Assembly (NCBI GenBank): GCA_021811535.1
Contig: JAJZOF010000020.1
Location: 106,894-170,893 of the forward strand
Direction: 5' to 3'
Source of the DNA: Candidatus Micrarchaeota archaeon
GTDB lineage: Archaea; Micrarchaeota; Micrarchaeia; Micrarchaeales; CABMGC01
Length of the DNA: 64,000 bases
The translations under genes and the position numbers were made by a program. The notes beneath the pieces are model-generated. The model saw nothing but the letters and a program-made list of their open reading frames with translations, had not been told where the DNA came from and ran no database searches. Numbering within the stretch: position 1 is the first letter of the stretch; every line of letters starts with the position of its first letter. This document shows, piece after piece, positions 1 through 64,000 of the stretch.

Positions 1-1
1 A

Positions 2-871
2 GGGGAGAATGTTGAGCTGTGCAGGGAAGATGCGGGAGCTTTTGAGGAGCTTGTGCGCGGAATGGACAAGACAAAGAAACTTTTCATAATACTAAATACC
101 GAGGGAGGGGATCCTGACGCTGCTGAGAAGATAGTCAACATATTCAGGAACGAATTCAAAGGAGGAGTAGAGGTAATAGTCCCTGACTATGCAAAAAGCG
201 CAGGCACACTTATCTCTATAGGGGCTGACAAGATAATCATGGGTCCTGCCGCTGAACTTGGTCCTGTGGATCCGCAGATATTCGTAAGCAATCCCAAACA
301 TCCTGAAGATGCCATGTTTTTCTCTGCGAGGAAGGAGCTTGACACACTTGAGTATATAGAAAGGAAACTGAAGAAGGATCCTGAACTTCTGGGCCTTTAT
401 GAGCGCATGCTTAGCAAGATGAGCCTCGAGTTGTATGGCGAGTGCATCGCCGGTGTGAAATACTTCACTGCCCTCGCGGAGCGGCTGCTCAGTGAAGGCG
501 CAATGGCTGGCAAGAGCAGCGGCGAGATATCGAAGACTGTAAAGGTCCTGATAGGATATACGGAGTATTCGCTTCATTCGGGAGTGATAAGTGGCAAGAC
601 TGCCAGGGATAAACTTGGCATGAACGTCGAGATCATGCGCTCCGATGACGAGACATGGAATCTTATAATGGATTATTACAAGAATGCCACAGGGGGAATG
701 GAGTATTCTGGAGCAGGGAAGGTTATAGAGGGGACAGAAGTTTCCAAAGTACTTATCGGGGATTCCTACCTTGATATCGTGCAGAAACGTGGCAGGAGGA
801 AAGCGGAGAAGCCCGAGGGCGGACATACAGAGAATAGTGCGGAGGTAGCTCTTGCAAGGGCAAGAAGATAG
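2..871 (+). CDS. ClpP/SppA-fold serine peptidase (SDH-family-like), probably 5'-truncated by the window edge
   Basis: The frame is open from nt 2; the first listed start is GTG at 53. Motifs LFIILNTEGGDPDAAEKI and PDYAKSAGTLISIGADKIIMGPAAELGPVDPQ resemble ClpP/crotonase-fold peptidases. Confidence 0.6.
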   Translation, partial: GENVELCREDAGAFEELVRGMDKTKKLFIILNTEGGDPDAAEKIVNIFRNEFKGGVEVIVPDYAKSAGTLISIGADKIIMGPAAELGPVDPQIFVSNPKHPEDAMFFSARKELDTLEYIERKLKKDPELLGLYERMLSKMSLELYGECIAGVKYFTALAERLLSEGAMAGKSSGEISKTVKVLIGYTEYSLHSGVISGKTARDKLGMNVEIMRSDDETWNLIMDYYKNATGGMEYSGAGKVIEGTEVSKVLIGDSYLDIVQKRGRRKAEKPEGGHTENSAEVALARARR

Positions 872-897
872 AGTACGCAAAATCGGTCCAGATTGGA

Positions 898-1806
898 TTA
901 GCCCAGGGTGGCTATTATCCCGTCTATAAGGCCGTTTACCCCTATGCCACCTGTTGATCTTACGCTCAGCCTGTGGCTGAGGACGGGTTTCGCCAGGAAT
1001 TTTATATCGTCTACATTTGCCTCTGCCCTTCCGTTTATAAGCGCGCGTGCCTTGGCTGCACGCATGAATGCTATATCCGCCCTGGGGCTTGCGCCCATGA
1101 CGATATGTATATCCTTCCTTGTAGCATCAACTATTTTCGTTATGTACTCGACGACGCTATCGCTTATCAATATGTTCTTCGAAGCGTCCTGCATGGCTAT
1201 AATGTCGCTTGTGCCTATTATCTTCTTGACCTCAACGTGCTCCTCGCGCTCCTTCAGCCTTATCATCTGCTGCTCCTCGATCATGCTTGGATAATCCACG
1301 CTTATCCTGACCAGGAACCTGTCGGCGAGGACTTTTGGAAGCGCCTCTGTGCCTTCTATCCTAAGGGGATTCTGAGTTGCAAATGCGGCGAAAGGTTTGG
1401 GAAGCTCCAGATTCTCGCCGCCTGCAGTTACCTGCTTTTCCTCAAGGGCTTCAAGGAATGAGCTCATTGTCTTCTGCGGGGCCCTGTTAAGCTCGTCTAT
1501 AAGCAGTATATTGGTGAATATCGGGCCTTTGTTGAATTTTATCTCGTTCTTCTCGTCTAGGAATGTGTATCCTATTATGTCCCTTATCTCCAGGTCGCCG
1601 GTGCCCTGCACTCTCTTGAAGTCAGCGTCTATTGTCTGTGCAAGGGTCTTGCTCATCGTGGTCTTTGCTACGCCAGGGACTCCCTCAAGAAGCGCGTGTC
1701 CCTGCGCTATCATAGTTATGAACATTAGCTCTATGGTGTCTTCCTTGCCTGCTATGTGCTTCTTGAATTCAGTCTTTACCTGCTCGTAGGCAGTTTTTGG
1801 GTCCAT
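898..1806 (-). CDS. MoxR-family AAA+ ATPase
   Basis: 302 aa. Walker A is EGVPGVAKT and Walker B is ILLIDELNRAP. QNPLRIEGTEALPKVLADRF is typical of MoxR. Confidence 0.85.
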   Translation of the reverse strand: MDPKTAYEQVKTEFKKHIAGKEDTIELMFITMIAQGHALLEGVPGVAKTTMSKTLAQTIDADFKRVQGTGDLEIRDIIGYTFLDEKNEIKFNKGPIFTNILLIDELNRAPQKTMSSFLEALEEKQVTAGGENLELPKPFAAFATQNPLRIEGTEALPKVLADRFLVRISVDYPSMIEEQQMIRLKEREEHVEVKKIIGTSDIIAMQDASKNILISDSVVEYITKIVDATRKDIHIVMGASPRADIAFMRAAKARALINGRAEANVDDIKFLAKPVLSHRLSVRSTGGIGVNGLIDGIIATLG

Positions 1807-1900
1807 TTGAAATACCGCTCGTTAGCTGGATTATTTTTATAGCAAGGAAAGGTTTAAATTAAGTGTTTTACAGAACTATGAATGAATAACAAGTGAGAGC

Positions 1901-2242
1901 ATGATAGGAAAAGGTAGCAGGAGCAGCAGAATAGCCACTCTTCCGGAGGTGCTGGGTATTTTGGAAGAGCGCAAGAAGGATGACAGCGAGCAGTTTGGAT
2001 ATGAGCTTGAGCTCTCTTATGAGTATGCAAAGCGCTTTTCATCTCTCGGGGATGAGAAGGGAAAGAAGATGAAGGATGAGCTTGTCGAGCTGGGGCTTAG
2101 CCAGAAGGCAGCGGCAAAGGTCATGGAGGTAATGCCTATAAATGTACTTCAGCTCAAGCAGGTCCTGGTTATGGAAAAGAAAACATACGAGGAAGATGAG
2201 CTTGCCAAGGTAATTGCCACAGTGGACAAGTACAGGCAGTGA
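1901..2242 (+). CDS. rpoF: RNA polymerase subunit Rpo4 (RpoF/Rpb4 family)
   Basis: 113 aa with the Rpb4-like pattern (YELELSYEYAKRFS...ELGLSQKAAAKVMEVMP). Sits in the conserved archaeal neighbourhood with L21e and DUF655. Confidence 0.75.
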   Translation: MIGKGSRSSRIATLPEVLGILEERKKDDSEQFGYELELSYEYAKRFSSLGDEKGKKMKDELVELGLSQKAAAKVMEVMPINVLQLKQVLVMEKKTYEEDELAKVIATVDKYRQ

Positions 2243-2257
2243 ATCGAAGCGGGGGAG

Positions 2258-2851
2258 ATGGTGGCGATGTTGGATAAAGTTCAGAAAAAGGAGGACCTGG
2301 AGGAATATGCAGTGGTGCTTGATTATCTTCCCACCGGGCGCTCGTATTCTGCCAAATCCGAGCCGATAGTGCAGCTTGTCGGTGAGAATAAGTTTACGCT
2401 TCTTGAGGCTGTGCCTAAGACCAACGAGATAAAGATAGGAGAGCGGGTATACATAGGCAAGGGAGAACGCGACAAGATAGCGATAATAAAAGGCAGGCTT
2501 AATTATAATGAGCTTAGCGAAGGAGCGAGAAACGAGCTTGTTATTGCGGTTTACGGAATAATAAAAAGCAACGAGGCCAGGTTTGTGGAAGTCTTCAACA
2601 GCGCATCGCCGCTTAATATAAGGATGCATGCGCTTGAGCTGCTTCCTGGTATAGGGAAGAGGCACCTGAGTGCGATCCTTGAGGCACGCGAAGATAAGAA
2701 ATTCGAGAGCTTTGAGGATATAACCAAGAGGGTTAGCCTGCTACAGGATCCGATAAAGCTTCTAGCTGACAGGGTAATAGAGGAGCTTAAAGGAGACAGC
2801 AGGTTCTATATGCTTACCAGACCGGCTGCTGCTCCGCATCAGAGATTCTGA
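2258..2851 (+). CDS. DUF655-type nucleic-acid-binding protein (OB fold plus helix-hairpin-helix)
   Basis: 197 aa. Motifs LDYLPTGR, FTLLEAVPK and HALELLPGIGKRH. Conserved partner of rpoF and rpl21e in archaea. Confidence 0.7.
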   Translation: MVAMLDKVQKKEDLEEYAVVLDYLPTGRSYSAKSEPIVQLVGENKFTLLEAVPKTNEIKIGERVYIGKGERDKIAIIKGRLNYNELSEGARNELVIAVYGIIKSNEARFVEVFNSASPLNIRMHALELLPGIGKRHLSAILEAREDKKFESFEDITKRVSLLQDPIKLLADRVIEELKGDSRFYMLTRPAAAPHQRF

Positions 2852-2909
2852 GAGTATAAGAACCTTGGTAAGGCATCGGCATACGTTTTGAGAGCCTGTG
2901 TTAGCTACG

Positions 2910-3212
2910 TTAATCCTTTGGTTTTGAGAAGATCTCAAGGTGGACCTGATTCACTACAAGAGTCCTCGACGTTGATTTTGAGACGTTAAGCTTTACCACG
3001 TACGCATTGCCGCGGCGCTCAAGCACTGTGGCAACCCTGCCTCTGTACCTAGGATGCGGTATATCCTTGAAATTGCCTTTTGGGACTATTACCACCTTGT
3101 CCCCCTCCTTGAAGCTCTTGAGCCGGCTTGATATGCTCAGCCTTGAGGGCTTGTGATGCCTGGAGAGGTGCCTCGTCCTGCCTACAAAAAGACCATGGGA
3201 TCGTTCAGTCAT
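2910..3212 (-). CDS. rpl21e: 50S ribosomal protein L21e
   Basis: Begins at internal Met43 (MTERSHGLFVGRTRHL...GDKVVIVPKG...HPRYRGRVATV). The longer ORF reaching 3338 would overlap the divergent TBP-like gene. Confidence 0.85.
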   Translation of the reverse strand: MTERSHGLFVGRTRHLSRHHKPSRLSISSRLKSFKEGDKVVIVPKGNFKDIPHPRYRGRVATVLERRGNAYVVKLNVSKSTSRTLVVNQVHLEIFSKPKD

Positions 3213-3299
3213 TAAGCTAACCTGCAGAATTATATCTTTCTTTTTAAACCCAATATATAAATACCTTTCATAATTATATTTAAATGTATTGGTGTATCC
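3213..3299. promoter_or_regulatory. AT-rich divergent promoter region (rpl21e <-> TBP-like gene)
   Basis: TATA-like elements: tttttaaa at 3241-3248, atatataaata at 3253-3263 and tatttaaat at 3277-3285. GGTG at 3291-3294 precedes ATG 3300. Confidence 0.5.
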
Positions 3300-3611
3300 A
3301 TGGTTGCCAAAAACAAGCCTAAAGGAAGCCTGCTGCATCCGACATTCAAGATAGAGAACATAGTCGCAAGCGCAGACCTTGGCGTTGAACTTGATCTTTA
3401 TAGCATAGCGAAGGCCTCACCTGATGTAGACTATGAGCCAGAGCAGTTTCCTGGAGCTATCTGCAAGATACACGAGCCTAAGACCGCGCTGCTTCTCTTC
3501 AAGAATGGGAAGATAATATGCACCGGGGCGAAGACAGAGGCGGATATAAGGAAGGCAATAGACCAGGTAGTGAAGATCGTTAAGGATTATATAATAACGA
3601 CGCAGGAATAG
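3300..3611 (+). CDS. TATA-box-binding-protein homologue with only one TBP repeat (103 aa)
   Basis: ENIVASADLGVELDLYSIA...YEPEQFPGAICKIHEPKTALLLFKNGKIICTGAKTEADIRKAI matches one canonical TBP repeat. The stop lies 5 nt before the convergent dedA stop. Confidence 0.8.
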   Translation: MVAKNKPKGSLLHPTFKIENIVASADLGVELDLYSIAKASPDVDYEPEQFPGAICKIHEPKTALLLFKNGKIICTGAKTEADIRKAIDQVVKIVKDYIITTQE

Positions 3612-3615
3612 ACGC

Positions 3616-4230
3616 TCATCCTGGATTCCTTATCTTTTTCATGCTGATGCGGTATATTGCGTAGAGTATTACGCATATGACCGCAATGTATGCTATCACA
3701 GAGTAGATGTTAGAAGAAGTTATTCCGTAAAACCCGAATGCTATAAGCGCAACATCCCATATGAATGACCCTGCCATCGAGTATGCTATAAACTTCTTTT
3801 TTGGCATCCTTGCGAAGCCTGCTGGGAAGTTTATCAGTCCCCTCACTACAGGAAGCATCCTTGAGATGAACACGGCAAAGCTGCCGTTTCTCTCAAACCA
3901 GGAATCGAATGCCTTGACATCCTTTTCCTTTATATGGAACGTGCCCAGGTGCTTGTATACTACATCCTTCTCGAAGAAATATGCTATATAATAATCGACC
4001 ATGAATCCAATCATGCCTGCAGCAAGGGCAACCACGAGGGCAGCATACGGATCCAGGAGGCCCTTGAAGGAGAAGTATCCTATCAGGGGAAGTATGACTT
4101 CGCTCGGTATAGGGATGGATGCGGACTCAAGCAGCATCAGCAAGAATATGGCATAATATCCATAAGACGTTATTAGCTGGCTTATTACGCTATAAGATCC
4201 CGCAAGTATGCTTACTGCTAATGGCAACAT
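3616..4230 (-). CDS. DedA-family (SNARE-associated) membrane protein
   Basis: GYYAIFLLMLLESASIPIPSEVILPLIGY is the DedA signature. Met22 is chosen as start to avoid a divergent overlap with pelota; the ORF is open to 4293. Confidence 0.8.
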   Translation of the reverse strand: MLPLAVSILAGSYSVISQLITSYGYYAIFLLMLLESASIPIPSEVILPLIGYFSFKGLLDPYAALVVALAAGMIGFMVDYYIAYFFEKDVVYKHLGTFHIKEKDVKAFDSWFERNGSFAVFISRMLPVVRGLINFPAGFARMPKKKFIAYSMAGSFIWDVALIAFGFYGITSSNIYSVIAYIAVICVILYAIYRISMKKIRNPG

Positions 4231-4273
4231 ACTTATTTCTAATACTATCAAGCTTAAAATTGGTAAGGTATGA

Positions 4274-5299
4274 ATGAAGGTAATACACTTCAATGACGAG
4301 AGCGGAGAGATGAAGATACGTCCGGACTCCTTCGACGACCTTTATCTCCTTGCGATAGTCATATCTCCTGAAGACATGGTGGAATCCGAGAGTACTAGGA
4401 AATTCCGTGCTGATGAAGGCGACACTGGGGAGCAGAAGAAGGTTGTGATAAAGCTCTCCGTGGAGAAGCTTGAGGTGGACAAGAATGCGGCCAGGCTCAG
4501 GGTTGCGGGAAAGATAGTCTCTGGGAGGCCTGAGGAATTCGTGAGAATGGGGAGTTATCATACATTAAACGTGGCAGTGGGAGATGTGGTAAAGATATGG
4601 AAGGCGGAATGGAAGGACTATATCCTAAATAGGCTTAGGCAGGCAGTCATTGCTTCGGGGAAACCGCGGCTTGGAGTGGCGCTTCTTGACGATGAGAGGG
4701 CGCTATTTGCATACATACGCGGATACGGGATAGATATTATAACGGAGATCTACAGCAGGCTCAGCAAGAGGATGAGCGAGAAGGATTACGCATCATGCAG
4801 GAAGGCATATTTTGAGACGATACTCAGGCTGATATCTGGCATGGACGTGGAGCTTGTCGTTGTTGCAGGGCCCGGCTTTACAAAGGATGACCTAAGGGTG
4901 TATATAGATGGGCTGCGCGACAAGCCCGCGAAGAAGATCATATATTCATGGGCGAGCGACGTAGAGCGTTCCGGGATAAGGGAGGTTATGCAGAGCCGTG
5001 AACTCGCCAAGTTTATCGAGGGGGAAAGGGTCGCGAAGGAGTTCGCTTACCTGAACGAATTCATGATGCAGCTCAGGCTTGGCTCTGCCACTTACGGCGT
5101 GGAGAGGGTTATGGAGAAGGTGGGGGGAGGCATGGCCAAGACAATAATGGTAAATGATTCTGCGCTCGGGGATAAGAGGATAAGGAAGGTCCTTGACGAG
5201 GCTGAAAAAAATGGCGTGGGGATAGAGATATTCAACGCAGACGACGATGCAGGGATCCAGCTCAGGAATTTCGGCGATATAGCAGTCTGCGCCGCGTGA
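4274..5299 (+). CDS. pelA: Pelota (Dom34) mRNA-surveillance / ribosome-rescue factor
   Basis: 341 aa. N-terminus MKVIHFNDESGEMKIRPDSFDDLYLL and eRF1-like domains. Confidence 0.85.
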   Translation: MKVIHFNDESGEMKIRPDSFDDLYLLAIVISPEDMVESESTRKFRADEGDTGEQKKVVIKLSVEKLEVDKNAARLRVAGKIVSGRPEEFVRMGSYHTLNVAVGDVVKIWKAEWKDYILNRLRQAVIASGKPRLGVALLDDERALFAYIRGYGIDIITEIYSRLSKRMSEKDYASCRKAYFETILRLISGMDVELVVVAGPGFTKDDLRVYIDGLRDKPAKKIIYSWASDVERSGIREVMQSRELAKFIEGERVAKEFAYLNEFMMQLRLGSATYGVERVMEKVGGGMAKTIMVNDSALGDKRIRKVLDEAEKNGVGIEIFNADDDAGIQLRNFGDIAVCAA

Positions 5300-5306
5300 G
5301 CACGCG

Positions 5307-6365
5307 TCAGGTAAATGAGAATGCCTGCGTGCCTGGGCCGCATGCATCGGTCCATAGGACAGCGAGTTCGTATATGCCGCTGTTAAGAACCGCGTTTGCA
5401 GAGGCGTACTTTGTCGATTGCGTAGCTCCCCATGTTGAACCGGATGCGAACGGGCTTATCCATCCTGAACCCTTTGCCAGGAGAGGCCGGTAATAGGCCA
5501 TTATGGCAGACTGCCCTTCCACCTGCATAGTAACCGGAGTGGAAGGCTCGGGCACGTATATATCGGTGTACGCTATTGAGAGTGTGGAATTGTAAGGTGA
5601 ATTGCATGCAACATTGCTTGAGTTGAGGGAGGATGTGGTTATGGTGTATGATGTGGCGGGATGGTCAAGATAGTAGCTGCCCAGATTCGATGAGTTTGTC
5701 GTAAATGCATACCCGTTAGACCCGAATAGATAAGATGAGACCCAGTATCCGTTCTGCATTATCGTATAGTTTTCGGGAAGGGTGGGAACGAGACGTATCT
5801 CGCTGAATGCGGGGAGCTGCTCGCTTGCAGGACCATGCATGGCAATTACGCTAAATAGGCTTTCATTGCGCGAAGTGGCATATAGCGTGAAATATCCTGA
5901 GTAGTTTACCGGGGTGTAGGAGCATGCGCTTCTTTGCACGGAATTTATCCCAGAGTTGCAGTACTGGACTGACGCTTTGTAAGACCCGCTGACCGCAGCC
6001 CCCTGTGATTCCGCGGCGCTGAACTCGATCAGACATGATGTAGTGCCTCCTGGATATACCAGATTTGGTGAGCAGGCACCGATGCCCGTCTGGTTCTGGC
6101 TCGTCACTATGCTTATGTTTGTCACGTTGACAGGAATAGGATTGGAGTTCGAGAGGAGCAGCTGGACTGCGGAGTAGCCATACTGCTGGGACGTGTAAAG
6201 GTAGCCCTGCAGGCATCCCAGGTTGCCGAGAGAACCGCATTCGCTCTTCTGATATACGGAGGTTGCAGGAAATGCTATGGCAAATACGGCGGTAAGGAAG
6301 ATTGCGAGTAGTATGAAGAGGAAGCCGTAGGTTATAAGGAATTCCATGGCTGCCTGCGTCTTCAC
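5307..6365 (-). CDS. Class III signal peptide (archaeal type IV pilin-like) secreted protein
   Basis: N-terminus MKTQAAMEFLITYGFLFILLAIFL has Q(+1)...E(+5) followed by a hydrophobic helix. The remainder is S/T/N-rich with many N-x-S/T sequons. Confidence 0.7.
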   Translation of the reverse strand: MKTQAAMEFLITYGFLFILLAIFLTAVFAIAFPATSVYQKSECGSLGNLGCLQGYLYTSQQYGYSAVQLLLSNSNPIPVNVTNISIVTSQNQTGIGACSPNLVYPGGTTSCLIEFSAAESQGAAVSGSYKASVQYCNSGINSVQRSACSYTPVNYSGYFTLYATSRNESLFSVIAMHGPASEQLPAFSEIRLVPTLPENYTIMQNGYWVSSYLFGSNGYAFTTNSSNLGSYYLDHPATSYTITTSSLNSSNVACNSPYNSTLSIAYTDIYVPEPSTPVTMQVEGQSAIMAYYRPLLAKGSGWISPFASGSTWGATQSTKYASANAVLNSGIYELAVLWTDACGPGTQAFSFT

Positions 6366-6442
6366 CTTCTCACCTATTATTTTTTGTATCGCAAGCTTAT
6401 TATAGTATAATTTGTTTTATAATTGATTTTTTGGAATTTGAG

Positions 6443-7234
6443 ATGGCCTTTAACCCGAAGAGGAAGAAGCTTGGGCAGGTTTTCCTTGCAGATGCAAACA
6501 TAGCAGAGAAGGAGGCAGAGTATGGAAGGGGCAGGAATGTGCTTGAGATAGGGCCCGGGTATGGGACCCTGACAGAGCGGCTCTGCGCGGTAGCCGAATC
6601 GGTCCTTGCTGTTGAGAAGGATGAGCGGTTATACAGGTACCTTAGGCAGAGCATGCACCGCAGGAATCTGAGACTCGTAAACATGGACTTCCTTAAGATG
6701 GGCGATGATGAGATAAGGCGAAGCAATGTGAATATATTGATATCCAACATACCATACAACATATCAAGCCGGATAATAGGGTGGATATCTTCGCATGATA
6801 TACCTGCCTTTATATGCGTGCAGAAGGAATTTGCGGAGCATATGAGCGCAGGCAGCGGCACGCGCGACTACTCAAACCTAAGCGTGATGTGCGCGCTCAA
6901 GCTGCATGTAGTGGAGATGATGGATGTAAGCAGGTACTGCTTCAGGCCTGTGCCGAAGGTTGACTCCGAGATAATTTATGTGAAGCCTCTTGGGACGCAG
7001 ATGGAGGTGGAGGAGGAACGCATGATCTCGCTCCTTATGCAGCATAAGAAAAAGACGGTCAGAAAAGCATTCGTCTCCATAAGGAAGAGCATAGGGATGG
7101 AGAAGGAAGCTATAGACAGGATGCTCTCTGGAAACAGGTACATCGATAGGAGAGTGTTTAAGATGGAGCCGGAAGAGCTGCTTGACCTCGCAAGGTCTGT
7201 ATCGGTGGACCTGCGAAAGCGTGGGCTAGAATGA
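6443..7234 (+). CDS. ksgA: 16S/18S rRNA dimethyladenosine transferase (KsgA/Dim1/RsmA)
   Basis: Motifs GQVFLAD, SAM motif VLEIGPGYGTLT and NIPYNISS. ATG 6443 is preferred over TTG 6431. Confidence 0.85.
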   Translation: MAFNPKRKKLGQVFLADANIAEKEAEYGRGRNVLEIGPGYGTLTERLCAVAESVLAVEKDERLYRYLRQSMHRRNLRLVNMDFLKMGDDEIRRSNVNILISNIPYNISSRIIGWISSHDIPAFICVQKEFAEHMSAGSGTRDYSNLSVMCALKLHVVEMMDVSRYCFRPVPKVDSEIIYVKPLGTQMEVEEERMISLLMQHKKKTVRKAFVSIRKSIGMEKEAIDRMLSGNRYIDRRVFKMEPEELLDLARSVSVDLRKRGLE

Positions 7235-7903
7235 ATACTGCGCTTCCTGTATCTCGTCGAGCACTACCCCCTTTTTTACTTTATCTAGGAAGAGCCTCTC
7301 GGCTTTTTTAGACTCTTCCATTCCAAGGAGAGCCTTGTAGTGCATTGGGGCATATATCTCCGATGTTATCTTTCCTGCGGCTTCTATCACCTCCTCCACG
7401 TTCATCGTGTATGTGCCCCCCATTGGAAGAAGGGACATGTCCGCTTTTATGCCTGACATCTCGTCTATAAGGTCAGTATCCCCTGCATGATAAAGGCTCT
7501 TCCCTCCTATGTGGGCTATGTATCCTACCCATCCGTTCTTACGCGGGTGCGCATGAAGCCGCGCCTCGACTCTGTTGTACGCAGGCACGGTCTTGAAGAT
7601 GAACCCTGAATCCCTGTGCTCTTCGCCAGGCTTGACGCCTTTTGCACGACCTTTCTCTATCTTCCCTATGCTGTCCATCGGAAGGTATATGCGGGTATCG
7701 CTGTCAGCTATCTTGTTGATGTCTTCTATGCTCAGGTGGTCCTGATGAGGGTGCGTTATAAGTATGATGTCAGCATGCGGGTATTCGCCCTTAAGCCTGA
7801 ATGGATCTATGTATATCCTCTGCTCGGATGATTCTATAACAAAACTTGCGTGCCCTATCCATTTTATGTTTTCTTCTATCTTCAATAAAACACCCTTGCA
7901 CAA
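7226..7903 (-). CDS. Metallo-beta-lactamase-fold hydrolase (UPF0173-like)
   Basis: Motifs ILITHPHQDHL and HAGDT. Confidence 0.8.
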   Translation of the reverse strand: MCKGVLLKIEENIKWIGHASFVIESSEQRIYIDPFRLKGEYPHADIILITHPHQDHLSIEDINKIADSDTRIYLPMDSIGKIEKGRAKGVKPGEEHRDSGFIFKTVPAYNRVEARLHAHPRKNGWVGYIAHIGGKSLYHAGDTDLIDEMSGIKADMSLLPMGGTYTMNVEEVIEAAGKITSEIYAPMHYKALLGMEESKKAERLFLDKVKKGVVLDEIQEAQYSF

Positions 7904-7945
7904 TAGTTATTTAAATGAGAAAAAAGATTAATCTTTGGTGGTGGA

Positions 7946-9016
7946 GTGGCAGTTGCAGTTGCCGAGAGACATAAGCTAAGGGAGCTTAGCATGCTCCATA
8001 GGAAACATCTGCAGGAACATGAGAAGATGTTTGTGCATGCAAGGGATGCACATGCAGAAGAGATAGTGCCTTTCCACGAGAGCAGGGTTGACGTAGACGG
8101 ATTAAGTGTAAATTACATAGACGAAGGGCGGAAAGACGCAAAGATACTGCTTCTTGTACACGGTGGCGGTGATTCTTCTTCGTATAATTCATGGAGGCTT
8201 AACATAGAGGAACTCAGCAGGAGCTATAGGGTGATAGCACCAGACCTGCCAGGATTCGGGAAGACACAGAAACCAGACAAGAAATGCACGCTTGATTATT
8301 ATGTAAACGAATTTATGCCGAAGTTCATTGAATCAGTTGGCCTATCAGGACATAAGCTCCTCTTGGCGGGTAGTTCTATGGGAGGAGGAATAGTACTCGG
8401 CTACGCGTTAGACCATCCCGAGATGGTAGAGAAGCAGATACTTATCGGAAGCTATGGGCTTTATGACCGGTCTTTCTCAAGGCTTGCCAACAGGCTTGCA
8501 CATATGCCGCATTTCAGCTACAGGGCTTTTGAGCTCATGAGAACGCGTGCAGGAAAGGTACTTGATTTCATCGTGGGGTTGTCCCTCTTGGATGCAATAA
8601 AGGAGCATGACATGCTAGTAAACATTAAAGAAGTCAGGGAACATGATATCAGGCCGGCGTTCTTTGATTTCCTGGATGACCAGATAACCAAGAATGGGTT
8701 CAGGACAAATTACTCGAAAAGGGTAGGCGAACTCTCGGAGAACGGGATACAGACTATGATAGTGCATGGAACTGAGGATCCTCTCTTCCCCATAAAAGAC
8801 ATATTGAAAGTTGCAGAGAGGATAAAGGACTGCAGGTTCTACGAGATGAACGGATGCGGCCACAGCCCGCAGCTGAAGGATCCTGATTCATTCAATGCGA
8901 CTGTGCTCGAGTTCCTTTCGGCAGAGGCACAGGGAGCCGTAATGGAAGAGGCATCCAGAAGGAGGCACTGGCCTCTCGGAATGAAGCTATTCAGGTGGAA
9001 GTGGAGCGAGGCTTAG
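7946..9016 (+). CDS. Alpha/beta-fold hydrolase
   Basis: LLLVHGGG, nucleophile elbow GSSMGGG and C-terminal GCGH. SD-like ggtggtgga sits directly upstream of GTG 7946. Confidence 0.8.
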   Translation: MAVAVAERHKLRELSMLHRKHLQEHEKMFVHARDAHAEEIVPFHESRVDVDGLSVNYIDEGRKDAKILLLVHGGGDSSSYNSWRLNIEELSRSYRVIAPDLPGFGKTQKPDKKCTLDYYVNEFMPKFIESVGLSGHKLLLAGSSMGGGIVLGYALDHPEMVEKQILIGSYGLYDRSFSRLANRLAHMPHFSYRAFELMRTRAGKVLDFIVGLSLLDAIKEHDMLVNIKEVREHDIRPAFFDFLDDQITKNGFRTNYSKRVGELSENGIQTMIVHGTEDPLFPIKDILKVAERIKDCRFYEMNGCGHSPQLKDPDSFNATVLEFLSAEAQGAVMEEASRRRHWPLGMKLFRWKWSEA

Positions 9017-9494
9017 GCTTGCTGCCCCTTGTGTGGATGCGGCCTGCGAATAGCTTTAGCACCTTCTCGAATTCCTCTGGGGAACCGAAATTCTTGTAGA
9101 CGCTTGCGAACCTTATGTATGCGACTGGATCAAGCTTATACAGCTCGCGTATGACCATGTCGCCTATCTCCCTGCTGCTTATCTCCTTGAGCCCTTTTGA
9201 GCGTATCTTCTTTTCTATCTTTCCTACGGTAGTCTCCATGGTGGCTCTTGTTATGGTGCGCTTCTCGCATGCGCGCATTATTCCGTTAAGTATCTTGCTG
9301 CTATCGAAAGGCTGCCTGGTGCCGTCCTTCTTTATTACAGTTATATCGGCGAGATCCGCCTTCTCGTAGGTGGTGAATCTCCTCTTGCAGTATATGCACT
9401 CCCTTCTTCTTCGTATGCCTTCTCCTCCCTGCACTTCCCTTGAGTCTATGACTTCAGTGTTATCTGATCCGCAATAAAAGCATTTCATCGGCAT
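8991..9494 (-). CDS. nrdR: NrdR-type transcriptional repressor (zinc ribbon plus ATP-cone)
   Basis: MKCFYCGSDNTEVIDSRE...RRRRECIYCKRRFTTYEK is the NrdR zinc ribbon, followed by an ATP-cone. Lies 27 nt downstream of nrdJ on the same strand. Confidence 0.85.
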   Translation of the reverse strand: MPMKCFYCGSDNTEVIDSREVQGGEGIRRRRECIYCKRRFTTYEKADLADITVIKKDGTRQPFDSSKILNGIMRACEKRTITRATMETTVGKIEKKIRSKGLKEISSREIGDMVIRELYKLDPVAYIRFASVYKNFGSPEEFEKVLKLFAGRIHTRGSKPKPRSTST

Positions 9495-9521
9495 TACCGG
9501 CCCTTATAAGGGCACCTGAAC

Positions 9522-11921
9522 TCAGTCGCATTTAGTATATCCGCAGGATTTGCAGATTCCGCAGCCTCCCTCGTTCACGTAAGTCTTCTCCCTGCATGAA
9601 GGGCATTCCATCGGTTTTATTACGTGGTCCTGATGCTTTGGTATCGAGAGCTGATGGCCGTCAAGCTTTATATCGCTGTTTTCTTCTGCAAGCGGCTTTG
9701 CCACCACCAGCTTGGACTGCGCTATCATCATCTCTATGGCCTTTGCTATTGCATCAGGCACGCTATAAACCTTTATGCCGCGATCCCATGATATTGAGCT
9801 GTTTGCCTTTATGCCTTTTATGCTCTCCACTACCTCGTTCACGTCTCCGCCGATCTGAAGGTATTTGCTTATGAGTCTGCCCAGTGCCTCGCAGTAGCTC
9901 TTCTCCTCGCTGCCTGCCTTGCCCATGTTTATGAATACCTCACGTATCTGGTCGCCGTCAAAGTTTGCTGTTACGTAAAGTGATCCGTTTGGTGTGCTTA
10001 TCTTCATGGTCTTTCCGGTGAGTATGTGGTCGCGTTTCCATTCTTCCTTTGCCTTCTGTTCCGGAGTTGCCTGTACTCCTTTCTCTTTCCGGTTCTGCTC
10101 TTCCTCTGTTATCAGTATACCTTCCCTTGAGCCTTCCCTGTATACGGTAATGCCCTTGCATCCTGCCTTCCATGCCTGCATGTATATCTCCCCTACCTGC
10201 TCCGCAGTGGCTTCGCGTGGAAGGTTTACGGTAGAAGATATTGCGCTGTCTATATGCTGCTGGATTACGCCCTGCAGCTTGACCCTGAACTGGGCGTTTA
10301 TCTTGTGCGCTGGGATGAAGAAGTCTGGCAGTGAAGCCTCTTCGGATACCTGCGCGGTCTTCATGTACTCAAGCACAAGAGGATGGTAGACTTTGAAGAA
10401 CTCCTGGCTCAGCGACTCCGACCTGCGCGTATAGCTAAATGCGAATATCGGCTCTATGCCGCTTGATGTGCCTGCTAAGACCGATACGCTGCCAGTAGGC
10501 GGAACGGTAAGTATCGCCACGTTCCTCAGTCCGTGTTTGGCTATGTTGCTCCTTATGTCTTCAGGAAGGGTCTTTATGAACGGCATTGAGAGATGCTTTG
10601 CAGGATCAAAGAGAGGGAATGATCCTTTTTCCTTTGCCACCTCTATGCTCTCATCGTAGGAGAAGAGCTTGATCCTGTTGAACAGGTCATCTACCAGTGC
10701 CAGCGCTCTTTCAGTATCATACTTTATCTTCAGCTTGACCAGCATATCGGCAAGGCCTGTTATTCCAAGCCCTATCCTTCTGCTGCTCCTCGCCGCAGCA
10801 GTCTGCTCTGATAGTGGATGCTTCTGCATGTTGTATTCTAGTACATCGTCAAGGAACCTTACTCCGTATCTTACCGCCTGCTCAAGCCCATTCCAGTCTA
10901 TCGAAGCCGAGTCACTGAATGGATTCTTGACGAATGCGGAGAGGTTGACATTCCCAAGGTCGCATGCGCCATATGGCTGCAGCGGCTGCTCCGAGCAGGG
11001 GTTGGTTGTGATGACTTCCATGCCGTTGTACTCGCTTGGCGAGTATCTCTTTACAGTATCCCAGAATATGAGCCCTGGCTCTGCCCAGTCCCTTGCCGAC
11101 TTTATGAGCTCATTCCAGAGGGTCTTTGCCATTATCTTGCGCTCTATCTTCCCCACAACGCTGTTCTCGAACCTGAGGGTAAATTCACTGTCATTCTCCA
11201 CTGCCCTCATGAATTCGTCGGTTATCTTTACGCTTATGTTTGCGTACCTCACATTGCTGAGGTCCTTCTTTACGTTTATGAAGGCCATGATGTCGGGATG
11301 GTCTACATTTATCGTTATCATAAGAGCTCCGCGCCTGCCGTTCTGCCCTATAGTATGGGTTGTCTCGCTGAATATGTTCATGAATGAGACCGAGCCTGTT
11401 GAGAATATCGCCGAATTGTTTACCGGGGCTTCCCTTGGCCTTAGAATGGATATGTCCGTCCCTACTCCTCCCCCGTAACTGTATGTCCTTGCGGCTTCCT
11501 TGCACCATTGGAATATCGATTCGATGGAATCTTCCTTTATCGGTATGACGTAACAGTTCAGGAGAGTCGTCTTCCTGCCCTGGCCTGCGCCGAAGAGTAT
11601 CCTGCCTCCTGGAAGGAACCTGAAGTCGTAGAGCAGCCACTTGAATTTTTCCTGCCACTCGGTCCTCTTCTCCTCGCTCGGCTCTGCGCTGGCTATCTCG
11701 CGCGCTACCCTGTCCCACATCTCGCTAGGCACTTTCTCCACAGTGAGCCCTGTTTTGTTCTTAAGTGCATATTTCTCGTAAAAGACGCGTGAGCGTATCT
11801 CATCCCCTCCGAAGAAATCGAGGGTCTCCTTTGGAAGCCCTATCCCTTTTCCCTTCTGCTGCTCCTCTATAAACTGTGTTGATTCCTCAGAAACCGCGGC
11901 CGCCTTGTCTTTTTCCACCAT
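9522..11921 (-). CDS. nrdJ: Class II (adenosylcobalamin-dependent) ribonucleotide reductase NrdJ
   Basis: About 800 aa. Motifs NPCSEQPL and TVPPTGS, plus a C-terminal Cys-rich ribbon CPSC...CGICKSCGY. ATG 11921 is preceded by GGTGGT; an alternative GTG is at 11966. Confidence 0.9.
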   Translation of the reverse strand: MVEKDKAAAVSEESTQFIEEQQKGKGIGLPKETLDFFGGDEIRSRVFYEKYALKNKTGLTVEKVPSEMWDRVAREIASAEPSEEKRTEWQEKFKWLLYDFRFLPGGRILFGAGQGRKTTLLNCYVIPIKEDSIESIFQWCKEAARTYSYGGGVGTDISILRPREAPVNNSAIFSTGSVSFMNIFSETTHTIGQNGRRGALMITINVDHPDIMAFINVKKDLSNVRYANISVKITDEFMRAVENDSEFTLRFENSVVGKIERKIMAKTLWNELIKSARDWAEPGLIFWDTVKRYSPSEYNGMEVITTNPCSEQPLQPYGACDLGNVNLSAFVKNPFSDSASIDWNGLEQAVRYGVRFLDDVLEYNMQKHPLSEQTAAARSSRRIGLGITGLADMLVKLKIKYDTERALALVDDLFNRIKLFSYDESIEVAKEKGSFPLFDPAKHLSMPFIKTLPEDIRSNIAKHGLRNVAILTVPPTGSVSVLAGTSSGIEPIFAFSYTRRSESLSQEFFKVYHPLVLEYMKTAQVSEEASLPDFFIPAHKINAQFRVKLQGVIQQHIDSAISSTVNLPREATAEQVGEIYMQAWKAGCKGITVYREGSREGILITEEEQNRKEKGVQATPEQKAKEEWKRDHILTGKTMKISTPNGSLYVTANFDGDQIREVFINMGKAGSEEKSYCEALGRLISKYLQIGGDVNEVVESIKGIKANSSISWDRGIKVYSVPDAIAKAIEMMIAQSKLVVAKPLAEENSDIKLDGHQLSIPKHQDHVIKPMECPSCREKTYVNEGGCGICKSCGYTKCD

Positions 11922-11931
11922 GATACCACCA

Positions 11932-11978
11932 ATACAATATGTTGTGCCTGTACCCTTCAAAGGCACAAAGAGTTGTAT
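11932..11978 (-). promoter_or_regulatory. Two tandem NrdR-box-like palindromes upstream of nrdJ
   Basis: Box 1 at 11932-11947 is atACAAtatgTTGTgc. Box 2 at 11963-11978 is gcACAAagagTTGTat. Both are ACAA-N4-TTGT and start 31 bp apart; TATA-like tttataat is at 11991-11998. Confidence 0.5.
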
Positions 11979-12072
11979 TTTTAGGCAATATTTATAATAC
12001 TATCAGTCCTGCCTTTTACTTTCCTTTGCATGACTTCACATGCACATTTAAACGCTTTGCGCAAGATGCGTC

Positions 12073-12768
12073 TCAGAAGAACTCGTTGATCTTGAGCTGC
12101 CTTATTGCCTGTAGGGTCTTCCACCTGTTGCGAATATACGAAGTGGCCTTCTGATTGTCCATGTTTGCACGTATTGCCGCTATTGTGACCTTGTCTGAAG
12201 GGTACCCGGATCCGAAATCTATGCCGAGCCTGTCTTTTATCTTCTCTATCTCACGGTCCCTTGATACCTTTGCTATTATGCTCGCGCTTGAGGCTACAGG
12301 ATACCTCGAATCGGCTTTGTGCTCTGCTATTACGGTTATGGATGGATTCTTTCCCCTTGGTGAGGGCACACCCTTTATCCTCATCGACTTCTTTGAAAAG
12401 ACGCTGATCCTTATCCCGAATTTATGCGGTATTACATCAGGGGAATCTAGGTATACACGTGCGACGTCCCCGCTAAGCGAATCTATTATTGAAGCGAACT
12501 TAAGTGCCTCAAGCTGGTTCAATGATATCTTTGCAGCCATGGACCTGTTGATCTCCTCGGCATCAATGCTTATGGTCTTTACCTCTTCCGCAAGAGAGTT
12601 TATCTCGTCGAATAGAAATTCCCGTTTCCTTCTTGTGAGGAGCTTGGAGTCCCTTACGCCTATCTCGGCGAGTTTCTTCTCCCGTGCCTTGCTTATGCAA
12701 ACAACACTGACTGTTAGCGGACCTAAGACTGCGCCTCTGCCTGCCTCATCGCCGCCGGCGATGATTAT
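12073..12768 (-). CDS. rnhB: Ribonuclease HII (start codon unresolved)
   Basis: The frame is open from 12777. IIIAGGDEAGRGAVLGP (catalytic motif) is encoded at 12768-12718, but the first ATG/GTG/TTG is at 12540. The 5' limit is set at ATA 12768. Confidence 0.8.
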   Translation of the reverse strand: MIIAGGDEAGRGAVLGPLTVSVVCISKAREKKLAEIGVRDSKLLTRRKREFLFDEINSLAEEVKTISIDAEEINRSMAAKISLNQLEALKFASIIDSLSGDVARVYLDSPDVIPHKFGIRISVFSKKSMRIKGVPSPRGKNPSITVIAEHKADSRYPVASSASIIAKVSRDREIEKIKDRLGIDFGSGYPSDKVTIAAIRANMDNQKATSYIRNRWKTLQAIRQLKINEFF

Positions 12769-12777
12769 GCAATCACC

Positions 12778-13032
12778 TTAGACTACTCCCTTTTTGTCAA
12801 CAACTATGAAATCGTTTACAGCCATTACGCTCTCGTAGGGCACCTGGAGCTTCCCTGATTTTACGTTGAGCTTGTTGACGAACTCGCTGTCTACGTTCGG
12901 CTCTATTATCAGCGCGCTGAGCTTGCCGCTGGACTCGTTGACTTCTGCGTCGACAAACTTGCCCAAGTCAAAGCCATCGCTCGTGACTACTTCCTTGCCT
13001 ACTAATTGTTCTGCTATTACATATTTTACCAT
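12778..13032 (-). CDS. PRC-barrel domain protein
   Basis: 84 aa. LVGKEVVTSDGFDLGKFVDAEVNESSGKLSALIIEP is typical of PRC-barrel proteins. Confidence 0.7.
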   Translation of the reverse strand: MVKYVIAEQLVGKEVVTSDGFDLGKFVDAEVNESSGKLSALIIEPNVDSEFVNKLNVKSGKLQVPYESVMAVNDFIVVDKKGVV

Positions 13033-13110
13033 ACAGACACCATCTACTCGTAAGATTATATTATAACTTAAATTTATATATTTATAGTCAAAATACCATT
13101 ATAGAAGGAT

Positions 13111-13395
13111 TTGATGGGAGACAACATCGGCACGCTTTTTTTCAAGGATAAGCAGGTTAGGCTTCTCCTGATGCTGAACGAAAAGAACAAGGAGTGGTAT
13201 ATATCCGACCTGGCAAAGCAGGCAAACGTGACGTATATACACACCAGCAAGTTCATAAGCAAATGCGAGGACTTCGGGATAGTGGCTGCCGAGAAGCATG
13301 GGAGACTGAAGAGAATCTATCTTACCGAGAAAGGCCGCTCTGTAGCCGCAGGCGTTGCTGATACGCTGAGCAAAGTAGGGATTGCGGCTTATTGA
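13111..13395 (+). CDS. Small winged-helix transcriptional regulator
   Basis: 94 aa. ISDLAKQANVTYIHTSKFISKCEDFGIV...RLKRIYLTEKG is an HTH-plus-wing pattern. Confidence 0.5.
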   Translation: MMGDNIGTLFFKDKQVRLLLMLNEKNKEWYISDLAKQANVTYIHTSKFISKCEDFGIVAAEKHGRLKRIYLTEKGRSVAAGVADTLSKVGIAAY

Positions 13396-13398
13396 CAG

Positions 13399-13809
13399 TC
13401 ATATAGCTTCTATTATGGCTGTTTTCTTTACCGCATTCTCCACGTATGAATAATCCCTGTAGTTGACAAATGCGGTAACCGATATAGTGTATTCGCCTTT
13501 GTCCGTGCCCACGTCGCTGAATATCTCAACTGCGGCGTTCTTTTCCTCGCTCGGGCCAAGCTGGCCGAATCTCAGCTCCTTCCTCTTTGCGAACAGATTG
13601 TTTTCGAAGTTAAGCTGCTTTGGCACCTCTATCAGTATAGATCCCATCACAGGTTCCTTTGAGAGGTTTCTGACTTTTATGCTCATTGTTGTGGAACTCT
13701 TCATGTTAGATTTGAGCTTATACGGAACAAATTCCGTCCTTATAAGATAAGGTGCCTCTCCTTCCTGTGCCTCAGACCCTTTCTTCCCGAAGATACCAAA
13801 GATTCCCAT
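13399..13809 (-). CDS. Hypothetical protein (beta-sandwich-like, N-terminal MGIFGIFGKK amphipathic segment)
   Basis: 136-aa ORF with no antisense competitor of known function. I recognise no family. Confidence 0.45.
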   Translation of the reverse strand: MGIFGIFGKKGSEAQEGEAPYLIRTEFVPYKLKSNMKSSTTMSIKVRNLSKEPVMGSILIEVPKQLNFENNLFAKRKELRFGQLGPSEEKNAAVEIFSDVGTDKGEYTISVTAFVNYRDYSYVENAVKKTAIIEAI

Positions 13810-13993
13810 TCTAAGACCCTAGTCGCCAATATCCACTTTCATTTAAGGTATTAAAATCTTTCATGAACGTGCCATTAATGGGCCGGTTACTGGAATGGTT
13901 CTCTAGTAAGATTAACCGAAGAATGCCAGCCTCATTGATTAGAGGTTTTATTGTTGGTAATTGCAGTGGCATATCCTAGTTTTCATACTTGAA

Positions 13994-14470
13994 TTATTTG
14001 TGTTTCTTAACACCCACCATGTTTTCTCTCTCGATCCTGATTATCTTTCTTATCCTGCGAAGGTGCCTCGCTTCCACTTCTCCTTCGCGCATTGACCATA
14101 TGCGTAGTATCTTTCGCGCAGATGCAGCATCTACAAACCTTGCGCCAAGGCAGAGAACGTTTACGTCTCCGTGCATTGATGCTACTATTGCCGATTCCTC
14201 ATCCCAGCAAACTGAGGCATATACCCCTGGAACCTTGTTTGCGGCCCTGTCCATACCCTGGCCTGAGCCGCAGATCAGGACCCCGCGGCCTTTCCCTCCC
14301 GCGACTTTTTTGCTTACTGCAAGTGCGTAATCAGGGTAATCATCATCCTTATCGTAAGCATGGGGCCCGAGGTCTACTGCCTCGAATCCCATTTTCTTTA
14401 GATATGCGACAATGTGCTTCTTCAGTCCAAAGCCAGCGTGGTCGCTTGCCACGTATATTTTTTCGCCCAT
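13994..14470 (-). CDS. rpiB: Ribose-5-phosphate isomerase B (RpiB/LacAB family)
   Basis: From Met14: MGEKIYVASDHAGFGLK...GVLICGSGQGMDRAANK. Confidence 0.85.
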   Translation of the reverse strand: MGEKIYVASDHAGFGLKKHIVAYLKKMGFEAVDLGPHAYDKDDDYPDYALAVSKKVAGGKGRGVLICGSGQGMDRAANKVPGVYASVCWDEESAIVASMHGDVNVLCLGARFVDAASARKILRIWSMREGEVEARHLRRIRKIIRIERENMVGVKKHK

Positions 14471-14558
14471 GCAATCCACTTCGCAGATGTGCTGCAGCTG
14501 CAATGCCAAAGGTTATAATGCTATAAGGGGCTTATATCCTTTTGTATCAGGTGTTTTT

Positions 14559-15371
14559 TTGAAGGAGACTCAGGAACAGAAAAGGAGGCGACTCCTTGAG
14601 CTTGCAAAGGCGTCAGTAGCCAACACGTACTCGACCGGAGAGCATTCTCTCGTACAGGCGATAAATACTTACAATGAATTGGACAAGGTAAAGAACCTGA
14701 TCCATGAGAAGCTTGAGGAATGGTATGGGATATACTTCCCGGAGCTCCGCTCAGGGAGCATGGCTTCGTACGCCAAGTTTGTAATGGAGTTTGGAAAGGA
14801 GAAGAAGAGCGCTGACAAGGATGGCATCTCCGTGATATTCGGTGCGAAGGAGGGAGAGCGCGTCTTTGAGCAGGCGCAGAAGAGTATAGGCAGGGATCCT
14901 TCAGAAGGCGAGTACGCCATGCTGAGGATGCTTGCCAAGCAGGAGGAAGATATTGAGCACGTCCAGAAGGATCTCGACGCATTCATAAAGGAATCCTGCA
15001 ATGAGAGGATTCCCAACCTTGCTTATTTAGTAGACTACAGGATAGCTGCCGAGCTTCTTGCCAAGGCAGGGTCGTTATCGAAGCTGGCGCTTATGCCTGC
15101 CAGCACCATACAGCTGCTTGGTGCGGAGAAGGCCCTCTTCAAGCATATAAAGTTTGGGAAGAAGCCGCCTAAATATGGCATACTGTTCAAGATGCCTGAG
15201 ATAACAAATGGTAAGCGCGAGTCAAGGGGGAGGATAGCCAGGCTATATGCAACCAAGATAAGTATAGCTGCAAGGGCAGATGCATTCACCAGGAGGTTCA
15301 TAGCCAAGGAGCTTAAAGAAGACATAAATAGAAGGCTTAAGGAGATAGACAGCAGGAAAGGGAGGAGATGA
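14559..15371 (+). CDS. Nop5/Nop56-58-family protein lacking the N-terminal (fibrillarin-binding) domain
   Basis: EEWYGIYFPEL, LLGAEKALFKH...PKYGILF and RGRIARLYATKISIAARAD form the Nop domain. Start set at TTG 14559, because ATGs further upstream overlap the divergent rpiB. Confidence 0.7.
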   Translation: MKETQEQKRRRLLELAKASVANTYSTGEHSLVQAINTYNELDKVKNLIHEKLEEWYGIYFPELRSGSMASYAKFVMEFGKEKKSADKDGISVIFGAKEGERVFEQAQKSIGRDPSEGEYAMLRMLAKQEEDIEHVQKDLDAFIKESCNERIPNLAYLVDYRIAAELLAKAGSLSKLALMPASTIQLLGAEKALFKHIKFGKKPPKYGILFKMPEITNGKRESRGRIARLYATKISIAARADAFTRRFIAKELKEDINRRLKEIDSRKGRR

Positions 15372-15838
15372 CTTTGCGGCGATGCACGCGACTGCAGAGC
15401 GCTATGGAATACCTGATGACGTACGGATGGGCGATACTCCTTGTTGCGATAGCTCTTGGGGCTCTGTGGGAACTAGGATTTTTTGGAAATTCAGCGTCAC
15501 CTGTTTATTGCGACGGCGCTTCCGGATTCGGATGCTCAAATGTGCAGTTATACTCCAATGGTACGATGACGCTGAGCATCATTTATTTTGGAAGCGGCAT
15601 ACTCAATGTTACCGGCTTTTCGTGCACGGAAAGCCCGGTGAAGCCTTATCCTGTGGTGGATACCAATCTGGAGCTGGTTGATGGAAAGTATTACAATGAG
15701 GCTTTTGCATGCCCGATAAGCAATGGCTATGTCGGGGAGCCGTTTTCCGGATACTTATGGGTAACCTATTCTGAAGGAGGCACCACCGGCCTGGTAGAAC
15801 AGTTTGCCACTGTGAGCACAAAGGTTGTTCCGAAATAA
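15368..15838 (+). CDS. Class III signal peptide (pilin-like) protein
   Basis: MTLRRCTRLQSAMEYLMTYGWAILLVAIALGAL. The ATG overlaps the Nop5-like stop (ATGA). Confidence 0.75.
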   Translation: MTLRRCTRLQSAMEYLMTYGWAILLVAIALGALWELGFFGNSASPVYCDGASGFGCSNVQLYSNGTMTLSIIYFGSGILNVTGFSCTESPVKPYPVVDTNLELVDGKYYNEAFACPISNGYVGEPFSGYLWVTYSEGGTTGLVEQFATVSTKVVPK

Positions 15839-15933
15839 AACTCTCTTGCGTGACCATATTTATGGAAAAATTTAATCAAGGTTTATATATCTTTAGAATA
15901 GATAAAACAGAGTAATAGTATTTGGTTGGTATC

Positions 15934-17904
15934 ATGGATAATGGAAGTTTGACCACTGAAGTAGTGGATAAGAATATAGTAGTTAATATAAACAACAAGC
16001 GGCCGGAGATGGATGAGAACAGCGCAGAGACGCTTACGAACCCTGTTCTTGCACCTTACCACAGAACGCTTCAGGAGATAGAGAAGATGCCTGTGCTTGA
16101 GAGGACCAAGACAGTATGCCCTGAATGCAAGCTCATCGTAGATGGAACCATATACAAGGACGGCGAGAATGTCATGATAAGGAAGTACTGCCCGGAACAT
16201 AACTGGACAGTGGAGAAGTACTGGGAAGACTATGATATGTACATGAAGATGAAGAATTACAATTATTACGGAAGGGGATTCGATAACCCTAACTACATAA
16301 ACAAGGGTGAGAACTGCCCGTTCGATTGCGGAATATGTGAGAGGCACAAGTCCCATACTGGATTGGCAAACGTAGTCATAACGAACAGATGCCATCTGAG
16401 CTGCTGGTACTGCTTCTTCTATGCAAAAGAAGGCGAAGCCATCTACGAGCCGACAAGGGATGAACTTAACAAGATATTCTATAACTTAAGGAACCAGAAG
16501 CCCATACCGGCAAATGCCCTGCAGATAACAGGAGGGGAGCCTACGATGAGGGAGGATCTGGTAGAGATAGTCAAGAACGCAAAGGAATCAGGATTTGACC
16601 AGATACAGCTTAATACCACTGGCATAAACCTTGGGCTGAACCCGCAGCAGGCCGTAAGGCTGAGGCATGCAGGCGTGAGCACCTTGTACATGTCATTTGA
16701 CGGTGTGAGCAAGAGGGCGAACCCGAAGAACCACTGGGAGACGCCGATGGCGCTTGAGGCTGCAAAGAAGGCAGGGATAGGTGTCGTACTCGTACCTACT
16801 GTAATAAGGACAGTAAACGATCACGAGCTTGGGGACATAGTGAACTTTGCCCTGAACAACATGGATGTCGTAAAGGCGGTTAATTTCCAGCCTGTCTCAC
16901 TTGTAGGCAGGATGCCGACAAGGCTGAGGGAGAAGCAGAGAATATCAATACCAGGCGCGATAAAACTCATAGAGGAGCAGACAGGAGGGGTCGTCGCAAA
17001 GGAGGACTGGTTCTCGGTACCTTACGTAGGCGGCATAAACAAGTTCATAGAGGCGCTCAGCGGAGAGTACAAGTACGATCTCTCGATACACTTCGCATGC
17101 GGGGCAGGAACCTATCTCTTCGTTGACAAAGACAATAAGATAGTACCTGTGGCGCGCTTCCTTGATATAGTGGGCATGATGGAGAGCCTGCAGAACGCGG
17201 TAAACGAGATGGAAGGAAGGTCCAGAATAGAGAAGAGGATAATAGCTCTTAAGACAGTAGTAGGGCTTAAGAGGTTCATAGACAAGGAGAAGCAGCCTAA
17301 GTCACTTAACTTTGGGAAGCTCTTCGCATCCATAATACTGAAGCATGACTTTGCCACGCTGGGTTCGTTCCAGCTGAAGAGCCTCTTCCTGGGCATGATG
17401 CACTTCCAGGACGAGTATACATACGATATCAAGAGGGTAGAGAAGTGCGACATACATTATGCGATGCCTGATGGGAAGGTTCTTCCTTTCTGCACGTTCA
17501 ATGTATTCCCAGAGGTATACAGGGACAAAGTGCAGAAACAGTACAGCATACCTTCAAAGGAGTGGCAGGAGATGCATTCAGACTGGGGCTACACGAAGGA
17601 TAAGTATACCAGAAACATCAAGGAGCTTGAAGCCAGCGACCTGTACAGGAAGACTTATCAGGGAATGGTAAACTACTTCGCGCTTCCTGTAAATGCAGCT
17701 GAGGCTGCAAGAAGGAAGGCGGAGAAGGGAATATCCGCATACGGAGCTCCACAGAAGACATACGCTGTTGCGGAAAAGAGGCAGGAGGAGCACCAGCATC
17801 ACGAAGAAGCTGCTGAAGGGGACAGTTGCGGGTGCGGAGGAAACTGCGGATGCGGATCTGGCGCAGAAAAGGCTGGAGATTCATGCGGGTGCGGAGGCCA
17901 GTAA
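15934..17904 (+). CDS. Radical SAM enzyme resembling tetraether lipid synthase (Tes / GDGT-MAS family) with a Cys-Gly-rich C-terminal tail
   Basis: N-terminal rubredoxin-like CPEC...CPEH, an extra CPFDCGIC, the radical SAM motif NRCHLSCWYC, and the tail HQHHEE...DSCGCGGNCGCGSG...DSCGCGGQ. Confidence 0.65.
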   Translation: MDNGSLTTEVVDKNIVVNINNKRPEMDENSAETLTNPVLAPYHRTLQEIEKMPVLERTKTVCPECKLIVDGTIYKDGENVMIRKYCPEHNWTVEKYWEDYDMYMKMKNYNYYGRGFDNPNYINKGENCPFDCGICERHKSHTGLANVVITNRCHLSCWYCFFYAKEGEAIYEPTRDELNKIFYNLRNQKPIPANALQITGGEPTMREDLVEIVKNAKESGFDQIQLNTTGINLGLNPQQAVRLRHAGVSTLYMSFDGVSKRANPKNHWETPMALEAAKKAGIGVVLVPTVIRTVNDHELGDIVNFALNNMDVVKAVNFQPVSLVGRMPTRLREKQRISIPGAIKLIEEQTGGVVAKEDWFSVPYVGGINKFIEALSGEYKYDLSIHFACGAGTYLFVDKDNKIVPVARFLDIVGMMESLQNAVNEMEGRSRIEKRIIALKTVVGLKRFIDKEKQPKSLNFGKLFASIILKHDFATLGSFQLKSLFLGMMHFQDEYTYDIKRVEKCDIHYAMPDGKVLPFCTFNVFPEVYRDKVQKQYSIPSKEWQEMHSDWGYTKDKYTRNIKELEASDLYRKTYQGMVNYFALPVNAAEAARRKAEKGISAYGAPQKTYAVAEKRQEEHQHHEEAAEGDSCGCGGNCGCGSGAEKAGDSCGCGGQ

Positions 17905-17931
17905 GCCTATGCGCCCATAGGGTGTCTTTTA

Positions 17932-18618
17932 ATGGATAAGAGAGAAGTGCATAAAGCCAGCGGATTCCTCGAAGACCTTAAGAAGGAAGACGGGAAGGAG
18001 TACAACGACAAGATAACAGAGAATGGGAAGGAGTACAGGGTACCTTACAGGATCGTCAAGGAGATCGTATTCAGAGACGTAAGAAAGGAAGATATGGTAG
18101 ATATAGAGCATGCGGCGAGGCTGCAGTACAGGCTCATGCTCATGGATGCAGTACTGCGTGCAAAGGTAGAATTCAACCATGGCATAATAACCATTGTTTA
18201 CAATAATCCCGAGGCAGAGAACAGGAAGGAGAAGGTAAGCAGAGAGGAGCTTATTGACTTCCTGGCAAAGGAGGGCGTGCATGTGGATGCAGGCTCAGCT
18301 CAGGAAAGGGACTTTGACTATTACAAGGAGATGTATTCTTACCAGTTCAACCCTCCGGTTATAAGGGAGAGGCCTCCTTACGGGTATTCGCAGGAGGAAT
18401 GGAAGAGGATGAAGCCGGAATGGGAGGCTAAGAAGGCGGAGTACGAGAAGAAGAAATGGGAGAAATTCAGGGCTTACCAGGATTCTTATCTGGAGAAGCA
18501 TCCTGAGCTAGCTGCGGAGATGGGAGTCGAGGTAAAGCAGAGAAAGAGGTCTTTGTCTGAGAAGATATTTGGGAGGAAGGGCAAGGATGAGAAGGGTTTC
18601 TGGTTCCACGGAGCCTGA
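17932..18618 (+). CDS. Hypothetical protein (HMA/ferredoxin-like core without CxxC, K/E/W-rich tail)
   Basis: 228 aa, starting 27 nt after the Tes-like gene. AKVEFNHGIITIVYNN...REELIDFLAKEGVHV is a beta-alpha-beta-like pattern. Confidence 0.5.
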   Translation: MDKREVHKASGFLEDLKKEDGKEYNDKITENGKEYRVPYRIVKEIVFRDVRKEDMVDIEHAARLQYRLMLMDAVLRAKVEFNHGIITIVYNNPEAENRKEKVSREELIDFLAKEGVHVDAGSAQERDFDYYKEMYSYQFNPPVIRERPPYGYSQEEWKRMKPEWEAKKAEYEKKKWEKFRAYQDSYLEKHPELAAEMGVEVKQRKRSLSEKIFGRKGKDEKGFWFHGA

Positions 18619-18684
18619 AGCGTATTGGCCATCTATTGTGCAGCAATATAATTAAAGGCATATGCGATATAATACCCGATTGGC

Positions 18685-20166
18685 ATGCAGGAGTCTAATG
18701 GCGCTTTGAATATTGCTTCCAGGCGCGGGATTTATTATCAGGCATTCGGAATATACGGTGGTGCCGGCGGATTCTACGATTACGGGCCTGCAGGGTTGAG
18801 GATAAAGCGCAAGATAGAGGGGTTATGGAGAAGGTCTTTCGTTGACCGTCTTGGCGCTATGGAGATAGAGACTACTACAATAACCATATTGCCCGTCCTT
18901 AAGGCAAGCGGGCATGTAGACACATTTACAGATCCTGTAGCAGTATGCACCAAGTGCAAATCTTCTTATAGGGTGGACAAGCTGCTTGAGGAAGCATATT
19001 CCGCTTCCGGGAACGAGGAAGGATATGAGAGCGTGAAGAAGATGAAGGCCCAGCAGATGGGCGAGAAGGTGAAGGAGCTCGGGCTTAAATGCACAAAGTG
19101 CGGAGGCACGCTCGGAGGGATAGAGGCCTTCAACCTTATGTTCAAGACAGAGATAGGGCATGGAAGCGGTGAGGTTGGTTATCTCCGGCCGGAGACTGCG
19201 CAGGGCATATTCGTTGATTTCAAGGATCTTTACAGGATACATGGGTTTAAGCTTCCATACGCGATATCCCAGGCTGGAAGGGCATACAGGAATGAGATAT
19301 CCCCAAGGCAGCAGCTTGTAAGAATGAGGGAATTCACACAGATGGAGACAGAACTTTTCTTCAACCCTAGGAAGGAACAGAGTGAACTCGGAGGCGTGAG
19401 GATAGGCGATATAAAGGATAGGGAGCTGCTCTTCGCTTCTGCAGGGGAGAAGGAGAGGATGGTTAAGATAGGCGAGCTGCTTGAGAAGAAACTGATACCT
19501 AACTTTTACTTCGCTGTGATGCTGGATATAGAGAATGGAATGCTGCAGAAGATGGGCTTCCCTGAAGGAAGGTTCAGGTTCAGGCAGCTTGAGCCTGAGG
19601 AACTCCCGCACTACTCAAAAGGCAATGTCGACCTTGAGGTAAATACATCCTATGGATACATAGAGGTTGCCGGAAATGCTTACAGGACGGATTATGACAT
19701 AGCCTCGCATGCGAGGAATTCGAATACTGAGATATGCGTCAATGAGGACGGCGAGAAGGTAGTGCCGCATGTTGTTGAGGCAAGTATGGGACTTGACAGG
19801 CTCCTCTTCTCTATCCTGGACTGCTCTGTCACATCCGAAGGAAGGGAGTGGGAGTGGCTAAGGCTCGGGAAGGAGATCGCACCTTATACTTATGCCGTCT
19901 TCCCGCTGCAGAAGGATGAGAAGATAGTGGCATTCGCAAAGAAGGTCCTTGGCGAGCTGGTGGGTGCGGGAATGGATACATATTACTCAGAGACAGGCAG
20001 CATAGGGAAGAGATATGCGAGGGCTGACGAGATCGGGGTTGCGTATTGCATAACAGTGGATTTCCAGAGTCTTGAGGACGGAAGCTTTACGATAAGGGAC
20101 AGGGATAGCGCAGAGCAGGAGAGGAAGAAGCTTGGTGATGTTGTTGATAAGGGCGCGAGAGCTTGA
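18685..20166 (+). CDS. glyS: Glycyl-tRNA synthetase (archaeal/eukaryal-type class II)
   Basis: Motifs RRGIYYQAFGIYGGAGGFYDYGPAG, LRPETAQG and FRNEISPR. Confidence 0.9.
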   Translation: MQESNGALNIASRRGIYYQAFGIYGGAGGFYDYGPAGLRIKRKIEGLWRRSFVDRLGAMEIETTTITILPVLKASGHVDTFTDPVAVCTKCKSSYRVDKLLEEAYSASGNEEGYESVKKMKAQQMGEKVKELGLKCTKCGGTLGGIEAFNLMFKTEIGHGSGEVGYLRPETAQGIFVDFKDLYRIHGFKLPYAISQAGRAYRNEISPRQQLVRMREFTQMETELFFNPRKEQSELGGVRIGDIKDRELLFASAGEKERMVKIGELLEKKLIPNFYFAVMLDIENGMLQKMGFPEGRFRFRQLEPEELPHYSKGNVDLEVNTSYGYIEVAGNAYRTDYDIASHARNSNTEICVNEDGEKVVPHVVEASMGLDRLLFSILDCSVTSEGREWEWLRLGKEIAPYTYAVFPLQKDEKIVAFAKKVLGELVGAGMDTYYSETGSIGKRYARADEIGVAYCITVDFQSLEDGSFTIRDRDSAEQERKKLGDVVDKGARA

Positions 20167-21019
20167 CATAAAGCTTAGTGCAGAAAGCGGACAGCCGCTC
20201 ACTTTTTTCGGTGAATTCGGAAGGGATGGAAGCAGGGATACGCTTTCTTATCCTGTAGAGGATGGGTATATCAGGATTTATGCGGAGAGTGCGCCAGACA
20301 CCAAGATAGAGTATGATTTCTGGGGAAGCATAAGTTCAAAGGAGGCAAGGAAGGATATATATGACAGATTCTCCCTGGGGCTGGACATGAAAAGCGTATA
20401 CGCTTCGATAAACACCGACGAGTTTATGGATAATGCCATAAAGGCTCTGCGCGGAATGAGGATAACCAGGAACCAGCCATGGGAAACCGCGCTTTGCTTT
20501 ACCGTATCCCAGTTCAACAACATAAAGAGGATACGTGGGATAATATCCAGGCTCTCGGAGAGGTTCGGAGAGCTGAGAGATGTGGAAGGGAGAAGGATGT
20601 ATGGCGTTCCTTCTCCAGATGTGCTTTCTGATGTCCCGTTGCGTGAGCTTAGGCGTTGTGGCACTGGTTTTAGGGACAGGTATATAAGAAGCGTGGCAAG
20701 AGCCTTTGCACTTAACGACTCCTTCCCTGAACTTTACAGGATGCCCTATGACGAGGCCAAGAGCAGTCTCTGTGCAATAGACGGAATAGGCGACAAGGTC
20801 GCCGACTGCATACTTCTATTCGGCTATGGTAGGGTCGAGGCTTTTCCCATAGACCTCTGGGTTAAGAGGGTGGTTGAGAGGATTTACTTTGGAGGAAGGA
20901 AGCAGCGGATACGCATGATACACAGTTTTGCAGAGGATAGATGGGGAGCGGTACGCGGATACGCGCAGCAGTATGTATTCTGGCATGGAAGGAAGATGGG
21001 GATTGGTAAGCTTGATTGA
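20132..21019 (+). CDS. ogg: 8-oxoguanine DNA glycosylase / AP lyase (Ogg, HhH-GPD)
   Basis: IDGIGDKVADCILLFGYGRVEAFPIDLWVKR matches the OGG1-type HhH-GPD motif. Confidence 0.8.
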   Translation: MVMLLIRARELDIKLSAESGQPLTFFGEFGRDGSRDTLSYPVEDGYIRIYAESAPDTKIEYDFWGSISSKEARKDIYDRFSLGLDMKSVYASINTDEFMDNAIKALRGMRITRNQPWETALCFTVSQFNNIKRIRGIISRLSERFGELRDVEGRRMYGVPSPDVLSDVPLRELRRCGTGFRDRYIRSVARAFALNDSFPELYRMPYDEAKSSLCAIDGIGDKVADCILLFGYGRVEAFPIDLWVKRVVERIYFGGRKQRIRMIHSFAEDRWGAVRGYAQQYVFWHGRKMGIGKLD

Positions 21020-21584
21020 GGAGATAGGGAGGATAGAGAAGGATATACTAGGTCTTGAAGAGAGGCGCGACGCGGTTATGGCCCTCTCTCGCATGATAAT
21101 ACGGTCAGCGGGAAAGATGATTACCGCGGTTCATGCAGGAAATAATGCTGCGTGTTTAAAGGAAGCATCATTCCTTGGAGAGGCGATAAAGAGGATGCGG
21201 AAGATGGAGAAGGGTCTCGAATTTTATTCGTTACAGGCGCATCAGGAGTATGTTGAAGCATTTTCTTTTATGATCATGGTAAGGGAGATGAGGATACCAA
21301 GGATGGCTGAACTTGGCGAGGGGAGCGTCTCGTACCTGCTAGGGCTTATGGATACTGTAGGCGAGCTCAAGAGAGAGATATTCGACAGGTTGAGGAATGG
21401 GGATAGGGATAGCGCATTAGTCTATTTCGGCATTATGGAAGAGATATACGACTCCTCGCTTCCGCTCCGGTTCCCGAATTCCATAATGCCTGATTTCAGG
21501 AAGAAGCAGGATGTAGCAAGGATACAGATAGAGGGGCTTATGCCAGAAATCCTTGCGGCTGAGAAAGAGAAGAGGAAGCGATGA
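20985..21584 (+). CDS. Translin-family protein
   Basis: SYLLGLMDTVGELKREIFDRLRNGD is typical of translin. Start uncertain (ATG 20985, or TTG 21003/21012). Confidence 0.6.
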   Translation: MEGRWGLVSLIEEIGRIEKDILGLEERRDAVMALSRMIIRSAGKMITAVHAGNNAACLKEASFLGEAIKRMRKMEKGLEFYSLQAHQEYVEAFSFMIMVREMRIPRMAELGEGSVSYLLGLMDTVGELKREIFDRLRNGDRDSALVYFGIMEEIYDSSLPLRFPNSIMPDFRKKQDVARIQIEGLMPEILAAEKEKRKR

Positions 21585-21677
21585 CCTGGGTTTTTAACCG
21601 TTCCTTCCGAATGCCGATAATAAAATATATTTAAATAGCTTTCTATTCATAAAGCTTATAGATGTTTGGTGAAGGGT

Positions 21678-22154
21678 ATGAAATTTAGACTACAGAGCGC
21701 TATGGAATATCTGATGACGTACGGATGGGCAATACTTATTATTGCAGTAGTGCTTGGTGCATTGTTTGCATTGGGCGTTTTCGGAGGCAACACTCTGGGA
21801 ACAACGTGCGTCGCGCAGTCAGGTTACCTATGCCAGAATCCTATTTACTCACACGCAACAGGTAATTTTGTCGTAACAGTAGGGCAGAGCACTGGAACAA
21901 ACTGGGATAATGTGGCTTTCGGCTTCCAGCCGCAGAGCGTGCCTGTCCCAAGCAATGGAGTCCCAAGCTTCCCTGATGGCCTTACGGCAAACATAGCGGT
22001 TCTTGGAACCGGACAGACGCAGAGCGAGAATGTGCCTGTAAGCGGAGTAGTCGCTCCTGGAACGACCCAGTCAGGTACACTTTGGGCAGAGTACCAGATA
22101 AATGGCAACACTTACTACGCGCAGATTGCGACTGTAACTATGAAGGCCGTATAA
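21678..22154 (+). CDS. Class III signal peptide (pilin-like) protein
   Basis: MKFRLQSAMEYLMTYGWAILIIAVVLGALF. GGTGA lies 8 nt upstream of ATG 21678. The N-terminal coding segment is near-identical to 15396-15445. Confidence 0.75.
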   Translation: MKFRLQSAMEYLMTYGWAILIIAVVLGALFALGVFGGNTLGTTCVAQSGYLCQNPIYSHATGNFVVTVGQSTGTNWDNVAFGFQPQSVPVPSNGVPSFPDGLTANIAVLGTGQTQSENVPVSGVVAPGTTQSGTLWAEYQINGNTYYAQIATVTMKAV

Positions 22155-22180
22155 AGGCCTAGGTACTTACATTATGCACG

Positions 22181-22216
22181 AGGAGAAACTAGGGTTTCTC
22201 CTCCTTTTATTTTTTA
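22181..22216 (+). terminator. Hairpin plus T-tract terminator after the pilin-like gene
   Basis: AGGAGAAAC-tagg-GTTTCTCCT is a perfect 9-bp stem (22181-22202) followed by ccttttatttttt. Confidence 0.5.
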
Positions 22217-23130
22217 CTTTTTGAGAGCTCTTCCTTTATCCGCAGTACTTCCATGAGTTCATTGGGGCTGAGCAGCGGCTTCCTGATCCTCTCATTATCA
22301 TCAGTGGCTATCCTAGGACATGCGGTGTTCACAAAGGCATCGAATTCAAGCATGTTGTTTATAGAGTCAAAGTCTATCGTATTGGATATCAATATGGCTG
22401 CTGAGATTCCACATGATTCTATCTTAGACTTAAGGATCTTTGCGAGGCTCATGTTATGCTGCCCATTCTTCGTGCTTACCAATATCCCTATGTTTTTCGC
22501 GTCTATTGATGAGAGTATCCTGCCTCTGCTCCTCTTCTGTGCTGCTATGCGATATTCTTGCATATCAAGTATCTTGTTGTTAAACGGGTCTACAGCTATC
22601 AGCGGCTTTGTTGTATGGTAGGCGGCACCCAGCGGGTGAAATATTCCCCCTCCCACGTAGACTATTGCGTCTGCCGCCTTGTCTATGCTTGCAGCCGCAC
22701 CTACATCGCAACCGAGAACCTGGCCTGGCTTCTTCGCAAATCCGTAAGGTTTTCCTATAATCACGTATTTTCCATGCGATGAATAGAATGCCTTCATCTC
22801 CTCCAGCTGGTGGATGTGCTGTATTGTTGTTATAAGCCCTATCTTCGTGTACCCTTCAAGATATCTTAGGGAATCATCCAGTATCCCGAGCGGCGCATCG
22901 ATACGATAATCGACGTATTCGACATTGAAGTCCACGTGCGAGAATTCTGCATGCCCGAAGTGTATGAGTTTCTCCGCTTTTATATTCTTCGCCTCGTCTA
23001 TCGCAAGGTCGCATGCGCCATATGTCGGCGAAGAGGAGATGAATACCTCGTGACCCTCGCCCTCGAGTTTTTTTGCGTGCTCCAATGCCTTCTGCTTCAG
23101 CCCTTCAGGGAATTGTATCAGTATTCGCAT
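22207..23130 (-). CDS. dph2: Diphthamide synthesis protein Dph2 (2-(3-amino-3-carboxypropyl)histidine synthase)
   Basis: From Met27: MRILIQFPEGLK...SSSPTYGACD...HFGHA. Confidence 0.85.
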   Translation of the reverse strand: MRILIQFPEGLKQKALEHAKKLEGEGHEVFISSSPTYGACDLAIDEAKNIKAEKLIHFGHAEFSHVDFNVEYVDYRIDAPLGILDDSLRYLEGYTKIGLITTIQHIHQLEEMKAFYSSHGKYVIIGKPYGFAKKPGQVLGCDVGAAASIDKAADAIVYVGGGIFHPLGAAYHTTKPLIAVDPFNNKILDMQEYRIAAQKRSRGRILSSIDAKNIGILVSTKNGQHNMSLAKILKSKIESCGISAAILISNTIDFDSINNMLEFDAFVNTACPRIATDDNERIRKPLLSPNELMEVLRIKEELSKSKK

Positions 23131-23216
23131 TTTACCAGTAGGATGAGCCCAATAATTCCCATTGGAAAGAACAGATATATATTGCTTCCCAAAGAAGAAA
23201 TAATGCAATTGATTAT

Positions 23217-23750
23217 ATGAGGCAGGACGTAATATTAGTTGATGAAAAGGACAAGCAGATAGGCACCGCTGAGAAGCTGGCTGCGCACCGGAACGGGGGC
23301 AGGCTTCACAGGGCCATATCCGTATTTGTCTTCAATAGCAAAGGCGAGACGCTGCTGCAGCAGAGGTCCGATAAGAAGTACCATTCTGAAGGGCTCTGGG
23401 CCAACACATGCTGCAGCCATCCATTCGTTGGGGAGGATGCGCTTACCGCAGGCCACAGGCGGCTAAAGGAGGAGATGGGCTTTGATTGCGATATGCATGA
23501 GGCATTCCAGTTCAAGTATGAGGCAGACGTAAGCAATGGGCTTACGGAGAAGGAGTATGACCATATACTCTTTGGCAGCTATGATGGCGTGCCAGAGCCT
23601 GATCCGGATGAGGTAAAGGGATGGAAATGGGTAAAGATAAGCGATCTTGAGCGTGACATAAAAGCCCATCCGGAAGAATATGCGGCGTGGCTGAGGCTTA
23701 TTATGGAAGACCTGAAGAAAGCCTTATCTGCTGAGCAGAAGAGACGCTGA
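23217..23750 (+). CDS. idi: Isopentenyl-diphosphate delta-isomerase, type 1 (Nudix)
   Basis: Motifs HRAISVFVFN, LLQQRS..K and WANTCCSHP. Confidence 0.85.
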   Translation: MRQDVILVDEKDKQIGTAEKLAAHRNGGRLHRAISVFVFNSKGETLLQQRSDKKYHSEGLWANTCCSHPFVGEDALTAGHRRLKEEMGFDCDMHEAFQFKYEADVSNGLTEKEYDHILFGSYDGVPEPDPDEVKGWKWVKISDLERDIKAHPEEYAAWLRLIMEDLKKALSAEQKRR

Positions 23751-23754
23751 GAGC

Positions 23755-24282
23755 TTATCTTGCTATGGGCTTCGTGTTTATAGAGTATACTCCTGATAGC
23801 TTCGCTGCTGCACGCTTAAGCGCGTGTCGTGCTATCTCCTTGCTTGCACCCATTGTCCTGAGTTCGAATACTGGCTGGCCCTCATTTAGTATTGCCGCGA
23901 CCGATGACGGGCTCCCGAAAGATAGGGACATTCCCTGTGATATTCGGTCTGCTCCTGCTCCTGTTGCCCTCTTCTTCTCCCTTATAACGTTGTGCGGATA
24001 TGTGAGCACCTTTAGCTTATAGTTATTCGGTATCTCCCTTTCCAGGTACTTGTTTGCAACCTGCCTTGCAGCTTCCAGCGCGTTGGAGCGCACCCTTATC
24101 TTCTGCTTTGAGTTAAGCGTCATGCAGAGGTCGTATGAGGGCTTCTCCACGCCCATGTTGAATACAAGCAGGCTCGTGTGCGGAAGGGACTTTACGTAGT
24201 TTTTCCTGGGTTTTTTTATGGAAAACCTGCTCCATGCCTGGCTGTTTATCGTCCTTACGGATCTTCCCGGTCTTAACTTCAT
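23755..24282 (-). CDS. rpl10e: 50S ribosomal protein L10e (uL16)
   Basis: From Met23: MKLRPGR...ALEAARQVANKYL...RATGAGADR. Confidence 0.85.
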   Translation of the reverse strand: MKLRPGRSVRTINSQAWSRFSIKKPRKNYVKSLPHTSLLVFNMGVEKPSYDLCMTLNSKQKIRVRSNALEAARQVANKYLEREIPNNYKLKVLTYPHNVIREKKRATGAGADRISQGMSLSFGSPSSVAAILNEGQPVFELRTMGASKEIARHALKRAAAKLSGVYSINTKPIAR

Positions 24283-24360
24283 TAGAATCACTATAAATGA
24301 TATTTGTTCTGGGTCTTTATAAAAGTTGCTTTTTCTCAAAATAAACAAAAACTAAAACAC

Positions 24361-24462
24361 TTATTCGTCGTCTCCTTCGTCGTCGAATTCCTCTTCGTCG
24401 AAGTCTTCGTCTTCTTCTTCGTCATCCAGATCTTCGTCTTCTTCTTCGTCTTTCTTCGCCAT
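24361..24462 (-). CDS. 33-aa poly-acidic micro-protein (MAKKDEEEDEDLDDEEEDEDFDEEEFDDEGDDE)
   Basis: ATG at 24462 is preceded by AGGTGA (24468-24473, 5-nt spacer) and TTTAAATA (24502-24509). TAA stop at 24361-24363. Too short for the ORF track. Confidence 0.45.
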   Translation of the reverse strand: MAKKDEEEDEDLDDEEEDEDFDEEEFDDEGDDE

Positions 24463-24584
24463 TGGATTCACCTGACAGTAGCAAACAGTAGATAAGTAAG
24501 CTATTTAAACCTGTCCCCGTCATGTTTGGAGAGGTATATAATCTTATACATTAATAATTTCTCTTGTATAATTACTTAACCTGC

Positions 24585-24656
24585 GGGCTTGTGGCGCAAC
24601 GGTAGCGCGTCCGCTTTGCATGCGGAAGGTTTCGGGTTCGAATCCCGACAAGTCCA
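24585..24656 (+). tRNA. tRNA-Ala (UGC)
   Basis: Cloverleaf folded by hand. Acceptor GGGCTTG/CAAGTCC includes G3:U70, the anticodon loop is TTTGCAT, the T-loop is TTCGAAT and the discriminator is A. CCA is not encoded. Confidence 0.9.
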
Positions 24657-24689
24657 TTAATTATTATGCTTGTCTCCACTTCTTTTTCC

Positions 24690-25445
24690 TTATCCTACAT
24701 CCGTCTTGTTGAATGCGTATGCGGCTATCGCGATCAGTATGGCGGTTGATACCAGCATCCCGGCAAGATCAATCCATATGGAGAATGTGCCAGAGCCAGA
24801 TAGTGCTATGCGCATACCGTCTATCCCGTAAGTCAGTGGGTTTAGGTATGTTATCACCCTTACAAAGGATGGGAGCACAGTTATTGGGAATATACCGTTG
24901 GAGAGAAAGAAGAGCGGCAGGGTAAAGAAGCTTGTAACAAGCTGGAATCCCTGGAAGTCGTTTATCAATGAGCCTAGAGTAAGCCCCAGGCTTATGAATG
25001 TGGCTGCTATAAGCAGCATGAATACTATTACCATTGGAGTGAATATTGAGAGATGGATGTTGAAGCCTATAAGGAGGGATATTGCTATCACTATTATACT
25101 CTGCAGCAGCGCTGTCGTTGCGCCGCCAAGGACTCTCCCTATCACTATTGAAAATCTTGAATTTGGCGTCACGAGGATCTCTTTCAGGAATCCAAACTGT
25201 CTGTCCCACAGTACGGCTGTTCCAGAGGATATGGAGGTGAAAAGCAGCGACATCCCTATTATTCCCGGGACTATGAAATCAAGGTAGCTTCCTCCTGTGG
25301 TCAGATGTATCAGGCTTCCCAGTCCAAGGCCCAGACCCAAAAGGAAGAATAGCGGCATCATCAGTATACCTATTATCCTAGATCTTGCCCTTATGAACCT
25401 CTTAACATCCCTAAGCCAGAGAACGTATACTGCATTTGTATCCAT
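24690..25445 (-). CDS. ABC-2-type transporter permease
   Basis: 251 aa with six hydrophobic segments. Starts 1 nt after the ABC ATPase gene. Confidence 0.8.
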   Translation of the reverse strand: MDTNAVYVLWLRDVKRFIRARSRIIGILMMPLFFLLGLGLGLGSLIHLTTGGSYLDFIVPGIIGMSLLFTSISSGTAVLWDRQFGFLKEILVTPNSRFSIVIGRVLGGATTALLQSIIVIAISLLIGFNIHLSIFTPMVIVFMLLIAATFISLGLTLGSLINDFQGFQLVTSFFTLPLFFLSNGIFPITVLPSFVRVITYLNPLTYGIDGMRIALSGSGTFSIWIDLAGMLVSTAILIAIAAYAFNKTDVG

Positions 25446-25446
25446 T

Positions 25447-26442
25447 TTATCTATTCCTCTTCATCCTTACGCTCCGCATCATTCCCTTCCATCCTTCTCC
25501 GGCTTCTTCCCTGATAGTCTTTCCAGTATAGTATATGAAGACATCCTCAAGGCTCGGCTTGTGTATGTTAACTGACTCTATCTTTATCCTGTTTTTTGTA
25601 GCGATGTTTATTATCTCAGGCACCTTCTTCTCAGCCTCGACCAGTGTCAGGTCTATGAAGTCTTCATGTTTTGTTATCCTTCTTACCCATTTGGTCTTCT
25701 TGAATATTGTTTCTAATGCGGCAGCATTACCCGGCGATTTTATCGAGACGACGTCTCCACCGAGCTTGTTTTTGAGAGCTGTAGGAGTGTCAAGGGCGAC
25801 AATCTTCCCATGGTCTATGAATGCAACCCTGTTTGTCAGGAAATCCGCTTCCTCGATGTAGTGTGTGGTAAGTATTATTGTGACCTTGTGCGTCTCGTTG
25901 AGTTTTTTTATATAATCCCAGATATGTCTGCGCGTCTGTACATCAAGTCCCAGTGTAGGTTCATCAAGGAAGAGGACTTTTGGCTGGTGTATGAGGCCCC
26001 TGCCTATCTCAAGGCGGCGCTTCATCCCGCCGGAGTAATTCTTAACCAATATGTCTGCCTTATCTTCAAGTTCTATGAGCTTGAGTATCTCACTGATCCT
26101 TTCAGTGCGCTTCTCCTTGTCTATCTTATAGAGTATGGCATGGAACTCAAGGTTTTCCCTTCCGGTAAGTTCTTCGTCTAGAGATGGGTCCTGGAATATT
26201 ATGCCTATAATCTTTCGCACGTCCTTTGGGTCTGACCTTATATCGAGGCCTGCTATATCCACCTCTCCTCCGGTGGGCTGCAGCAATGTTGTGAGCATCT
26301 TTATAGTTGTGGTCTTTCCTGCACCATTCGGGCCGAGGAGCCCGAATATCTCCCCCTCGTTTACTTCGAATGATATGCCGCCTACTGCCTGGAATTCTCC
26401 AAACTTCTTTGAGAGGTTCTTTACTTTTATTATCTTTTCCAT
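25447..26442 (-). CDS. ABC transporter ATP-binding protein (DrrA/CcmA-like exporter type)
   Basis: Walker A GPNGAGKTT, signature YSGGMKRR and Walker B VLFLDEPT. Confidence 0.9.
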   Translation of the reverse strand: MEKIIKVKNLSKKFGEFQAVGGISFEVNEGEIFGLLGPNGAGKTTTIKMLTTLLQPTGGEVDIAGLDIRSDPKDVRKIIGIIFQDPSLDEELTGRENLEFHAILYKIDKEKRTERISEILKLIELEDKADILVKNYSGGMKRRLEIGRGLIHQPKVLFLDEPTLGLDVQTRRHIWDYIKKLNETHKVTIILTTHYIEEADFLTNRVAFIDHGKIVALDTPTALKNKLGGDVVSIKSPGNAAALETIFKKTKWVRRITKHEDFIDLTLVEAEKKVPEIINIATKNRIKIESVNIHKPSLEDVFIYYTGKTIREEAGEGWKGMMRSVRMKRNR

Positions 26443-26446
26443 ATCT

Positions 26447-26884
26447 TCACTCCAGAGACCTTAGCCTCTTTGATATCAGATTAATCCTTGCCTTGTATTC
26501 GTTGAACCTCCCCTTCTCGCTCTGCTTAAGCTCTTCCAGGTACGATATGCTGCTCTCTATGTTGGTTATGACCTCATCCGTGCTGTTACCAGGATATGCT
26601 TCCTTTCTGTACGATTCGGCAATCTCGTATTTTCCGTCCTTGTTTTTCTTTATCAGGCGCTCTTTGGAGAGCTGTTCAAGGAGTGGGTATATTGATCCTG
26701 GAGACGGTCTCCACCAGCCGTGGCTCATCTCTTCAAGCGTATCCATTATTTCTATCCCATTCTTAGGCCCTTCTTGTATGACTCTTAGTACTGATGGTCT
26801 TATCCAGCCGCGTTGGCCAAAGTTCCTTCGCCATGTAAAGGCTTCGTTTATATTCGAACTATTTCTGTGTTTTTCGTTGTTCAT
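26447..26884 (-). CDS. PadR-family transcriptional regulator
   Basis: VLRVIQEGPKNGIEIMDTLE...PSPGSIYPLLEQLSKERLI. ATG 26884 is preferred; the ORF is open to GTG 26893. Confidence 0.8.
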   Translation of the reverse strand: MNNEKHRNSSNINEAFTWRRNFGQRGWIRPSVLRVIQEGPKNGIEIMDTLEEMSHGWWRPSPGSIYPLLEQLSKERLIKKNKDGKYEIAESYRKEAYPGNSTDEVITNIESSISYLEELKQSEKGRFNEYKARINLISKRLRSLE

Positions 26885-26911
26885 AGACACCACGTCAGAT
26901 AAATTTAGATT

Positions 26912-26950
26912 ATATCGTTTATCCGATATCGCTTATTTGATATTTATACC
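26912..26950 (-). promoter_or_regulatory. Three 14-bp-phased GATATCG-type repeats upstream of padR (candidate operator)
   Basis: The repeats are atatcgtttatcc (26912-), gatatcgcttattt (26925-) and gatatttatacc (26939-). They include the palindrome cgatatcg. Confidence 0.3.
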
Positions 26951-26980
26951 GCTTTGTATTTAATACCTATGCATGCTGTT

Positions 26981-27580
26981 CTATTTGGTTAGGAGTTCAT
27001 CCTGAAGGGCTGTTTTTCTTGAGCTTATCCTGGAGAGTATGCGCCTTATCGCTTCTGAGGCTATCTTTTCATTCCCGTCTGTTTCTGATGGATCATATAT
27101 TATTGATCCGCGCTCCCCAATCCACCTCTTCCCGCCTCCTGCCGCAACCATCCCGTCAAGCATCGGATTTGGTGCGCGTATTGCGCTCCCGAGCATCCTG
27201 TAGAAATCCTCATCTTCGTCCAGATGGTAGAGACCCTCTATTGATGCGGATGTTGAAGAGACGAGATAGCTTATAGGACCGTACCTCGTATTAAGGAGCG
27301 CATTGAATTTTCCTGATAGGTTGTCCAGTAAAGCGATCTCCTCTTTTTTGGCTGAGAGCACCCTGTTTAGGCCTTCTTCGCTTTTCTTTCTGAATATCTC
27401 CGCTTTCAGATCACCGAGCTCCTCTTTTATCGACTCTGATTCGCTGGCGCGGACTGAATGAAGCTGTTTTTCCAGCAGAAATATCTCATTCAGCAGCTTC
27501 TGGTCCTCTATATTTTTATGCATATCATTTGGAGATTGTGTCTTTTCTGTATCTTCAACTTCGCCAGGCGAATAATCCAT
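26981..27580 (-). CDS. Hypothetical coiled-coil protein
   Basis: 199-aa ORF co-directional between the SDR and padR genes. The N-terminal half is heptad-like and E/K-rich. I recognise no family. Confidence 0.45.
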   Translation of the reverse strand: MDYSPGEVEDTEKTQSPNDMHKNIEDQKLLNEIFLLEKQLHSVRASESESIKEELGDLKAEIFRKKSEEGLNRVLSAKKEEIALLDNLSGKFNALLNTRYGPISYLVSSTSASIEGLYHLDEDEDFYRMLGSAIRAPNPMLDGMVAAGGGKRWIGERGSIIYDPSETDGNEKIASEAIRRILSRISSRKTALQDELLTK

Positions 27581-27601
27581 GATTTAGATGGTGTTTTTAC
27601 A

Positions 27602-28354
27602 TTAATCAATCTTTTTGTTCATCATCTGGAACGTTCTGTCCGCTTCTTCCTTTCCCATCTCCATCCATTTCTTTGTCTGGCCTGCTGTTATCTCGTATTT
27701 ATTCTCCTCGACTCCGCTGATTATTATATCTGCCATCTCCTCTGCTGTGATGGCGTTTTCTGTCTTCGGCTGAGGTCTTCCTTTTAGATAGGTATCGTAC
27801 ACTATCGGAGGCACCACCTCGAAGACCTTTATGTTCGTAGAAGAGAGTTGGTGCCGCAGGGACATTGTAAATGAGTGAATTGCCGCCTTTGTTGCGGAGT
27901 ATATCGGGTACCTGGTCATTGGTATGAATCCCAAACCTGAAGATACATTGATTATCGCACTTTCCCTGTGTTTCGCAAGGATTGGTATCAGATATGCAGA
28001 AAGATACACATGTGCCCTGAAATTTACCTGTATCTCGTCCTCGTTTGAGAGTAGATCTTCTGGACCTTTTGAGAAGTCGATCGGTCTCTGTATGCCTGCG
28101 TTGTTTATTAGCATATCGACTTCTGGAAACTTCTGCTTGATAGACTCGTTCAGTGACTCTATATCTGCTTTTTTTGAGATGTCGCATCGTATTGCATGTA
28201 CACCAGGTGCAGCTTCCTGAGCTGCAGTGAGCTTATCCGCATTCCTGCCGCATATTACCACGTTATTGCCCATTCCGATGAGTTTCTTTGCAAGAGCAAA
28301 ACCTATGCCAGATGAACCACCCGATATAAATATTGTCCTCTTCTGCATCTGCAT
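27602..28354 (-). CDS. Short-chain dehydrogenase/reductase (SDR)
   Basis: ISGGSSGIGFA, NNAG and YSATKAA are classic SDR motifs. Confidence 0.85.
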   Translation of the reverse strand: MQMQKRTIFISGGSSGIGFALAKKLIGMGNNVVICGRNADKLTAAQEAAPGVHAIRCDISKKADIESLNESIKQKFPEVDMLINNAGIQRPIDFSKGPEDLLSNEDEIQVNFRAHVYLSAYLIPILAKHRESAIINVSSGLGFIPMTRYPIYSATKAAIHSFTMSLRHQLSSTNIKVFEVVPPIVYDTYLKGRPQPKTENAITAEEMADIIISGVEENKYEITAGQTKKWMEMGKEEADRTFQMMNKKID

Positions 28355-28436
28355 AATATTCCACCTGATTTACTATGGTCAATATTCTGCGCGGGAATAT
28401 ATAATTACCTTGCATGCTGTTTATGTATGTGGTTTT

Positions 28437-29492
28437 ATGATCGATAGCGTTGGCTATGCTGCAAACAGCGCAGGTGGAAAGCTGGGAAAGTTTTCTTTCA
28501 AGAGGAGGGATGTCGGGGACAATGATGTGCTTATCGAGATATCTTACTGCGGAATATGCCACTCTGATATACATGAGGTAAAGAATGAATGGGGCGGATC
28601 TAACTATCCTCTTGTTCCGGGGCATGAGATAATAGGTAAGGTAGTTGAGATTGGAAGTAATGTAAAAAAGTTTAAGACAGGGGAGCTTGCCGGGGTTGGC
28701 TGCATGGTAGGCTCGTGCGGGAAGTGTGAAGCATGCATTAGAGGCGAGGAGCAGAACTGCAAGGATGGGCCCATATGGACATATAATTCAACCGATCCTG
28801 TAACTGGGAATCAGACTCTGGGAGGGTATTCCAATAATATTGTAGTTAATGAATCTTTTGCGCTGAAGATAAACAACGGGGTAAACGAAGCTGCCGTTGC
28901 GCCTCTTATGTGTGCGGGGATAACTACTTATTCCCCTCTTAAGAGATGGGGTGCCGGTCCTGGAAAGAGCATAGGAGTAGCAGGGCTGGGCGGGCTTGGG
29001 CATATGGCAGTAAAGATAGCAAAGGCGATGGGAGCGGATGTTACAGTGATAACCAGCTCTGAAAGCAAGGTTAATGAAGCAAAGAGGCTCGGTGCCAGCA
29101 GGGTAGTCTTCTCGAAAGACAAGGCAGCGTTTGACGCAAACAGGAGATCCTTCGACATAATAATTGATACAATACCCGCAAAGCACGATATAGACTCTGC
29201 GCTTTCGCTAACAAAGCCTGGAGGCGCCGTAGTTGTTGTAGGGCTTCCGCCACGATCGCAGAAGTACGAGCTCTCTGCATCTTCCGTTGTTGGAGGGAGT
29301 AGGATCTTTGCTGGATCTAATATAGGAGGTATAAGGGAAACGCAGGAGATGCTTGATTTCTGCGCGAAGCACGGAGTTACTGCAGATGTGGAGAAGATAC
29401 CTCCTGAGGAGATAAATGAAGCCTATGAGAGGGCCCTCAGATCGGATGTAAAGTATAGGTTTGTAATAGACATGGCATCGCTGGCGCATTGA
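28437..29492 (+). CDS. Zn-dependent alcohol dehydrogenase (cinnamyl-ADH/YahK-like, NADP type)
   Basis: From Met71. Motifs YCGICHSDIH, structural Zn site CGKCEACIRGEEQNC and GLGGLGHMAVK. Confidence 0.85.
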   Translation: MIDSVGYAANSAGGKLGKFSFKRRDVGDNDVLIEISYCGICHSDIHEVKNEWGGSNYPLVPGHEIIGKVVEIGSNVKKFKTGELAGVGCMVGSCGKCEACIRGEEQNCKDGPIWTYNSTDPVTGNQTLGGYSNNIVVNESFALKINNGVNEAAVAPLMCAGITTYSPLKRWGAGPGKSIGVAGLGGLGHMAVKIAKAMGADVTVITSSESKVNEAKRLGASRVVFSKDKAAFDANRRSFDIIIDTIPAKHDIDSALSLTKPGGAVVVVGLPPRSQKYELSASSVVGGSRIFAGSNIGGIRETQEMLDFCAKHGVTADVEKIPPEEINEAYERALRSDVKYRFVIDMASLAH

Positions 29493-29627
29493 GGCTGCTT
29501 TAATCATTCTGGTTTATTTCCTACGTTTGCCTACTATTTGCCTATACAATGATGGGCGTTCCCATGGTTGCAGAGCCATATTTTAGCTATCTAGGAGTGC
29601 AACTATAGCATATCTTCGGTTTAAATC

Positions 29628-29651
29628 CTCTCATTAATAATGAGAGCTTTT
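29628..29651 (+). terminator. Perfect 9-bp-arm palindrome plus T-run
   Basis: CTCTCATTA-a-TAATGAGAG (29628-29646) followed by ctttt. Located between the ADH gene and tRNA-Asp. Confidence 0.35.
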
Positions 29652-29667
29652 GTGCAATAATAATGAA

Positions 29668-29740
29668 CGCCTTGGCCGGGATTCGGACCCGGGTCACAAG
29701 CGTGACAGGCTCGTATGCTAGACCACTACACTACCAAGGC
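29668..29740 (-). tRNA. tRNA-Asp (GUC)
   Basis: The reverse complement folds as GCCTTGG...anticodon loop CTGTCAC...T-arm CCGGG-TCCGAAT-CCCGG...CCAAGGC with discriminator G. Confidence 0.85.
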
Positions 29741-29793
29741 ATGGACACTATACTTTAATGCCTTCTTATTTTAAACTTTAGCTTAGGCCTATT

Positions 29794-30297
29794 TCAGGTA
29801 TTTGTTTGTCTGCGGGGATCCCTTTGGGCGGAGAGAAGTTCGATTGTTGCTATAAAGGCCTTCTCGCTTCCTATAATCGCTTTTAATTTGGACACATTGT
29901 CCGCAAATTTATCGGCATGTTGCGCGGATACACGAAGAGCAGCCTTGGATAGCAGTTTTTCTAATTCTGATGGATCAGTTATAAGCTTATGCGCCATGAG
30001 CCCTGTACTTGTTATCCTTAATTTCTCGCCGTGCGATCTTATTATTCCGAGCGTCTCTAGCTCTTTTATGCCTGTTTCTATGCTGCTGAAGAGGTATTCC
30101 GGCATGTGGCTGCCTGAGCTGGCAATTTGAAGGTCTACAAGCGAACCCCTTTGCATGGATTTCCTATCTGCCATGATGAACAGGGAGTATATCTTTTCTA
30201 TATCTGAAAACTTTATACCGCTGTTATTTATTTTCAGGTATAACATGCTCTCTAGAAGCCGTGTGGCGGCTTTCTCCGCGCTCTCGGCTCTTGACAT
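29794..30297 (-). CDS. Hypothetical protein with possible winged-helix segment
   Basis: From Met17. GIKELETLGIIRSHGEKLRITSTGL is wing-like. I recognise no family. Confidence 0.4.
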   Translation of the reverse strand: MSRAESAEKAATRLLESMLYLKINNSGIKFSDIEKIYSLFIMADRKSMQRGSLVDLQIASSGSHMPEYLFSSIETGIKELETLGIIRSHGEKLRITSTGLMAHKLITDPSELEKLLSKAALRVSAQHADKFADNVSKLKAIIGSEKAFIATIELLSAQRDPRRQTNT

Positions 30298-30422
30298 AAA
30301 CACATTGACCCTGATGCTGTTTGCATGCATTATGTACGCCTGCATATTAATCGTGTTTTAGATTTATAGAAGTATGCTTTCCTCATGGCAAAATATATTA
30401 GTCTACAGCCAGTATTAGATGT

Positions 30423-32171
30423 ATGCGGAACTACGATGTATCTATACGTATATCCGGGGCGAATGGGGACGGGATAGATTCGATAGGTTTCATGATAGGC
30501 AAGAGCCTGGCAAGGAATGGGTTGTATATATTCGGATACAGGGGTTATCAATCAGTAATAAGGGGCGGGAGCGTATGGTATCAGATAAGGGCGAGCACCG
30601 AAAAACTTTATACGCACGGAGAATACATAGACATACTTATCTCCTTTGATCTGGATGGGATAAAAAACAGCCTGGGTTTCGTGAAGGGCGGCGGGATTGT
30701 GATATATGATTCCAAGACCAATGGGGCTGATGAACTTGCTGCTTCATCAAAAATGGATATAAATTTCGTGAAGCTTCCGCTTCTCGATTCTGCAGTGAAG
30801 AGCGGAGGTGACATATACAGGAATACTGTCGCTTTCGGGATACTATCTAAAATTGTAGGGATAAAGGAAGATTTTGTAATAAAATCCATATCCGACAGAT
30901 TCAAGAAGAAGCCAGGGCTTGTTACGCCTAATGTGACTGCAGCTAAGATAGGATACGAGTTGGACTTGGGCATAGATACCACAAAATTTTACTTCGGAGA
31001 AGAAGGAGAGCCTAAGAGAAGTTATATGCTTAGCGGAAACGAGGCTATAGCGATAGGTGCTGCAGCTGCGGGGTGCAAGTTCTACGCAGCCTATCCAATG
31101 ACTCCTGCAAGCAGCATACTCGACTGGTTTGCATCGCATGAAAACCATGGGATATTATACAAACAGCCTGAGGATGAGATAACAGCAATAAACATGACTA
31201 TTGGAGCGGCGAGTGCAGGTGTGCGCGCGATGTGCGGAACAAGCGGAGGCGGGTTCTCGCTCATGGTCGAGGGTCTGGGGCTTGCTGGAATACTCGAGGT
31301 ACCTATAGTAGTTGTTGAAGCGCAGAGGAGCGGGCCTAGCACAGGGCTTCCAACGAAGACGGAGCAGGGAGACCTTCTCTTTGTCATGAACGCATCACAG
31401 GGTGAATTTCCAAGGGTTATTATAGCTCCAAGGAGCGTGGAGGAGTGCTTTTATGAAACTGGTGCGGCATTTAATATCGCTGAGAAGTACCAGTGCCCTG
31501 TAATAATACTATCGGACCTTTTCCTGTCCGAACATATAGAGAGCGTGAATATAGAACCGGAAAGGGTAAGAATAGAAAGGGGGAAGATAGCCACTGAAAA
31601 GGCAGGCGGAGACTTCAAGAGGTATCTCATTACCGAGGACGGCGTATCTCCAAGGGCTCTTCCCGGGACCAAAGGCCTTGAATTCGTCGCCCCAAGCGAC
31701 GACCACGATGAGTACGGCAACCTTATCACTGATGTTTTTGTTGGAACTCCAGAGGCTGTAGAGCTGCGGAGAAAGATGCACTCTAAGAGGATGAAGAAGC
31801 TCGAGACAATGGTGAAAAACGGCGACATAAAGATGCCTGAAGTTGTCGGTGAGGGAGCCGATGCTTACCTTGTGACCTTCGGCTCTTCGACATATGCATG
31901 CATAGAGGCCGTTGGTCTTCTTAAGGACAAAGGCATTAACGTTGGGATTATATCATTCTCTTACCTTCATCCAATGGATTCCGAGAAGGTAGAGGCGCTT
32001 CTTAGCGGCAAGAGGCTTATCGATGTGGAGAGCAATTATACAGCGCAGTTTGCGCGGCTTATAAGGATGAATACAGGAATAAATATCAAGGAAAGGATAC
32101 TCAGGTACGACGGTGAGGCATTCACCGGAGAGTATTTATGCGCGGAGGTTATGAAAATCCTTAAAGGTTGA
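30423..32171 (+). CDS. 2-oxoacid:ferredoxin oxidoreductase, alpha subunit (fused gamma-alpha type), copy 1
   Basis: 582 aa. Motifs GANGDGIDS, FYAAYPMTPAS, GGGFSLM and GPSTGLPTKTEQGDL. Confidence 0.85.
   Translation: MRNYDVSIRISGANGDGIDSIGFMIGKSLARNGLYIFGYRGYQSVIRGGSVWYQIRASTEKLYTHGEYIDILISFDLDGIKNSLGFVKGGGIVIYDSKTNGADELAASSKMDINFVKLPLLDSAVKSGGDIYRNTVAFGILSKIVGIKEDFVIKSISDRFKKKPGLVTPNVTAAKIGYELDLGIDTTKFYFGEEGEPKRSYMLSGNEAIAIGAAAAGCKFYAAYPMTPASSILDWFASHENHGILYKQPEDEITAINMTIGAASAGVRAMCGTSGGGFSLMVEGLGLAGILEVPIVVVEAQRSGPSTGLPTKTEQGDLLFVMNASQGEFPRVIIAPRSVEECFYETGAAFNIAEKYQCPVIILSDLFLSEHIESVNIEPERVRIERGKIATEKAGGDFKRYLITEDGVSPRALPGTKGLEFVAPSDDHDEYGNLITDVFVGTPEAVELRRKMHSKRMKKLETMVKNGDIKMPEVVGEGADAYLVTFGSSTYACIEAVGLLKDKGINVGIISFSYLHPMDSEKVEALLSGKRLIDVESNYTAQFARLIRMNTGINIKERILRYDGEAFTGEYLCAEVMKILKG
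31221..31291 (+). repeat. 71-nt segment with a single mismatch to 42184-42254 (core of a roughly 320-nt highly similar block between the two OFOR alpha genes)
   Basis: By-eye alignment. The exact 50-nt run agcggaggcgggttctcgctcatggtcgagggtctggggcttgctggaat occurs at 31242-31291 and 42205-42254. Confidence 0.85.
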
Positions 32172-32176
32172 TATTC

Positions 32177-33052
32177 ATGTACACTATGCAGGACTACAAA
32201 TCAAACGTGAAACCGATATTCTGCCCCGGCTGCGGGGATTATGGAGTAGATGCATCCATGCTTAAGGCATTGATGGAACTGCAACTGGATCCCTCAAACA
32301 CAGTAATAGTCTCTGGCATAGGATGCAGCTCGAGCATGCCCCACGATTTTAAGACTTACGGGATACATGGGCTTCATGGACGGGCCCTTCCGCTTGCGGA
32401 AGGAGTACGTCTGGCGAACACGGAGCTCCACGTCATAGTCGCAGGAGGTGATGGCGACGGATACGGCATTGGGCTAAATCACCTGATCCATGCGATACGC
32501 AGGAACCTCAATATCACATATGTCGTCATGAACAATGAGATATACGGTCTTACTACTGGGCAGGCCTCGCCTACAAGCGGGATGGGGCATATTACAAAGT
32601 CTACGCCTTTTGGGGTAATAGAGCGACCAGTAAATCCGTTGTCACTTGCGCTTGCTGCGGGGGCGACTTATGTCGCGCGCGGCTTCTCTGGGGATCCGGT
32701 ACATCTTACGAATCTGATAAAGAATGGTATATTACACAAAGGCTTCGCGCTTGTGGACGTGCAGAGCCCTTGCGTAACGTTCAACAAGATAAACACATAC
32801 GAATGGACTAGGAAGAGGGTCTATAAACTGGAGGAGGCAGGGCATGATCCAAAGGATTTCATGAAGGCGATGGAGAAGGCCGTTGAGTTCCAGCTAAACC
32901 CTGAGAAGTTTCCCATAGGTTTGTTTTATGAGGCAGATGTACCGACATACGAAGAGCAGGAGGAGGCGCTTAAGCAGGGGCCGCTCACAAAACACCAGCT
33001 GCAGAGCATAGAGGACGTCAAGGCTCTTCTTGAGGAGCATTCGGTATTATGA
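32177..33052 (+). CDS. 2-oxoacid:ferredoxin oxidoreductase, beta subunit (TPP-binding), copy 1
   Basis: Motifs FCPGCGDYG, GGDGDGYGIG and MNNEIYGLTTGQ. Confidence 0.85.
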   Translation: MYTMQDYKSNVKPIFCPGCGDYGVDASMLKALMELQLDPSNTVIVSGIGCSSSMPHDFKTYGIHGLHGRALPLAEGVRLANTELHVIVAGGDGDGYGIGLNHLIHAIRRNLNITYVVMNNEIYGLTTGQASPTSGMGHITKSTPFGVIERPVNPLSLALAAGATYVARGFSGDPVHLTNLIKNGILHKGFALVDVQSPCVTFNKINTYEWTRKRVYKLEEAGHDPKDFMKAMEKAVEFQLNPEKFPIGLFYEADVPTYEEQEEALKQGPLTKHQLQSIEDVKALLEEHSVL

Positions 33053-33054
33053 AT

Positions 33055-33155
33055 TCCCGTTGGTGTGAGTCGAACACACAGCCTGTCGGTATCTACTGCC
33101 ATGTTACTGGAAGTGCAAACTACAGCCGACCGCTCTGCCATTGAGCTACAACGGG
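33055..33155 (-). tRNA. tRNA-Tyr (GUA) with a 29-nt intron 3' of position 37
   Basis: Acceptor CCCGTTG/CAACGGG (C1:G72) with discriminator A73. Anticodon stem GTCGG/CCGAC and loop CTGTAG|intron|A, with the intron at 33091-33119. T-arm GTGTG-TTCGACT-CACAC. Confidence 0.85.
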
Positions 33156-33209
33156 ATACTGCTATATCTGATATACATTTATTTATATATTGTGAGGAAA
33201 GATTATTTT

Positions 33210-35993
33210 ATGCCTAAGGAGCGCGCTGACGATGATAAAGGTTACAAGTTTGGCGCCAAAAGCTTATCCGTAAGAAATAGGAGAAGGGAGCGCAGCAGGT
33301 ATACACATGTGCCGCTCTTTACATACAAGGCAAAGGATATCGTAAGGCAGTTTCTTGGGCATAAGAACCTGCCAGATGCGATATCAGCGACTTTTGCCGC
33401 GGCGAGCGTGGCGATAGTATTCCCATTTTTCCCTATACAGATACTTATCCCGCTGCTCTTCCTTACATTCGTAATAACGATGATACATCCTCTTGCGGGG
33501 CTTATTGTGCTCCTCTTCGAGACGCTGCCCATGCTCATATTCCAGGTACCGCTGCTTGCATGGATATTCTGCATTTTCGTGAGCATTGCCCTGATCTTGG
33601 GGTATAAGCATTACAGGTCAATAACGCTCCTCTACACTATGATTGTGCTGCCGTTTTCCTTCCTGGGATGGTTCCTTGAGATACCTGCATTCATTATAGG
33701 CACACTCTTCATAGGCTTCAGGCGCGCATCCATAGTTGCCATACTTACAGTGCTATTGGTCTCCATGATCTCTGGGCTTACAGGGATAAGCAATACAGGA
33801 ATGATAGCGTATAATTCCCATGCGGTGCACACCATACTTTCCAAGGACAATGCTACGGTCTTCTTTGTGCCAAGCAGAGAGGTGCCGACATTGGGCAACT
33901 TCACCTCTGCTGCCGGGCAGGGGCTTATCAACTTCTTCGGATTTAGGGTGTCTGGCAATCTTTTCGATGGATTCAGGCTTGCCGGACTTGCGATATTCTA
34001 CGGGTTGCCTTATATACTCCTCCAGATGTTCGTGTGGTTCCTTGTCGTCTTCGCGATAAGCGATTATGTGATAAGGAGCAGGTCACCATACAAAGGTATA
34101 GAGGCAAGCTTCTTCAGTTTCATAATACTGTTTGTATATTTCTTTGCGACAAGATTCGGAGGGCTGACATTTACAAATTATGCGTTTGCCGGGTTTCTCA
34201 TAACGCCTGCAGTCCTGCTTGTGCTGGAACTGAACAATGTAGACGTAGTTAAGTCTCTTGAGGTAATGAAGAAGGACTTCCTGGGCAGGTTTGGCGATGC
34301 TTTTGAGGACCTTACCGCAAGCGCCCATGAGACCCTTAACGATGTCGCAAACTATGACGAGACGAAGAAGGAGTTGCGCGAGTCAATATTGTCGCCTATA
34401 GAACATAGGGAGATATCCGGCGCATACAACGTGAAGCCAGCAAAGGGCATACTGCTCTTCGGGCCGCCGGGAACCGGAAAGACGCTTGTGATGAGGGCAA
34501 TAGCAAATGAGATACGTGCAGGATTCTTCTATGTGAAGACATCCTCGATACTATCGAAATACGAAGGCGAGAGCGCACAGATGCTTTCCAGGATATTCGA
34601 TACGGCGAAGTCACATGCACCTGCGATACTCTTCTTCGACGAGATAGACGGGATAGCATCCAAGAGGGAGATGGACAGTGGAGGCAGCAACAGGCAGCAG
34701 CTTATGACAACACTCCTTGCGGAGATGGACGGTTTCCAGAAGCTGCAGGGGGTTGTCGTAGTAGGTTCAACCAACGTGCCACAGCTGATAGATCCCAGCA
34801 TCATGAGACCTGGCAGGTTCGACAAAGTCATATACATGCCGCTGCCAGATAAGATAGGAAGGGAGAAGATCTTCAGGTATTACCTGAGCAAGCTCCCGAT
34901 AAACAAGGATATGGATTATAGCAAGATAGCCCAAAACACACCAAGGTTCTCCGGGGCTGACATAAAGAATGTATGCGAAGAGGTGGCAAGGATTGTTGCT
35001 GAGGATGCGGTTAAGAGGCGCGTGGTGCTTGAGATAACAACTGCTGATGTCTTAGATGTGGCCGCGAAGACCAAGCCATCCGTCTCGCTTGCCTCAATAG
35101 AAAATTACAATAAATTCAAGATGGATTATGAGAGAAGGCAGCACCAGGAAGCCAAGGAAAAGGTAGACGAAGCGGAGACAGGAATGAATGACGTTATAGG
35201 CTTGGATGAGGCTAAGAAGGCGCTCTACGAGGCTATAGAGCTTCCAATATTGCATCCTTCGCTTGTGAGCAAGTATGGGGTGGAGGAGACAAGGGGCATA
35301 CTGCTCTTCGGGCCGCCGGGAACCGGAAAGACGCTTGTGATGAAAGCCTTATCGAATGACATAAAGGATGATGCAAAATTTATAACTGCGTCAGGGTCGG
35401 AGATTGTAGGTGGAGGGAGCAATAACGCACTGGCAAGAATAAAGGAACTGTTTGACAGGGCAAGGGAGAATGCGCCTGCGGTAATCTTCATAGACGAGAT
35501 TGACTCTGTCCTTCCACTTAAAGAAGGCAGTTCCGAATCGGCGCAGCAGATAATAAGCGAGTTCCTCCAGCAGATGGATGGGATAAAGAGCAGCAAGGGG
35601 ATAGTAGTAGTTGGCGCTACAAACAGGCCTGAGATGATCGATCCTGCTCTTCTCAGGAGCAAGAGGTTTGATAGGATTGTCTATGTAGGCCCTCCGAAAT
35701 CTGCCGAGAGGAAGAAGGTATTTCAGGCCAGCCTGAAAGGCGTCCCGTTGTCCAAGGATGTCGATTTTGACACTATAGCGGATAGGACTTCCGGATACAC
35801 TGGAGCAGATATAATAAATGTATGCAGAATAGCAAAACTACGGGCTCTGGAGAGGAGCATAGACAAGGGGATTGAGGACGAGCTTAATATGTCTGATGTA
35901 GAGGCTGCCCTGAAGAGGGTAAGGGCGTCTGCCTCTAATTCAGTAATAGGCAAATACCTTAATTTTATGGTAAAGTACGGGATAGAATCCTAA
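33210..35993 (+). CDS. Polytopic-membrane-anchored tandem AAA+ ATPase (CDC48/VCP-like D1-D2 cassette)
   Basis: From Met24. About 340 N-terminal residues contain roughly 8-9 hydrophobic helices. These are followed by two AAA modules (GPPGTGKT twice; Walker B ILFFDEID and VIFIDEID; RPGRFD and RSKRFD). Confidence 0.85.
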   Translation: MPKERADDDKGYKFGAKSLSVRNRRRERSRYTHVPLFTYKAKDIVRQFLGHKNLPDAISATFAAASVAIVFPFFPIQILIPLLFLTFVITMIHPLAGLIVLLFETLPMLIFQVPLLAWIFCIFVSIALILGYKHYRSITLLYTMIVLPFSFLGWFLEIPAFIIGTLFIGFRRASIVAILTVLLVSMISGLTGISNTGMIAYNSHAVHTILSKDNATVFFVPSREVPTLGNFTSAAGQGLINFFGFRVSGNLFDGFRLAGLAIFYGLPYILLQMFVWFLVVFAISDYVIRSRSPYKGIEASFFSFIILFVYFFATRFGGLTFTNYAFAGFLITPAVLLVLELNNVDVVKSLEVMKKDFLGRFGDAFEDLTASAHETLNDVANYDETKKELRESILSPIEHREISGAYNVKPAKGILLFGPPGTGKTLVMRAIANEIRAGFFYVKTSSILSKYEGESAQMLSRIFDTAKSHAPAILFFDEIDGIASKREMDSGGSNRQQLMTTLLAEMDGFQKLQGVVVVGSTNVPQLIDPSIMRPGRFDKVIYMPLPDKIGREKIFRYYLSKLPINKDMDYSKIAQNTPRFSGADIKNVCEEVARIVAEDAVKRRVVLEITTADVLDVAAKTKPSVSLASIENYNKFKMDYERRQHQEAKEKVDEAETGMNDVIGLDEAKKALYEAIELPILHPSLVSKYGVEETRGILLFGPPGTGKTLVMKALSNDIKDDAKFITASGSEIVGGGSNNALARIKELFDRARENAPAVIFIDEIDSVLPLKEGSSESAQQIISEFLQQMDGIKSSKGIVVVGATNRPEMIDPALLRSKRFDRIVYVGPPKSAERKKVFQASLKGVPLSKDVDFDTIADRTSGYTGADIINVCRIAKLRALERSIDKGIEDELNMSDVEAALKRVRASASNSVIGKYLNFMVKYGIES
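34445..34494 (+). repeat. 50-nt exact intragenic repeat, copy 1 (Walker A of AAA domain D1)
   Basis: gggcatactgctcttcgggccgccgggaaccggaaagacgcttgtgatga is identical to 35294-35343. Confidence 0.9.
35294..35343 (+). repeat. 50-nt exact intragenic repeat, copy 2 (Walker A of AAA domain D2)
   Basis: Identical to 34445-34494. The flanking codons are diverged. Confidence 0.9.
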
Positions 35994-36119
35994 GCCGGCA
36001 TATTGAAGGCATTAAGGCTGAATCTGATGTGCATGTAAACTTTGGCAAGGAGATGAATAAACTTATTGATTATTCTCTGTTTTTTATACTTTTCTGCATC
36101 ATTATGAGTTAGGGTTTGC

Positions 36120-37517
36120 ATGATTCCTCTGCTTCCGGCAATAGTCATAATACCAATATTATTCTCCCTGCCCATATTTTATTTTGGCGATGCATACGCC
36201 AAGAAAATTGCGATTGCTGCTTCCTCGATCTCCTTTGCACTCACTGTTATTGCTGGAGTGGTCGCGATAACGCAGGGATACGGAGCGCTCTCTTTCAGCA
36301 GCGTTTACATACAGCAGATAAATGCGGGGTTCAGTTTCTCGCTTGGGCAGCTTACCCTCCTGCTCTTCCTGATGACAGCCATAGTATTCTTCGCTGCGAC
36401 GCTTGTCAGCGACTGCTTCATAAAATCATCCAAATCAATATATTATATTGTATTGCTTCTCTCCGAGGCAGGAGGGTTGGGCGTCTTCTCCTCGTCAAAT
36501 TTCTTTCTCCTTTACATTTTCTGGGAGATAAGTGAGGTTGCGATGTTCTTCATGATATTCATGTTCGGAAGCAACAACAGAAGATATGCGGCAATGAAAT
36601 TCATCATATATTCGGTAGTGGCAAGCCTTATGCTCCTTATAGGGGTAATAATGCTCTATGTATCAGTCCCGGTGCATACTTTTAATATACAGTCGATAAT
36701 TTCGCAGGGATCCGCGCTGAGCACAAACGTGCAGGATATTGTCTTTGTTCTTTTCCTGATTGCCTTTATGATAAAGATGCCTGTCTTCCCACTCCATGGA
36801 TGGCTTCCTGACGCACATACAGAAGCCCCCACGACTGGCAGCATGATACTGGCAGGAGTGCTGCTTAAATACGGGGGTTACGGGCTCTTCCTCACATTTG
36901 AGATAATTAGGATAAGCCCTTCCCTGGCGCCATACCTTGCGGTTCTCTTTGGCTTCTCTGCGGTATACGCTTCGTTTGCAGCGATAAAGCAGACAAACCT
37001 GAAGAGGCTGATAGCTTATACGAGCATAACAGACATGGGCATTGTTGCGCTTGGGCTGAGCACCTTCACACAGATAGGAAATTACGGGGCATTCTATGGC
37101 ATGCTCAGCCATGGATTGGCGATAGCAATACTCTTCCTTGTCGCTGGCACGCTCAAGGAGATCTATGACAGCCTTGACATGCGCAACATAAGCGGCGTGA
37201 TAAGGGATTATCCGCAGCTTGCGTATTTTTTCATCTTCGGAATGATAACGATAATAGGCTTTCCGATAACTACTGGGTTTATAACTGACATTCTGATATT
37301 TTACGGTTCTGTTAGCGCCTTCGGCCTGTACGGGATAGTCCCCCTTGTCTCTATCCTTGTCATGGGAGGGCTGCTCTTCCTGGTGATAGAGAAGGTAATG
37401 ATGCCTTACGTTAACGTTGAACCTGCAGGGGTATTTGACAGGCGGGTTGTGCTTGGATGCTCCATACTTGCGGCAGGGGTAATATTATTCGGTGTCCTTC
37501 CAGGAATCTTCATATGA
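36120..37517 (+). CDS. Orphan NuoM/ND4-like (Mrp-antiporter-like, proton-conducting) membrane subunit
   Basis: 465 aa. HGWLPDAHTEAPTTGSMILAGVLLKYGGYG matches the NuoM/MnhD family core. No other complex I or Mrp genes are in the window. Confidence 0.8.
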   Translation: MIPLLPAIVIIPILFSLPIFYFGDAYAKKIAIAASSISFALTVIAGVVAITQGYGALSFSSVYIQQINAGFSFSLGQLTLLLFLMTAIVFFAATLVSDCFIKSSKSIYYIVLLLSEAGGLGVFSSSNFFLLYIFWEISEVAMFFMIFMFGSNNRRYAAMKFIIYSVVASLMLLIGVIMLYVSVPVHTFNIQSIISQGSALSTNVQDIVFVLFLIAFMIKMPVFPLHGWLPDAHTEAPTTGSMILAGVLLKYGGYGLFLTFEIIRISPSLAPYLAVLFGFSAVYASFAAIKQTNLKRLIAYTSITDMGIVALGLSTFTQIGNYGAFYGMLSHGLAIAILFLVAGTLKEIYDSLDMRNISGVIRDYPQLAYFFIFGMITIIGFPITTGFITDILIFYGSVSAFGLYGIVPLVSILVMGGLLFLVIEKVMMPYVNVEPAGVFDRRVVLGCSILAAGVILFGVLPGIFI

Positions 37518-38484
37518 ATAGATGCTTTATGAAGAAGGGAAGCGATAGCAGGATTATCACAATTATAGGCAGGTAGAAGTTGTCATCCATTGATGTTGGA
37601 ACGCTCTCTGCAAGCGCTGCTACTATCGCTATGGGGATCGAATAGAACCCTATTATTGGATAGGAGATCGCTGCGGTTGAGATGAAGAACGCGCTTGTGC
37701 CGTATACGCTCTTTTTCCTGTTATATGGGAGCTTTGGTCCCTTGAAGTACAGGCCTGCCATGGTTGCCATTGGATCGCCTATGAATATCGCTGCAAGCGG
37801 CACCACCGCGAGTATCTGGCTTAGGAACGACACTGAGATTAGCCCGCCTACGGCGAGCCACAACGCTCCATAGCCTATTGCGGTGCCTTCCCTCTCCAGA
37901 GAATAGATTGACCTTGAGATATGTGCCTTTGGATGTGTATTAGCATAGGAGACAAATAATATACCGCAGAGTACAAACACGATAAGCACTATATACGGGT
38001 AGGGGGTTGGAGCGAGAAGGAAGATGGAGACGAATAGTATGCCGGATACCATATGAATGAAATCTCTCCTTATCTCGCGTTCAGGGTCCTTTTTGAGCAC
38101 CTTGGACTTCTTTGACAAGAATGCCTTTGCCATTATTCCGAAAAGCAGGGACTGGGATATGAGTAGGATACCTATGGAGGAAACAGAGAAGATGAATAGT
38201 ATTGAAAGCGTCATGTATGCTATAGTGAACTGGAATTTTTCAGAGAATGCAGTGGTGGCGAATATCATGAAACCTATCGCTACAGCAAACGCCTTCAGCG
38301 TGCTGAGAGTCTCAGCATACGGCAGGAGAAATGCGATAGTAAGGAATAATATGAGACTCCTTCTCTGCCTGCTGCTTCCTGTAGCAATGCGGAATGCATA
38401 TGCGGAGACGCATGCGCCTAGAATAAAAAACTGAAGCGCAAGCACTAGTATTTCCAGCATCGGATCACGCAGATTAAGCCACAT
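37510..38484 (-). CDS. Polytopic membrane protein of the CTP-dependent polyprenol (dolichol) kinase / cytidylyltransferase family
   Basis: C-terminal motif IGDPMATMAGLYFKG...KKSVYGTSAFF resembles the CdsA / dolichol kinase family. Confidence 0.55.
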   Translation of the reverse strand: MWLNLRDPMLEILVLALQFFILGACVSAYAFRIATGSSRQRRSLILFLTIAFLLPYAETLSTLKAFAVAIGFMIFATTAFSEKFQFTIAYMTLSILFIFSVSSIGILLISQSLLFGIMAKAFLSKKSKVLKKDPEREIRRDFIHMVSGILFVSIFLLAPTPYPYIVLIVFVLCGILFVSYANTHPKAHISRSIYSLEREGTAIGYGALWLAVGGLISVSFLSQILAVVPLAAIFIGDPMATMAGLYFKGPKLPYNRKKSVYGTSAFFISTAAISYPIIGFYSIPIAIVAALAESVPTSMDDNFYLPIIVIILLSLPFFIKHLFI

Positions 38485-40312
38485 ATATTACCCATGCGGC
38501 TATTATGAATGCGGCCGCGATAAGGATAGGGATCAGCCTGCGCGACTTCCTGTTTATGTCATGTATTACCTCGACAATCTTGTCTGCAGCGTCGTCCCCC
38601 CATACTGCAAAGTTCTCCATGTAGAACTCCCTGAAGGCGGACCTCACATCTGTCATATTCTTCTGTGCGTCTTCTATAAGATCATCTATTAGCGGGATCA
38701 TCTCGGAGGGCTTGGTTGTCCTGCCGAGAGCGTTGCTCGCGGAGAGGGCTATTGAATTAACAGCGTGGGTATCTGTGGTATAAAGCTCCAGCTCCATACC
38801 GTATTTATTGCGTACGTGTGATAGCACCTTTTCCCTGAATCCAGGAAGCATGTTGTTTGCATCGAAGTATATCATGCAGAACTTGCTGCTTTTTGTCTCG
38901 AATATGCCTACGCTTGTGTATCCGTATCCCATATCCTGGTTGCCTCTGAGAGCCTGCCTGAGTTTCTTTGATGAAGACCCAAACCGCAGACTGGTCATAT
39001 AGCCTTTTGAGTTTATGGTTTCCAGGATCGCGTTCTTGTATTGCTCGACATATCTGCTGCCCTTATATACGCCTACGAGCTCATTTTTCGGGGCAGTCTC
39101 AAACCTTGAGTTGTGTGCATCTATCAGTATAGGGTTTATTCTTTTTGGAATTATTGATTCCATCTCTTCCCCGACTTCACGCTCTATGTCCTCCGTTACC
39201 TTGGGCGCTTTGGTCAGCGTTATAAGGCTTGTGTCATTCAATCTTATGTTTATGGCTTTGCATGAGCTGCTCTGCCCTTTCGTGATCATGCCTGCGGTTT
39301 TTGCAAAGTCGGATTCTTTTATGCTGCTTATGTTGTTGCCTATTGCACGGCACATGCCATATATCTGCGATGCGCTCACCGGATTGTCAGATATGTTGAC
39401 CGCGCCGTGGACTATGAATGGGGTTGCATCGTAGTGCCTCTTTATGAAATCTCCTATTCTTTCAGTTGTTACACTGCCGCCGACGTTTGAGAATGGGCCG
39501 TAGTGTATACCCGGATTTACAAAGATCGCACTTATTCCATGCTTGTTTTTTAGAATAAGTAGGCGCATCTTTATCTTTCTCTTGACACCGCCTTTCCTGA
39601 ATACGCTTGCCTCTTCCTTTATGTTATATAGCCATTGGCTGACCATCGCGGTGAAGAGTTCTGTTGCGCTTATATCCAGTTTTTTCTTTGCAGGCCTGTC
39701 AACAAGGTATATTATCGCGTATCCTACGATGATGAATACCAATGTGCCTAAGTAAAGCTTGATAAGTATTGTATTTATTGGCAGGTTTATGTCCAATATG
39801 TACCCGCCGAATGGGAGAAAGAACATTATATTGAGCATTGGCTGTATTGCTGCGGTGAAGAGAGCCGCCTTCCTCTGCCCCACAGCAACCTTGTTTACGA
39901 AGAACCAGTACTCGTATATGGATGCGTTGGAGAGCAGAAGAGCGACGTATGCTATAGCCTCGCTTTTTGTGAAGAGATAGAGTATTGCAATTATCATTAT
40001 TTCTGCGGCATATATTATCGTTATGAAGAGGACAGGAAGAAGCGCCCTTTTCATTGTTATCCTTGGCTTGTAGATTGTTATCAGTATGGATGATATTATT
40101 GCAGGCATGCTGATTATCATTATTCCCGTAGCAGAGCCAAGGGAAGCTATGCTGAAAGGGTCGCTTGATGCGTTGAAGTGTATTACAAGGCTTGCGACAG
40201 TTCCGGTTAGTATCCCTACAAGGATAAGTGCGATTGCCTGGCTCTTTGCGGATGGGCTTACGACTTTGAATATATCAGCATATTTTGTTATTTCGTAGGT
40301 ATCTTTCGGCAT
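38474..40312 (-). CDS. Large membrane protein: about 9 N-terminal TM helices, a soluble D/H-motif domain and a C-terminal TM anchor (DUF2070-like architecture, from memory)
   Basis: 612 aa. Soluble-domain motifs FIVHGA, IDAHNSRFE and YTTDTHAVNS. Overlaps the downstream gene by 11 nt. Confidence 0.5.
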   Translation of the reverse strand: MPKDTYEITKYADIFKVVSPSAKSQAIALILVGILTGTVASLVIHFNASSDPFSIASLGSATGIMIISMPAIISSILITIYKPRITMKRALLPVLFITIIYAAEIMIIAILYLFTKSEAIAYVALLLSNASIYEYWFFVNKVAVGQRKAALFTAAIQPMLNIMFFLPFGGYILDINLPINTILIKLYLGTLVFIIVGYAIIYLVDRPAKKKLDISATELFTAMVSQWLYNIKEEASVFRKGGVKRKIKMRLLILKNKHGISAIFVNPGIHYGPFSNVGGSVTTERIGDFIKRHYDATPFIVHGAVNISDNPVSASQIYGMCRAIGNNISSIKESDFAKTAGMITKGQSSSCKAINIRLNDTSLITLTKAPKVTEDIEREVGEEMESIIPKRINPILIDAHNSRFETAPKNELVGVYKGSRYVEQYKNAILETINSKGYMTSLRFGSSSKKLRQALRGNQDMGYGYTSVGIFETKSSKFCMIYFDANNMLPGFREKVLSHVRNKYGMELELYTTDTHAVNSIALSASNALGRTTKPSEMIPLIDDLIEDAQKNMTDVRSAFREFYMENFAVWGDDAADKIVEVIHDINRKSRRLIPILIAAAFIIAAWVIYVA

Positions 40313-40327
40313 CCGAACACTTAGACG

Positions 40328-41026
40328 TTACCTTCCGAACCTGCGTTGCCTGTTGTTATAGTCGTTTAGAGCGTTTGAGAGGTCTTTCTTAGTGAAGTCA
40401 GGCCATAGTTTCTTTGAGAAGTAAAGCTCGGAATATCCAGTCTGCCAGGGCATAAATCCGGAGAGCCTCTTCTCTCCTGAAGTCCTTATTATGAAATCTA
40501 TATTGGGTATCTGGTTCGATATAAGGTGCTTCTCGAACTCCTTCTCTATGTCTTTTATCTTAAGAGTAGCGTGATTTGCAAGGTATTTTACAGAATGAAT
40601 CAGGTCTTCCCTGCCCCCATACCCTATAAGCACGTTTATTATGCCGTCTTTGTATCCCTCTGTCTCCTTCTCGAGCTTGGAGAGGCTGCGTATTAGGTCT
40701 TTTGGCAGCATTTGCCTGTTTCCTATTATCTTGATCCTTGTCTGCGTCTTGTGCAGCCTTGAAGCGAGTGACTTGCTTGTTGCGGCTTTCTTGTAAATGT
40801 AGAAGAGTGCGTTTATCTCCTCCTTCGATCTCTTTATATTTTCCGATGAGAAAGCCCATACGGTTACGTTTCTTATCCCGTAGGCTCTGCACCATTCACT
40901 GAATTCCACGAATTTTTTTACACCGTTGTTGTAGCTTTTTAATATTGAGAGCTTGTGAGCCCGCGCCCACCTCCTGTTGCCGTCGGGTATAATAGCTATG
41001 GTCATGGGGAGCTTCTTTTTTGCCAT
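40328..41026 (-). CDS. uppS: Cis-prenyltransferase (undecaprenyl/di-trans,poly-cis-polyprenyl diphosphate synthase)
   Basis: Motifs IAIIPDGNRRWA, RNVTVWAFSSEN and RTSGEKRLSGF. Confidence 0.9.
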   Translation of the reverse strand: MAKKKLPMTIAIIPDGNRRWARAHKLSILKSYNNGVKKFVEFSEWCRAYGIRNVTVWAFSSENIKRSKEEINALFYIYKKAATSKSLASRLHKTQTRIKIIGNRQMLPKDLIRSLSKLEKETEGYKDGIINVLIGYGGREDLIHSVKYLANHATLKIKDIEKEFEKHLISNQIPNIDFIIRTSGEKRLSGFMPWQTGYSELYFSKKLWPDFTKKDLSNALNDYNNRQRRFGR

Positions 41027-41406
41027 TTTATCAATTGTTTATATAGGGTGTTTAATTAGTTTATTAATATTGCCTTATTTAAAACTTCTTATATATGACT
41101 GTTTGTGTGCCTGTTTGGGACATATAGTATTTTCCAGATTTAATTTTAGCTTTTTGCTGGCTTATGGCTGCGATTCCCTTTTGTAGCTCCTGGTGCTTTC
41201 GCGACTGCGGATCCTTTTTTATTAAACGCGTAAGAAGCCTTTCAGAGTAAACGCAAGTATACTGTCTTGTGATAACTTATCGCATTTGGGCTATGGTCGG
41301 TGTATTTTTTGTCGATGCAGATCTGGATTCGAACGTCAGATGCATAACTCCGCCCCCATGTTTTTTAAAGTGTAGGCTCTAATCAATACCTAGAGCGTTG
41401 TTTATA

Positions 41407-43143
41407 ATGGTTAGCGTTTCTGTTAGGATTGCAGCCGCAAATGGCGACGGAATCGAATCGAGCGGTACGCTGCTTGCCAAGGCAGCTGCAAGGAAAGGAT
41501 TGCATATATTTGGATACAGAGGTTACCAATCGGTAATTCGCGGCGGCCATGTCTGGTTCAGTGTCAGGATAGCTGATGAGAAGATATACGACCATGGGGA
41601 AACGATTGATATACTTGTGGCTCTGAACCAGGATGCGGTAGACCATCAGGCTTCGCATCTTAGCAAAAATGCTTTTGTGATATATGACTCGGGAAAGATA
41701 AAGGTTGACAGGCTTGAGGGAAGAGGATTCAGGCTTCTTCCGATACCGCTCCTTGACATCGCAGTAGAGACAAGCGGCGACCCGATAGTCAGAAATGTAG
41801 TTGCCCTGGGAGCCGTAATGAAGATAACAGGCATAGGGACGGATACGCTGCACCAGATACTAAAGGAGACGTTCGGGAAGAAAGGTGACAAGATAGTCGA
41901 GCAGAATGTCAAGGCGGCGGACAGAGGATACGGATACGAAGGCGTTGAGACTGCATTCAGCCTTAAGTCCGATAATAAGAAGCTTTATGTTATGGATGGA
42001 AACACTGCGTTATCCATAGGTGCATATTCTGCAGGATGTAAGTTCTACGCAGCCTATCCAATGACTCCTGCGAGCAGCATATTGCATTGGTTTGCTGCTC
42101 ATGAGGACAAAGGAGTCTTTGTGAAGCAGACAGAAGATGAGATTGCGGCAATAAACATGACTATCGGAGCGGCGAGCGCCGGCGTGCGCGCGATGTGCGG
42201 AACGAGCGGAGGCGGGTTCTCGCTCATGGTCGAGGGTCTGGGGCTTGCTGGAATGATAGAGGCGCCGATAGTTGTTGTCGAGTCCCAAAGAACGGGGCCT
42301 AGCACAGGGCTTCCTACGAAGACGGAGCAGGGAGACCTTCTCTTTGTCATGAACGCATCGCAGGGGGAGTTCCCTCGCATAGTCGCTGCGCCTAGAGATG
42401 TGGAAGAGTGTTTTTATGTAGGAAAGCAGGCTTTCAACTTGGCAGAGAAGTACCAGTGCCCTGTAGTGATAATGTCAGACCTGTTTCTCTCTGAACATAT
42501 AGAGAGCGTAGAGTCTTTCGATATTGATAGGGTTGGCATAGACAGGGGAAAGATAGCAACTGCTGTTCAAGATGGCAGGTTCAAGAGGTATCTGCTCACT
42601 GAAGACGGCATATCCCCAAGGTCAATACCTGGAACGGCTGGCCTTGAGTTCACAGCTGCGAGTGATGAACATAATGAGTATGGAGACCTAGTAAGCGATG
42701 TTTTATCCGGGATAGATGAGCATGTGGAGATGCGCAACAAGATGCACTCGAAGAGGATGAGGAAGCTCGAGACCATGCTCAAGAATGAGTCCTGCTTTGT
42801 TCCAAGTGTGGAGAGCAGCTCGGGGAGCCACTCGCTCGTATGTTTTGGATCTACAACGGAAGCCTCAAGGGAGGCAGTAAAGATACTAAAATCAAAAGGC
42901 ATAGATGTAGGTTTGATATCGTTCAATTATCTGCTCCCTCTTGACAGGAAGGCGACTACAGATGCGCTGAAGGGAAAGAAGCTGATAGACGTAGAGGTTA
43001 ATTATACTTCGCAACTTGCGCAGATAATAAAGCTGTGCACAGGGATAGATGTGGATTACAAGATAAACAAATACGATGGAGAGGCAATAACTGGAGAGGA
43101 GATTGCCAGGAAAGCAGAACAGATAATTAAAGGTGTAGTGTAA
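41407..43143 (+). CDS. 2-oxoacid:ferredoxin oxidoreductase, alpha subunit, copy 2
   Basis: Paralogue of 30423-32171 with the same motifs. ATG 41407 is preferred over TTG 41398. Confidence 0.85.
   Translation: MVSVSVRIAAANGDGIESSGTLLAKAAARKGLHIFGYRGYQSVIRGGHVWFSVRIADEKIYDHGETIDILVALNQDAVDHQASHLSKNAFVIYDSGKIKVDRLEGRGFRLLPIPLLDIAVETSGDPIVRNVVALGAVMKITGIGTDTLHQILKETFGKKGDKIVEQNVKAADRGYGYEGVETAFSLKSDNKKLYVMDGNTALSIGAYSAGCKFYAAYPMTPASSILHWFAAHEDKGVFVKQTEDEIAAINMTIGAASAGVRAMCGTSGGGFSLMVEGLGLAGMIEAPIVVVESQRTGPSTGLPTKTEQGDLLFVMNASQGEFPRIVAAPRDVEECFYVGKQAFNLAEKYQCPVVIMSDLFLSEHIESVESFDIDRVGIDRGKIATAVQDGRFKRYLLTEDGISPRSIPGTAGLEFTAASDEHNEYGDLVSDVLSGIDEHVEMRNKMHSKRMRKLETMLKNESCFVPSVESSSGSHSLVCFGSTTEASREAVKILKSKGIDVGLISFNYLLPLDRKATTDALKGKKLIDVEVNYTSQLAQIIKLCTGIDVDYKINKYDGEAITGEEIARKAEQIIKGVV
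42184..42254 (+). repeat. 71-nt segment with a single mismatch to 31221-31291
   Basis: See 31221-31291. Confidence 0.85.
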
Positions 43144-44006
43144 TGGCAGGTTATAGTTCTGGAGTCAAGGCGATATTCTGCCCCGGCTGCGGGGATTTTG
43201 GAGTGCAGGCTGCGCTGAATAAGGCATTCATGGACCTGAAGATAGACAAGAGCAATATAGTCATGGTATCGGGTATAGGGTGCAGTTCAAGCATGCCGCA
43301 GGTCTTCGGAGTTTACGGCATACACAGCCTTCATGGCAGGCTTCTCCCTGTGGCATCCGGAGTAAAGCTTGCAAATTCAAAGCTTACTGTTGTAGGCGTA
43401 GGAGGGGACGGCGACGGATATGGGATAGGCAGCGGGCATTTTATACACACGGCAAGGAGGAATCTGGATATCACTTACGTTGTCATGAACAATGAGATAT
43501 ACGGTCTGACTACCGGGCAGGCTTCTCCGACCAGCCTCAGGGGCGCTAAGACCAAATCCACTCCTTTCGGGGATATAGAAAATCCTATCAACCCGATCTC
43601 TCTTGCCATAGCTGCCGGGGCGACTTATGTCGCCAGGGGCTTCTCTGGTGATCCTATGCACATGGCAGAACTCATAAAGAATGGGATCCTGCACAAGGGC
43701 TTCGCGCTTATCGATGTCTTCAGCCCGTGCGTAACGTTCAACAAACTGAACACTTATGAATGGTTTAAGTCTAGGATTTACAGGCTCGATAAGGAAGGCC
43801 ATGATCCTTCAGATATAGGCAAGGCCATGCAGAGAGCGATGGAGACAGAGGTAACCAATTGGGAGAAGGTTCCGATAGGCTTGTTTTATAAGAAGGAAGG
43901 TGAGACATACGAAGACTCTGATATTGTGCTTAAGAACGGGCCCCTCGCAGGGCAGCCCGCGCCCAGCAAGGAGAACGTAATGCAGATACTTGAGGAGAAT
44001 AGATAG
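43143..44006 (+). CDS. 2-oxoacid:ferredoxin oxidoreductase, beta subunit, copy 2
   Basis: Motifs FCPGCGDFG, GGDGDGYGIG and MNNEIYGLTTGQ. The ATG shares one nt with the alpha-subunit stop (TAATG). Confidence 0.85.
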   Translation: MAGYSSGVKAIFCPGCGDFGVQAALNKAFMDLKIDKSNIVMVSGIGCSSSMPQVFGVYGIHSLHGRLLPVASGVKLANSKLTVVGVGGDGDGYGIGSGHFIHTARRNLDITYVVMNNEIYGLTTGQASPTSLRGAKTKSTPFGDIENPINPISLAIAAGATYVARGFSGDPMHMAELIKNGILHKGFALIDVFSPCVTFNKLNTYEWFKSRIYRLDKEGHDPSDIGKAMQRAMETEVTNWEKVPIGLFYKKEGETYEDSDIVLKNGPLAGQPAPSKENVMQILEENR

Positions 44007-45065
44007 GTGTGTTTGCTGTACGGAATAGTTGGTTATGGTGTTTATTTTCCTGTTTACAGGATAAAGGTAGAGGAGATCGCCAATGTATGGCATGAGGATG
44101 CAGAGAGCATAAAGAAAGGGCTTAATATAACTGAAAAGACCGTGCCTGCGATAGATGAGGATGCTGCAACCATAGCGGTCGAAGCTGCACGGAGGGCAGT
44201 ATCGCATGCAGGAATAGACGCCCACGAGATAGGCGCAGTTTATTGCGGCTCGGAATCGCACCCGTATGCTGTAAAGCCTACTTCCACTGTAGTGGCGACT
44301 GCAATAAGCACCGGGAATAATGTCATGGCTGCGGATCTTGAGTTTGCATGCAAGGCTGGTACGGCAGGGATGCAGGTCGCTTTGGGGCTTGCGAAGAGCG
44401 GCATGATAAAGTATGGTTTGGCTGTTGGAAGTGACACATCGCAGGGAAGGCCTGGAGATGCGCTTGAGTACACGGCCAGCGCAGGAGGAGGTGCATATGT
44501 GATAGGAGGGGGAAGGGAGGAGGTGATCGCGGAGATAACGCATACGTTAAGCTTCACTTCGGATACTCCTGACTTCTGGAGGAGAGAAGGCGCTAGTTTC
44601 CCTTCGCATGGAGGCAGGTTTACTGGAGAACCCGGATATTTCAAGCACATAATAGGTGCAACGAATAGGCTTTTTGAGACAACAGGAATGAAGGCATCCG
44701 ATTTTGATTATGCAGTGTTCCATCAGCCGAACGGGAAGTTTCCAATCAATGTGGCTGCGAGGCTGGGATTCGATATGAAGAAGATAGAGAACGGGTTGGT
44801 AACCCCGAAGATAGGAAATACGTATTCAGGTTCATCGATGATAGGGCTCGCCGCCACTCTTGACGTTGCAAAACCTGGAGAGAAGATACTTGTCACAAGC
44901 TTCGGGTCAGGGGCAGGTAGCGATTCATTTGCTATCGAGGTCACGGAGAATATCGAGAAGAAGAGAGAGAGGTCGGTTAAGGTAAGGGACCTCATAGAGA
45001 AGAGGAAGATTTACGTAAATTACTCCGTTTACCTGAAGAACAGAGGTTCCATAAGGAAGAAATGA
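44007..45065 (+). CDS. Hydroxymethylglutaryl-CoA synthase (archaeal type)
   Basis: [20 protein letters not shown] and an EFACKAGT catalytic-Cys context. Starts directly after the OFOR beta stop. Confidence 0.85.
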
Positions 45066-45074
45066 GGTTGTTAA

Positions 45075-46238
45075 TTGAGAGATGTTGCAATAATAGGTAT
45101 AGGCCTTGCAAAATTCGGCGAGCGTTGGGACTGCGGGCTTAAGGAGCTCATGGTCGAAGCAGGGATAGCAGCAATAAGGGATGCGAACCTGAACAGCAAG
45201 GATATAGAGATGATTTATGGTGGGACGATGGCCTCTGGCAGGTTTGTCGGGCAGGAGCATACGGCTGCACTTATGGCAGACCAGCTTGGGCTTCATAACA
45301 TACCTGCAGTGAGGATAGAGAACGCGTGCGCTTCTGGTGGGACGGCGCTGCGCGAGGGATTCATGGCGGTTGCGAGCGGCATGCATGACATAGTTGCAGT
45401 AGGTGGCGTTGAGAAGATGACAGACGTCACTTCTGGAGAGGCTGCTACAGCGCTTGGAGGAGCAGGCGACCAGGAATGGGAGTTATTCCAGGGGATAACT
45501 TTTCCGGGGCTTTATGCGCTTATTGCAAAGAGGCATATGCACGATTACGGCACTACGGAAGAGCAGCTTGCTGCGGTAGCTGTAAAGAATCACCACAATG
45601 CGACGATGAATAAGTACGCCCAGTTCAACAAGGAGATAAGCGTAGGCGAGGTAATGAAGTCAAAGGTTGTCGCTGATCCGCTTAAGCTTCTGGACTGTTC
45701 GCCAATATCTGACGGCGCTGCGGTTGTTATACTGGCTCCGCTTGAGACTGCAAAGAAGTATAATGATACTCCGATAAAGATAAGCGCCAGCGCGCAGGCA
45801 AGCGATACGCTCAGGCTTGCAGACAGGGACAGTCTTGTAGAGCTCAAGGCAACCAAGATTGCCGCGGCAAAGGCCTTTGCCATGGCAAAGACAACCCCAT
45901 CTGCCATAGGAGCAGCAGAGGTCCATGACTGCTTCACCATAGCAGAGATACTTGCTATGGAAGACATCGGTTTCTACAAGAAAGGCACGGCAGCAAAAGC
46001 TGTGGAAGATGGAGAGACGGCAATAGGAGGGAAGATAGCGATAAACACTAGTGGCGGATTGAAAGGATGTGGGCATCCGGTAGGCGCAACAGGTGTAAAG
46101 CAGGCAGTAGAGATAGTTACACAGCTTAGGGGAGAGGCCGGTGGAAGGCAGGTAACTGGGATAGAGAAAGGGCTGACGCACAATGTAGGCGGCAGCGGGG
46201 CTACTGCGGTAGTGCACATATTTGAGAGGTATAATTGA
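45075..46238 (+). CDS. Acetyl-CoA acetyltransferase (thiolase)
   Basis: Motifs VAIIGIGLAKFGE, ENACASGG and NTSGGLKGCGHPVGATG. Confidence 0.9.
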   Translation: MRDVAIIGIGLAKFGERWDCGLKELMVEAGIAAIRDANLNSKDIEMIYGGTMASGRFVGQEHTAALMADQLGLHNIPAVRIENACASGGTALREGFMAVASGMHDIVAVGGVEKMTDVTSGEAATALGGAGDQEWELFQGITFPGLYALIAKRHMHDYGTTEEQLAAVAVKNHHNATMNKYAQFNKEISVGEVMKSKVVADPLKLLDCSPISDGAAVVILAPLETAKKYNDTPIKISASAQASDTLRLADRDSLVELKATKIAAAKAFAMAKTTPSAIGAAEVHDCFTIAEILAMEDIGFYKKGTAAKAVEDGETAIGGKIAINTSGGLKGCGHPVGATGVKQAVEIVTQLRGEAGGRQVTGIEKGLTHNVGGSGATAVVHIFERYN

Positions 46239-46245
46239 TGGTTTT

Positions 46246-46641
46246 ATGGAAAGATCCTCAGCTAATCTATGGAGAAAGATAAACTCAAGGTATAACCTTG
46301 TGGGCTGCAAGTGCCAGAATTGCGGCGCGCTCTACTTTCCTTCGAGAGTCGTATGCAGGAAGTGCGGAAGGGACTCCAAGATAACGGAGGCCAGATTCAG
46401 CGGGAATGGGGTCATAAGCTCTTACACAAATATACGTGTGCCCCCTGATTCTTTTAAGGAAGAGGCGCCTTATACAATAGCAATAGTAAAGCTTGACGAG
46501 GGGCCTTCGGTGGAAGGCCACGTAGTGGAGAGCGGAGGCGAAGTAAAGATAGGAAGCAGGGTAAGGGCTGTATTCAGGAAGATGTACGTCGAAGGGGATG
46601 AAGGCCTGATATACTACCATTACAAATTTGAGCTTGCCTGA
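46246..46641 (+). CDS. DUF35 OB-fold/zinc-ribbon protein (scaffold of the archaeal thiolase-HMGCS complex)
   Basis: CQNCGALYFPSRVVCRKCG is a zinc ribbon and is followed by an OB fold. It sits in the canonical position next to thiolase and HMGCS. Confidence 0.8.
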   Translation: MERSSANLWRKINSRYNLVGCKCQNCGALYFPSRVVCRKCGRDSKITEARFSGNGVISSYTNIRVPPDSFKEEAPYTIAIVKLDEGPSVEGHVVESGGEVKIGSRVRAVFRKMYVEGDEGLIYYHYKFELA

Positions 46642-46652
46642 AGCGTGATTTC

Positions 46653-47177
46653 TTGAAGGAGATAGATAGCACGCTGATAAAGCGCATAAGGAGCATACCG
46701 GATTATCCGAAAAAGGGCATCGTATTCAGGGACATAACGCCGCTGCTCAAAGACCCGATAGCATTTTGTTCCGCGATAGATGCAATTTGCGATGCGGTAA
46801 GCGGAACCGATTTTGATTATGTGGTTGGGATAGAGGCGAGGGGCTTCCTCATCGGATCCGTAGTTGCCTATAAGATGCATAAAGGGTTCGTACCGCTAAG
46901 GAAAAAGGGTAAACTGCCATTCGAGAAGGTTACTGTAGAGTATCAGCTCGAGTATGGGATGGAGGCCGTAGAGATGCATAAGGATGCGATAGAGAAGGGC
47001 AGCCGCGTCCTCGTAGTTGATGATCTGTTGGCCACTGGAGGTACGGCAAAGGCGGCAAATGACATAGTGAGGTCTCTTGGGGGGATTGTTGCCGGATATG
47101 CATTCCTCATAGAGCTTGCAGACCTTAAGGGAAGAGAGAAGCTCAGTGGCAATGTCTTCTCGATACTAAAATTCTAG
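46653..47177 (+). CDS. apt: Adenine phosphoribosyltransferase
   Basis: IPDYPKKGIVFRDITPLL and the PRPP motif VLVVDDLLATGGT. Confidence 0.85.
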   Translation: MKEIDSTLIKRIRSIPDYPKKGIVFRDITPLLKDPIAFCSAIDAICDAVSGTDFDYVVGIEARGFLIGSVVAYKMHKGFVPLRKKGKLPFEKVTVEYQLEYGMEAVEMHKDAIEKGSRVLVVDDLLATGGTAKAANDIVRSLGGIVAGYAFLIELADLKGREKLSGNVFSILKF

Positions 47178-47184
47178 TGACGCG

Positions 47185-48534
47185 ATGAAGACAAAGATAA
47201 TAGCCACATACGGACCCGGAATAGACAACGATAAAACGCTCACACGCCTCATCAAGGGAGTAGATATATTCAGGCTTAACCTTTCGCATGGATCTGAGGA
47301 CCAGTGGCATTCGTATGTGGAAAGAATAAGGAGCATATCTGAGAAGACGCATGAGGAGGTTGCTATACTTGCAGATCTCCCTGGACCAAAGATAAGGATA
47401 GGTAAGCTCGAAGGCGAGATTGGGGTTAAGACTGGAGAGACCGTCTCTTTTGCTTATGGCGGAGGTGAAGGCAGCATACCGCTTGAGTATGACCTGTATC
47501 CGGAACTTAAGGTTGGATTTCGCGTCTCCCTTGGAGATGGGTACATGCGTCTGGTAGTTACGGGACTGCGGAAGGGGAAGATCTACTGCAGGGCGCTGAA
47601 TGCAGGTATTATAAAGAGCAGGAAGGGGGTAAACGTCTCCGGAGGTTTGGTGGGCGTTGAGCCTCCTACTGAAGAAGACATAAAGCTCATCTCTTTTGCA
47701 AGAAAAGAGGGCTTCGATTTTGTAGCTGCCTCTTTTGTAAGGCACGCAAAGAATATTGAGAGGATCAGAAGTCTCCTTGGTAACGAAGGGGTCGTCGCAA
47801 AGATAGAGAGGAAGGTTGCGGTGGACAACATTAAGAGCATAGCGGAGGCATCTGATGCAATAATGGTGGCACGCGGAGACCTTGCATTCGACATTGCGGT
47901 TGAGAAGGTTCCGATAGCGCAGAGAAGGATAATAAGCGCGGCGCGCGAAGCTGGGAAGCCTGTTATTGTTGCAACGCAGATGCTGGCAAGCATGACCGAA
48001 AATCCCATGCCTACCCGTGCTGAAGTCAATGATATAGCGAATGCGGTTTTCGAGGGGGCGGACTGCCTCATGCTTAGCGAAGAGACTGCGGTTGGAAAGT
48101 ATCCGCATGGATGCGTCTCTGTGATGAGGAGGACTGCACGCCAGGCGGAGAAGAACGCTGCTGCCTCTGGAGAGGAACGCGATATAAAGAGCATTGAGGA
48201 GGGAATAGCATTTGCGGCATCAAGCCTCTCGCAGAATTATATGACAGAATGCATATTCGCGCCTACGCAGACCGGCTATACTCCGGCAAGGCTGGCGGCA
48301 TTGAGGCCCAAGGCGCGGGTCATAGCCCTGAGCGGCAGGCCTGAAGTGCGCAGGAGAATGCGCATGTATTATGGCATAGAGAGCCATGCGATAGGCAAAT
48401 ATTCATCGGTAGACCGCATGCTTCGGCTCGTTGAAGGCATAGCGAAGGACATGGGGGTGCGCCGCTATCTTGTTATATCTGGCTCGCCGAATGTCATGGG
48501 CAGCACAGATACCCTCAAGTACATATGCTATTAG
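47185..48534 (+). CDS. pyk: Pyruvate kinase
   Basis: Motifs KIIATYGP, FRLNLSHG, MVARGDL and TQMLASM. Confidence 0.9.
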   Translation: MKTKIIATYGPGIDNDKTLTRLIKGVDIFRLNLSHGSEDQWHSYVERIRSISEKTHEEVAILADLPGPKIRIGKLEGEIGVKTGETVSFAYGGGEGSIPLEYDLYPELKVGFRVSLGDGYMRLVVTGLRKGKIYCRALNAGIIKSRKGVNVSGGLVGVEPPTEEDIKLISFARKEGFDFVAASFVRHAKNIERIRSLLGNEGVVAKIERKVAVDNIKSIAEASDAIMVARGDLAFDIAVEKVPIAQRRIISAAREAGKPVIVATQMLASMTENPMPTRAEVNDIANAVFEGADCLMLSEETAVGKYPHGCVSVMRRTARQAEKNAAASGEERDIKSIEEGIAFAASSLSQNYMTECIFAPTQTGYTPARLAALRPKARVIALSGRPEVRRRMRMYYGIESHAIGKYSSVDRMLRLVEGIAKDMGVRRYLVISGSPNVMGSTDTLKYICY

Positions 48535-49389
48535 TCATATCTTCTGGTTCTCAAACAATGAGTTTATCACAAGGTGCATGTTTGAGCCCTCCGATATTCG
48601 CCTGAATGCATACTCCTTCCATTTCTCGCCGAAGGGAATGTATATCGAGACGTTTTCGCCTCCTTTCGCGAGCTCTACCGCATACTGATTGTGGATCCCC
48701 TTAAGCATCGCGTGGGTAATATCACGCCTGTACCACTTGTTCAGCCGCAGCGCCTTGAGTGTAATATCCTTGTCGTGCGTTGCTATGGTGAATTTGTGCG
48801 AATTCCTGAACAGGTAATCCATAAGTGCATAATAGTTCTTAGTTGTGAGCTCCCTGCTGCTGTATGCAATATCATATGGGGCGGTGTAGGCACCCTTCAC
48901 AAGCCTTACTATGGCGCCATATTCTGAAAGTCTCTTTATGTCTGATGCTGAGCGTTTAAGGTATGATTGTATGCATATACCTGACTTTCCTTTTCTCTCG
49001 ATATCAAGGAATATGTTGATGGTGTCTTCTACCTTATCATAGGTCTCCATGTCAAGCCATACGAAGACCTTTCTTGAAGAAGCATGGGAGAGTATCTTTT
49101 TGTATGACCTGCGCGCCAGGCTCTCGTCTATGTTCTGACCGAGCTGGCTGAGCTTCAATGATATGTCAGCAGAGGTGTGCGTGGATGATATTGTATCTAT
49201 TATGCTGATGTATTTCTTAACCGTGGACTCGACTTCGTCTTCTGAACTTATCTCCTCGCCTAGATAATTTATAATGCCGCTTATTCCGTGCCTGTTGAAT
49301 TCCTTTGCGGCTGCTATTGCATCGCCGGTGCTTACGCCTGCAATCCACCTGCCGGCTATCAGCTTCTCTAGTAAAGCGCCCCCCTGCAT
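48535..49389 (-). CDS. Proline dehydrogenase-family flavoenzyme
   Basis: 284 aa. The pattern RWIAG...INYLGE...VWLDME...VRLVKGAY is typical of the PutA-type proline dehydrogenase barrel. Confidence 0.7.
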   Translation of the reverse strand: MQGGALLEKLIAGRWIAGVSTGDAIAAAKEFNRHGISGIINYLGEEISSEDEVESTVKKYISIIDTISSTHTSADISLKLSQLGQNIDESLARRSYKKILSHASSRKVFVWLDMETYDKVEDTINIFLDIERKGKSGICIQSYLKRSASDIKRLSEYGAIVRLVKGAYTAPYDIAYSSRELTTKNYYALMDYLFRNSHKFTIATHDKDITLKALRLNKWYRRDITHAMLKGIHNQYAVELAKGGENVSIYIPFGEKWKEYAFRRISEGSNMHLVINSLFENQKI

Positions 49390-49419
49390 ACTTGGATATA
49401 CATTGAAAGAGATAAATAT

Positions 49420-50463
49420 TCAACGCAAGAGCGCATCGAGTTCGCGCCTGGTGGAAAATGACCTGTGGTTTGTAGCTTTCTCTATCCTGTTGGCTATTGC
49501 TGCGCCTATTCCTTTATTATCGAAACTTTCTATTATGCAGAATTCTGCACCTATGCCATCAAGCGTTATCAGAGCGGCGAAAAGATTTTTTGCTATTGTA
49601 GCTTTCCGCCTGCGGCTGCCAAGACTTATCTTGTGTGGAGCCGATACGCGCCTGCAGCTCTCGGCCGAGCCAACAAAGCAGAAGTTTTTCATTCCTGATG
49701 TTATCTCGTTTATTGCAATTATGGTATCTCCCGTATATGCAAATAAAGGGGTAGATGGCGAGTAGTGCTTATATTTGAGCCCGGGGCTTCTGGGAGGTGA
49801 TTTGATCGTGTGTGGAGGGACATATATGTGTGGTGATTTGCCGAATATTGATTTTATGCTCTTGGCAGTGAATGCCCCAGGCCTTAAAATCTCGAAGGTC
49901 TCCAGGTCAAGTACCGTTGACTCTATCCCATATGTGGAATCCTTAGATGATATTATTATCGGAACCTTGCCCATGAAATATTTTAGCGCGTGCTTCGCTT
50001 TTGTGGATGATGGCTTCTTTGATATATTTGCGCTCGGTGCCGCAATAGGAACCCCTGCTGTGTTAATAAGGTCTATAGCTATCCTGCAGCGCGGCATTCT
50101 TACGGCCACCGTATCCAGGCCTCCCGTAACTACCCTTGGGAGCACCTTCCTTGCCCTTACTACAAAGGTTATCGGGCCTGGCCATGAAGATTCTATCTGT
50201 CTGCGGTATCTCTTAGGTATAATGGCAATTTTATCTGCCATGCGCATGCTCGAGACATGGACTATTAGGGGGTTGTCGCTTTTTCTTCCCTTTACCTTGT
50301 ATATTTTTCGGCACGCAGCAGCATCTAGCGCATTTGCGCCTATTCCGTAGACGGTCTCGGTAGGGAATACAACTATCTTGCCGGATATTATTGCGGATGC
50401 GGCAAGAGATATCTTATCCTTTTCCGGATGGTCCCAGTTCACCTTTAGTACTGTTGTTTCCAT
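49420..50463 (-). CDS. sua5: L-threonylcarbamoyladenylate synthase (Sua5/TsaC2, YrdC plus Sua5 domains)
   Basis: Motifs VVFPTETVYGIGANALD and SANISKKPS. At 347 aa it includes the C-terminal Sua5 domain. Confidence 0.85.
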   Translation of the reverse strand: METTVLKVNWDHPEKDKISLAASAIISGKIVVFPTETVYGIGANALDAAACRKIYKVKGRKSDNPLIVHVSSMRMADKIAIIPKRYRRQIESSWPGPITFVVRARKVLPRVVTGGLDTVAVRMPRCRIAIDLINTAGVPIAAPSANISKKPSSTKAKHALKYFMGKVPIIISSKDSTYGIESTVLDLETFEILRPGAFTAKSIKSIFGKSPHIYVPPHTIKSPPRSPGLKYKHYSPSTPLFAYTGDTIIAINEITSGMKNFCFVGSAESCRRVSAPHKISLGSRRRKATIAKNLFAALITLDGIGAEFCIIESFDNKGIGAAIANRIEKATNHRSFSTRRELDALLR

Positions 50464-50464
50464 T

Positions 50465-51220
50465 TCATCCTTGTCTGAAAAGGTTGTCGCTGACTACCTT
50501 GGCTGCGAGCTCTGACGGGTTTACTATTACTGTGCCCTTCGCTGCTATATTCTTAAGGTGGTGCTCCGCCTCCGCATTTGGGGCTATCACTATCACCTTC
50601 TGGCTCTTGGCAAGGTCGCGGACCAGAAGAAGCGAGTATACGGCCCTCGATCCGTCCCTCATGTCTATTACTATGGCCTTTGCCTTGTCCAAGGCAAATT
50701 CCTTCATGTCAGAATCCGATGTCGCATCGACGACATATGCCTTGTACCCCTGGAAGTTAAGGTGGTCTGCTGTTACCTTGTCCGAAGTCACAATTATGAA
50801 CCTCTCGTTTTTCTCTTTGAGCTTTTCGGCTATGTGCATGTTTATTGTATCTGTCCCTATAAGTACAACATGGTTTTTGAGGAACCTCTTTTCGAAACTT
50901 GAGAGCCTGCCTTCTATTTTTGATATCCTTTCGTTCATGAATTCACCAGATATAACCGCTATTGCGCTAAGGAATACAGAGAGCCCTGCTATTATAAGTA
51001 TGATTACGAATATCTGCGCAAGTTTTGTGACTGGATATATGTCACCGTACCCTACTGTTGATATTGTTACCACGGTAAAGAAGAGTGCAGATATCACGCT
51101 GTTGATCCTTACGTTGAATCCGTTGTACTCGTTGCTTATTATATAGGTGCCAACGGTACCGAAGAGCAGCACGGCTATTATAGCAATTACATAGGCGAGT
51201 ACCTGCAGGGAGATGCGCAT
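50465..51220 (-). CDS. Two-TM potassium channel with cytoplasmic RCK/TrkA-N domain (MthK-like)
   Basis: Selectivity filter TVGYGD and a Rossmann-like HVVLIGTDT segment. Confidence 0.85.
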   Translation of the reverse strand: MRISLQVLAYVIAIIAVLLFGTVGTYIISNEYNGFNVRINSVISALFFTVVTISTVGYGDIYPVTKLAQIFVIILIIAGLSVFLSAIAVISGEFMNERISKIEGRLSSFEKRFLKNHVVLIGTDTINMHIAEKLKEKNERFIIVTSDKVTADHLNFQGYKAYVVDATSDSDMKEFALDKAKAIVIDMRDGSRAVYSLLLVRDLAKSQKVIVIAPNAEAEHHLKNIAAKGTVIVNPSELAAKVVSDNLFRQG

Positions 51221-51427
51221 GGGATCATTTTAGAAAGTAGCCTTTTATTATTCTGGTATATACTGATGCAATAAATAAAAGGTTTCTTATTTATCCGCCT
51301 TACGCACGCGGTTTCTTCCATGTCTTAGATTTGAGGTGTTGAGAGATGCGCTCATAAGTGCGCATTGCTGGGGCCCATATCCATGGGGTGTTCTTTGTGA
51401 CCGTGTTTATTCTGCCGCTCAGCGGCC

Positions 51428-52231
51428 TCATGCCGTGCTTCCTAAAAAATGGTTAATCGAGTCTATGTCTTTTTTGCCGAGAGATTTCGAGGCTGCGGCT
51501 GCGTTCTCTTCCATATGCTTAATATCCGCAGCTTTTGGTATAGCTATTACGTTGTCGTGCCTTATTGTCCATGCAAGGGCCACCTGAAACGGGTTCATGC
51601 CCAGCCTTGAGCCTATCTCAGCTAGGCGATCCATAAGCTCCTTGTTCTTTGCTATTGCCCCGCGCGCCAGAGGGCTGTAAGCAATTATGGATATGCCTTC
51701 CTTACGGCAATATTCAAGCATGCCTTCCTCAGCTGACCTGACGAGCATGCTATATTCTATCTGGTTTGAGACTATGACGTTGTCTTTTAGCGCCGCCTGT
51801 GCCTCTTTGAGCTCTGCTATGGAGAAGTTGCTTACACCTATGTAGCGTATCTTGCCGTCCTTTACTAACTGCTCCATCGCGGACATCGTCTCACTTATCT
51901 TTATACGCGGGTTTGGCCAGTGGAGCTGATAAAGGTCTATGCATTTAACTCCCAATTTCTCCAGGCTTGTATCGCATGACTTTATAACCTTCTCCCTGCT
52001 GAAGTGATCCGGGGAGACTTTTGTTGCGATGAATGCAGAGCTGTCTCTTGCCGCTGCGCCTACAAGCGGCTCGGTATTGTACATCTCTGCAGTATCTATA
52101 AAGTTAATCCCAAGAGAAAGCCCTCTCCTAATTGCCTTGGTCTCCATTTCAGGGTCTATCCCGAGTTTCCACGTTCCGATTCCTATGGAGGAGAGTTTCT
52201 CATTTGTTTTACCAAGATACCTGTATAGCAT
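51428..52231 (-). CDS. Aldo/keto reductase
   Basis: Motifs IGIGTW, FIDTAEMY, LYQLHWP and IGVSNF. Confidence 0.85.
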   Translation of the reverse strand: MLYRYLGKTNEKLSSIGIGTWKLGIDPEMETKAIRRGLSLGINFIDTAEMYNTEPLVGAAARDSSAFIATKVSPDHFSREKVIKSCDTSLEKLGVKCIDLYQLHWPNPRIKISETMSAMEQLVKDGKIRYIGVSNFSIAELKEAQAALKDNVIVSNQIEYSMLVRSAEEGMLEYCRKEGISIIAYSPLARGAIAKNKELMDRLAEIGSRLGMNPFQVALAWTIRHDNVIAIPKAADIKHMEENAAAASKSLGKKDIDSINHFLGSTA

Positions 52232-52296
52232 TTTACCGATTTTTAAATTGATGGCAATAATTTTAATGATTTGCGTTAATATTTTAGGGTACGTGC

Positions 52297-53334
52297 ATGC
52301 CGCATAGAAAGAATGATAATGATATAACCTCCTTAAGCAGGATTAGCAGGCAGTCCGATTATATAAAGAGGCTCAGCAGAGCAAGGGGGATAATCAATCT
52401 CGTCATGCTCTTCAGCGTCATCGTCTTTGGGCTTATACTTGTTTTTGCGATATTAAACGATGGCATTTCGAACATGGTTAAGGCTTTTGAATCGGTAAAC
52501 CTCTTTTACTATGGGGTAGCTTTCTTTGTCCTTTTTTCAGGTTATCTGATCAGATTCCCAAAATGGGAGTTGTACATCAGGAGGCTCAGGATAAGGATAA
52601 ACAGAAGAAAGAATTTCGTGATATACCTCTCCATGTACTCCATGGATATAACACCTGGCAGATGGGGCAGGGCAGTTGTTTCTTATACGATAAACAGGCT
52701 AAAGAGGGTGAGGTTCTCCAGGACATTCCCAGCGGTAGTAGCAGACATATTTACAGATTTTCTTGGGTTCCTGATAGTATGCCTTGTCGCAGCTTTCTTC
52801 ATCAACAAATACGTCCTGGTCTCGCTTGTCATAGGATTCCTGCTCCTGCTTCCCTTCGTGTTTATGTATACAAAGGGGCCATTTGAGTACTTTAAGAGGA
52901 AGCTCAGCCGCATTGAGAGGATGAGGAGCTTCTTTGAGGTGGGAGAGCTTTATTTCCATGACAAGAAGCGGCTGGGAAAGGACGTTTATTTGTATTCGCT
53001 CATCTTTACCATTCCTGCGGTGCTGCTCAACAGTGCTGCCCTTTACCTGGTCATATACAGCTTCGGGATACATATAGGGGTTGCGCTCTTCCCGACTGTG
53101 GTTTTCATATATACCTCTTCCCTGCTTCTGGGGATGATAACTGGAATACCTGCTACATTGGGAGTGACGGATGCCGCTTTGGTCGGTTACCTGACCCTTT
53201 TTCTAGCACCCTTAGGAATAACGTTTGCGCTTGCATCAGCAATAACCATACTCTTCAGGATAATCAGCGTCTGGTTCGTTGAAGGTTTCGGGATAGTGGC
53301 GCTTGCGCAGTCGAAGAAGTACTGGAGGCTATAG
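52297..53334 (+). CDS. Polytopic membrane protein, UPF0104 / LPG-synthase-TM (flippase-like) type
   Basis: 345 aa with about 8 hydrophobic segments. The family call is from general architecture only. Confidence 0.45.
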   Translation: MPHRKNDNDITSLSRISRQSDYIKRLSRARGIINLVMLFSVIVFGLILVFAILNDGISNMVKAFESVNLFYYGVAFFVLFSGYLIRFPKWELYIRRLRIRINRRKNFVIYLSMYSMDITPGRWGRAVVSYTINRLKRVRFSRTFPAVVADIFTDFLGFLIVCLVAAFFINKYVLVSLVIGFLLLLPFVFMYTKGPFEYFKRKLSRIERMRSFFEVGELYFHDKKRLGKDVYLYSLIFTIPAVLLNSAALYLVIYSFGIHIGVALFPTVVFIYTSSLLLGMITGIPATLGVTDAALVGYLTLFLAPLGITFALASAITILFRIISVWFVEGFGIVALAQSKKYWRL

Positions 53335-53979
53335 CATTCTCAGGAGCCCTTTAAGATCTCCTACCACAAACGACGCGTTTTTATCACTCTTTGCCTCACT
53401 TGATATTAGTACAGTAAGCATACCCATCTGTCTCGGCACCTCGAGAGCTTTGGGCGAATCATCCACGTATAAGGTATTTTCAGGGTTGTATCCGGTAATC
53501 TTGATGGCCTGGGCGTATGCAGATGGGGAAGGTTTTGTATCGCATGAGAGGGATGTAGAGCCTATTATATTTTCGAACTGTTCTCCAAGCCCCTGGCTTT
53601 TTAGAATAATCTTTATGAAAAAATCCGGGGAGTTGGATAGTATCGATTTGTCCATCCTTAACCCGGATAGGAGGCTGGTAAGCTCCGGGTCTGCATTTGA
53701 GGATGCTATTCGTTTAAGTTCGTTGAGCCTGTGCGTGTATGCCAGTCTCCCGAACTCCTCATAACTTATCCTCCCGTCTTTAGCCACTGCGCACTGTATA
53801 ACATCTGTGCCGTGCTTTCTCCTCAGGTCTTTTATTAGGTCCTGCACCTCTGAAGGAGAGCCCAGGCTGTACCTCTCGCTTAGTAGATTTACTACGTTTG
53901 CCCTTACTATGGCATCAAAATCCTTGGTGTGCCTGAATACGGTATCATCAAAATCCGCAAGTAGGTGTTTTAATTTCAT
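53329..53979 (-). CDS. HAD-superfamily hydrolase (nucleotidase/phosphatase-like)
   Basis: Motif I is LLADFDDTVF and the distal motif is VDDSPKAL. Confidence 0.75.
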   Translation of the reverse strand: MKLKHLLADFDDTVFRHTKDFDAIVRANVVNLLSERYSLGSPSEVQDLIKDLRRKHGTDVIQCAVAKDGRISYEEFGRLAYTHRLNELKRIASSNADPELTSLLSGLRMDKSILSNSPDFFIKIILKSQGLGEQFENIIGSTSLSCDTKPSPSAYAQAIKITGYNPENTLYVDDSPKALEVPRQMGMLTVLISSEAKSDKNASFVVGDLKGLLRML

Positions 53980-54040
53980 AATTATGCAATAATATATCTG
54001 TCTCTTTTGCTATTTAAGGTTTTACGTGCAAATTATTTTC

Positions 54041-54394
54041 ATGGAGCTTAAGCAGGTAATAGTGATAAGGTCTGACATAGAGATGGGAAAGGGCAAGATG
54101 GCTGCACAGGCGGCGCATGCGGCACTTATGAGCTATCTCGAATCGCAGAAAATAGACAAGAAGATTAGCGACAAATGGATAGAGACGGGAGAGAAGAAGA
54201 TAGTGCTCAAGGGTGAAAATCTAGAGATGCTGAAGAAGTTGTACGAGGCTTTCAAGTATAAGGGGGTTCCGTGTGCACTCGTCAGCGACGCAGGGCTTAC
54301 TGAGCTTCCACCTGGCACGATAACTGCCCTTGGGATAGGCCCGTGGAGCAGTGAAGAGATAGATAAATTCACGAAGACGCTGAAGCTGCTCTGA
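54041..54394 (+). CDS. pth2: Peptidyl-tRNA hydrolase, archaeal type (Pth2)
   Basis: Motifs KQVIVIRSDIEMGKGKMAAQAAHAA and DAGLTELPPGTITALGIGP. Confidence 0.85.
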   Translation: MELKQVIVIRSDIEMGKGKMAAQAAHAALMSYLESQKIDKKISDKWIETGEKKIVLKGENLEMLKKLYEAFKYKGVPCALVSDAGLTELPPGTITALGIGPWSSEEIDKFTKTLKLL

Positions 54395-54398
54395 TCAA

Positions 54399-55307
54399 TT
54401 ATATGTAAGTGAGCCAGTCCTCAAATCCTTCGTTTAGCATGCCTGTCGTGGCGGCGGAGTAGTCTTCGGCTATCGTCTTTGTTATAGGGCCTGCAGATCC
54501 CTTTCCTATCTTCCTGAAGTCGATGGACGTTATAGGGGTAATCTCTGCAGCTGTGCCTGAAAAGAATGCCTCTGAGCACGTATAAAGCTCTTCCCTGTTT
54601 ACATCCCTTTCTTCAACCTCCAGTCCTACTGCCTCTGCGAGTTTTATGACAGAGTCGCGCGTTATGCCTATGAGTATATCAGAGGATTTTGATGGAGTTA
54701 TAACGACGTTATTCTCTACGAGGAAGATGTTCTCTCCTGGACCTTCGGCGACGTGGCCAGCAGTGTTTAGCATTATTGCTTCATCCGCGCCGGCAGCCGC
54801 AGCCTCGCTTGACGCAAGTATCGAATTTATATAATTCCCGCTCGCCTTTGCCATGGGGGGAAGTATGGAGGAGCTGATGCGCCTCCATGAAGATACTATG
54901 CACGATATGCCTGAAGACTTGTTTTTGAAGTAAGATCCGAGGTTTACGGCTGCTATTGCTATGCTGATTTTTTTGTCTTTGACAGAGAGCCCTATCCTTT
55001 GGTCATTGTAGAATGCGAATGGGCGTATGTAGCAGGAGCCCATCTTGTTTTTCCTTACGAGACTGATTATTGCATTGGTGATGTCTTCTTTTGTATACTG
55101 CAGGTCCATTGAGTATATCGCGGCGCTGGAGAAGAATCTCTTCACGTGATCCTCAAGCCTGAATATTGCCGTGCCTTCCTTTGCCTTGTATGCGCGTATT
55201 CCTTCGAAGATTCCGCTGCCGTACTGCAGCGAGTGGGTAAGTATAGGTACAGTGGCTTTTGAGCTCTCAACAAACTTCCCGTCAAGCCAGAAATATTCTT
55301 TTGCCAT
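54399..55307 (-). CDS. ilvE: Branched-chain amino acid aminotransferase
   Basis: Motifs YGSGIFEGIRAY and FFSGTAAEITPI, with a K-containing class IV fold pattern. Confidence 0.85.
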   Translation of the reverse strand: MAKEYFWLDGKFVESSKATVPILTHSLQYGSGIFEGIRAYKAKEGTAIFRLEDHVKRFFSSAAIYSMDLQYTKEDITNAIISLVRKNKMGSCYIRPFAFYNDQRIGLSVKDKKISIAIAAVNLGSYFKNKSSGISCIVSSWRRISSSILPPMAKASGNYINSILASSEAAAAGADEAIMLNTAGHVAEGPGENIFLVENNVVITPSKSSDILIGITRDSVIKLAEAVGLEVEERDVNREELYTCSEAFFSGTAAEITPITSIDFRKIGKGSAGPITKTIAEDYSAATTGMLNEGFEDWLTYI

Positions 55308-55352
55308 GCTTTAATATAATTGGTTATTAATTTAAATGTTCTATTATTATGG

Positions 55353-56489
55353 ATGCCTAAAAACGAAGCTTTCGTAAAAAAATTGTTCTCCGAATTCTAC
55401 TCGCGCAGGAAGGTGCATCTGGAGAGGGTGGAGAGCAGAGAGTTCGGTGTGGGAAATTTTGAGCAGAAGGTAGCTTACAGGCATATGGCATTCAAGGATG
55501 AGGAGGCACTTAGCGCATATCTCTCAATGGAGGCGCCGCCGTATATATCCTGCTCCTCAGCCTATTACAAGTTCCCTGGTGCAAGGCCCATGGAGAAGAA
55601 GGAGATTATAGGCGGAGAGCTTGTCTTCGACCTTGATGCGACAGATATGGATCTGCAGTGTCAGAAGGAGCATGGCAAGGGGTGGGTATGCAGCGAGTGC
55701 CTCTCTTCGGTTAAGAGGGAGGCAATAAAGCTTATAGAGGATTTCCTTATCCCTGATTTTGGTTTCGGAGAAAAGGATATCTCGATTAACTTCAGCGGGA
55801 ACAGGGGCTATCACGTTCGCATAGCAGATGAAATTGTATCTTCCCTTACCTCCAAGCAGAGGATAGAGATATCAAATTATATATCTGGAGACGGCCTCTC
55901 TGTAGAGGGCTTTTTTGTCCATGCCAGAGGCAGGCCGCTGATGGGGCCTAAGGAAGGAGATTACGGGTGGGGTGGAAAGCTCGCCAGGAGATTTGTTGCG
56001 ACACTGGAGCAGGGTGTGGATGCATTGGTATCGATGGGGATTGAGAGGAAGACGGCTTCTATACTTTATAGGAAAAAGGTGCTTGTTGAGATGGGAATAA
56101 ACACCGGCAATTGGGATATGGTCTATATAAAAAACAAGGTTGAATTCTGGAACGGGATACTGGCTGCACAGGCAATAAGGCAGAGCGACAGGATAGATAA
56201 GAACGTTACAAACGACCCGTCTCACCTGATAAGGCTCCCTGATACGCTGCATGGTGAAACTGGGCTTGTGGCGAAGAGGATAAAGTCATTGCACGACCTC
56301 AGCAGCTTCGATCCGATGACCAAGGCACTGGCATTCAGTGCGAAGCCCATACGTGTAAATGCAAATGTGCCGCATGAGCTTTCTATAGGAGGCAGCACAT
56401 ATGGACCCTACAGCGACAAGCTTGTCGAGCTTCCGCTCTACGCGGCAGTTTATCTGATGCTCAAGGGGATGGCAGAGCTCCCAGAATGA
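55353..56489 (+). CDS. priS: DNA primase small (catalytic) subunit PriS
   Basis: FDLDATD catalytic acidic motif, Zn knuckle CQKEH...CSEC and SGNRGYHV. Confidence 0.8.
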   Translation: MPKNEAFVKKLFSEFYSRRKVHLERVESREFGVGNFEQKVAYRHMAFKDEEALSAYLSMEAPPYISCSSAYYKFPGARPMEKKEIIGGELVFDLDATDMDLQCQKEHGKGWVCSECLSSVKREAIKLIEDFLIPDFGFGEKDISINFSGNRGYHVRIADEIVSSLTSKQRIEISNYISGDGLSVEGFFVHARGRPLMGPKEGDYGWGGKLARRFVATLEQGVDALVSMGIERKTASILYRKKVLVEMGINTGNWDMVYIKNKVEFWNGILAAQAIRQSDRIDKNVTNDPSHLIRLPDTLHGETGLVAKRIKSLHDLSSFDPMTKALAFSAKPIRVNANVPHELSIGGSTYGPYSDKLVELPLYAAVYLMLKGMAELPE

Positions 56490-56620
56490 ATATTTGATGG
56501 GCAGCCTGTGCTGCTGGGATAGATCCGATCAGACTACCAAATTTTTGGGCTTTACCAAAAGTTTAAATAATAAGGCATGCAAATAGATTTCTGCTGTTTT
56601 ATATTTATTATACGCTGCAA

Positions 56621-57133
56621 GTGGTTATTGTGAATGGATATAAACATATAAAGAATACTTTTAAGGCAGAATTCAAGAACCAGGATATCGTCGCGAAGAG
56701 CAGGATAGCAGGATGGAAGGATATGCCTGTCGTCGCGAAGCTGGAGAAGCCTACAAATATAGCTAGGGCGAGGGAGCTGGGATACAAGGCTAAACAGGGC
56801 GTCTTTGTAGCCAGAATACGGGTGGAGCGCGGACTAAGCAAGAGGCAGAAGGTCAAGGGCGGAAGGAAACCGTCGAAGAGCGGCAGGTTCTTTGCATATT
56901 CAAACTCTCTTAAATCAATTGCCGAAGGTAGGGCCGCCAGGAGATTCAACAACTGCGAGGTGCTGAATTCTTACTATATAGGCGAGGATGCGAAATACAA
57001 GTTCTTTGAGGCGATAATGCTTGACAGGTCGCACCCTTCAATATTGAATGACAAGGTATACAGCGAGGTAGTATCTAGGAAGGGAAGAGCATTCAGGGGA
57101 CTTACCAAGGCCGGGAGAAAGCACAGGAATTGA
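56621..57133 (+). CDS. rpl15e: 50S ribosomal protein L15e
   Basis: Motifs ARELGYKAKQGVFVARIRV and GGRKPSKSG. Start is GTG 56621 or GTG 56630. Confidence 0.85.
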   Translation: MVIVNGYKHIKNTFKAEFKNQDIVAKSRIAGWKDMPVVAKLEKPTNIARARELGYKAKQGVFVARIRVERGLSKRQKVKGGRKPSKSGRFFAYSNSLKSIAEGRAARRFNNCEVLNSYYIGEDAKYKFFEAIMLDRSHPSILNDKVYSEVVSRKGRAFRGLTKAGRKHRN

Positions 57134-57134
57134 G

Positions 57135-57401
57135 ATGCAGAGACGAATTAAGGCTGCGCTGAAGATCTCAGTTGGAAACGATGCCGATTATTATAAGGAC
57201 ATTCTTGACGGAATAAATTCGAAGGCTGTTTCTGTCAAGGTCTCTTCTTCTAGAGAGGAGATTTTTGTAGAGTTTGAGGCAGGTTCGGTAAGAGCCGTTG
57301 CTTCCGCACTGGAGAGTTTCTCGAGGAGGCTCTCTCTCGCGGGAAGGGTACGGGATCTGGCGCAGGATGTTAGGAAGCCAAAAATTCCGCTGAAGAGATA
57401 A
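57135..57401 (+). CDS. Possible KEOPS subunit Pcc1-like small protein
   Basis: 88 aa. The patterns KAALKISVGNDADYYKDIL and FEAGSVRAVASALESFSRRL recall Pcc1 (A.D..ALR...NS.LR). Confidence 0.4.
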   Translation: MQRRIKAALKISVGNDADYYKDILDGINSKAVSVKVSSSREEIFVEFEAGSVRAVASALESFSRRLSLAGRVRDLAQDVRKPKIPLKR

Positions 57402-57459
57402 TATTATAAACGTTTAATATAAAAGGTAGTCTTGTTTAACTCCTTGTTAAGTGAAAGGA

Positions 57460-58416
57460 ATGAGGAAAGGATCCTTAGAATTTTGGCCGCATAGACGCGC
57501 GAAGAAGCAGATGCCTAGGTTCAGGAGGTATGCTGCAGTTAATGAGGAGACCGAACTGGGAGGATTTGTCGCTTTCAAGGTGGGAATGACGCACGTCTCC
57601 ATGATAGACGACAGCGAATCCCCATCCAAAGGGAGCGAGGTCTCAAGGGCGGTAACAATACTCGAGATGCCTAAGCTTACCGCATACGGAATTAGGCTCT
57701 ACAAGAAGGGTTATCTTTACAGGCAGGCTTACACGGAATATTTCGATCTTGAGACTGCAAAGAAGTTTGGTATAGAGAGCAAGAATGACGTTAAGGCCAT
57801 TAAAAATGATTCTGCATTCGAGGATGTGATGCTGCTTGTATTTTCAGACAGTTCCAATCTTGGCTTCGGCAACAAGAGGAAGATGCGCTTCGAGATACCG
57901 GTAGGTGGAAAGGATAAGGACCAGAAGCTGAGCCATGCCCTTAGCATTATGGGCAAGGAACTGAAAGCATCAGATATCATCAAGGCTGGAGAATATATTG
58001 ATGTTAAGAGCATAACAAAGGGCAAGGGATGGGCAGGAGTCATCAAGAGATATGGAGTATCGACGCAGGTGAGAAAGGCTACCGGAAAGGTAAGGCATGT
58101 CGGTACGCTTGGGCCATGGCATCCTCCAAAGGTAATGTTCTCGGTTCCACACTCCGGGCATATGGGATATAACTTCAGAACTGAGCTGAACAAGAGGATC
58201 CTTATGGTTGGTAAGGCTTCTGATGCGGCACGTGTAAATGTTTCGGGAGGATTCCCAAACTACGGGCTGGTAAGCAATGATTTCCTTGTTGTTGACGGTT
58301 CTATACCAGGGCCTGCCAAGAGATTGGTAAGGGTAAGAAAGGCCATAAGGAGCAGCGGCAAGATCGCGGAGCCGCAGATATCGTATATATCGGTTGCCGC
58401 AAAGAATGGTGCTTGA
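57460..58416 (+). CDS. rpl3: 50S ribosomal protein L3 (uL3)
   Basis: RKGSLEFWPHRRA...AFKVGMTHV...KGKGWAGVIKRYG. An alternative GTG is at 57451. Confidence 0.9.
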   Translation: MRKGSLEFWPHRRAKKQMPRFRRYAAVNEETELGGFVAFKVGMTHVSMIDDSESPSKGSEVSRAVTILEMPKLTAYGIRLYKKGYLYRQAYTEYFDLETAKKFGIESKNDVKAIKNDSAFEDVMLLVFSDSSNLGFGNKRKMRFEIPVGGKDKDQKLSHALSIMGKELKASDIIKAGEYIDVKSITKGKGWAGVIKRYGVSTQVRKATGKVRHVGTLGPWHPPKVMFSVPHSGHMGYNFRTELNKRILMVGKASDAARVNVSGGFPNYGLVSNDFLVVDGSIPGPAKRLVRVRKAIRSSGKIAEPQISYISVAAKNGA

Positions 58417-59224
58417 TTTGAAAGTCTATGGTTCAGATGGTAAAGTTGCCGGGGAAGTCACATTGCCTAGCGTTTTCCACGGAAGATTCAGGAAGGATAT
58501 AGTTGAGAGAGCATTGCTCTCGGAGATGAGCAGAAAGTATCAGCCACAGGGGCACAGTCTGCTTGCCGGTTTGCAGACAACAGCAGTATACGTGGGCAGA
58601 TATGATGCAGGATACAGGGTGGGTAGGCATATGGGAATCGCAATAAGGCCGAGGCAGAAGCTTGGCGGAGGAGCACAGGGAGATGTCCGAAGAATTCCAT
58701 CCAGCGTAAAGGGAAGGAGAGCGCATCCGCATAAGATAGAGAAGACCCTCAGAGAACATATTAATGTAAAGGAGTATGTAGCCGCGCTGAGATCCGCTGT
58801 GGCGGCGAGTGCTGACGCAGAGCTTGTAAGAACCAGACATTCGGTAAAGGTGAATGAACTGCCATTGATAATAGACGAGAAGGCAGAAGCGCTGCAGAAG
58901 ACAAAGGATGTAAGCAAGATGCTTGTATCGCTTGGGATAGCTGATGACCTTGAGCGTTCAAAGAAGCCAGAATTGAGAAGGGGGCTTAGGAGGCTCTCAA
59001 ACAGGAGGAAGTTCAGGAAGAGCGTGCTTATAGTGGCAAGCAAGGGCAGCAGTATCATTGCTTCTGCGGCAAATATAGCAGGCGTGGATTCTTGTTCGGT
59101 TGATGATATCTCGATAGAGAGGCTCGCTCCCGGGGCAGAGCCCAGGCTTGTTATATGGAGCTCGAAGGCAGTAGAGGGGCTTGAGAGCGCGATAGAAGCC
59201 AAGGGAGAGAAGAAGGTGTTATGA
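58406..59224 (+). CDS. rpl4: 50S ribosomal protein L4 (uL4)
   Basis: Its position after L3, plus PQGHSLLAGLQTTA...GGGAQGDVRRIPSSVKGRRAHP. Confidence 0.9.
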   Translation: MVLDLKVYGSDGKVAGEVTLPSVFHGRFRKDIVERALLSEMSRKYQPQGHSLLAGLQTTAVYVGRYDAGYRVGRHMGIAIRPRQKLGGGAQGDVRRIPSSVKGRRAHPHKIEKTLREHINVKEYVAALRSAVAASADAELVRTRHSVKVNELPLIIDEKAEALQKTKDVSKMLVSLGIADDLERSKKPELRRGLRRLSNRRKFRKSVLIVASKGSSIIASAANIAGVDSCSVDDISIERLAPGAEPRLVIWSSKAVEGLESAIEAKGEKKVL

Positions 59225-59475
59225 TGGGTGTCTTGTTTTTCCCTGTTGCTACAGAGAAGGCCCTGGGCAAAGTGGATTATGGAAATATAATAACGTATGT
59301 GGTAGATACAAGGGCGACAAAGGCGCAGATACGCAAGGAATTTGAGGAGACTTTCGGTGTTAAGGTGGCAAAGATAAATACAGGGATAAGCATAAAGAAT
59401 TCAAAGAAGGCTTATATAACATTAAGAAAGGAATATAGGGCAGAGGAGCTCGCCAAGAAGCTCAAACTGGTCTGA
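59221..59475 (+). CDS. rpl23: 50S ribosomal protein L23 (uL23)
   Basis: 84 aa with PVATEKAL...FEETFGVKVAKINT. Confidence 0.9.
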   Translation: MMGVLFFPVATEKALGKVDYGNIITYVVDTRATKAQIRKEFEETFGVKVAKINTGISIKNSKKAYITLRKEYRAEELAKKLKLV

Positions 59476-59486
59476 TAGGTGGTTGA

Positions 59487-60206
59487 ATGGGCAAGAGATT
59501 GAAGCAGCAGCGCAGAGGAAAGGGTAGCCTTGCCTACAGGAAACCGCCAAACACATTCAAGGCGGATGTCAGATTCAAGAAGGTCCAGGCACAGGGAAAG
59601 ATATATGGCGAGGTTCTTGAATTCATTGACGATCCGGGGCATACAGGCCCGCTCATGAGGGTAAAGTACGATGACAACAGCGAGGAGATGCTCATAGCAC
59701 CTGAAGGCATAAGGATAGGGGACAGGATTGAGGAAGGCGCTGACGCGTCCGTCTCCCTTGGCAACATACTTCCATTGTCCAAAGTGCCGGAAGGTATGCC
59801 GGTTTACAATATAGAGAGCCTCCCTGGAGATGGGGGGAAGTTTGTGCGTGCATGCGGCGCTTATGCAACCATAATAGGCCGTGTTGGTGATAAGGTAAAC
59901 GTACTGCTACCTTCAAAGAAGACCATAGAACTTAACATAAACTGCAGGGCCGAGATAGGAGCCGTAGCAGGAGGAGGAGTAACTTCACAGCCGATAATGA
60001 AGGCGGGTAAGAGCCATTATATAATGCATGCGATAAACGCAAAGTGGCCTGTCAATAGGGGCGTCAAGTCCAATCCTGTCGACCATCCGTTTGGAGGGAA
60101 GCAGCATCACAAGGGAGCATCCAGCATGGTCTCCAGAAACGCGCCTCCTGGTGCAAAGGTAGGACATATAGCCGCAAGGCGCGTGGGAAGGCGCAAGAGA
60201 GGTTGA
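59487..60206 (+). CDS. rpl2: 50S ribosomal protein L2 (uL2)
   Basis: Motifs GKRLKQQRRGKGS and NPVDHPFGGKQHH. Confidence 0.95.
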   Translation: MGKRLKQQRRGKGSLAYRKPPNTFKADVRFKKVQAQGKIYGEVLEFIDDPGHTGPLMRVKYDDNSEEMLIAPEGIRIGDRIEEGADASVSLGNILPLSKVPEGMPVYNIESLPGDGGKFVRACGAYATIIGRVGDKVNVLLPSKKTIELNINCRAEIGAVAGGGVTSQPIMKAGKSHYIMHAINAKWPVNRGVKSNPVDHPFGGKQHHKGASSMVSRNAPPGAKVGHIAARRVGRRKRG

Positions 60207-60211
60207 GTTAG

Positions 60212-60604
60212 ATGGCAAGAATATTCTTATACAAGGGAAGGAGCATCGAGGATCTGCAGAAGCTCAGCATTGCTGAGTTTTCCAAGCTGGTGAAGGCCAG
60301 GCCGCGAAGGGCGATAAAGAGGATGGCACCTGATTACAAGGACCTTATAAAGAAGGCTGAGAAGATAAAGGCGTCTGGCGCTGCAAAGCCGGTAAGGACG
60401 CATACACGCGAAGCGGTGATAATACCGCAGTGGGTCGGGATGCGATTTGCGGTCTTCAACGGCAAGGAGTATAAGGAATTCGATGTGGTTCCTGAGATGC
60501 TTGGGCATAGGCTTGGGGAGTATTCTTTTACCACCAAGGCCGTGGTGCATTCTGCGCCTGGAATAAGGGCTACGAGAGGAAGCAAGTTCCTGGCTGTGAA
60601 GTGA
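60212..60604 (+). CDS. rps19: 30S ribosomal protein S19 (uS19)
   Basis: Motifs RTHTREAVIIPQWVG and FNGKEY...PEMLGHRLGEY. Confidence 0.9.
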   Translation: MARIFLYKGRSIEDLQKLSIAEFSKLVKARPRRAIKRMAPDYKDLIKKAEKIKASGAAKPVRTHTREAVIIPQWVGMRFAVFNGKEYKEFDVVPEMLGHRLGEYSFTTKAVVHSAPGIRATRGSKFLAVK

Positions 60605-60608
60605 TTTT

Positions 60609-61211
60609 GTGGCATATTCGATTACGCATAAGATTGATGGAGTAGTTCTTGCGATGAAGCAGGAGATAAACGCCAGTTACAAGGATCTCGGCGCTGTCTG
60701 CGACGCTATAAGGTACAAGAATGTCAATGACGCAGTCGAGTACCTTGAACAGGCAAGGGAGATGCATATTGCAGTGCCTTACAAGAGACATAACAGGCAT
60801 ATGGGATTCAGGCATGAGCTGCACGGAAAGAAGGGAAAGTATCCGCAGAAGGCCGCACGCGAGGTTGCGATAGTGCTGCAGAACGCGATAGCAAACGCAC
60901 GCAACAAAGGATTTGACGAGAGCTCGATGGTTGTGCTGCATGCGGCTGCAAACAAGACACATATAGAAAGGAGATATCCATCCAAGGGCAGCATCTCATG
61001 GGGCAGGGGAATGTACGGAAGGGGCTCTACCATGCACAGCGATCTGGAATATGCGAAAGTAGAGATAGGGATTGCTGAGAAGGATAAGGTTATGCAGCTT
61101 AAGAGCAGAGATTCGAAAAAGGCTATATCAAGGAGACTTAGGGAAAGGGAACCGAAGGTGCCGGAGGCGAAGGGTGCTTCAAAGGAGAAGCTAAAGGAGA
61201 GTAAAAAGTGA
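60609..61211 (+). CDS. rpl22: 50S ribosomal protein L22 (uL22) with a K/E-rich C-terminal extension
   Basis: ASYKDLGAVCDAIRYKNVNDAVEYLE. About 45 extra C-terminal residues. Confidence 0.85.
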   Translation: MAYSITHKIDGVVLAMKQEINASYKDLGAVCDAIRYKNVNDAVEYLEQAREMHIAVPYKRHNRHMGFRHELHGKKGKYPQKAAREVAIVLQNAIANARNKGFDESSMVVLHAAANKTHIERRYPSKGSISWGRGMYGRGSTMHSDLEYAKVEIGIAEKDKVMQLKSRDSKKAISRRLREREPKVPEAKGASKEKLKESKK

Positions 61212-61215
61212 TTTT

Positions 61216-61848
61216 TTGGTAGTGGAGAGAAAATTCATCAACGACCTTGTGATAAAGAACAACATATCGAAGTATCTGGAGAAGGCTTTTGCCAAGGCAG
61301 GCTTCTCCAGGGTCGACATACAGAAGACCCCGGTAATAACCAGGGTTACCGCATACGTTGCAAACCCGGGAAGGGCGATAGGCAGGGGCGGCGAGACTAT
61401 AGATATGGTAACGGAAGATATAAAGAAGAAGTTTGGTATAGAGAATCCGCAGATAAGCATAGCCGAGGTAAGCAACCAGCGCCTTGAGCCAAGGCTCGTC
61501 GCGAAGTACATAGCCACGTCCCTTGAGAGGGGGGTAAACGCAAGGAGACTTCTGCATACGGTAATAAAGGAGATTATGGAGAGCGGGGCTCTTGGAGCCG
61601 AGATAACCGCAAACGGAAAGCTTGCGGCTAAGGGCGCAAGGGCAAAATCGATAAAGGTCAGGTTGGGTTACCTCCCGAAAGCTGGAAACGTGGCCAGGCT
61701 TGTCGATGAGGCGAAGATCGCCTCGTATCCTAAGTATGGGGCCATAGGCGTGCAGGTGAGGATAGTGCAGCCTGATACGAAGTTCCCTGCAGGCACTACG
61801 AAGAAGATAGCCCTGCCGAAGAGCATTGCCGCTGCAACAACCAGATAA
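61216..61848 (+). CDS. rps3: 30S ribosomal protein S3 (uS3)
   Basis: The KH-domain segment RKFINDLVIKNNISKYLEKAF...GRAIGRGG. Confidence 0.9.
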   Translation: MVVERKFINDLVIKNNISKYLEKAFAKAGFSRVDIQKTPVITRVTAYVANPGRAIGRGGETIDMVTEDIKKKFGIENPQISIAEVSNQRLEPRLVAKYIATSLERGVNARRLLHTVIKEIMESGALGAEITANGKLAAKGARAKSIKVRLGYLPKAGNVARLVDEAKIASYPKYGAIGVQVRIVQPDTKFPAGTTKKIALPKSIAAATTR

Positions 61849-61857
61849 GGTATTTAT

Positions 61858-62061
61858 ATGAGAACATCGGAATTAAGATCTTTGTCAACAGAGGAGCTCG
61901 TATCCAAGCTTAAGGGCCTGAGGCTCGATATAGGGATCGAGAAGCGCAAGATAGCTGCCACAGGAGTTGCAAGCAAGAAGGTCAAGCTTAGGGAGATGCG
62001 TAGGACTGTTGCGCAGATACTTACACTGCTTAATGAGAGAGGGATGAAAACAAATGCCTGA
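61858..62061 (+). CDS. rpl29: 50S ribosomal protein L29 (uL29)
   Basis: 67 aa with ELRSLSTEELVSKLKGLRLDI. Confidence 0.85.
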   Translation: MRTSELRSLSTEELVSKLKGLRLDIGIEKRKIAATGVASKKVKLREMRRTVAQILTLLNERGMKTNA

Positions 62062-62359
62062 AATGTGCCCGAAGTGCGGATTGCCCAAGGAGATATGCGT
62101 ATGCGAGATCCTGGACAGGGAGACAAACAGGCGAATAAAGGTTTATACTGTAAAGAAGAAGTTTAGAAAGTACATGACAGTGGTTGAGGGGCTCTCCGGG
62201 GAAGAGATGGAGAAGACGGCAAAGGAGCTCAAGCGTATCCTTGCGTGCGGCGGGACATACAAGAACGGCATGATAGAGCTGCAGGGAGAGCATAAGGATG
62301 CAGCACGGAAGGCCTTGGTTGAGATGGGCTACTCGAACGAGAGCCTTGACGTATTCTGA
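62054..62359 (+). CDS. sui1: Translation initiation factor SUI1 (aSUI1/eIF1)
   Basis: N-terminal Zn knuckle CPKCGLPKEICVC, then MTVVEGLS...LKRILACGGT...IELQGEH. Confidence 0.85.
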   Translation: MPEMCPKCGLPKEICVCEILDRETNRRIKVYTVKKKFRKYMTVVEGLSGEEMEKTAKELKRILACGGTYKNGMIELQGEHKDAARKALVEMGYSNESLDVF

Positions 62360-62402
62360 GCAGCAGCATAAATTAATTAAGTTTTATAGGATAGCTGTAT
62401 TG

Positions 62403-63260
62403 ATGTTCATGCGCTGGTTGGCTATGAGACTGCTCCTGATTATGGTCTCCGCGTTTATTCTTGCTTCCGAAGTCAATGCGGCCACGTATGTAAGCATAGT
62501 AGGGCCGAGAAACGCAACGCTTTACAACAACCAGAGCATATATCTTGGCAAAGTCGGCCCTGGAGAGAGCTTCTATATCTCCGCGTCGCCAAACACGACC
62601 AATGCACAGGGGCAGTCCGTTGTGCTTGGTTGGGATACTATAGAGGCGATCTCACTGCCGGCAGGCTGGGATTCACAGAAGGCCGCGCTGTACGAGGATC
62701 CTATGAAGATGAAGGTAACGGTGCCCTCGAATGCAAAATCAGGAAAATATATGATAACCGTAAGGACAGTCAACCTTAACAACTACTCAAAGATAGGCAA
62801 CCTTACCTTTTACGCTTATGTCAACGTAACCCCTGATGTCTTCAGGCTGATAGTGACTCCGTCCTCAATAGACGTGGGGCCGGGGCAGCCTGGAGACCTG
62901 TACGTGACGATAAACAATACAGGCATATCAGACGATCCTTTCATAATAAACGCGTATGGGCTTCCTGCGTGGAACTCCTCTGATGAGGTCATCTCGCTGC
63001 ATTCCACAAGGAACTCTTTCGTGTACCCTGTCTATCTCTATGAGCCTGGAAGCTACAGGTTCAACCTCACCGTCTCCTCTGCTACAAGCCCGCTCATAAA
63101 TGAATCTTATGGAATAAACATGACAGTTAAGGAGGACCTTGCAAATGATTACCAGGCTCTTGACAAAGGGATAGCGCTCTCGCCTGTAATAGAGGAGCCA
63201 GTATATTCCTTCATATCCATTCTTGACAGTGCATACAGGTATATCTCTGCAAAGGTGTGA
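62403..63260 (+). CDS. Secreted protein with Sec-type signal peptide and many N-glycosylation sequons
   Basis: MFMRWLAMRLLLIMVSAFILASEVNA|ATYV. Contains 11 N-x-S/T sequons. I recognise no family. Confidence 0.55.
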   Translation: MFMRWLAMRLLLIMVSAFILASEVNAATYVSIVGPRNATLYNNQSIYLGKVGPGESFYISASPNTTNAQGQSVVLGWDTIEAISLPAGWDSQKAALYEDPMKMKVTVPSNAKSGKYMITVRTVNLNNYSKIGNLTFYAYVNVTPDVFRLIVTPSSIDVGPGQPGDLYVTINNTGISDDPFIINAYGLPAWNSSDEVISLHSTRNSFVYPVYLYEPGSYRFNLTVSSATSPLINESYGINMTVKEDLANDYQALDKGIALSPVIEEPVYSFISILDSAYRYISAKV

Positions 63261-63952
63261 TTATGGGTGAGAAGGGCCCTGCGAAAGCAGGTTTTGTATA
63301 TGTTAGGGCAGCTGCCATTGAGGATCTGTGCAGGTATGTTTCCCGCTTCGACTTTACTTCGGATAACCTGTTCGCCTCAGAGCTTGAAGGCAAGAGGGTG
63401 GTAATGGCCATAGGCGAGGCTTTCGAGAACAAGGTAATATGCTATTATGTCCCTTATGAGAAGAAGGCAGAGCTCATTGAGTATATGGTTCCGCAGGTAC
63501 ATGGTGAGAAGGAGGCAGCAGTTGCAGTTGAGAGGATAGAAAGGCAGCCGGCGCATTATGTGAATATAATCGATGTAGGGCTTAGGGATATAATCAGGAA
63601 GAAATTCGGGAAGGGTGAGGTTGCGCTGCTGCGTGCTGCAGGACATGAAGACATAGTGCGTGCCTTGGTGAAGAGGGGTATGAGAGACGAATATATAACG
63701 CATATTTACTCCTTTGCATATAAGGGCTTCCGAGTTATAGGGGCATTCGACATTGTTGAGGAGCTGCAGAATGGGAGAAAGGCTTTTTATTATTCGGTTT
63801 CAACCAATAATACAGACGCTGCTTTCGCAAGATACAGCTATATAGATAATCGCGTTGACTTTTCAAAGACATTCGGCGAACATAATTATATGTATGTTAA
63901 GATAATCAACCTTGCAGAACCTTTCCCGTTCTTCGATAATGTGCCCGCTTAG
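63257..63952 (+). CDS. Hypothetical cytoplasmic protein
   Basis: 231-aa ORF that overlaps the upstream stop by 4 nt. I recognise no family. Its stop overlaps the tRNA-Asn 5' end by 10 nt. Confidence 0.45.
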   Translation: MIMGEKGPAKAGFVYVRAAAIEDLCRYVSRFDFTSDNLFASELEGKRVVMAIGEAFENKVICYYVPYEKKAELIEYMVPQVHGEKEAAVAVERIERQPAHYVNIIDVGLRDIIRKKFGKGEVALLRAAGHEDIVRALVKRGMRDEYITHIYSFAYKGFRVIGAFDIVEELQNGRKAFYYSVSTNNTDAAFARYSYIDNRVDFSKTFGEHNYMYVKIINLAEPFPFFDNVPA

Positions 63953-64000
63953 CTCAGTGGTAGAGCGCCTGGCTGTTAACCAGGAAGTCGCAGGTTCAAT
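63943..64000 (+). tRNA. tRNA-Asn (GUU), 3'-truncated by the window edge
   Basis: GCCCGCT-TA-GCTC-AGTGGTA-GAGC-G-CCTGG-CTGTTAA-CCAGG-AAGTC-GCAGG-TTCAAT... Confidence 0.8.

Follow-up and report, generated by a model that had tools for sequence, protein, structure and literature searches.

In this work, we describe a half-size TATA-binding protein (TBP) that a whole lineage of tiny DPANN archaea, the Micrarchaeales, carries at the chromosomal position where its relatives encode the normal two-lobed TBP. The protein contains a single lobe, is highly conserved, and most likely works as a symmetric homodimer, although dimerization is inferred and not shown. In some relatives, the repeat phylogeny suggests that the single repeat has been doubled again. 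Indeed, a close relative with the same gene order encodes a 196-aa TBP made of two copies of this repeat type (87-91% identical to each other).

A half-size TBP gene and its genomic context

The gene was identified in the 64-kb stretch of DNA analyzed here (hereafter, the window), at positions 3300-3611 of the plus strand. The open reading frame (ORF) starts with ATG, ends with TAG at 3609-3611, and encodes 103 aa. The main features of the locus are the following:

3300-3611 (+), coding sequence of the half-size TBP (103 aa plus TAG stop)
3300-3344 (+), N-terminal basic leader, residues 1-15 (MVAKNKPKGSLLHPT)
3345-3590 (+), the single TBP repeat, residues 16-97, carrying N20/V22 (strand S1), the stirrup Y45-E46-P47-E48-Q49-F50-P51-G52, F67 and T75
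3213-3299 (no strand assigned), divergent intergenic promoter region of 87 nt shared with L21e, containing the A/T-rich boxes AATATATAAATACC (3252-3265) and ATTTAAAT (3278-3285, a perfect palindrome), and a Shine-Dalgarno-like GGTG (3291-3294)
2910-3212 (-), ribosomal protein L21e gene (PF01157), transcribed divergently
3616-4230 (-), convergent DedA/VTT-domain membrane protein gene (PF09335)

The Pfam search gave a single PF00352 hit, which covers residues 16-97 against profile positions 2-85 of 85, with a score of 106 bits (cut-off 22.9) and an E value of 9.2e-31. The segments ENIVASADLG, YEPEQFPG, and ALLLFKNGKIICTGAKTEADIRKAI, proposed as TBP hallmarks in the first-pass annotation, are all present. 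When compared to solved structures, the protein matched both repeats of Pyrococcus woesei TBP about equally (73.7 and 76.7 bits), with roughly 50% identity to each. The stop codon of the convergent DedA/VTT gene (TCA on the plus strand) lies at 3616-3618, and the two genes are thus separated by 4 nt, instead of the 5 nt previously annotated. No second TBP-like stretch was found in the 64-kb window, either by tblastn at E <= 100 or by a profile search of all six frames. The first-pass reading of a genuine one-repeat TBP with no room for a second repeat, which would have to pair with itself to make a saddle, is supported by everything we could compute.

Then, we evaluated if the ORF could be a pseudogene or a truncated or frameshifted remnant of a two-repeat TBP gene, produced by assembly or sequencing error. 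Fragments of two-repeat TBPs at contig ends do mimic half-size proteins: among the protein clusters of our searches (designated by P numbers), P0217 (109 aa) lies on a 746-bp contig, P0152 (122 aa) runs into a second repeat, and P0173 is frameshifted, while P0133 carries a different N-terminus on the same core. However, a protein identical to that of the window is called on at least 27 contigs from NCBI, JGI, ENA, and Logan assemblies, up to 246 kb long, one of them being GCA_041825655.1, a Candidatus Micrarchaeota metagenome-assembled genome. Furthermore, a scan of one genome per species (GTDB representatives) found 320 relatives, and the best 80 loci, from 79 assemblies, encode a one-repeat protein 73-100% identical to the window protein. 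Among these loci, 74 are labeled Micrarchaeota, Micrarchaeia, Micrarchaeaceae, or (wrongly) Marsarchaeota, five only “uncultured archaeon” or “archaeon,” and one is clearly mislabeled Saccharimonadales. In all 80 loci, the TBP-like frame is closed by in-frame stops on both sides of a single repeat and is too short for two repeats; with the first ATG as start, the ORFs are 94-134 aa. About 100 clusters at 90% identity appeared in the protein search. A sequencing error is thus excluded, and the artifact hypothesis is refuted by the comparative data.

The window protein scored 97 bits at best against the ten NCBIfam TBP models, all of which have cut-offs of at least 181 bits. This probably explains why the NCBI records for the members of this family are named “hypothetical protein,” and genome surveys that rely on such names could miss it.

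Conservation, synteny, and functional residues

To assess if the half-size gene is the ortholog of the main TBP gene, we compared its position among related genomes. L21e lies divergently upstream of the TBP gene in 72 of 72 related loci that contain both genes. The nearest two-repeat TBPs (174-196 aa), which belong to the other Micrarchaeota families Anstonellaceae and Bilamarchaeaceae, are 54-67% identical to the window protein. Every one whose locus was retrieved (P0002, P0008, P0277, P0281, and P0407) lies next to L21e, and wherever the contig extends far enough, L21e is followed by RpoF and DUF655, with KsgA after them in three of the four such loci. Two more divergent half-size forms, P0158 and P0201, about 63% identical to the window protein, occupy the same position in their own genomes. 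The half-size gene is therefore the positional ortholog of the ordinary TBP gene, and not an extra copy inserted elsewhere.

The half-size TBP is also the best-conserved gene of the locus. Across the 80 loci, its median amino acid identity to the window was 83%, against 69% for DUF655, 66% for MoxR, 62% for L21e, 54% for DedA, 52.5% for Pelota, 46% for KsgA, and 44% for RpoF, and TBP was the more conserved gene in every paired comparison. Synonymous sites are near saturation (median pS 0.73) while pN is 0.07, and for pairs with pS below 0.6 the dN/dS is about 0.07, indicating strong purifying selection.

In an alignment of 102 family members, 48 positions are at least 98% invariant, including N20, V22, F50, F67, T75, and the whole YEPEQFPG stirrup. 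N20, V22, F50, F67, and T75 align with yeast N69/V71/F99/F116/T124 and with N159/V161/F190/F207/T215, which are likely to be the S1 Asn and Val contacts, the paired DNA-kinking Phe, and the S5 Thr contact of the TBP-DNA structures. The stirrup is identical to the C-terminal, TFB-binding stirrup of P. woesei TBP, and its two glutamates, E46 and E48, correspond to the conserved TFB/TFIIB contacts C.L3.2 and C.L3.4 of Ravarani et al. 2020 (PMC7221094). Each subunit therefore has everything one lobe of TBP needs, including the TFB site. Conversely, the N-terminal leader varies in length and sequence within the family, but it is always Lys/Arg-rich and ends in L-(H/N)-P-x-F. It resembles the inter-repeat linker of the two-repeat ortholog P0387, ...KSAKRIKLHTEF.

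An alternative explanation is that a canonical two-repeat TBP encoded elsewhere in the genome does the general job, and that the half-size protein is an accessory or regulatory factor, for example competing for TATA boxes or for TFB, or serving a subset of promoters, as proposed for the truncated haloarchaeal TbpA. Single-domain TBP proteins that coexist with full-length TBPs are indeed known in Halobacteria and Thermococcales (Brindefalk et al. 2013, PMC3597702). Moreover, the supplementary table of Golyshina et al. 2017 lists two proteins of the TBP arCOG (arCOG01764), whose nature could not be determined, in the closed genome of the micrarchaeon Mia14, while 13 of the 14 other (non-Micrarchaeota) DPANN genomes in that table have one. 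Supplementary tables for Ca. Micrarchaeum harzensis and for a 163-genome Micrarchaeota study contained no retrievable TBP entries. Synteny and conservation disfavor the accessory hypothesis, which we consider unlikely: the gene occupies the conserved position of the main TBP gene, and it is more conserved than the adjacent ribosomal protein gene across the best 80 loci, which is unusual for an accessory paralog. Among the top-scoring clusters of our searches, no two-repeat TBP lies on a contig of the same length as any half-size-bearing contig (up to 727 kb), but a canonical-type paralog could have been missed. As only 64 kb of this genome were scanned, a second TBP, full-length or half-size, is not excluded.

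It is also possible, but still more doubtful, that the protein is one half of a heterodimer whose other half is a second, more divergent single-repeat TBP-domain protein encoded at another locus. The two arCOG01764 proteins of Mia14 would be compatible with this scenario, and a paralog with roughly 30-40% identity would have gone unseen among the best-scoring hits. Within this limit, the representative search found only three real half-size groups, namely the main family, P0158, and P0201; the latter two lie at the same L21e-divergent position in other lineages, so they are orthologs and not partners. The one assembly with two copies (JAJZKU01) is a mix of two strains, the two contigs being collinear at 86% nucleotide identity. 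In addition, the natural fused orthologs described below pair this repeat type with itself, and not with a divergent partner.

Fused orthologs and repeat history

Four protein clusters, P0385-P0388, are TBPs of 195-196 aa with two repeats, which are 84-91% identical to each other and 79-86% identical to the window protein. P0387 occurs on three independent contigs, and on the 138-kb contig it lies in the same gene order as the window: MoxR, RpoF, DUF655, L21e, TBP, one inserted cytidylyltransferase-family gene (PF01467), DedA, Pelota, a hypothetical gene, KsgA, and a lactamase-B gene. Its neighbor genes are as similar to those of the window as those of half-size-bearing genomes. For example, its L21e is 74% identical, against 58-73% in the six half-size genomes compared alongside it (55-77% across all 69 loci), whereas the genomes with older two-repeat TBPs are far more distant, with L21e at 35-42%. 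The two repeats of P0387 differ by a dS of 0.8 and a dN of 0.08-0.09 (dN/dS about 0.1). Thus, the fusion is neither an assembly artifact nor brand-new, and both halves remain under selection. This is the strongest available evidence that this repeat type can pair with itself to make a working TBP.

To investigate the history of the repeat, we compared the two repeats within and between proteins. In ordinary archaeal and eukaryotic TBPs the two repeats are about 30-45% identical, while in the Micrarchaeota-type two-repeat TBPs they are 55-91% identical. When first-with-first and second-with-second identity was compared to first-with-second identity between proteins, ordinary TBPs kept an excess of the former of 0.11-0.15 at 50-60% identity, while Micrarchaeota TBPs showed no excess below 60% identity, and none against ordinary TBPs. 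Furthermore, we built a neighbor-joining tree of the repeats with 100 bootstraps, in which outgroup first and second repeats fell in separate clades, all Micrarchaeota repeats fell in one clade (bootstrap 64), and both repeats of P0385-P0388 fell inside the half-size clade (bootstrap 74). The support for these key nodes is moderate because only 86 columns are available. The two repeats of several other proteins paired with each other (P0277 bootstrap 99, P0407 71, P0008 57). The inter-repeat dS ranged from 0.28 (P0281) through about 0.8 (P0387, P0002, and P0008) to saturation (P0277, still 89% identical in protein).

The most economical reading is a collapse to one repeat early in this group, inside Micrarchaeota, followed by several independent tandem re-duplications. 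The alternative is a complete homogenization of the two repeats, and gene conversion could contribute to the pattern, and we cannot separate it from re-duplication. Either way, the one-repeat state is secondary: although the first-pass annotation related it to the postulated ancestral state of TBP, it is not a surviving relic of the pre-duplication ancestor. Whether the repeat derives from the first or the second repeat of the ancestral TBP could not be decided, the mean identity being 39.6% to ordinary first repeats and 40.6% to second repeats.

Proposed function, predicted fold, and promoter region

Taken with moderate confidence, the best explanation is that the 103-aa protein is the general TBP of this Micrarchaeales archaeon, reduced to a single repeat. 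In the proposed mechanism, two identical subunits pair around a true two-fold axis to rebuild the ten-stranded saddle that ordinary TBPs make from two fused repeats, and each subunit contributes one pair of DNA-kinking phenylalanines (F50, F67), the minor-groove contacts (N20, V22, T75), and a TFB-competent stirrup (E46, E48). By analogy with characterized archaeal systems, the direction of transcription would be set by TFB reading the BRE next to the TATA box. Homodimerization, TATA binding, TFB recruitment, and the absence of any other TBP in the cell are inferred.

To test if the fold is compatible with this hypothesis, two copies of the window protein were joined head to tail, so that the natural C-terminal tail and N-terminal leader form a linker. 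Modeled with an alignment of 70 natural two-repeat TBPs, the fusion gave a pLDDT of 92.1 and a pTM of 0.85, and it superposed on complete TBP saddles (1MP9 of Sulfolobus acidocaldarius, 1PCZ and 1AIS of P. woesei, 2Z8U of Methanocaldococcus jannaschii, and eukaryotic TBP-DNA complexes) at TM 0.82-0.90 over about 190 columns. This shows compatibility and not assembly, since the chains were artificially linked and the alignment consists of real fused proteins; the single-sequence AlphaFold model of the same fusion was unusable (pLDDT 38).

Textbook TBP is a two-repeat protein, and its origin from a homodimeric one-repeat ancestor is a long-standing inference with no living example to test. Full-text literature searches found no report of a one-repeat TBP in Micrarchaeota or DPANN. 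Haloarchaeal TbpA is also a single TBP domain that clusters with genuine TBP repeats, but it coexists with full-length TBPs and is not essential for viability (PMC3597702), while the protein described here is the positional ortholog of the main TBP and is conserved across at least 79 species-level genome assemblies. The monopartite TBP-domain proteins of Thermococcales (about 91-97 aa) are highly diverged, with 11-38 identical residues to the TBP of the same genome, form their own cluster, and coexist with normal TBPs (PMC3597702), while the half-size protein clusters with the repeats of Micrarchaeota two-repeat TBPs. In contrast to the TBP-like domains of RNase HIII and DNA glycosylases, which are fused to a catalytic domain, it has no other domain.

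In its broadest form, a hypothesis that we consider about as likely as not, Micrarchaeales would run all of their transcription with an exactly symmetric, homodimeric one-repeat TBP, the first natural example of the architecture postulated for the TBP ancestor. The repeat number at this locus would have toggled, with one collapse and then at least three independent tandem re-duplications of different ages, giving a natural time series of how a symmetric DNA-binding saddle becomes asymmetric after duplication. Promoter direction in these organisms would then depend entirely on BRE/TFB. Ten window ORFs of 300-380 aa were tested, and none is TFB.

Lastly, we examined the intergenic region shared with L21e. 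Across 73 related loci, the two A/T-rich boxes and a GTGAT/GTGGT motif recur at the same distances from the ATG, with the GGTG of the window lying 6-9 nt before it. The proximal box is often palindromic, as ATTTAAAT, TTTATAAA, or TATTTAAATA. Palindromic TATA boxes would suit a symmetric TBP, but archaeal TATA boxes tend to be near-palindromic in general, so this is consistent with the model and is not evidence for it; which box serves which of the two divergent genes was not resolved. A bacterial-type promoter and terminator scan was uninformative for an archaeon. In the window, TTAAAT, ATTTAA, and TTTAAA are the most enriched hexamers upstream of ORFs, at 7-8 of 72 ORFs against 0.5-0.6 expected.

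Possible variation in repeat number

Evidence of a possible recent change in repeat number was found at one of the related loci (L018, positions 1-412, at the end of contig JAGWHJ010000032.1, MAG REEA76). This contig ends inside what reads as an in-frame tandem copy of the half-size TBP gene. More in detail, 99 nt are identical at an offset of 309 nt, and a new junction is formed in which ...NYILEP is directly followed by QEEKRTKGARKPVLNPKFKIENIV... This could be either a very recent re-duplication into a two-repeat TBP or a k-mer loop in the assembly.

Three proteins of the TBP family, P0126 (272 aa), P0127 (376 aa), and P0142 (702 aa), have three or four PF00352-type repeats, although these may be either real or assembly artefacts. 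In P0126 the first repeat is duplicated (first, first, second), while P0127 is a head-to-tail doubling of a eukaryote-type TBP.

Organization of the TBP locus

Three regions of the window surrounding the half-size TBP gene presented features of interest:

3252-3269, conserved element in the L21e-TBP intergenic region
1901-3212, region compared for the order and orientation of L21e, RpoF, and DUF655
5307-6365 (-), ORF of 352 aa, conserved next to Pelota in related loci

The intergenic element, ATATAAATACCTTTC, is conserved almost letter for letter across many Micrarchaeota species, as seen at the equivalent position in the related loci L007-L086. This is more than a generic TATA box would require. 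The element could be a BRE-plus-TATA unit for L21e on the opposite strand (GAAAGG-TATTTATAT), or a regulatory site.

Then, we compared the gene order of window 1901-3212 with that of four loci from Micrarchaeota with two-repeat TBPs (L087, L089, L098, and L099). In the latter, L21e, RpoF, and DUF655 (followed by KsgA in three of the four loci) form one co-directional cluster divergent from TBP. In the half-size lineage, RpoF and DUF655 are inverted relative to L21e, and KsgA lies on the other side of TBP.

For the 352-aa ORF at 5307-6365 (-), no Pfam hit is recorded for its called orthologues. The protein has an N-terminal hydrophobic segment (MKTQAAMEFLITYGFLFILLAIFL...) resembling an archaeal class III (pilin-like) signal, followed by a Ser/Thr/Asn-rich body.

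Apparently chimeric or mislabelled assemblies and a mixed bin

Two other short proteins related to the window protein, P0133 (127 aa) and P0173 (111 aa), were also considered. The C-terminal 61 residues of P0133 (from FPGAICKIH onward) are identical to the window protein, but its N-terminal part is different and longer. P0173 matches the window family up to residue 73 and then changes frame. Both look like chimeric or frameshifted contigs of the same population.

Furthermore, a contig labelled “Candidatus Saccharimonadales bacterium” (locus L084, DATJMH010000022.1) carries a Micrarchaeota-type half-size TBP that is 77% identical to the window protein, which is probably due to a binning or labelling error in that MAG. 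Lastly, two contigs of one MAG (loci L046 and L057, both in assembly JAJZKU01, MAS1.bin53) carry the same TBP locus. The two contigs are collinear at 86% nt identity and have different coverage (111x and 57x), so the bin mixes two related populations.

What the first reader, a model, noticed from the sequence alone, without database searches (positions are those of the whole stretch)
8991..11978. Bacterial-type NrdR repressor in an archaeal nrdJ-nrdR operon with tandem NrdR-box-like palindromes
NrdR (zinc ribbon CFYC...CIYC plus ATP-cone) is, to my knowledge, essentially a bacterial regulator. Here it sits 27 nt downstream of a class II RNR gene on the same strand.

Upstream of nrdJ there are two 16-bp sites, atACAAtatgTTGTgc (11932-11947) and gcACAAagagTTGTat (11963-11978). 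Both have an ACAA-N4-TTGT inverted-repeat core and start exactly 31 bp apart, about three helical turns.

This matches the bacterial arrangement of paired NrdR boxes, whose consensus I recall from memory as approximately acaCwAtATaTwGtgt. By that recalled consensus, box 1 matches about 13 of 16 positions and box 2 about 10 of 16.

The sites lie between a TATA-like element (11991-11998) and the SD/ATG. A bacterial repressor would thus be acting on an archaeal promoter.
Basis: partly seen in the sequence, partly recalled or inferred. Interest (0 to 1): 0.55.

Follow-up and report, generated by a model that had tools for sequence, protein, structure and literature searches.

The report
Archaeal NrdR operator on RNR operon
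A small archaeon (Micrarchaeota type) carries the well-known dATP-sensing repressor NrdR next to its ribonucleotide reductase gene, with the repressor's usual pair of DNA sites placed just after the archaeal TATA box; this is real and conserved, but NrdR in archaea is already known, so it is a tidy example and not a surprise.

Summary
On the minus strand, nrdJ (9522-11921) and nrdR (8991-9494) form a tight operon. It is preceded by a TATA box (11989-11996) and two 16-bp palindromes (11963-11978 and 11932-11947) with a 15-bp linker.

These are the only two ACAA-N4-TTGT sites in the 64 kb. Both carry the critical NrdR-box positions C4, A6, T11 and G13.

In 15 of 15 related archaeal loci where the RNR operon's 5' end is available, exactly one such pair lies at that 5' end. 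This is true whether the order is nrdJ-nrdR, nrdR-nrdJ or nrdJ alone. A TATA box lies 3-18 nt upstream in 14 of the 15 loci. The distal box therefore covers the stretch between the TATA box and the predicted start site.

The most likely mechanism is dATP/ATP-loaded NrdR blocking RNA polymerase recruitment, with nrdR autoregulated as part of the operon.

NrdR is reported in 22% of archaeal genomes. In a rough tree this protein sits in a clade of more than 130 sequences that holds every archaeal-context locus sampled and no bacteria-labelled locus, with conserved PRC-RNase HII-nrd synteny. It is already annotated as NrdR in public databases.

Verdict: a new member of a known kind, of modest interest. 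The operator geometry on an archaeal promoter and the divergent centre of the distal box seem undescribed in the literature I could search.

The parts
9522..11921 (-). nrdJ: class II (adenosylcobalamin-dependent) ribonucleotide reductase, 799 aa, with no ATP-cone of its own
   Evidence: TIGR02504 scores 560 bits against a cutoff of 400. Pfam finds Ribonuc_red_lgN, lgC and TSCPD. The ATG at 11921 is supported by homologues that align from residue 1 at their called starts. The GTG at 11966 listed lies inside the distal box and is not the start.
8991..9494 (-). nrdR: Zn-ribbon plus ATP-cone repressor, 167 aa (165 aa if it starts at the second ATG, 9488)
   Evidence: TIGR00244 equivalog scores 181 bits against a cutoff of 124.65. 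Pfam finds PF22811 and PF03477. E-values against solved E. coli and S. coelicolor NrdR structures are 1e-37 to 1e-32. CxxC motifs are at residues 3/6 and 31/34. DNA-contact residues D15, R17, R26-29 and R37 are conserved (residue roles from PMC9110341).
9495..9521 (-). nrdJ-nrdR spacer of 27 nt, with no oligo-T tract; contains the palindrome GCCCTTATAAGGGC (9513-9500)
   Evidence: Read directly. Co-transcription is an inference from the short spacer and the lack of a T-run.
11963..11978 (-). Distal NrdR box ATACAACTCTTTGTGC. It has C4, A6, T11 and G13, but its centre is TC instead of AT. The predicted transcription start lies inside it.
   Evidence: It matches 4 of the 6 highly conserved positions. 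AT content at positions 5-12 is 75%, above the published lower limit of 63% (PMC13584703). It fails the published regex at position 9.
11948..11962 (-). 15-bp linker between the boxes; not conserved in sequence
   Evidence: The alignment of 12 archaeal operators shows no conservation in the linker. The published preferred length is 15-16 bp (PMC13584703, PMC12051234).
11932..11947 (-). Proximal NrdR box GCACAACATATTGTAT, with all six conserved positions (C4, A6, A8, T9, T11, G13)
   Evidence: It matches 13/16 positions of the consensus, matches the published regex, and is 88% AT at positions 5-12.
11989..11996 (-). TATA box TATAAATA, 10 nt upstream of the distal box
   Evidence: It matches 7 of 8 positions of TTTAWATA. 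An equivalent element scoring 7-8 of 8 occurs upstream of the distal box in 12 of 12 relatives scored and is visible in the 3 added.
11926..11930 (-). Shine-Dalgarno-like GGTGG, 4 nt before the nrdJ ATG
   Evidence: Read directly. Its function is inferred.

Best explanation
This is a working NrdR operator on an archaeal TATA promoter, driving an autoregulated nrdJ-nrdR operon in a Micrarchaeota-type archaeon.

The proposed mechanism follows the one shown for bacterial NrdR. When dATP rises relative to ATP, NrdR loaded with dATP plus ATP forms a tetramer. The Zn-ribbons of the tetramer bind the two 16-bp boxes, whose centres lie about three helical turns apart.

Here the distal box starts 10 nt after the TATA box and covers the predicted transcription start. 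The proximal box lies at about +20 to +35. Bound NrdR would therefore let TBP/TFB sit on the TATA box but block RNA polymerase recruitment or promoter opening, and would also act as a roadblock.

Repression lowers both the reductase and NrdR itself, giving negative feedback on dNTP supply. NrdJ in this window has no ATP-cone, so NrdR would be its only dATP-sensing overall control.

Shown here: gene identities, the box pair and its non-random occurrence, its conservation and position across relatives, and conservation of the DNA-contact residues.

Inferred: DNA binding, nucleotide dependence, the TSS position, co-transcription and the step that is blocked.
For: 1. The protein meets the NrdR equivalog model and both domain models. 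It keeps D15, R17, R26-29 and R37, which contact DNA in the S. coelicolor cryo-EM structure (PMC9110341).

2. The boxes carry C4, A6, T11 and G13 in both copies, and A8/T9 in the proximal one. The linker is 15 bp, and published optimal binding is at 15-17 bp (PMC12051234, PMC13584703). AT content between C4 and G13 is 75% and 88%, above the published lower limit of 63%.

3. There is only one such pair in the 64 kb. Background is at most 3 per 852 kb.

4. In 15 of 15 archaeal relatives with the RNR operon's 5' end available, each has exactly one comparably scoring pair (summed score 22 or more) in up to 20 kb, always directly upstream of the first gene. The arrangements seen are:
- nrdJ-nrdR: window, L084, L116, L125
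- nrdR-nrdJ: L095, L096, L105, L123, L124
- nrdJ with nrdR encoded separately nearby: L083, L086, L088, L115, L117
- nrdJ with no nrdR in the 3-kb contig held: L087
So the boxes follow the promoter, not a particular gene.

5. A3 and T14 were not required by the search, yet are invariant in all 30 boxes. The linker is unconserved.

6. A strong TATA box lies 3-18 nt upstream of the distal box in 14 of 15 loci.

7. Bacterial-type loci in the same data set instead interleave the boxes with TTGAC and TAGAAT hexamers.
Against: There is no experimental evidence for any archaeal NrdR.

The distal box lacks the conserved central AT (it has TC) and fails the published box regex.

Position 12 of the protein, a backbone-contacting R or K in the studied bacterial proteins, is E here.

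The TSS is only predicted from TATA geometry. A second TATA-like element at 12052-12045 could be an alternative promoter, which would put both boxes in the transcribed leader.

C4, A6, T11 and G13 were search criteria, so their invariance across relatives is partly by construction.
Confidence: 0.85

Rival explanations
1. The palindromes are bound by a different archaeal regulator, or are part of the core promoter or initiator, and their likeness to NrdR boxes is coincidental.
For: The central positions of the distal box differ from the bacterial consensus. Many archaeal regulators bind palindromes just downstream of the TATA box (established knowledge).
Against: The pair keeps all four critical NrdR positions in both boxes, plus A3 and T14, in 30 of 30 boxes. 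It keeps the diagnostic 15-16 bp unconserved linker. It occurs once per locus and only at RNR/nrdR operons. No other pair exists in the 64-kb window, so it is not a general promoter element.
Confidence: 0.05
2. The two boxes act at the RNA level. Being near-inverted copies of each other, they form a 5' leader hairpin that controls translation or stability.
For: In the window, the distal and proximal boxes can pair over 6 + 8 bp, with a minimum free energy of -13.3 kcal/mol.
Against: Folding is no better than shuffled sequence, with z-scores of -1.04, -0.29, -1.12 and +0.12 in the four sequences folded (two spans of the window leader, L084, L117). Inter-box pairing across 12 operators is 71.9% against 69.6% in shuffles, with 51 of 500 shuffles reaching that value. 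It therefore follows from each box matching one palindromic consensus. The predicted TSS lies inside the distal box, so the 5' arm would not be fully transcribed.
Confidence: 0.03
3. NrdR binds here but does not work as in bacteria. It could act as an activator or use a different nucleotide logic, or it could be a recent bacterial import not yet integrated with the archaeal machinery.
For: No archaeal NrdR has been studied. Residue 12 is acidic instead of basic. The box centre differs from the bacterial consensus.
Against: The operator position, between the TATA box and the start codon, is the classic position for archaeal repressors, not activators (established knowledge). A full-length ATP-cone is present. 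The clade is large, has conserved synteny and contains no bacteria-labelled locus, which argues against a recent import.
Confidence: 0.07

Closest known systems
Streptomyces coelicolor NrdR and its nrdRJ operator (cryo-EM structure 7P3F; PMC9110341)
   Same: Both have a Zn-ribbon plus ATP-cone repressor encoded in one operon with a class II RNR. Both have two partially palindromic 16-bp boxes with a 15-bp linker that overlap the start site, and both are autoregulated. The DNA-contact residues D15, R17, R26-29 and R37 are conserved.
   Different: The gene order here is nrdJ-nrdR (nrdR-nrdJ in some relatives). The promoter is TATA-dependent and archaeal, not sigma-70 -35/-10. Residue 12 is E, not R. 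The distal box has a TC centre. Protein identity to bacterial NrdRs is at most about 53%.
Haloarchaeal nrdR-nrdAB operons (PMC3019208)
   Same: nrdR is encoded next to RNR genes in an archaeon.
   Different: Those are class I operons. The paper infers that the class I RNR genes in these operons came from bacteria (two independent transfers into Halobacteriales). Here a class II enzyme sits in a DPANN-type lineage where nrdR is widespread and syntenic. In the rough tree, other DPANN NrdRs (Woesearchaeota, Nanobdellati) branch apart from this clade.
Archaeal repressors that bind just downstream of the TATA box and block RNAP recruitment (for example MDR1, LrpA, Phr; from established knowledge, not tested here)
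   Same: The operator lies between the TATA box and the start of the gene, overlapping the predicted TSS. A bacterial-type DNA-binding protein works on a eukaryote-like basal machinery.
   Different: NrdR uses a Zn-ribbon rather than a helix-turn-helix. It needs two boxes three helical turns apart. Its effector is the dATP/ATP ratio, sensed by an ATP-cone.

Membership tests
NrdR protein family (TIGR00244 / COG1327) | N-terminal Zn-ribbon with two CxxC motifs | tested here: met
   PF22811 E = 5.6e-19. C5/C8 and C33/C36 of the 167-aa form are invariant in 33 relatives.
NrdR protein family (TIGR00244 / COG1327) | ATP-cone domain directly after the Zn-ribbon | tested here: met
   PF03477 E = 1.8e-24, covering profile positions 1-85 of 88.
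NrdR protein family (TIGR00244 / COG1327) | Whole-protein score above the curated equivalog cutoff | tested here: met
   181.4 bits against a cutoff of 124.65. E-values against solved NrdR structures are 1e-37 to 1e-32.
NrdR protein family (TIGR00244 / COG1327) | DNA-contact residues of the solved complex (R12, D15, R17, R26-29, R37 in S. coelicolor numbering; PMC9110341) | tested here: met
   D15, R17, R26-29 and R37 are present and invariant in the archaeal clade. Position 12 is E instead of R or K. That is seven of eight residues.
NrdR protein family (TIGR00244 / COG1327) | dATP+ATP-dependent tetramerisation and DNA binding | not testable with these tools
   Needs purified protein (MST or EMSA, SEC).
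NrdR operator (pair of NrdR boxes) | Two 16-bp partially palindromic boxes with C4 and G13, the positions critical for binding | tested here: met
   Both boxes have C4, A6, T11 and G13.
NrdR operator (pair of NrdR boxes) | Conserved central A8-T9, or at least 63% AT between C4 and G13 (PMC13584703) | tested here: met
   The proximal box has AT at the centre and 88% AT. The distal box has TC at the centre but 75% AT. The distal box fails the strict published regex, so this is met only under the relaxed AT-content criterion.
NrdR operator (pair of NrdR boxes) | Linker of 15-16 bp (14-17 tolerated), not conserved in sequence | tested here: met
   The linker is 15 bp in the window and 15-16 bp in all 15 archaeal operators. 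Linker columns are unconserved in the 12 operators aligned.
NrdR operator (pair of NrdR boxes) | Located in the promoter of an RNR operon, overlapping the polymerase binding or start site | tested here: inconclusive
   It lies directly upstream of nrdJ, 10 nt after a TATA box. Overlap with the TSS is predicted from TATA geometry only. No TSS data are available.
NrdR operator (pair of NrdR boxes) | Conserved upstream of RNR operons in relatives that carry nrdR | tested here: met
   15 of 15 archaeal loci.
Class II RNR (NrdJ) | Score above the curated cutoff for adenosylcobalamin-dependent RNR | tested here: met
   TIGR02504 scores 560.4 bits against a cutoff of 399.95.

The most novel reading that the evidence does not exclude
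This would be the first operator-level picture of NrdR in Archaea.

In Micrarchaeota the box pair is systematically placed 3-18 nt downstream of a TATA box (one exception at 30 nt). NrdR would therefore act after TBP/TFB binding, by excluding RNA polymerase. That is a different molecular target from the sigma-70 hexamers it masks in bacteria.

The lineage also uses a variant box, AYACWA-N4-TWGTGK, with a relaxed centre especially in the TSS-overlapping distal box. The published bacterial regex would miss 9 of the 15 pairs. Archaeal NrdR regulons may therefore be under-counted.

The size and synteny of the clade would also allow an old, possibly pre-DPANN-radiation, acquisition of NrdR rather than a recent transfer.
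Probability: 0.45. Interest if true: 0.45.

Novelty: new member of a known kind. Interest (0 to 1): 0.3.

Why it matters
All mechanistic work on NrdR is bacterial, yet the repressor is reported in about a fifth of archaeal genomes. This locus and its 15 relatives give a clean, conserved test case for how a Zn-ribbon/ATP-cone repressor is wired into a TATA/TBP/TFB promoter.

They also show that the bacterial search pattern for NrdR boxes is too strict for this lineage. For genome-reduced DPANN archaea, which have few regulators, it identifies one of the few predictable regulator-operator pairs, and it controls dNTP supply.

It does not change the understanding of NrdR or of archaeal transcription.

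Tried and rejected
It served as a background set and outgroup, but gave no Micrarchaeota genomes with names.

2. RNA hairpin between the two boxes: rejected. Folding z-scores are not significant and there is no covariation beyond column composition.

3. Helical phasing between the TATA box and the distal box. After 12 loci the gaps fell into 7-10 nt and 16-18 nt classes. Three more loci added gaps of 3 and 30 nt, so the idea was dropped.

4. Complementarity between NrdR and an ATP-cone on the reductase. NrdJ here lacks an ATP-cone, but the deeper relatives L123 and L124 and the Nanobdellati locus L072 have both NrdR and an ATP-cone NrdJ. There is no clean either/or pattern.

5. A separate nrdR promoter in the 27-nt spacer. 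The TTATAA inside GCCCTTATAAGGGC is only about 18 nt from the ATG, too close for a TATA box, so this was not pursued.

6. Strain-level polymorphism in the operator: L120-L122 are identical to the window, so this was uninformative.

7. The 2026 MMBR review on NrdR (PMC13602944), which may discuss archaeal distribution, is not held in the library.


Full report
WHAT IS THERE

Both genes lie on the minus strand. The 799-aa product of 9522-11921 is a class II ribonucleotide reductase. It scores 560 bits on TIGR02504 against a cutoff of 400, and Pfam finds Ribonuc_red_lgN, lgC and TSCPD but no ATP-cone.

Twenty-seven nucleotides after its stop codon begins a 167-aa ORF (8991-9494). This ORF passes the curated NrdR equivalog model (TIGR00244, 181 bits against a cutoff of 124.65). 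It has the NrdR Zn-ribbon (PF22811) followed by a full ATP-cone (PF03477). All homologues start at M-[KR]-C-P, so the second ATG (9488) is the likelier start.

The spacer has no oligo-T tract, so co-transcription is plausible. That step is an inference.

Upstream of nrdJ, the coding strand reads: TATAAATA (11996-11989), 10 nt, ATACAACTCTTTGTGC (11978-11963), a 15-nt linker, GCACAACATATTGTAT (11947-11932), t-GGTGG-tatc, ATG (11921).

The GTG 'start' at 11966 in the mechanical ORF list falls inside the distal box. Homologues align from the ATG, which contradicts that start.

IS IT MORE THAN CHANCE?

ACAA-N4-TTGT occurs twice in the 64 kb, both times here, against 0.62 expected per window.

It required C4, A6, T11 and G13 in two 16-mers whose starts are 30-33 bp apart. 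It finds exactly one pair in the window. It finds only three pairs of comparable score in 852 kb of bacterial nrdR-flanking DNA, and those may themselves be real sites.

The promoter is identical in three other assemblies from different samples. It is therefore not an assembly artefact.

WHOSE GENOME IS IT?

The window encodes Nop56/58 (PF01798), DUF2070 and a CDC48-type AAA ATPase, and it carries a 101-nt tRNA that only the covariance model finds, implying an intron. It is archaeal.

Outside the window's own population (99%), the best NrdR hits are 57-71% identical and, where a source names them, are called Micrarchaeota, Micrarchaeia or 'Marsarchaeota'.

The loci I fetched for them carry PolD, PolB, RadA, MCM, Spt4/5, Rpb7, LSM, Topo VI-B and ribosomal proteins L19e and L32e.

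COMPARISON WITH PUBLISHED NrdR SITES

The literature defines the site as two partially palindromic 16-bp boxes separated by 15-16 unconserved bp. C4, A6, A8, T9, T11 and G13 are highly conserved. C4 and G13 are critical. The central AT is dispensable provided at least 63% of positions 5-12 are A/T (PMC13584703; PMC9110341; PMC12051234).

- The proximal box meets all six conserved positions and is 88% AT.
- The distal box meets four of the six, has a TC centre and is 75% AT.
- The linker is 15 bp.
- The distal box fails the strict published regex C.[AT].[AT][AT].[AT].G.

On the protein side, D15, R17, R26-29 and R37 contact DNA in the S. coelicolor complex (PMC9110341). All are present and invariant in 33 archaeal relatives. 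Position 12, which is R or K in the studied bacteria, is E.

CONSERVATION IN RELATIVES

This was the decisive test. Related loci came from two routes: NrdJ-based retrieval from metagenomes and NrdR-based look-ups.

Fifteen archaeal loci, counting the window, include the 5' end of the RNR operon. Every one has exactly one comparably scoring pair (summed score 22 or more) in up to 20 kb, directly upstream of the first gene.

The gene arrangement varies:
- nrdJ-nrdR in the window, L084, L116 and L125.
- nrdR-nrdJ in L095, L096, L105, L123 and L124.
- nrdJ alone, with nrdR encoded separately nearby, in L083, L086, L088, L115 and L117.
- nrdJ alone, with no nrdR in the 3-kb contig held, in L087.

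The boxes always sit at the promoter, not next to a particular gene.

A3 and T14 were not required by my search, yet are invariant in all 30 boxes. The linker is unconserved. Loci that contain nrdR but no RNR gene (L081, L082, L118, L119) have no pair.

The archaeal consensus is roughly AYACWATATGTTGTGK for the proximal box and AYACTACAYWTWGTGN for the distal box. Only 6 of the 15 pairs satisfy the published regex. Three of the first twelve do; the three loci I checked by eye.

PROMOTER GEOMETRY

All twelve operators scored have a TTTAWATA match of 7-8 out of 8 upstream of the distal box. The three added do as well.

The gap between the TATA box and the distal box is 3 nt (L123, L124), 7-10 nt (window and six others), 16-18 nt (five loci) or 30 nt (L125).

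If the archaeal TATA box is centred about 26-28 nt upstream of the start site (established knowledge; PMC8553660), the predicted start falls inside or next to the distal box in 14 of 15 loci. The proximal box then lies in the early transcribed region, a few nucleotides before the start codon.

In the same data set, loci with bacterial-type promoters (L090, L092, L093, L099, L101) interleave the boxes with TTGAC and TAGAAT hexamers. So the same operator is used in two promoter grammars. In both it covers the place where the polymerase must land.

MECHANISM

The best explanation is the bacterial mechanism transplanted to an archaeal promoter. At a high dATP/ATP ratio, a dATP+ATP-loaded tetramer binds both boxes (PMC9110341, PMC13584703).

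Here that would leave the TATA box free for TBP/TFB but block RNA polymerase recruitment or promoter opening, which is the usual mode of archaeal repressors. nrdR is repressed along with nrdJ.

Binding, nucleotide dependence, the TSS and the blocked step are all inferred.

RIVALS

An RNA hairpin between the two boxes is not supported. Folding z-scores are -1.04, -0.29, -1.12 and +0.12. Inter-box pairing is 71.9% against 69.6% in shuffles.

A different regulator or a core-promoter element is unlikely. The pair is unique in the 64 kb, specific to RNR operons, and keeps the NrdR-specific spacing.

A non-canonical role for archaeal NrdR cannot be excluded without experiments.

NOVELTY

One 2025 preprint still says it has no archaeal orthologues (10.1101/2025.03.28.645925). 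[quoted passage not shown] Haloarchaeal nrdR-nrdAB operons were listed in 2010 (PMC3019208).

This exact protein is already named 'transcriptional repressor NrdR' by JGI and occurs on at least 20 contigs.

I built a rough neighbour-joining tree with no support values. Its sampling is biased toward top hits. In it, the window, 13 archaeal-context loci and all 120 top hits form one clade with no bacteria-labelled locus. Woesearchaeota and Nanobdellati NrdRs branch elsewhere, among bacteria.

One member of that clade carries a bacterial label at the source: P0047, 'Saccharimonadales'. In the alignment it resembles P0091, which lies in a clearly archaeal context, so the label is probably a mis-binning.

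PRC-barrel-RNase HII-(nrdR/nrdJ) synteny runs through the whole clade.

I found no paper in the searchable library that combines NrdR with TATA boxes, archaeal promoters or DPANN lineages. The published box surveys are explicitly bacterial (PMC13584703). The operator geometry and the variant box may therefore be undescribed. I could not read the 2026 MMBR review.

VERDICT

The cross-domain surprise is not supported. This is a new member of a known kind. Interest is 0.3.

Noticed in passing
window 12073-12759 (minus strand): The RNase HII gene matches its Pfam profile over its full length (positions 1-198 of 199) only when translated from 12759. There is no ATG, GTG or TTG before residue 74 of the profile. 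The frame opens right after the stop of the PRC-barrel gene (12778-13032) and reads ATA ATC ATC GCC GGC GGC GAT GAG (IIIAGGDEAGRG). The same 'stop, then ATA ATC ATC' arrangement is seen in L081 and L082, where gene callers also report a truncated protein of about 155 aa. This suggests a non-canonical ATA/ATC start or a re-initiation coupled to the PRC gene.
   Followed up: partly
window 33055-33155 (minus strand): Rfam finds a 101-nt tRNA match (56.7 bits) that ARAGORN does not call. It is probably an intron-containing archaeal tRNA.
   Followed up: no
window 12045-12052 (minus strand): A second TATA-like element, TTTAAATG, lies just after the RNase HII stop and about 66 nt upstream of the distal NrdR box. 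If it is used, both boxes would lie in the transcribed leader.
   Followed up: no
window 9500-9513: A perfect 14-bp palindrome, GCCCTTATAAGGGC, sits in the 27-nt nrdJ-nrdR spacer. It is too close to the nrdR ATG to be a TATA box. Its function is unknown.
   Followed up: no
window 8991-9016: The 3' end of nrdR overlaps by 26 nt the 3' end of a convergent alpha/beta-hydrolase gene (7946-9016, plus strand). The same hydrolase is a neighbour of nrdR in L084 and L085.
   Followed up: no
L095 2662-6150, L096, L117 11148-14624, L093, L099, L101: Several related NrdJ genes are about 1.1 kb longer because of an insertion in the catalytic domain. In L117 Pfam finds intein and LAGLIDADG domains. The window's nrdJ has no intein.
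   Followed up: no
L123 10471-12759 and L124 10475-12745: Deeper-branching Micrarchaeia relatives have nrdR-nrdJ order. Their NrdJ carries its own N-terminal ATP-cone and lacks the TSCPD tail. In that branch, NrdR and an ATP-cone on the enzyme therefore coexist.
   Followed up: partly
P0047 (NCBI HUB92472.1) and L119: An NrdR labelled 'Candidatus Saccharimonadales bacterium' falls inside the archaeal clade. A similar sequence, P0091, sits in an archaeal context (Topo VI-B, Spt5, PRC-RNase HII). The bacterial label is probably a mis-binned contig.
   Followed up: partly
L072 5838-5914: A Nanobdellati (DPANN) nrdR-nrdJ locus has two good NrdR boxes only 29 bp apart, a 13-bp linker that is shorter than the published 14-17 bp range. 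A third box-like site overlaps its TATA region.
   Followed up: no
window 30423-32171 and 41398-43143 (plus strand): Two paralogous fused 2-oxoacid:ferredoxin oxidoreductase genes (POR plus POR_N domains) lie 9 kb apart.
   Followed up: no

Follow-up and report, generated by a model that had tools for sequence, protein, structure and literature searches.

Genetic code table 11 lists ATA, ATC and ATT as rare initiators. The bacterial genes that start at AUU, AUA or AUC are housekeeping or dosage-sensitive genes; their translation is lowered, and automatic annotation places their start wrongly at a downstream ATG. Well-described cases are infC (PMC4705826) and pcnB of Escherichia coli, both with an AUU start, and ebpA of Enterococcus faecalis, for which an ATT start is reported (PMC4447247). 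In each of these a Shine-Dalgarno (SD) sequence leads a start codon that is near-cognate by its third position, and the arrangement is conserved among relatives. In archaea, aIF1 of Sulfolobus selects against AUU (PMC4705826), and ribosome profiling of Haloferax found near-cognate codons at about 30% of the putative alternative initiation sites (PMC7261190). For the Asgard tubulin AtubA of Kariarchaeaceae, initiation at a rare ATT behind a suitably spaced ribosome binding site has been inferred (PMC13394414). That gene had been annotated short; homology or structure shows that N-terminal residues are missing, and these are restored by the upstream ATT.

We have analyzed a comparable gene in a 64-kb stretch of DNA (the window) from a Candidatus Micrarchaeota archaeon, a tiny member of the DPANN group, in which the gene for RNase HII, rnhB, has no canonical start codon ahead of its active site. 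We found no published description of a start-less Micrarchaeota RNase HII in the literature. Like the bacterial genes it has an SD-led near-cognate codon that is conserved among relatives. In contrast to them, the host is an archaeon, in which fidelity is exerted via aIF1 and aIF2 rather than IF3; the third base of the AUH codon varies by lineage (A, C or U) and toggles with AUG and in-frame GUG; and no autoregulatory logic of the kind known for infC is evident for rnhB. The likeness to AtubA is in the short annotation of an archaeal gene. AtubA, however, is one gene from one metagenome-assembled genome (MAG), presented with no comparative test, whereas here there are 15 loci from several clades, with statistics on selection and spacing.

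The RNase HII coding sequence lies on the minus strand at 12073..12768, with 231 codons followed by TGA (12075-12073). Its identity is clear. The protein matches PF01351 with E = 4.4e-42 and 144.7 bits (cutoff 25.8) over profile positions 1-198 of 199, the first of which falls on the Ala codon at 12759. The equivalog TIGR00729 gives 192.6 bits, where 123.3 is the cutoff, over model positions 1-207 of 207, from residue 3 of a protein started at ATA 12768. The GGDEAGRG motif is coded at 12756-12733, with the catalytic Asp-Glu (GAT GAG) at 12750-12745. The sequence aligns with Archaeoglobus fulgidus RNase HII (3P83) with E = 4e-38, where YLDSPD corresponds to YVDSPD and AEHKAD is present in both, and the alignment with solved archaeal RNase HII structures is full-length. 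Compared with the archaeal type 2 RNases H of A. fulgidus (1I39/3P83) and T. kodakarensis (1IO2), the protein is an ordinary full-length member, and the start codon alone is unusual.

Upstream on the same strand lies a gene for an 84-aa PRC-barrel protein (12778..13032; PF05239, E = 5.5e-08), which ends with TAA at 12780-12778. It is preceded by an AT-rich, TATA-like stretch at about 13100-13045, and its own start has the form GGTG-N5-ATG (GGTGtctgtATG). After the TAA the minus strand reads GGT GAT TGC ATA (12768-12766) ATC ATC GCC GGC GGC GAT (12750) GAG, so that the catalytic Asp stands six codons on from ATA. Inspection of the RNase HII frame between the PRC-barrel TAA and ATG 12540 found no ATG, GTG or TTG. 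The first canonical in-frame start is thus ATG at 12538..12540, 76 codons after ATA, giving a product of 155 aa. Initiation there would lose the catalytic Asp and Glu of DEAGRG; for the aligned residues named above it would mean either their loss or a halved fold. All that the preliminary description had stated of this sequence, the missing start and the in-frame upstream ORF included, was borne out.

A sequencing error or a recently inactivated gene had been among the four explanations proposed at the outset, with no choice made between them. The change of ATG to ATA is a single transition, and gene callers yield only fragments: all 11 protein variants of the window clade, on about 64 public contigs, appear in shortened form, with 155 or 210 aa. 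Public annotation places the start of the window gene at ATG 12540, and P0126 is identical to the resulting 155-aa ORF. Gene callers truncate RNase HII because it has no ATG, GTG or TTG start. Could the gene nevertheless be defective, by an assembly error at the start codon, as a young pseudogene, or as a C-terminal fragment of 155 aa only? The comparisons speak firmly against it. L001 and L002, two independent MAGs (94-95% amino acid identity, dS 0.3-0.9), carry the same junction taaGGTGATtgcATAatcatc as the window, with the ATA invariant in both, so that three independent assemblies agree. For the whole gene dN/dS is 0.046-0.052 among the three, and for codons 1-76, all of which precede the first ATG, it is 0.03-0.08 with dS 0.3-0.4 in three pairwise comparisons. 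The first 17 codons are invariant at the nucleotide level (P = 2e-5 by permutation), as are the first 15 codons of the ATG-started PRC-barrel gene, whose protein has dN = 0 against L001 and L002. Moreover the catalytic motif is intact, the alignment with known structures runs the full length, and the start-less state recurs in lineages only about 55-60% identical. The ORF is therefore intact and under purifying selection, its start-less N-terminal part included, and a defective gene is hardly credible.

The lack of a start is shared by other genomes. Among 128 RNase HII loci surveyed, a canonical start is absent in four only: the window locus, its two near-identical relatives, and L006. In the wider comparison of related Micrarchaeota, a canonical start close to the gene is lacking in 15 loci (the window, L001, L002, L006, L174, L161, L170, L173, L162, L164, L167, L165, L168, L169 and L172); the sole canonical codon of L172 is a TTG at -23, within the PRC-barrel gene. 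In all 15, GGTG stands exactly 5 nt before an ATA, ATC or ATT at codon -6 from the catalytic Asp. This codon is the first near-cognate one in frame in 11 of the 15, the window included, and in 12 other start-less loci ATC or ATT aligns with the window ATA. The start-less loci are spread over at least 4-6 clades in a neighbor-joining tree without support values, from which independent origins can be counted only approximately. GGTG-N5-ATH is an arrangement that many lineages have conserved.

The position occupied by ATA is used as a start elsewhere. An ATG lies exactly there in three relatives read as DNA (L003, L004 and L081, at 59-63% identity), and about 24 homologues are called from the equivalent position as M-I-I-[AG]-G-G-D-E. 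The N-termini of homologues begin at -6 (MIIAGGDE), -5 (MIAGGDE, P0105) or -4 (MAGGDE, P0070/P0102). The homology-guided starts of NCBI (table 11/PGAP) fall on ATC in MDE1860487.1 and on ATT in MEM0200973.1 at the homologous position, whereas the window gene and its clade still stand as the fragments described above. An ordinary start codon in relatives at this point had been put forward as grounds for abandoning an unusual start. It occurs only in relatives as distant as those three, and the nearest all keep ATA. A metagenome scan added one close relative only (L081), because its patterns were exact peptides.

The motif ahead of ATA is a putative SD sequence. The six nucleotides GGTGAT (12772..12777, minus strand) match the archaeal extended SD GGAGGUGAU, with the GGTG core 5 nt from ATA, and the natural start region of Pyrococcus abyssi aEF1A reads GGAGGUGAUUUAAAUG (PMC6237735). 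Counts of SD motifs paired with any codon are dominated by intragenic occurrences, and the analysis was made at ORF 5′ ends instead. In the 64-kb window the spacing from GGTG to the start peaks at 5 nt, with 10 of the 35 candidate pairs located close to the 5′ ends of ORFs, among them the PRC-barrel gene and the downstream RNR gene; among 586 internal ATG, GTG and TTG codons there were 4 matches at this spacing. Initiation at a near-cognate ATA or ATC, one of the original proposals, thus gains support from the 15 loci, from the modal spacing and from the relatives with ATG at the same point.

The start-less design is specific to this gene in the window. When the 64 kb were scanned for long ORFs headed by GGTG-N5/6-ATH and lacking a canonical start further upstream, 12768 was the only match. 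There are 11 suspect ORFs, and RNase HII alone among them has a Pfam domain that starts before the first canonical start; in a Pfam scan the ten others with long start-less 5′ stretches had none (0/10). On these two scans we rejected a genome-wide relaxation of start usage. A search for an unusual initiator tRNA in the window found only tRNA-Ala, tRNA-Asp, tRNA-Tyr (with an intron) and a cut tRNA-Asn.

The arrangement of the two genes invites other explanations. In the window, L001, L002, L161 and L168 the PRC-barrel and RNase HII ORFs share a frame with a single stop between them, and programmed read-through of the TAA would then give a PRC-barrel/RNase HII fusion as the only active form of the enzyme. 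The fusion would have 84 + 1 + 234 = 319 aa, one more than first estimated, and would contain the junction peptide ...GVV-X-GDCIIIAGGDEAGR. But the frame relation is not conserved. Relative to RNase HII the PRC-barrel stop is in frame 0 in those five loci, in frame 1 in L006, L170, L172 and L174, and in frame 2 in L162, L164, L167, L169 and L173. The stop is a tandem TAA TAA in L170, and L165 has no PRC-barrel gene at all. None of the 120 homologues listed is a fusion of PRC-barrel and RNase HII; all have PF01351 only. The codons GGT GAT TGC appear as an SD-like motif at fixed spacing, not as a conserved peptide linker. TAA is in general the least leaky stop codon. With a one-in-three expectation by chance and no conservation in relatives, the in-frame TAA between the two genes is best taken as coincidental, and read-through is very improbable.

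No more probable is a start at GTG 12776, inside GGTGAT, followed by programmed frameshifting (-1 or +2) that brings ribosomes into the frame of RNase HII. In every start-less locus this GTG is out of frame by exactly one nucleotide, and about half of the relatives have it in frame (GGTG-N6-ATH), with their proteins called from it (VVF/VSP-IIIAGGDE). A T5 run occurs in some lineages (GGTGTTTTTATC). Yet the spacers between GTG and ATH (ATTGC, ATCAA/ATCGA, TTCTC, TTTTT and TTCTT) share no slippery heptamer. In the window the GTG frame has no slippery site and ends at TAA after three codons, there is no T5, and a T5 is in any case too short for transcriptional slippage.

Coupling to the PRC-barrel gene deserves more weight. 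Ribosomes terminating at the PRC-barrel TAA might reinitiate at ATA directly, or at the GTG 1 nt past the stop, translate the out-of-frame mini-ORF GTG ATT GCA TAA (12765..12776, minus strand), and restart at the overlapping ATA (ATAA, a 4-nt overlap of the classic kind). AUA would still be the start, but delivery of ribosomes would depend on translation of the PRC-barrel gene and not on the SD. The gaps are short (TAA-G-GTG, and 9 nt from TAA to ATA), GTG lies 0-3 nt past the PRC-barrel stop in most start-less relatives, and its frame ends on the in-frame ATA as ATAA or ATAG in 9 of 15 loci. This overlap is weak evidence, since ATA followed by A or G makes an out-of-frame stop automatically. 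Archaeal termination-reinitiation is documented for overlaps and very short distances (PMC10666635), and the adjacent unidirectional genes, the very short gap and the downstream start near the upstream stop resemble the Haloferax pairs of Huber et al. The classic cases differ in having overlaps of 4 or 1 nt and canonical starts, against a gap of 9 nt here; in relatives the gap reaches 31 nt, or the upstream gene is missing.

It is the relatives that tell most against dependence on coupling. L165 and L166 share GGTG-N5-ATC with no PRC-barrel gene upstream. Most relatives have 8-13 nt between the PRC-barrel stop and ATH, but L168 has 18 nt and L172 has 31 nt; in Haloferax and E. coli, coupling is almost lost at a distance of about 20 nt (PMC10666635). 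The relay through the mini-ORF is impossible in L162, L164, L167, L173, L006 and L174, where the GTG frame continues for 16-20 codons beyond the start region. The length of the mini-ORF varies among relatives (3, 5 or 16-20 codons) and is not conserved, so we take it as a possible local contributor only. Taken together, the PRC-barrel stop in all three frames, the absence of the PRC-barrel gene from L165 and the want of a conserved slippery site mean that neither read-through, nor frameshifting, nor obligatory termination-reinitiation can be general. Coupling is not general among the relatives. At the 9-nt gap of the window it may contribute, and that part of the original suggestion stands; initiation at AUA that depends on coupling seems to us improbable.

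The best explanation of the locus, to which we assign a probability of about 0.68, is SD-directed near-cognate initiation of RNase HII at AUA, probably with a lowered output of the enzyme. A single transcript from the AT-rich promoter region ahead of 13032 would carry both genes. GGUGAU (12777-12772) would position the ribosome with the GGUG core 5 nt ahead of AUA (12766..12768), and translation would begin there. ATA ATC ATC (12760..12768) offers three consecutive AUH (Ile) codons, each a potential near-cognate start and each predicted to give a functional N-terminus, but either AUC is less likely than AUA to be the one used. Initiator Met-tRNA would pair with AUA despite the mismatch in the third position. 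The product would begin M-I-I-A-G-G-D-E-A-G-R-G..., as in relatives that use AUG there. AUA is most likely the codon in use, and Met would be incorporated there. AUH initiates poorly and aIF1 discriminates against AUU in vitro, so that RNase HII would stay low, and the purpose is probably to keep it scarce in comparison with the PRC-barrel protein that the shared mRNA encodes.

Several observations weigh against initiation at AUA. The discrimination by aIF1 should disfavor AUH, and the yield could be very low. The position of the out-of-frame GTG beside the PRC-barrel stop suits reinitiation, and this codon would draw ribosomes from ATA or pass them on to it. Because GTG is in frame in about half of the relatives, the GGTG motif could at first have been a start codon and not an SD. 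Finally, a perfect 8-bp hairpin, UCAUCGCC-GGC-GGCGAUGA (12746..12764, minus strand), begins 1 nt after ATA, where its -12 kcal/mol would be expected to hinder accommodation of the 30S subunit. It sits in a 74-nt block that is invariant among the three genomes. The window clade stands at -12 kcal/mol, start-less loci outside it at -0.7 to -7.9, and loci with a canonical start at about -2; as the hairpin is strong in the window clade only, we dropped it as a defining common feature. We also considered an internal leaderless transcript beginning at ATA. This is unlikely, as no TATA-like element stands 25-30 nt ahead of the ATA (sequence ttgttgacaaaaaggg), and of all modes of initiation the leaderless one tolerates non-AUG codons least.

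The proposed AUA start of this RNase HII is a new and well-supported archaeal example of a known phenomenon, the near-cognate start. As matters stand, the only RNase HII of the organism and its clade is represented in public databases by fragments of 155 or 210 aa that lack the active site. Callers of the Prodigal type cannot detect such starts, and reconstructions of metabolism and repair would wrongly score RNase HII as defective. To our knowledge, experimental work on archaeal start-codon selection is limited to AUG, GUG and UUG and a few in vitro experiments with aIF1. The window locus and its 14 relatives form a natural, phylogenetically replicated series, with AUG, AUA, AUC, AUU and GUG at fixed SD spacing in one conserved gene, and this makes archaeal AUH initiation directly testable. 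The locus would also illustrate how the strength of a start codon may set differential expression within an operon of two genes.

A broader proposal, which we regard as tentative and on balance unlikely, is that throughout this Micrarchaeota clade AUA, AUC or AUU is the physiological and long-term stable start of the only RNase HII, with the GGUG core fixed 5 nt upstream and repeated toggling between AUG, AUH and in-frame GUG. If this were true, start-codon fidelity in these reduced archaea would be relaxed or tunable through aIF1. The output of RNase HII could then report or respond to the stringency of initiation, as with the AUU of bacterial infC, and the invariant hairpin that follows AUA may be a further element of control.

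The gene of interest follows a PRC-barrel protein ORF of 84 codons (13032-12778, minus strand; PF05239, E = 5.5e-08), which ends in the TAA at 12780-12778. Beyond this stop the same frame reads GGT GAT TGC ATA ATC ATC GCC GGC GGC GAT GAG GCA GGC AGA GGC, and is open throughout from the ATA at 12768 to the TGA at 12075-12073 on the same strand. The encoded protein matches PF01351 (E = 4.4e-42), with position 1 of the profile at the alanine codon 12759, scores 192.6 bits against the TIGR00729 equivalog (cutoff 123.3), and aligns its acidic motifs with those of the A. fulgidus enzyme 3P83 (E = 4e-38). The product is thus an ordinary archaeal RNase HII, the source being a Candidatus Micrarchaeota (DPANN) archaeon according to record titles and source names. 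The earliest in-frame ATG, GTG or TTG is the ATG at 12540, 76 codons past the ATA, and initiation there would remove the catalytic Asp-Glu. The missing canonical start, the single in-frame TAA and the position of this ATG, as given in the preliminary description, were confirmed in every detail.

It had been suggested that the arrangement might result from sequencing error or recent inactivation. However, the junction gtcTAAGGTGATTGCATAATCATC is identical in two independent MAGs, at loci L001 (JAJZKO010000002) and L002 (DAHXMW010000008), whose RNase HII proteins have 95% and 94% amino acid identity to that of the window. The clade's cluster at 90% protein identity comprises 11 sequence variants on ~64 contigs (NCBI, JGI, ENA and Logan). 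Every variant, proteins P0121-P0130 included, has been called as a fragment of 155 or 210 aa, all without the catalytic Asp/Glu, and P0126 exactly matches the 155-aa ORF that starts at the ATG (12073-12540, minus strand). Nei-Gojobori estimates among the three genomes (dS = 0.3-0.9) gave dN/dS = 0.046-0.052 for the whole gene and 0.03-0.08 for codons 1-76, 5′ of the first ATG. The N-terminal third that lacks a start is therefore translated and constrained, and the shared junction together with this purifying selection refutes both error and pseudogene. A block of 74 nt, which begins 9 nt before the PRC TAA and extends through RNase HII codon 17, is invariant in nucleotide sequence in all three genomes. 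Variation affects 106 of the 231 RNase HII codons, yet none of the first 17 (P = 2e-5, permutation), and codons 1-15 of the PRC gene, which starts at ATG, are likewise invariant. Such 5′-end invariance is what would be expected of a translation-initiation region.

A survey of 128 RNase HII loci with an identifiable DEAGRG motif found just four, the window, L001, L002 and L006, with no canonical start anywhere from the upstream in-frame stop to the catalytic Asp. The best 120 protein hits are all of Micrarchaeota type and 55-63% identical. About 24 begin M-I-I-[AG]-G-G-D-E, their start coinciding exactly with ATA 12768, another 65 or so have a start three codons further upstream and begin [V/M]-x-x-I-I-I-A-G-G-D-E, and nine are called without the DEAGRG N terminus. 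DNA retrieved for the truncated calls, and for a small number of others, added to the window, L001 and L002 a further 12 loci in which a canonical in-frame start before the Asp is lacking or lies only inside the PRC gene. The sixth codon before the Asp (−6) is ATT in L006, L169 and L174, and ATC in L161, L162/L163, L164, L165/L166, L167, L168, L170, L172 and L173; L172 has just one in-frame canonical codon, a TTG at −23 within the PRC gene. All 15 loci have GGTG at exactly 5 nt from a following ATA, ATC or ATT (ATH), itself six codons before the Asp, and in 11 of them, the window included, no near-cognate codon precedes this one in the frame. Comparison with orthologues, proposed earlier as a check on the start codon, found ATG at precisely the position of ATA 12768 in L003, L004 and L081, whereas L001 and L002 share the exact junction of the window. 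In a neighbour-joining tree without support values the start-less state occupies at least 4-6 distinct clades, and relatives that start at ATG or GTG lie between them. L005, L050 and L171 have GGTG six nucleotides before the ATH, so that its GTG is in frame, and gene callers use this as the start. The NCBI pipeline already calls two Micrarchaeota ribonucleases HII from AUH starts, MDE1860487.1 (P0010, L173 601-1326) from ATC and MEM0200973.1 (P0111, L174 601-1314) from ATT, each shown as M; some M-I-I-A-G-G entries therefore hide further AUH starts. Prodigal-based sources cannot call ATA, ATC or ATT starts. In Heimdallarchaeia (L048, L051, L133 and L137) the sole canonical in-frame RNase HII start is a GTG that forms part of AAGGGTGAT, lies 11 codons ahead of the catalytic Asp and is followed by many ATA and ATT codons; a similar ambiguity between SD and start may exist there.

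All of the start-less loci share an AUH codon preceded at constant spacing by a Shine-Dalgarno (SD) core. The GGTGAT of the window agrees with the archaeal extended SD GGAGGUGAU at six bases, and the natural start region of P. abyssi aEF1A is GGAGGUGAUUUAAAUG (PMC6237735). Near ORF 5′ ends in the window, the spacing from GGTG to start codon peaks at 5 nt (10 of 35 candidate pairs), compared with 4 hits at this spacing among 586 internal ATG, GTG or TTG codons. The peak includes the PRC gene (GGTGtctgtATG) and the downstream ribonucleotide reductase (GGTGgtatcATG); ATA 12768 is therefore exactly where this genome puts its start codons. Among the out-of-frame cases a spacing of 5 nt alone was seen, never 4 or 7, which argues for selection on the distance to the −6 codon itself. 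Near-cognate initiation, raised in the preliminary description, thus gains support from the 15 loci, the three with ATG in its place, and the modal spacing. We assign a probability of about 0.85 to AUH initiation of RNase HII in some form; that the SD directs it is probable, though we hold this less firmly. The SD would direct initiation to AUA 12768 with initiator Met-tRNA, yielding MIIAGGDEAGRG... The two AUC codons that follow are candidate fallback starts; homologues begin at −5 (MIAGGDE, P0105) and −4 (MAGGDE, P0070 and P0102). In Sulfolobus, AUU is rejected by aIF1 in vitro (PMC4705826). The low efficiency expected of AUA would likely be the point, providing a small dose of nuclease from an mRNA shared with the PRC-barrel protein, homologues of which are reported to function in cell division in archaea (bioRxiv 10.1101/2023.03.28.534520).

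The frame relation in the window had also suggested read-through of the TAA to give a fusion protein. Across the start-less loci, however, the PRC stop lies in relative frame 0 (window, L161, L168), 1 (L006, L170, L172, L174) or 2 (L162, L164, L167, L169, L173), L170 has a tandem TAA TAA, and L165/L166 have no upstream PRC gene. This refutes read-through as the shared mechanism, and the in-frame relation is a 1-in-3 coincidence. Frameshifting from the GTG of GGTGAT was rejected, given that the spacer to the ATH varies by lineage (ATTGC, ATCAA, ATCGA, TTCTC, TTTTT, TTCTT), that no common slippery site was found in these spacers, and that the GTG frame of the window ends after three codons.

Reinitiation after termination at the PRC stop may add to expression in the window, where the gap to the ATA is 9 nt, but L168 and L172 have gaps of 18 and 31 nt, and L165 has no defined gap; ~20 nt nearly abolishes coupling in Haloferax and E. 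coli (PMC10666635). This process, also proposed earlier, thus seems at most auxiliary, and not the common denominator. The three-codon mini-ORF GTG ATT GCA TAA (12765-12776, minus strand) starts 1 nt past the PRC stop, and its stop codon overlaps the ATA (ATAA), as in the classic gene pairs that share 4 nt. Corresponding GTG mini-ORFs have 5 codons ending in ATAG on the −4 ATA at six loci, and 16-20 codons at another six; a reinitiation relay is possible as a local contributor only. L165 (1100-1180) and L166 retain GGTG-N5-ATC despite the absent PRC gene, and have a TATA-like TTTAAT ~25 nt before an out-of-frame ATG-GTG ORF of 6 codons, possibly leaderless, that ends in ATAG on the in-frame −4 ATA of RNase HII.

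Starting 1 nt past the ATA, within the invariant block, is a perfect 8-bp hairpin, UCAUCGCC-GGC-GGCGAUGA (12764-12746, minus strand; −12 kcal/mol). Other lineages without a start have it in much weaker form or not at all. On the face of it the hairpin should impede initiation, and it may therefore act as an additional damper or simply follow from the choice of codons.

In a scan of the window, 12768 was the only position at which GGTG-N5/6-ATH stands at the head of a long ORF that has no canonical start upstream, and ten other ORFs with long start-less 5′ stretches had no Pfam domain that begins before the first canonical start. Canonical starts are present in all 121 more distant RNase HII loci, and the feature is therefore specific to gene and clade. 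The window contains no initiator tRNA, aIF1 or 16S 3′ end. It does contain an intron-bearing tRNA-Tyr (anticodon GUA, ~32-nt intron; 33055-33155, minus strand), found by Rfam and missed by ARAGORN, and a tRNA-Asn (anticodon GUU; 63943-64000) cut by the window end.

The gene order is conserved between the window (9522-13395) and L162, L164, L167 and L171: a divergent small HTH-like gene, PRC-barrel, RNase HII, and dNTP-supply genes, the last being ribonucleotide reductase in the window and an NrdR-like Zn-ribbon/ATP-cone gene in the relatives. This hints at a replication- or repair-related operon. The start of the B12-dependent reductase NrdJ (11919-11966, minus strand) is listed as GTG 11966; ATG 11921 is more likely, its SD spacing in GGTGgtatcATG being typical of the genome.

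Bacteria provide well-known examples of third-position near-cognate starts (AUU in infC and pcnB), and such codons are listed in genetic code table 11. E. faecalis ebpA is reported to start at ATT (PMC4447247). The archaeal evidence is thin, comprising the aIF1 experiments in vitro, ribosome profiling in Haloferax, where ~30% of putative alternative initiation sites were near-cognate, a class not pursued there (PMC7261190), and an ATT start inferred ad hoc for Asgard tubulin (PMC13394414). In our literature search no publication on AUH starts in Micrarchaeota or in rnhB came to light. The start would thus belong to a known kind, and the comparative support for it is unusually good. In practice the annotation needs correction; ~64 contigs carry N-terminally truncated RNase HII calls. 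Scientifically, these loci are valuable as a ready allelic series, supplied by nature, in which archaeal AUH initiation can be tested.
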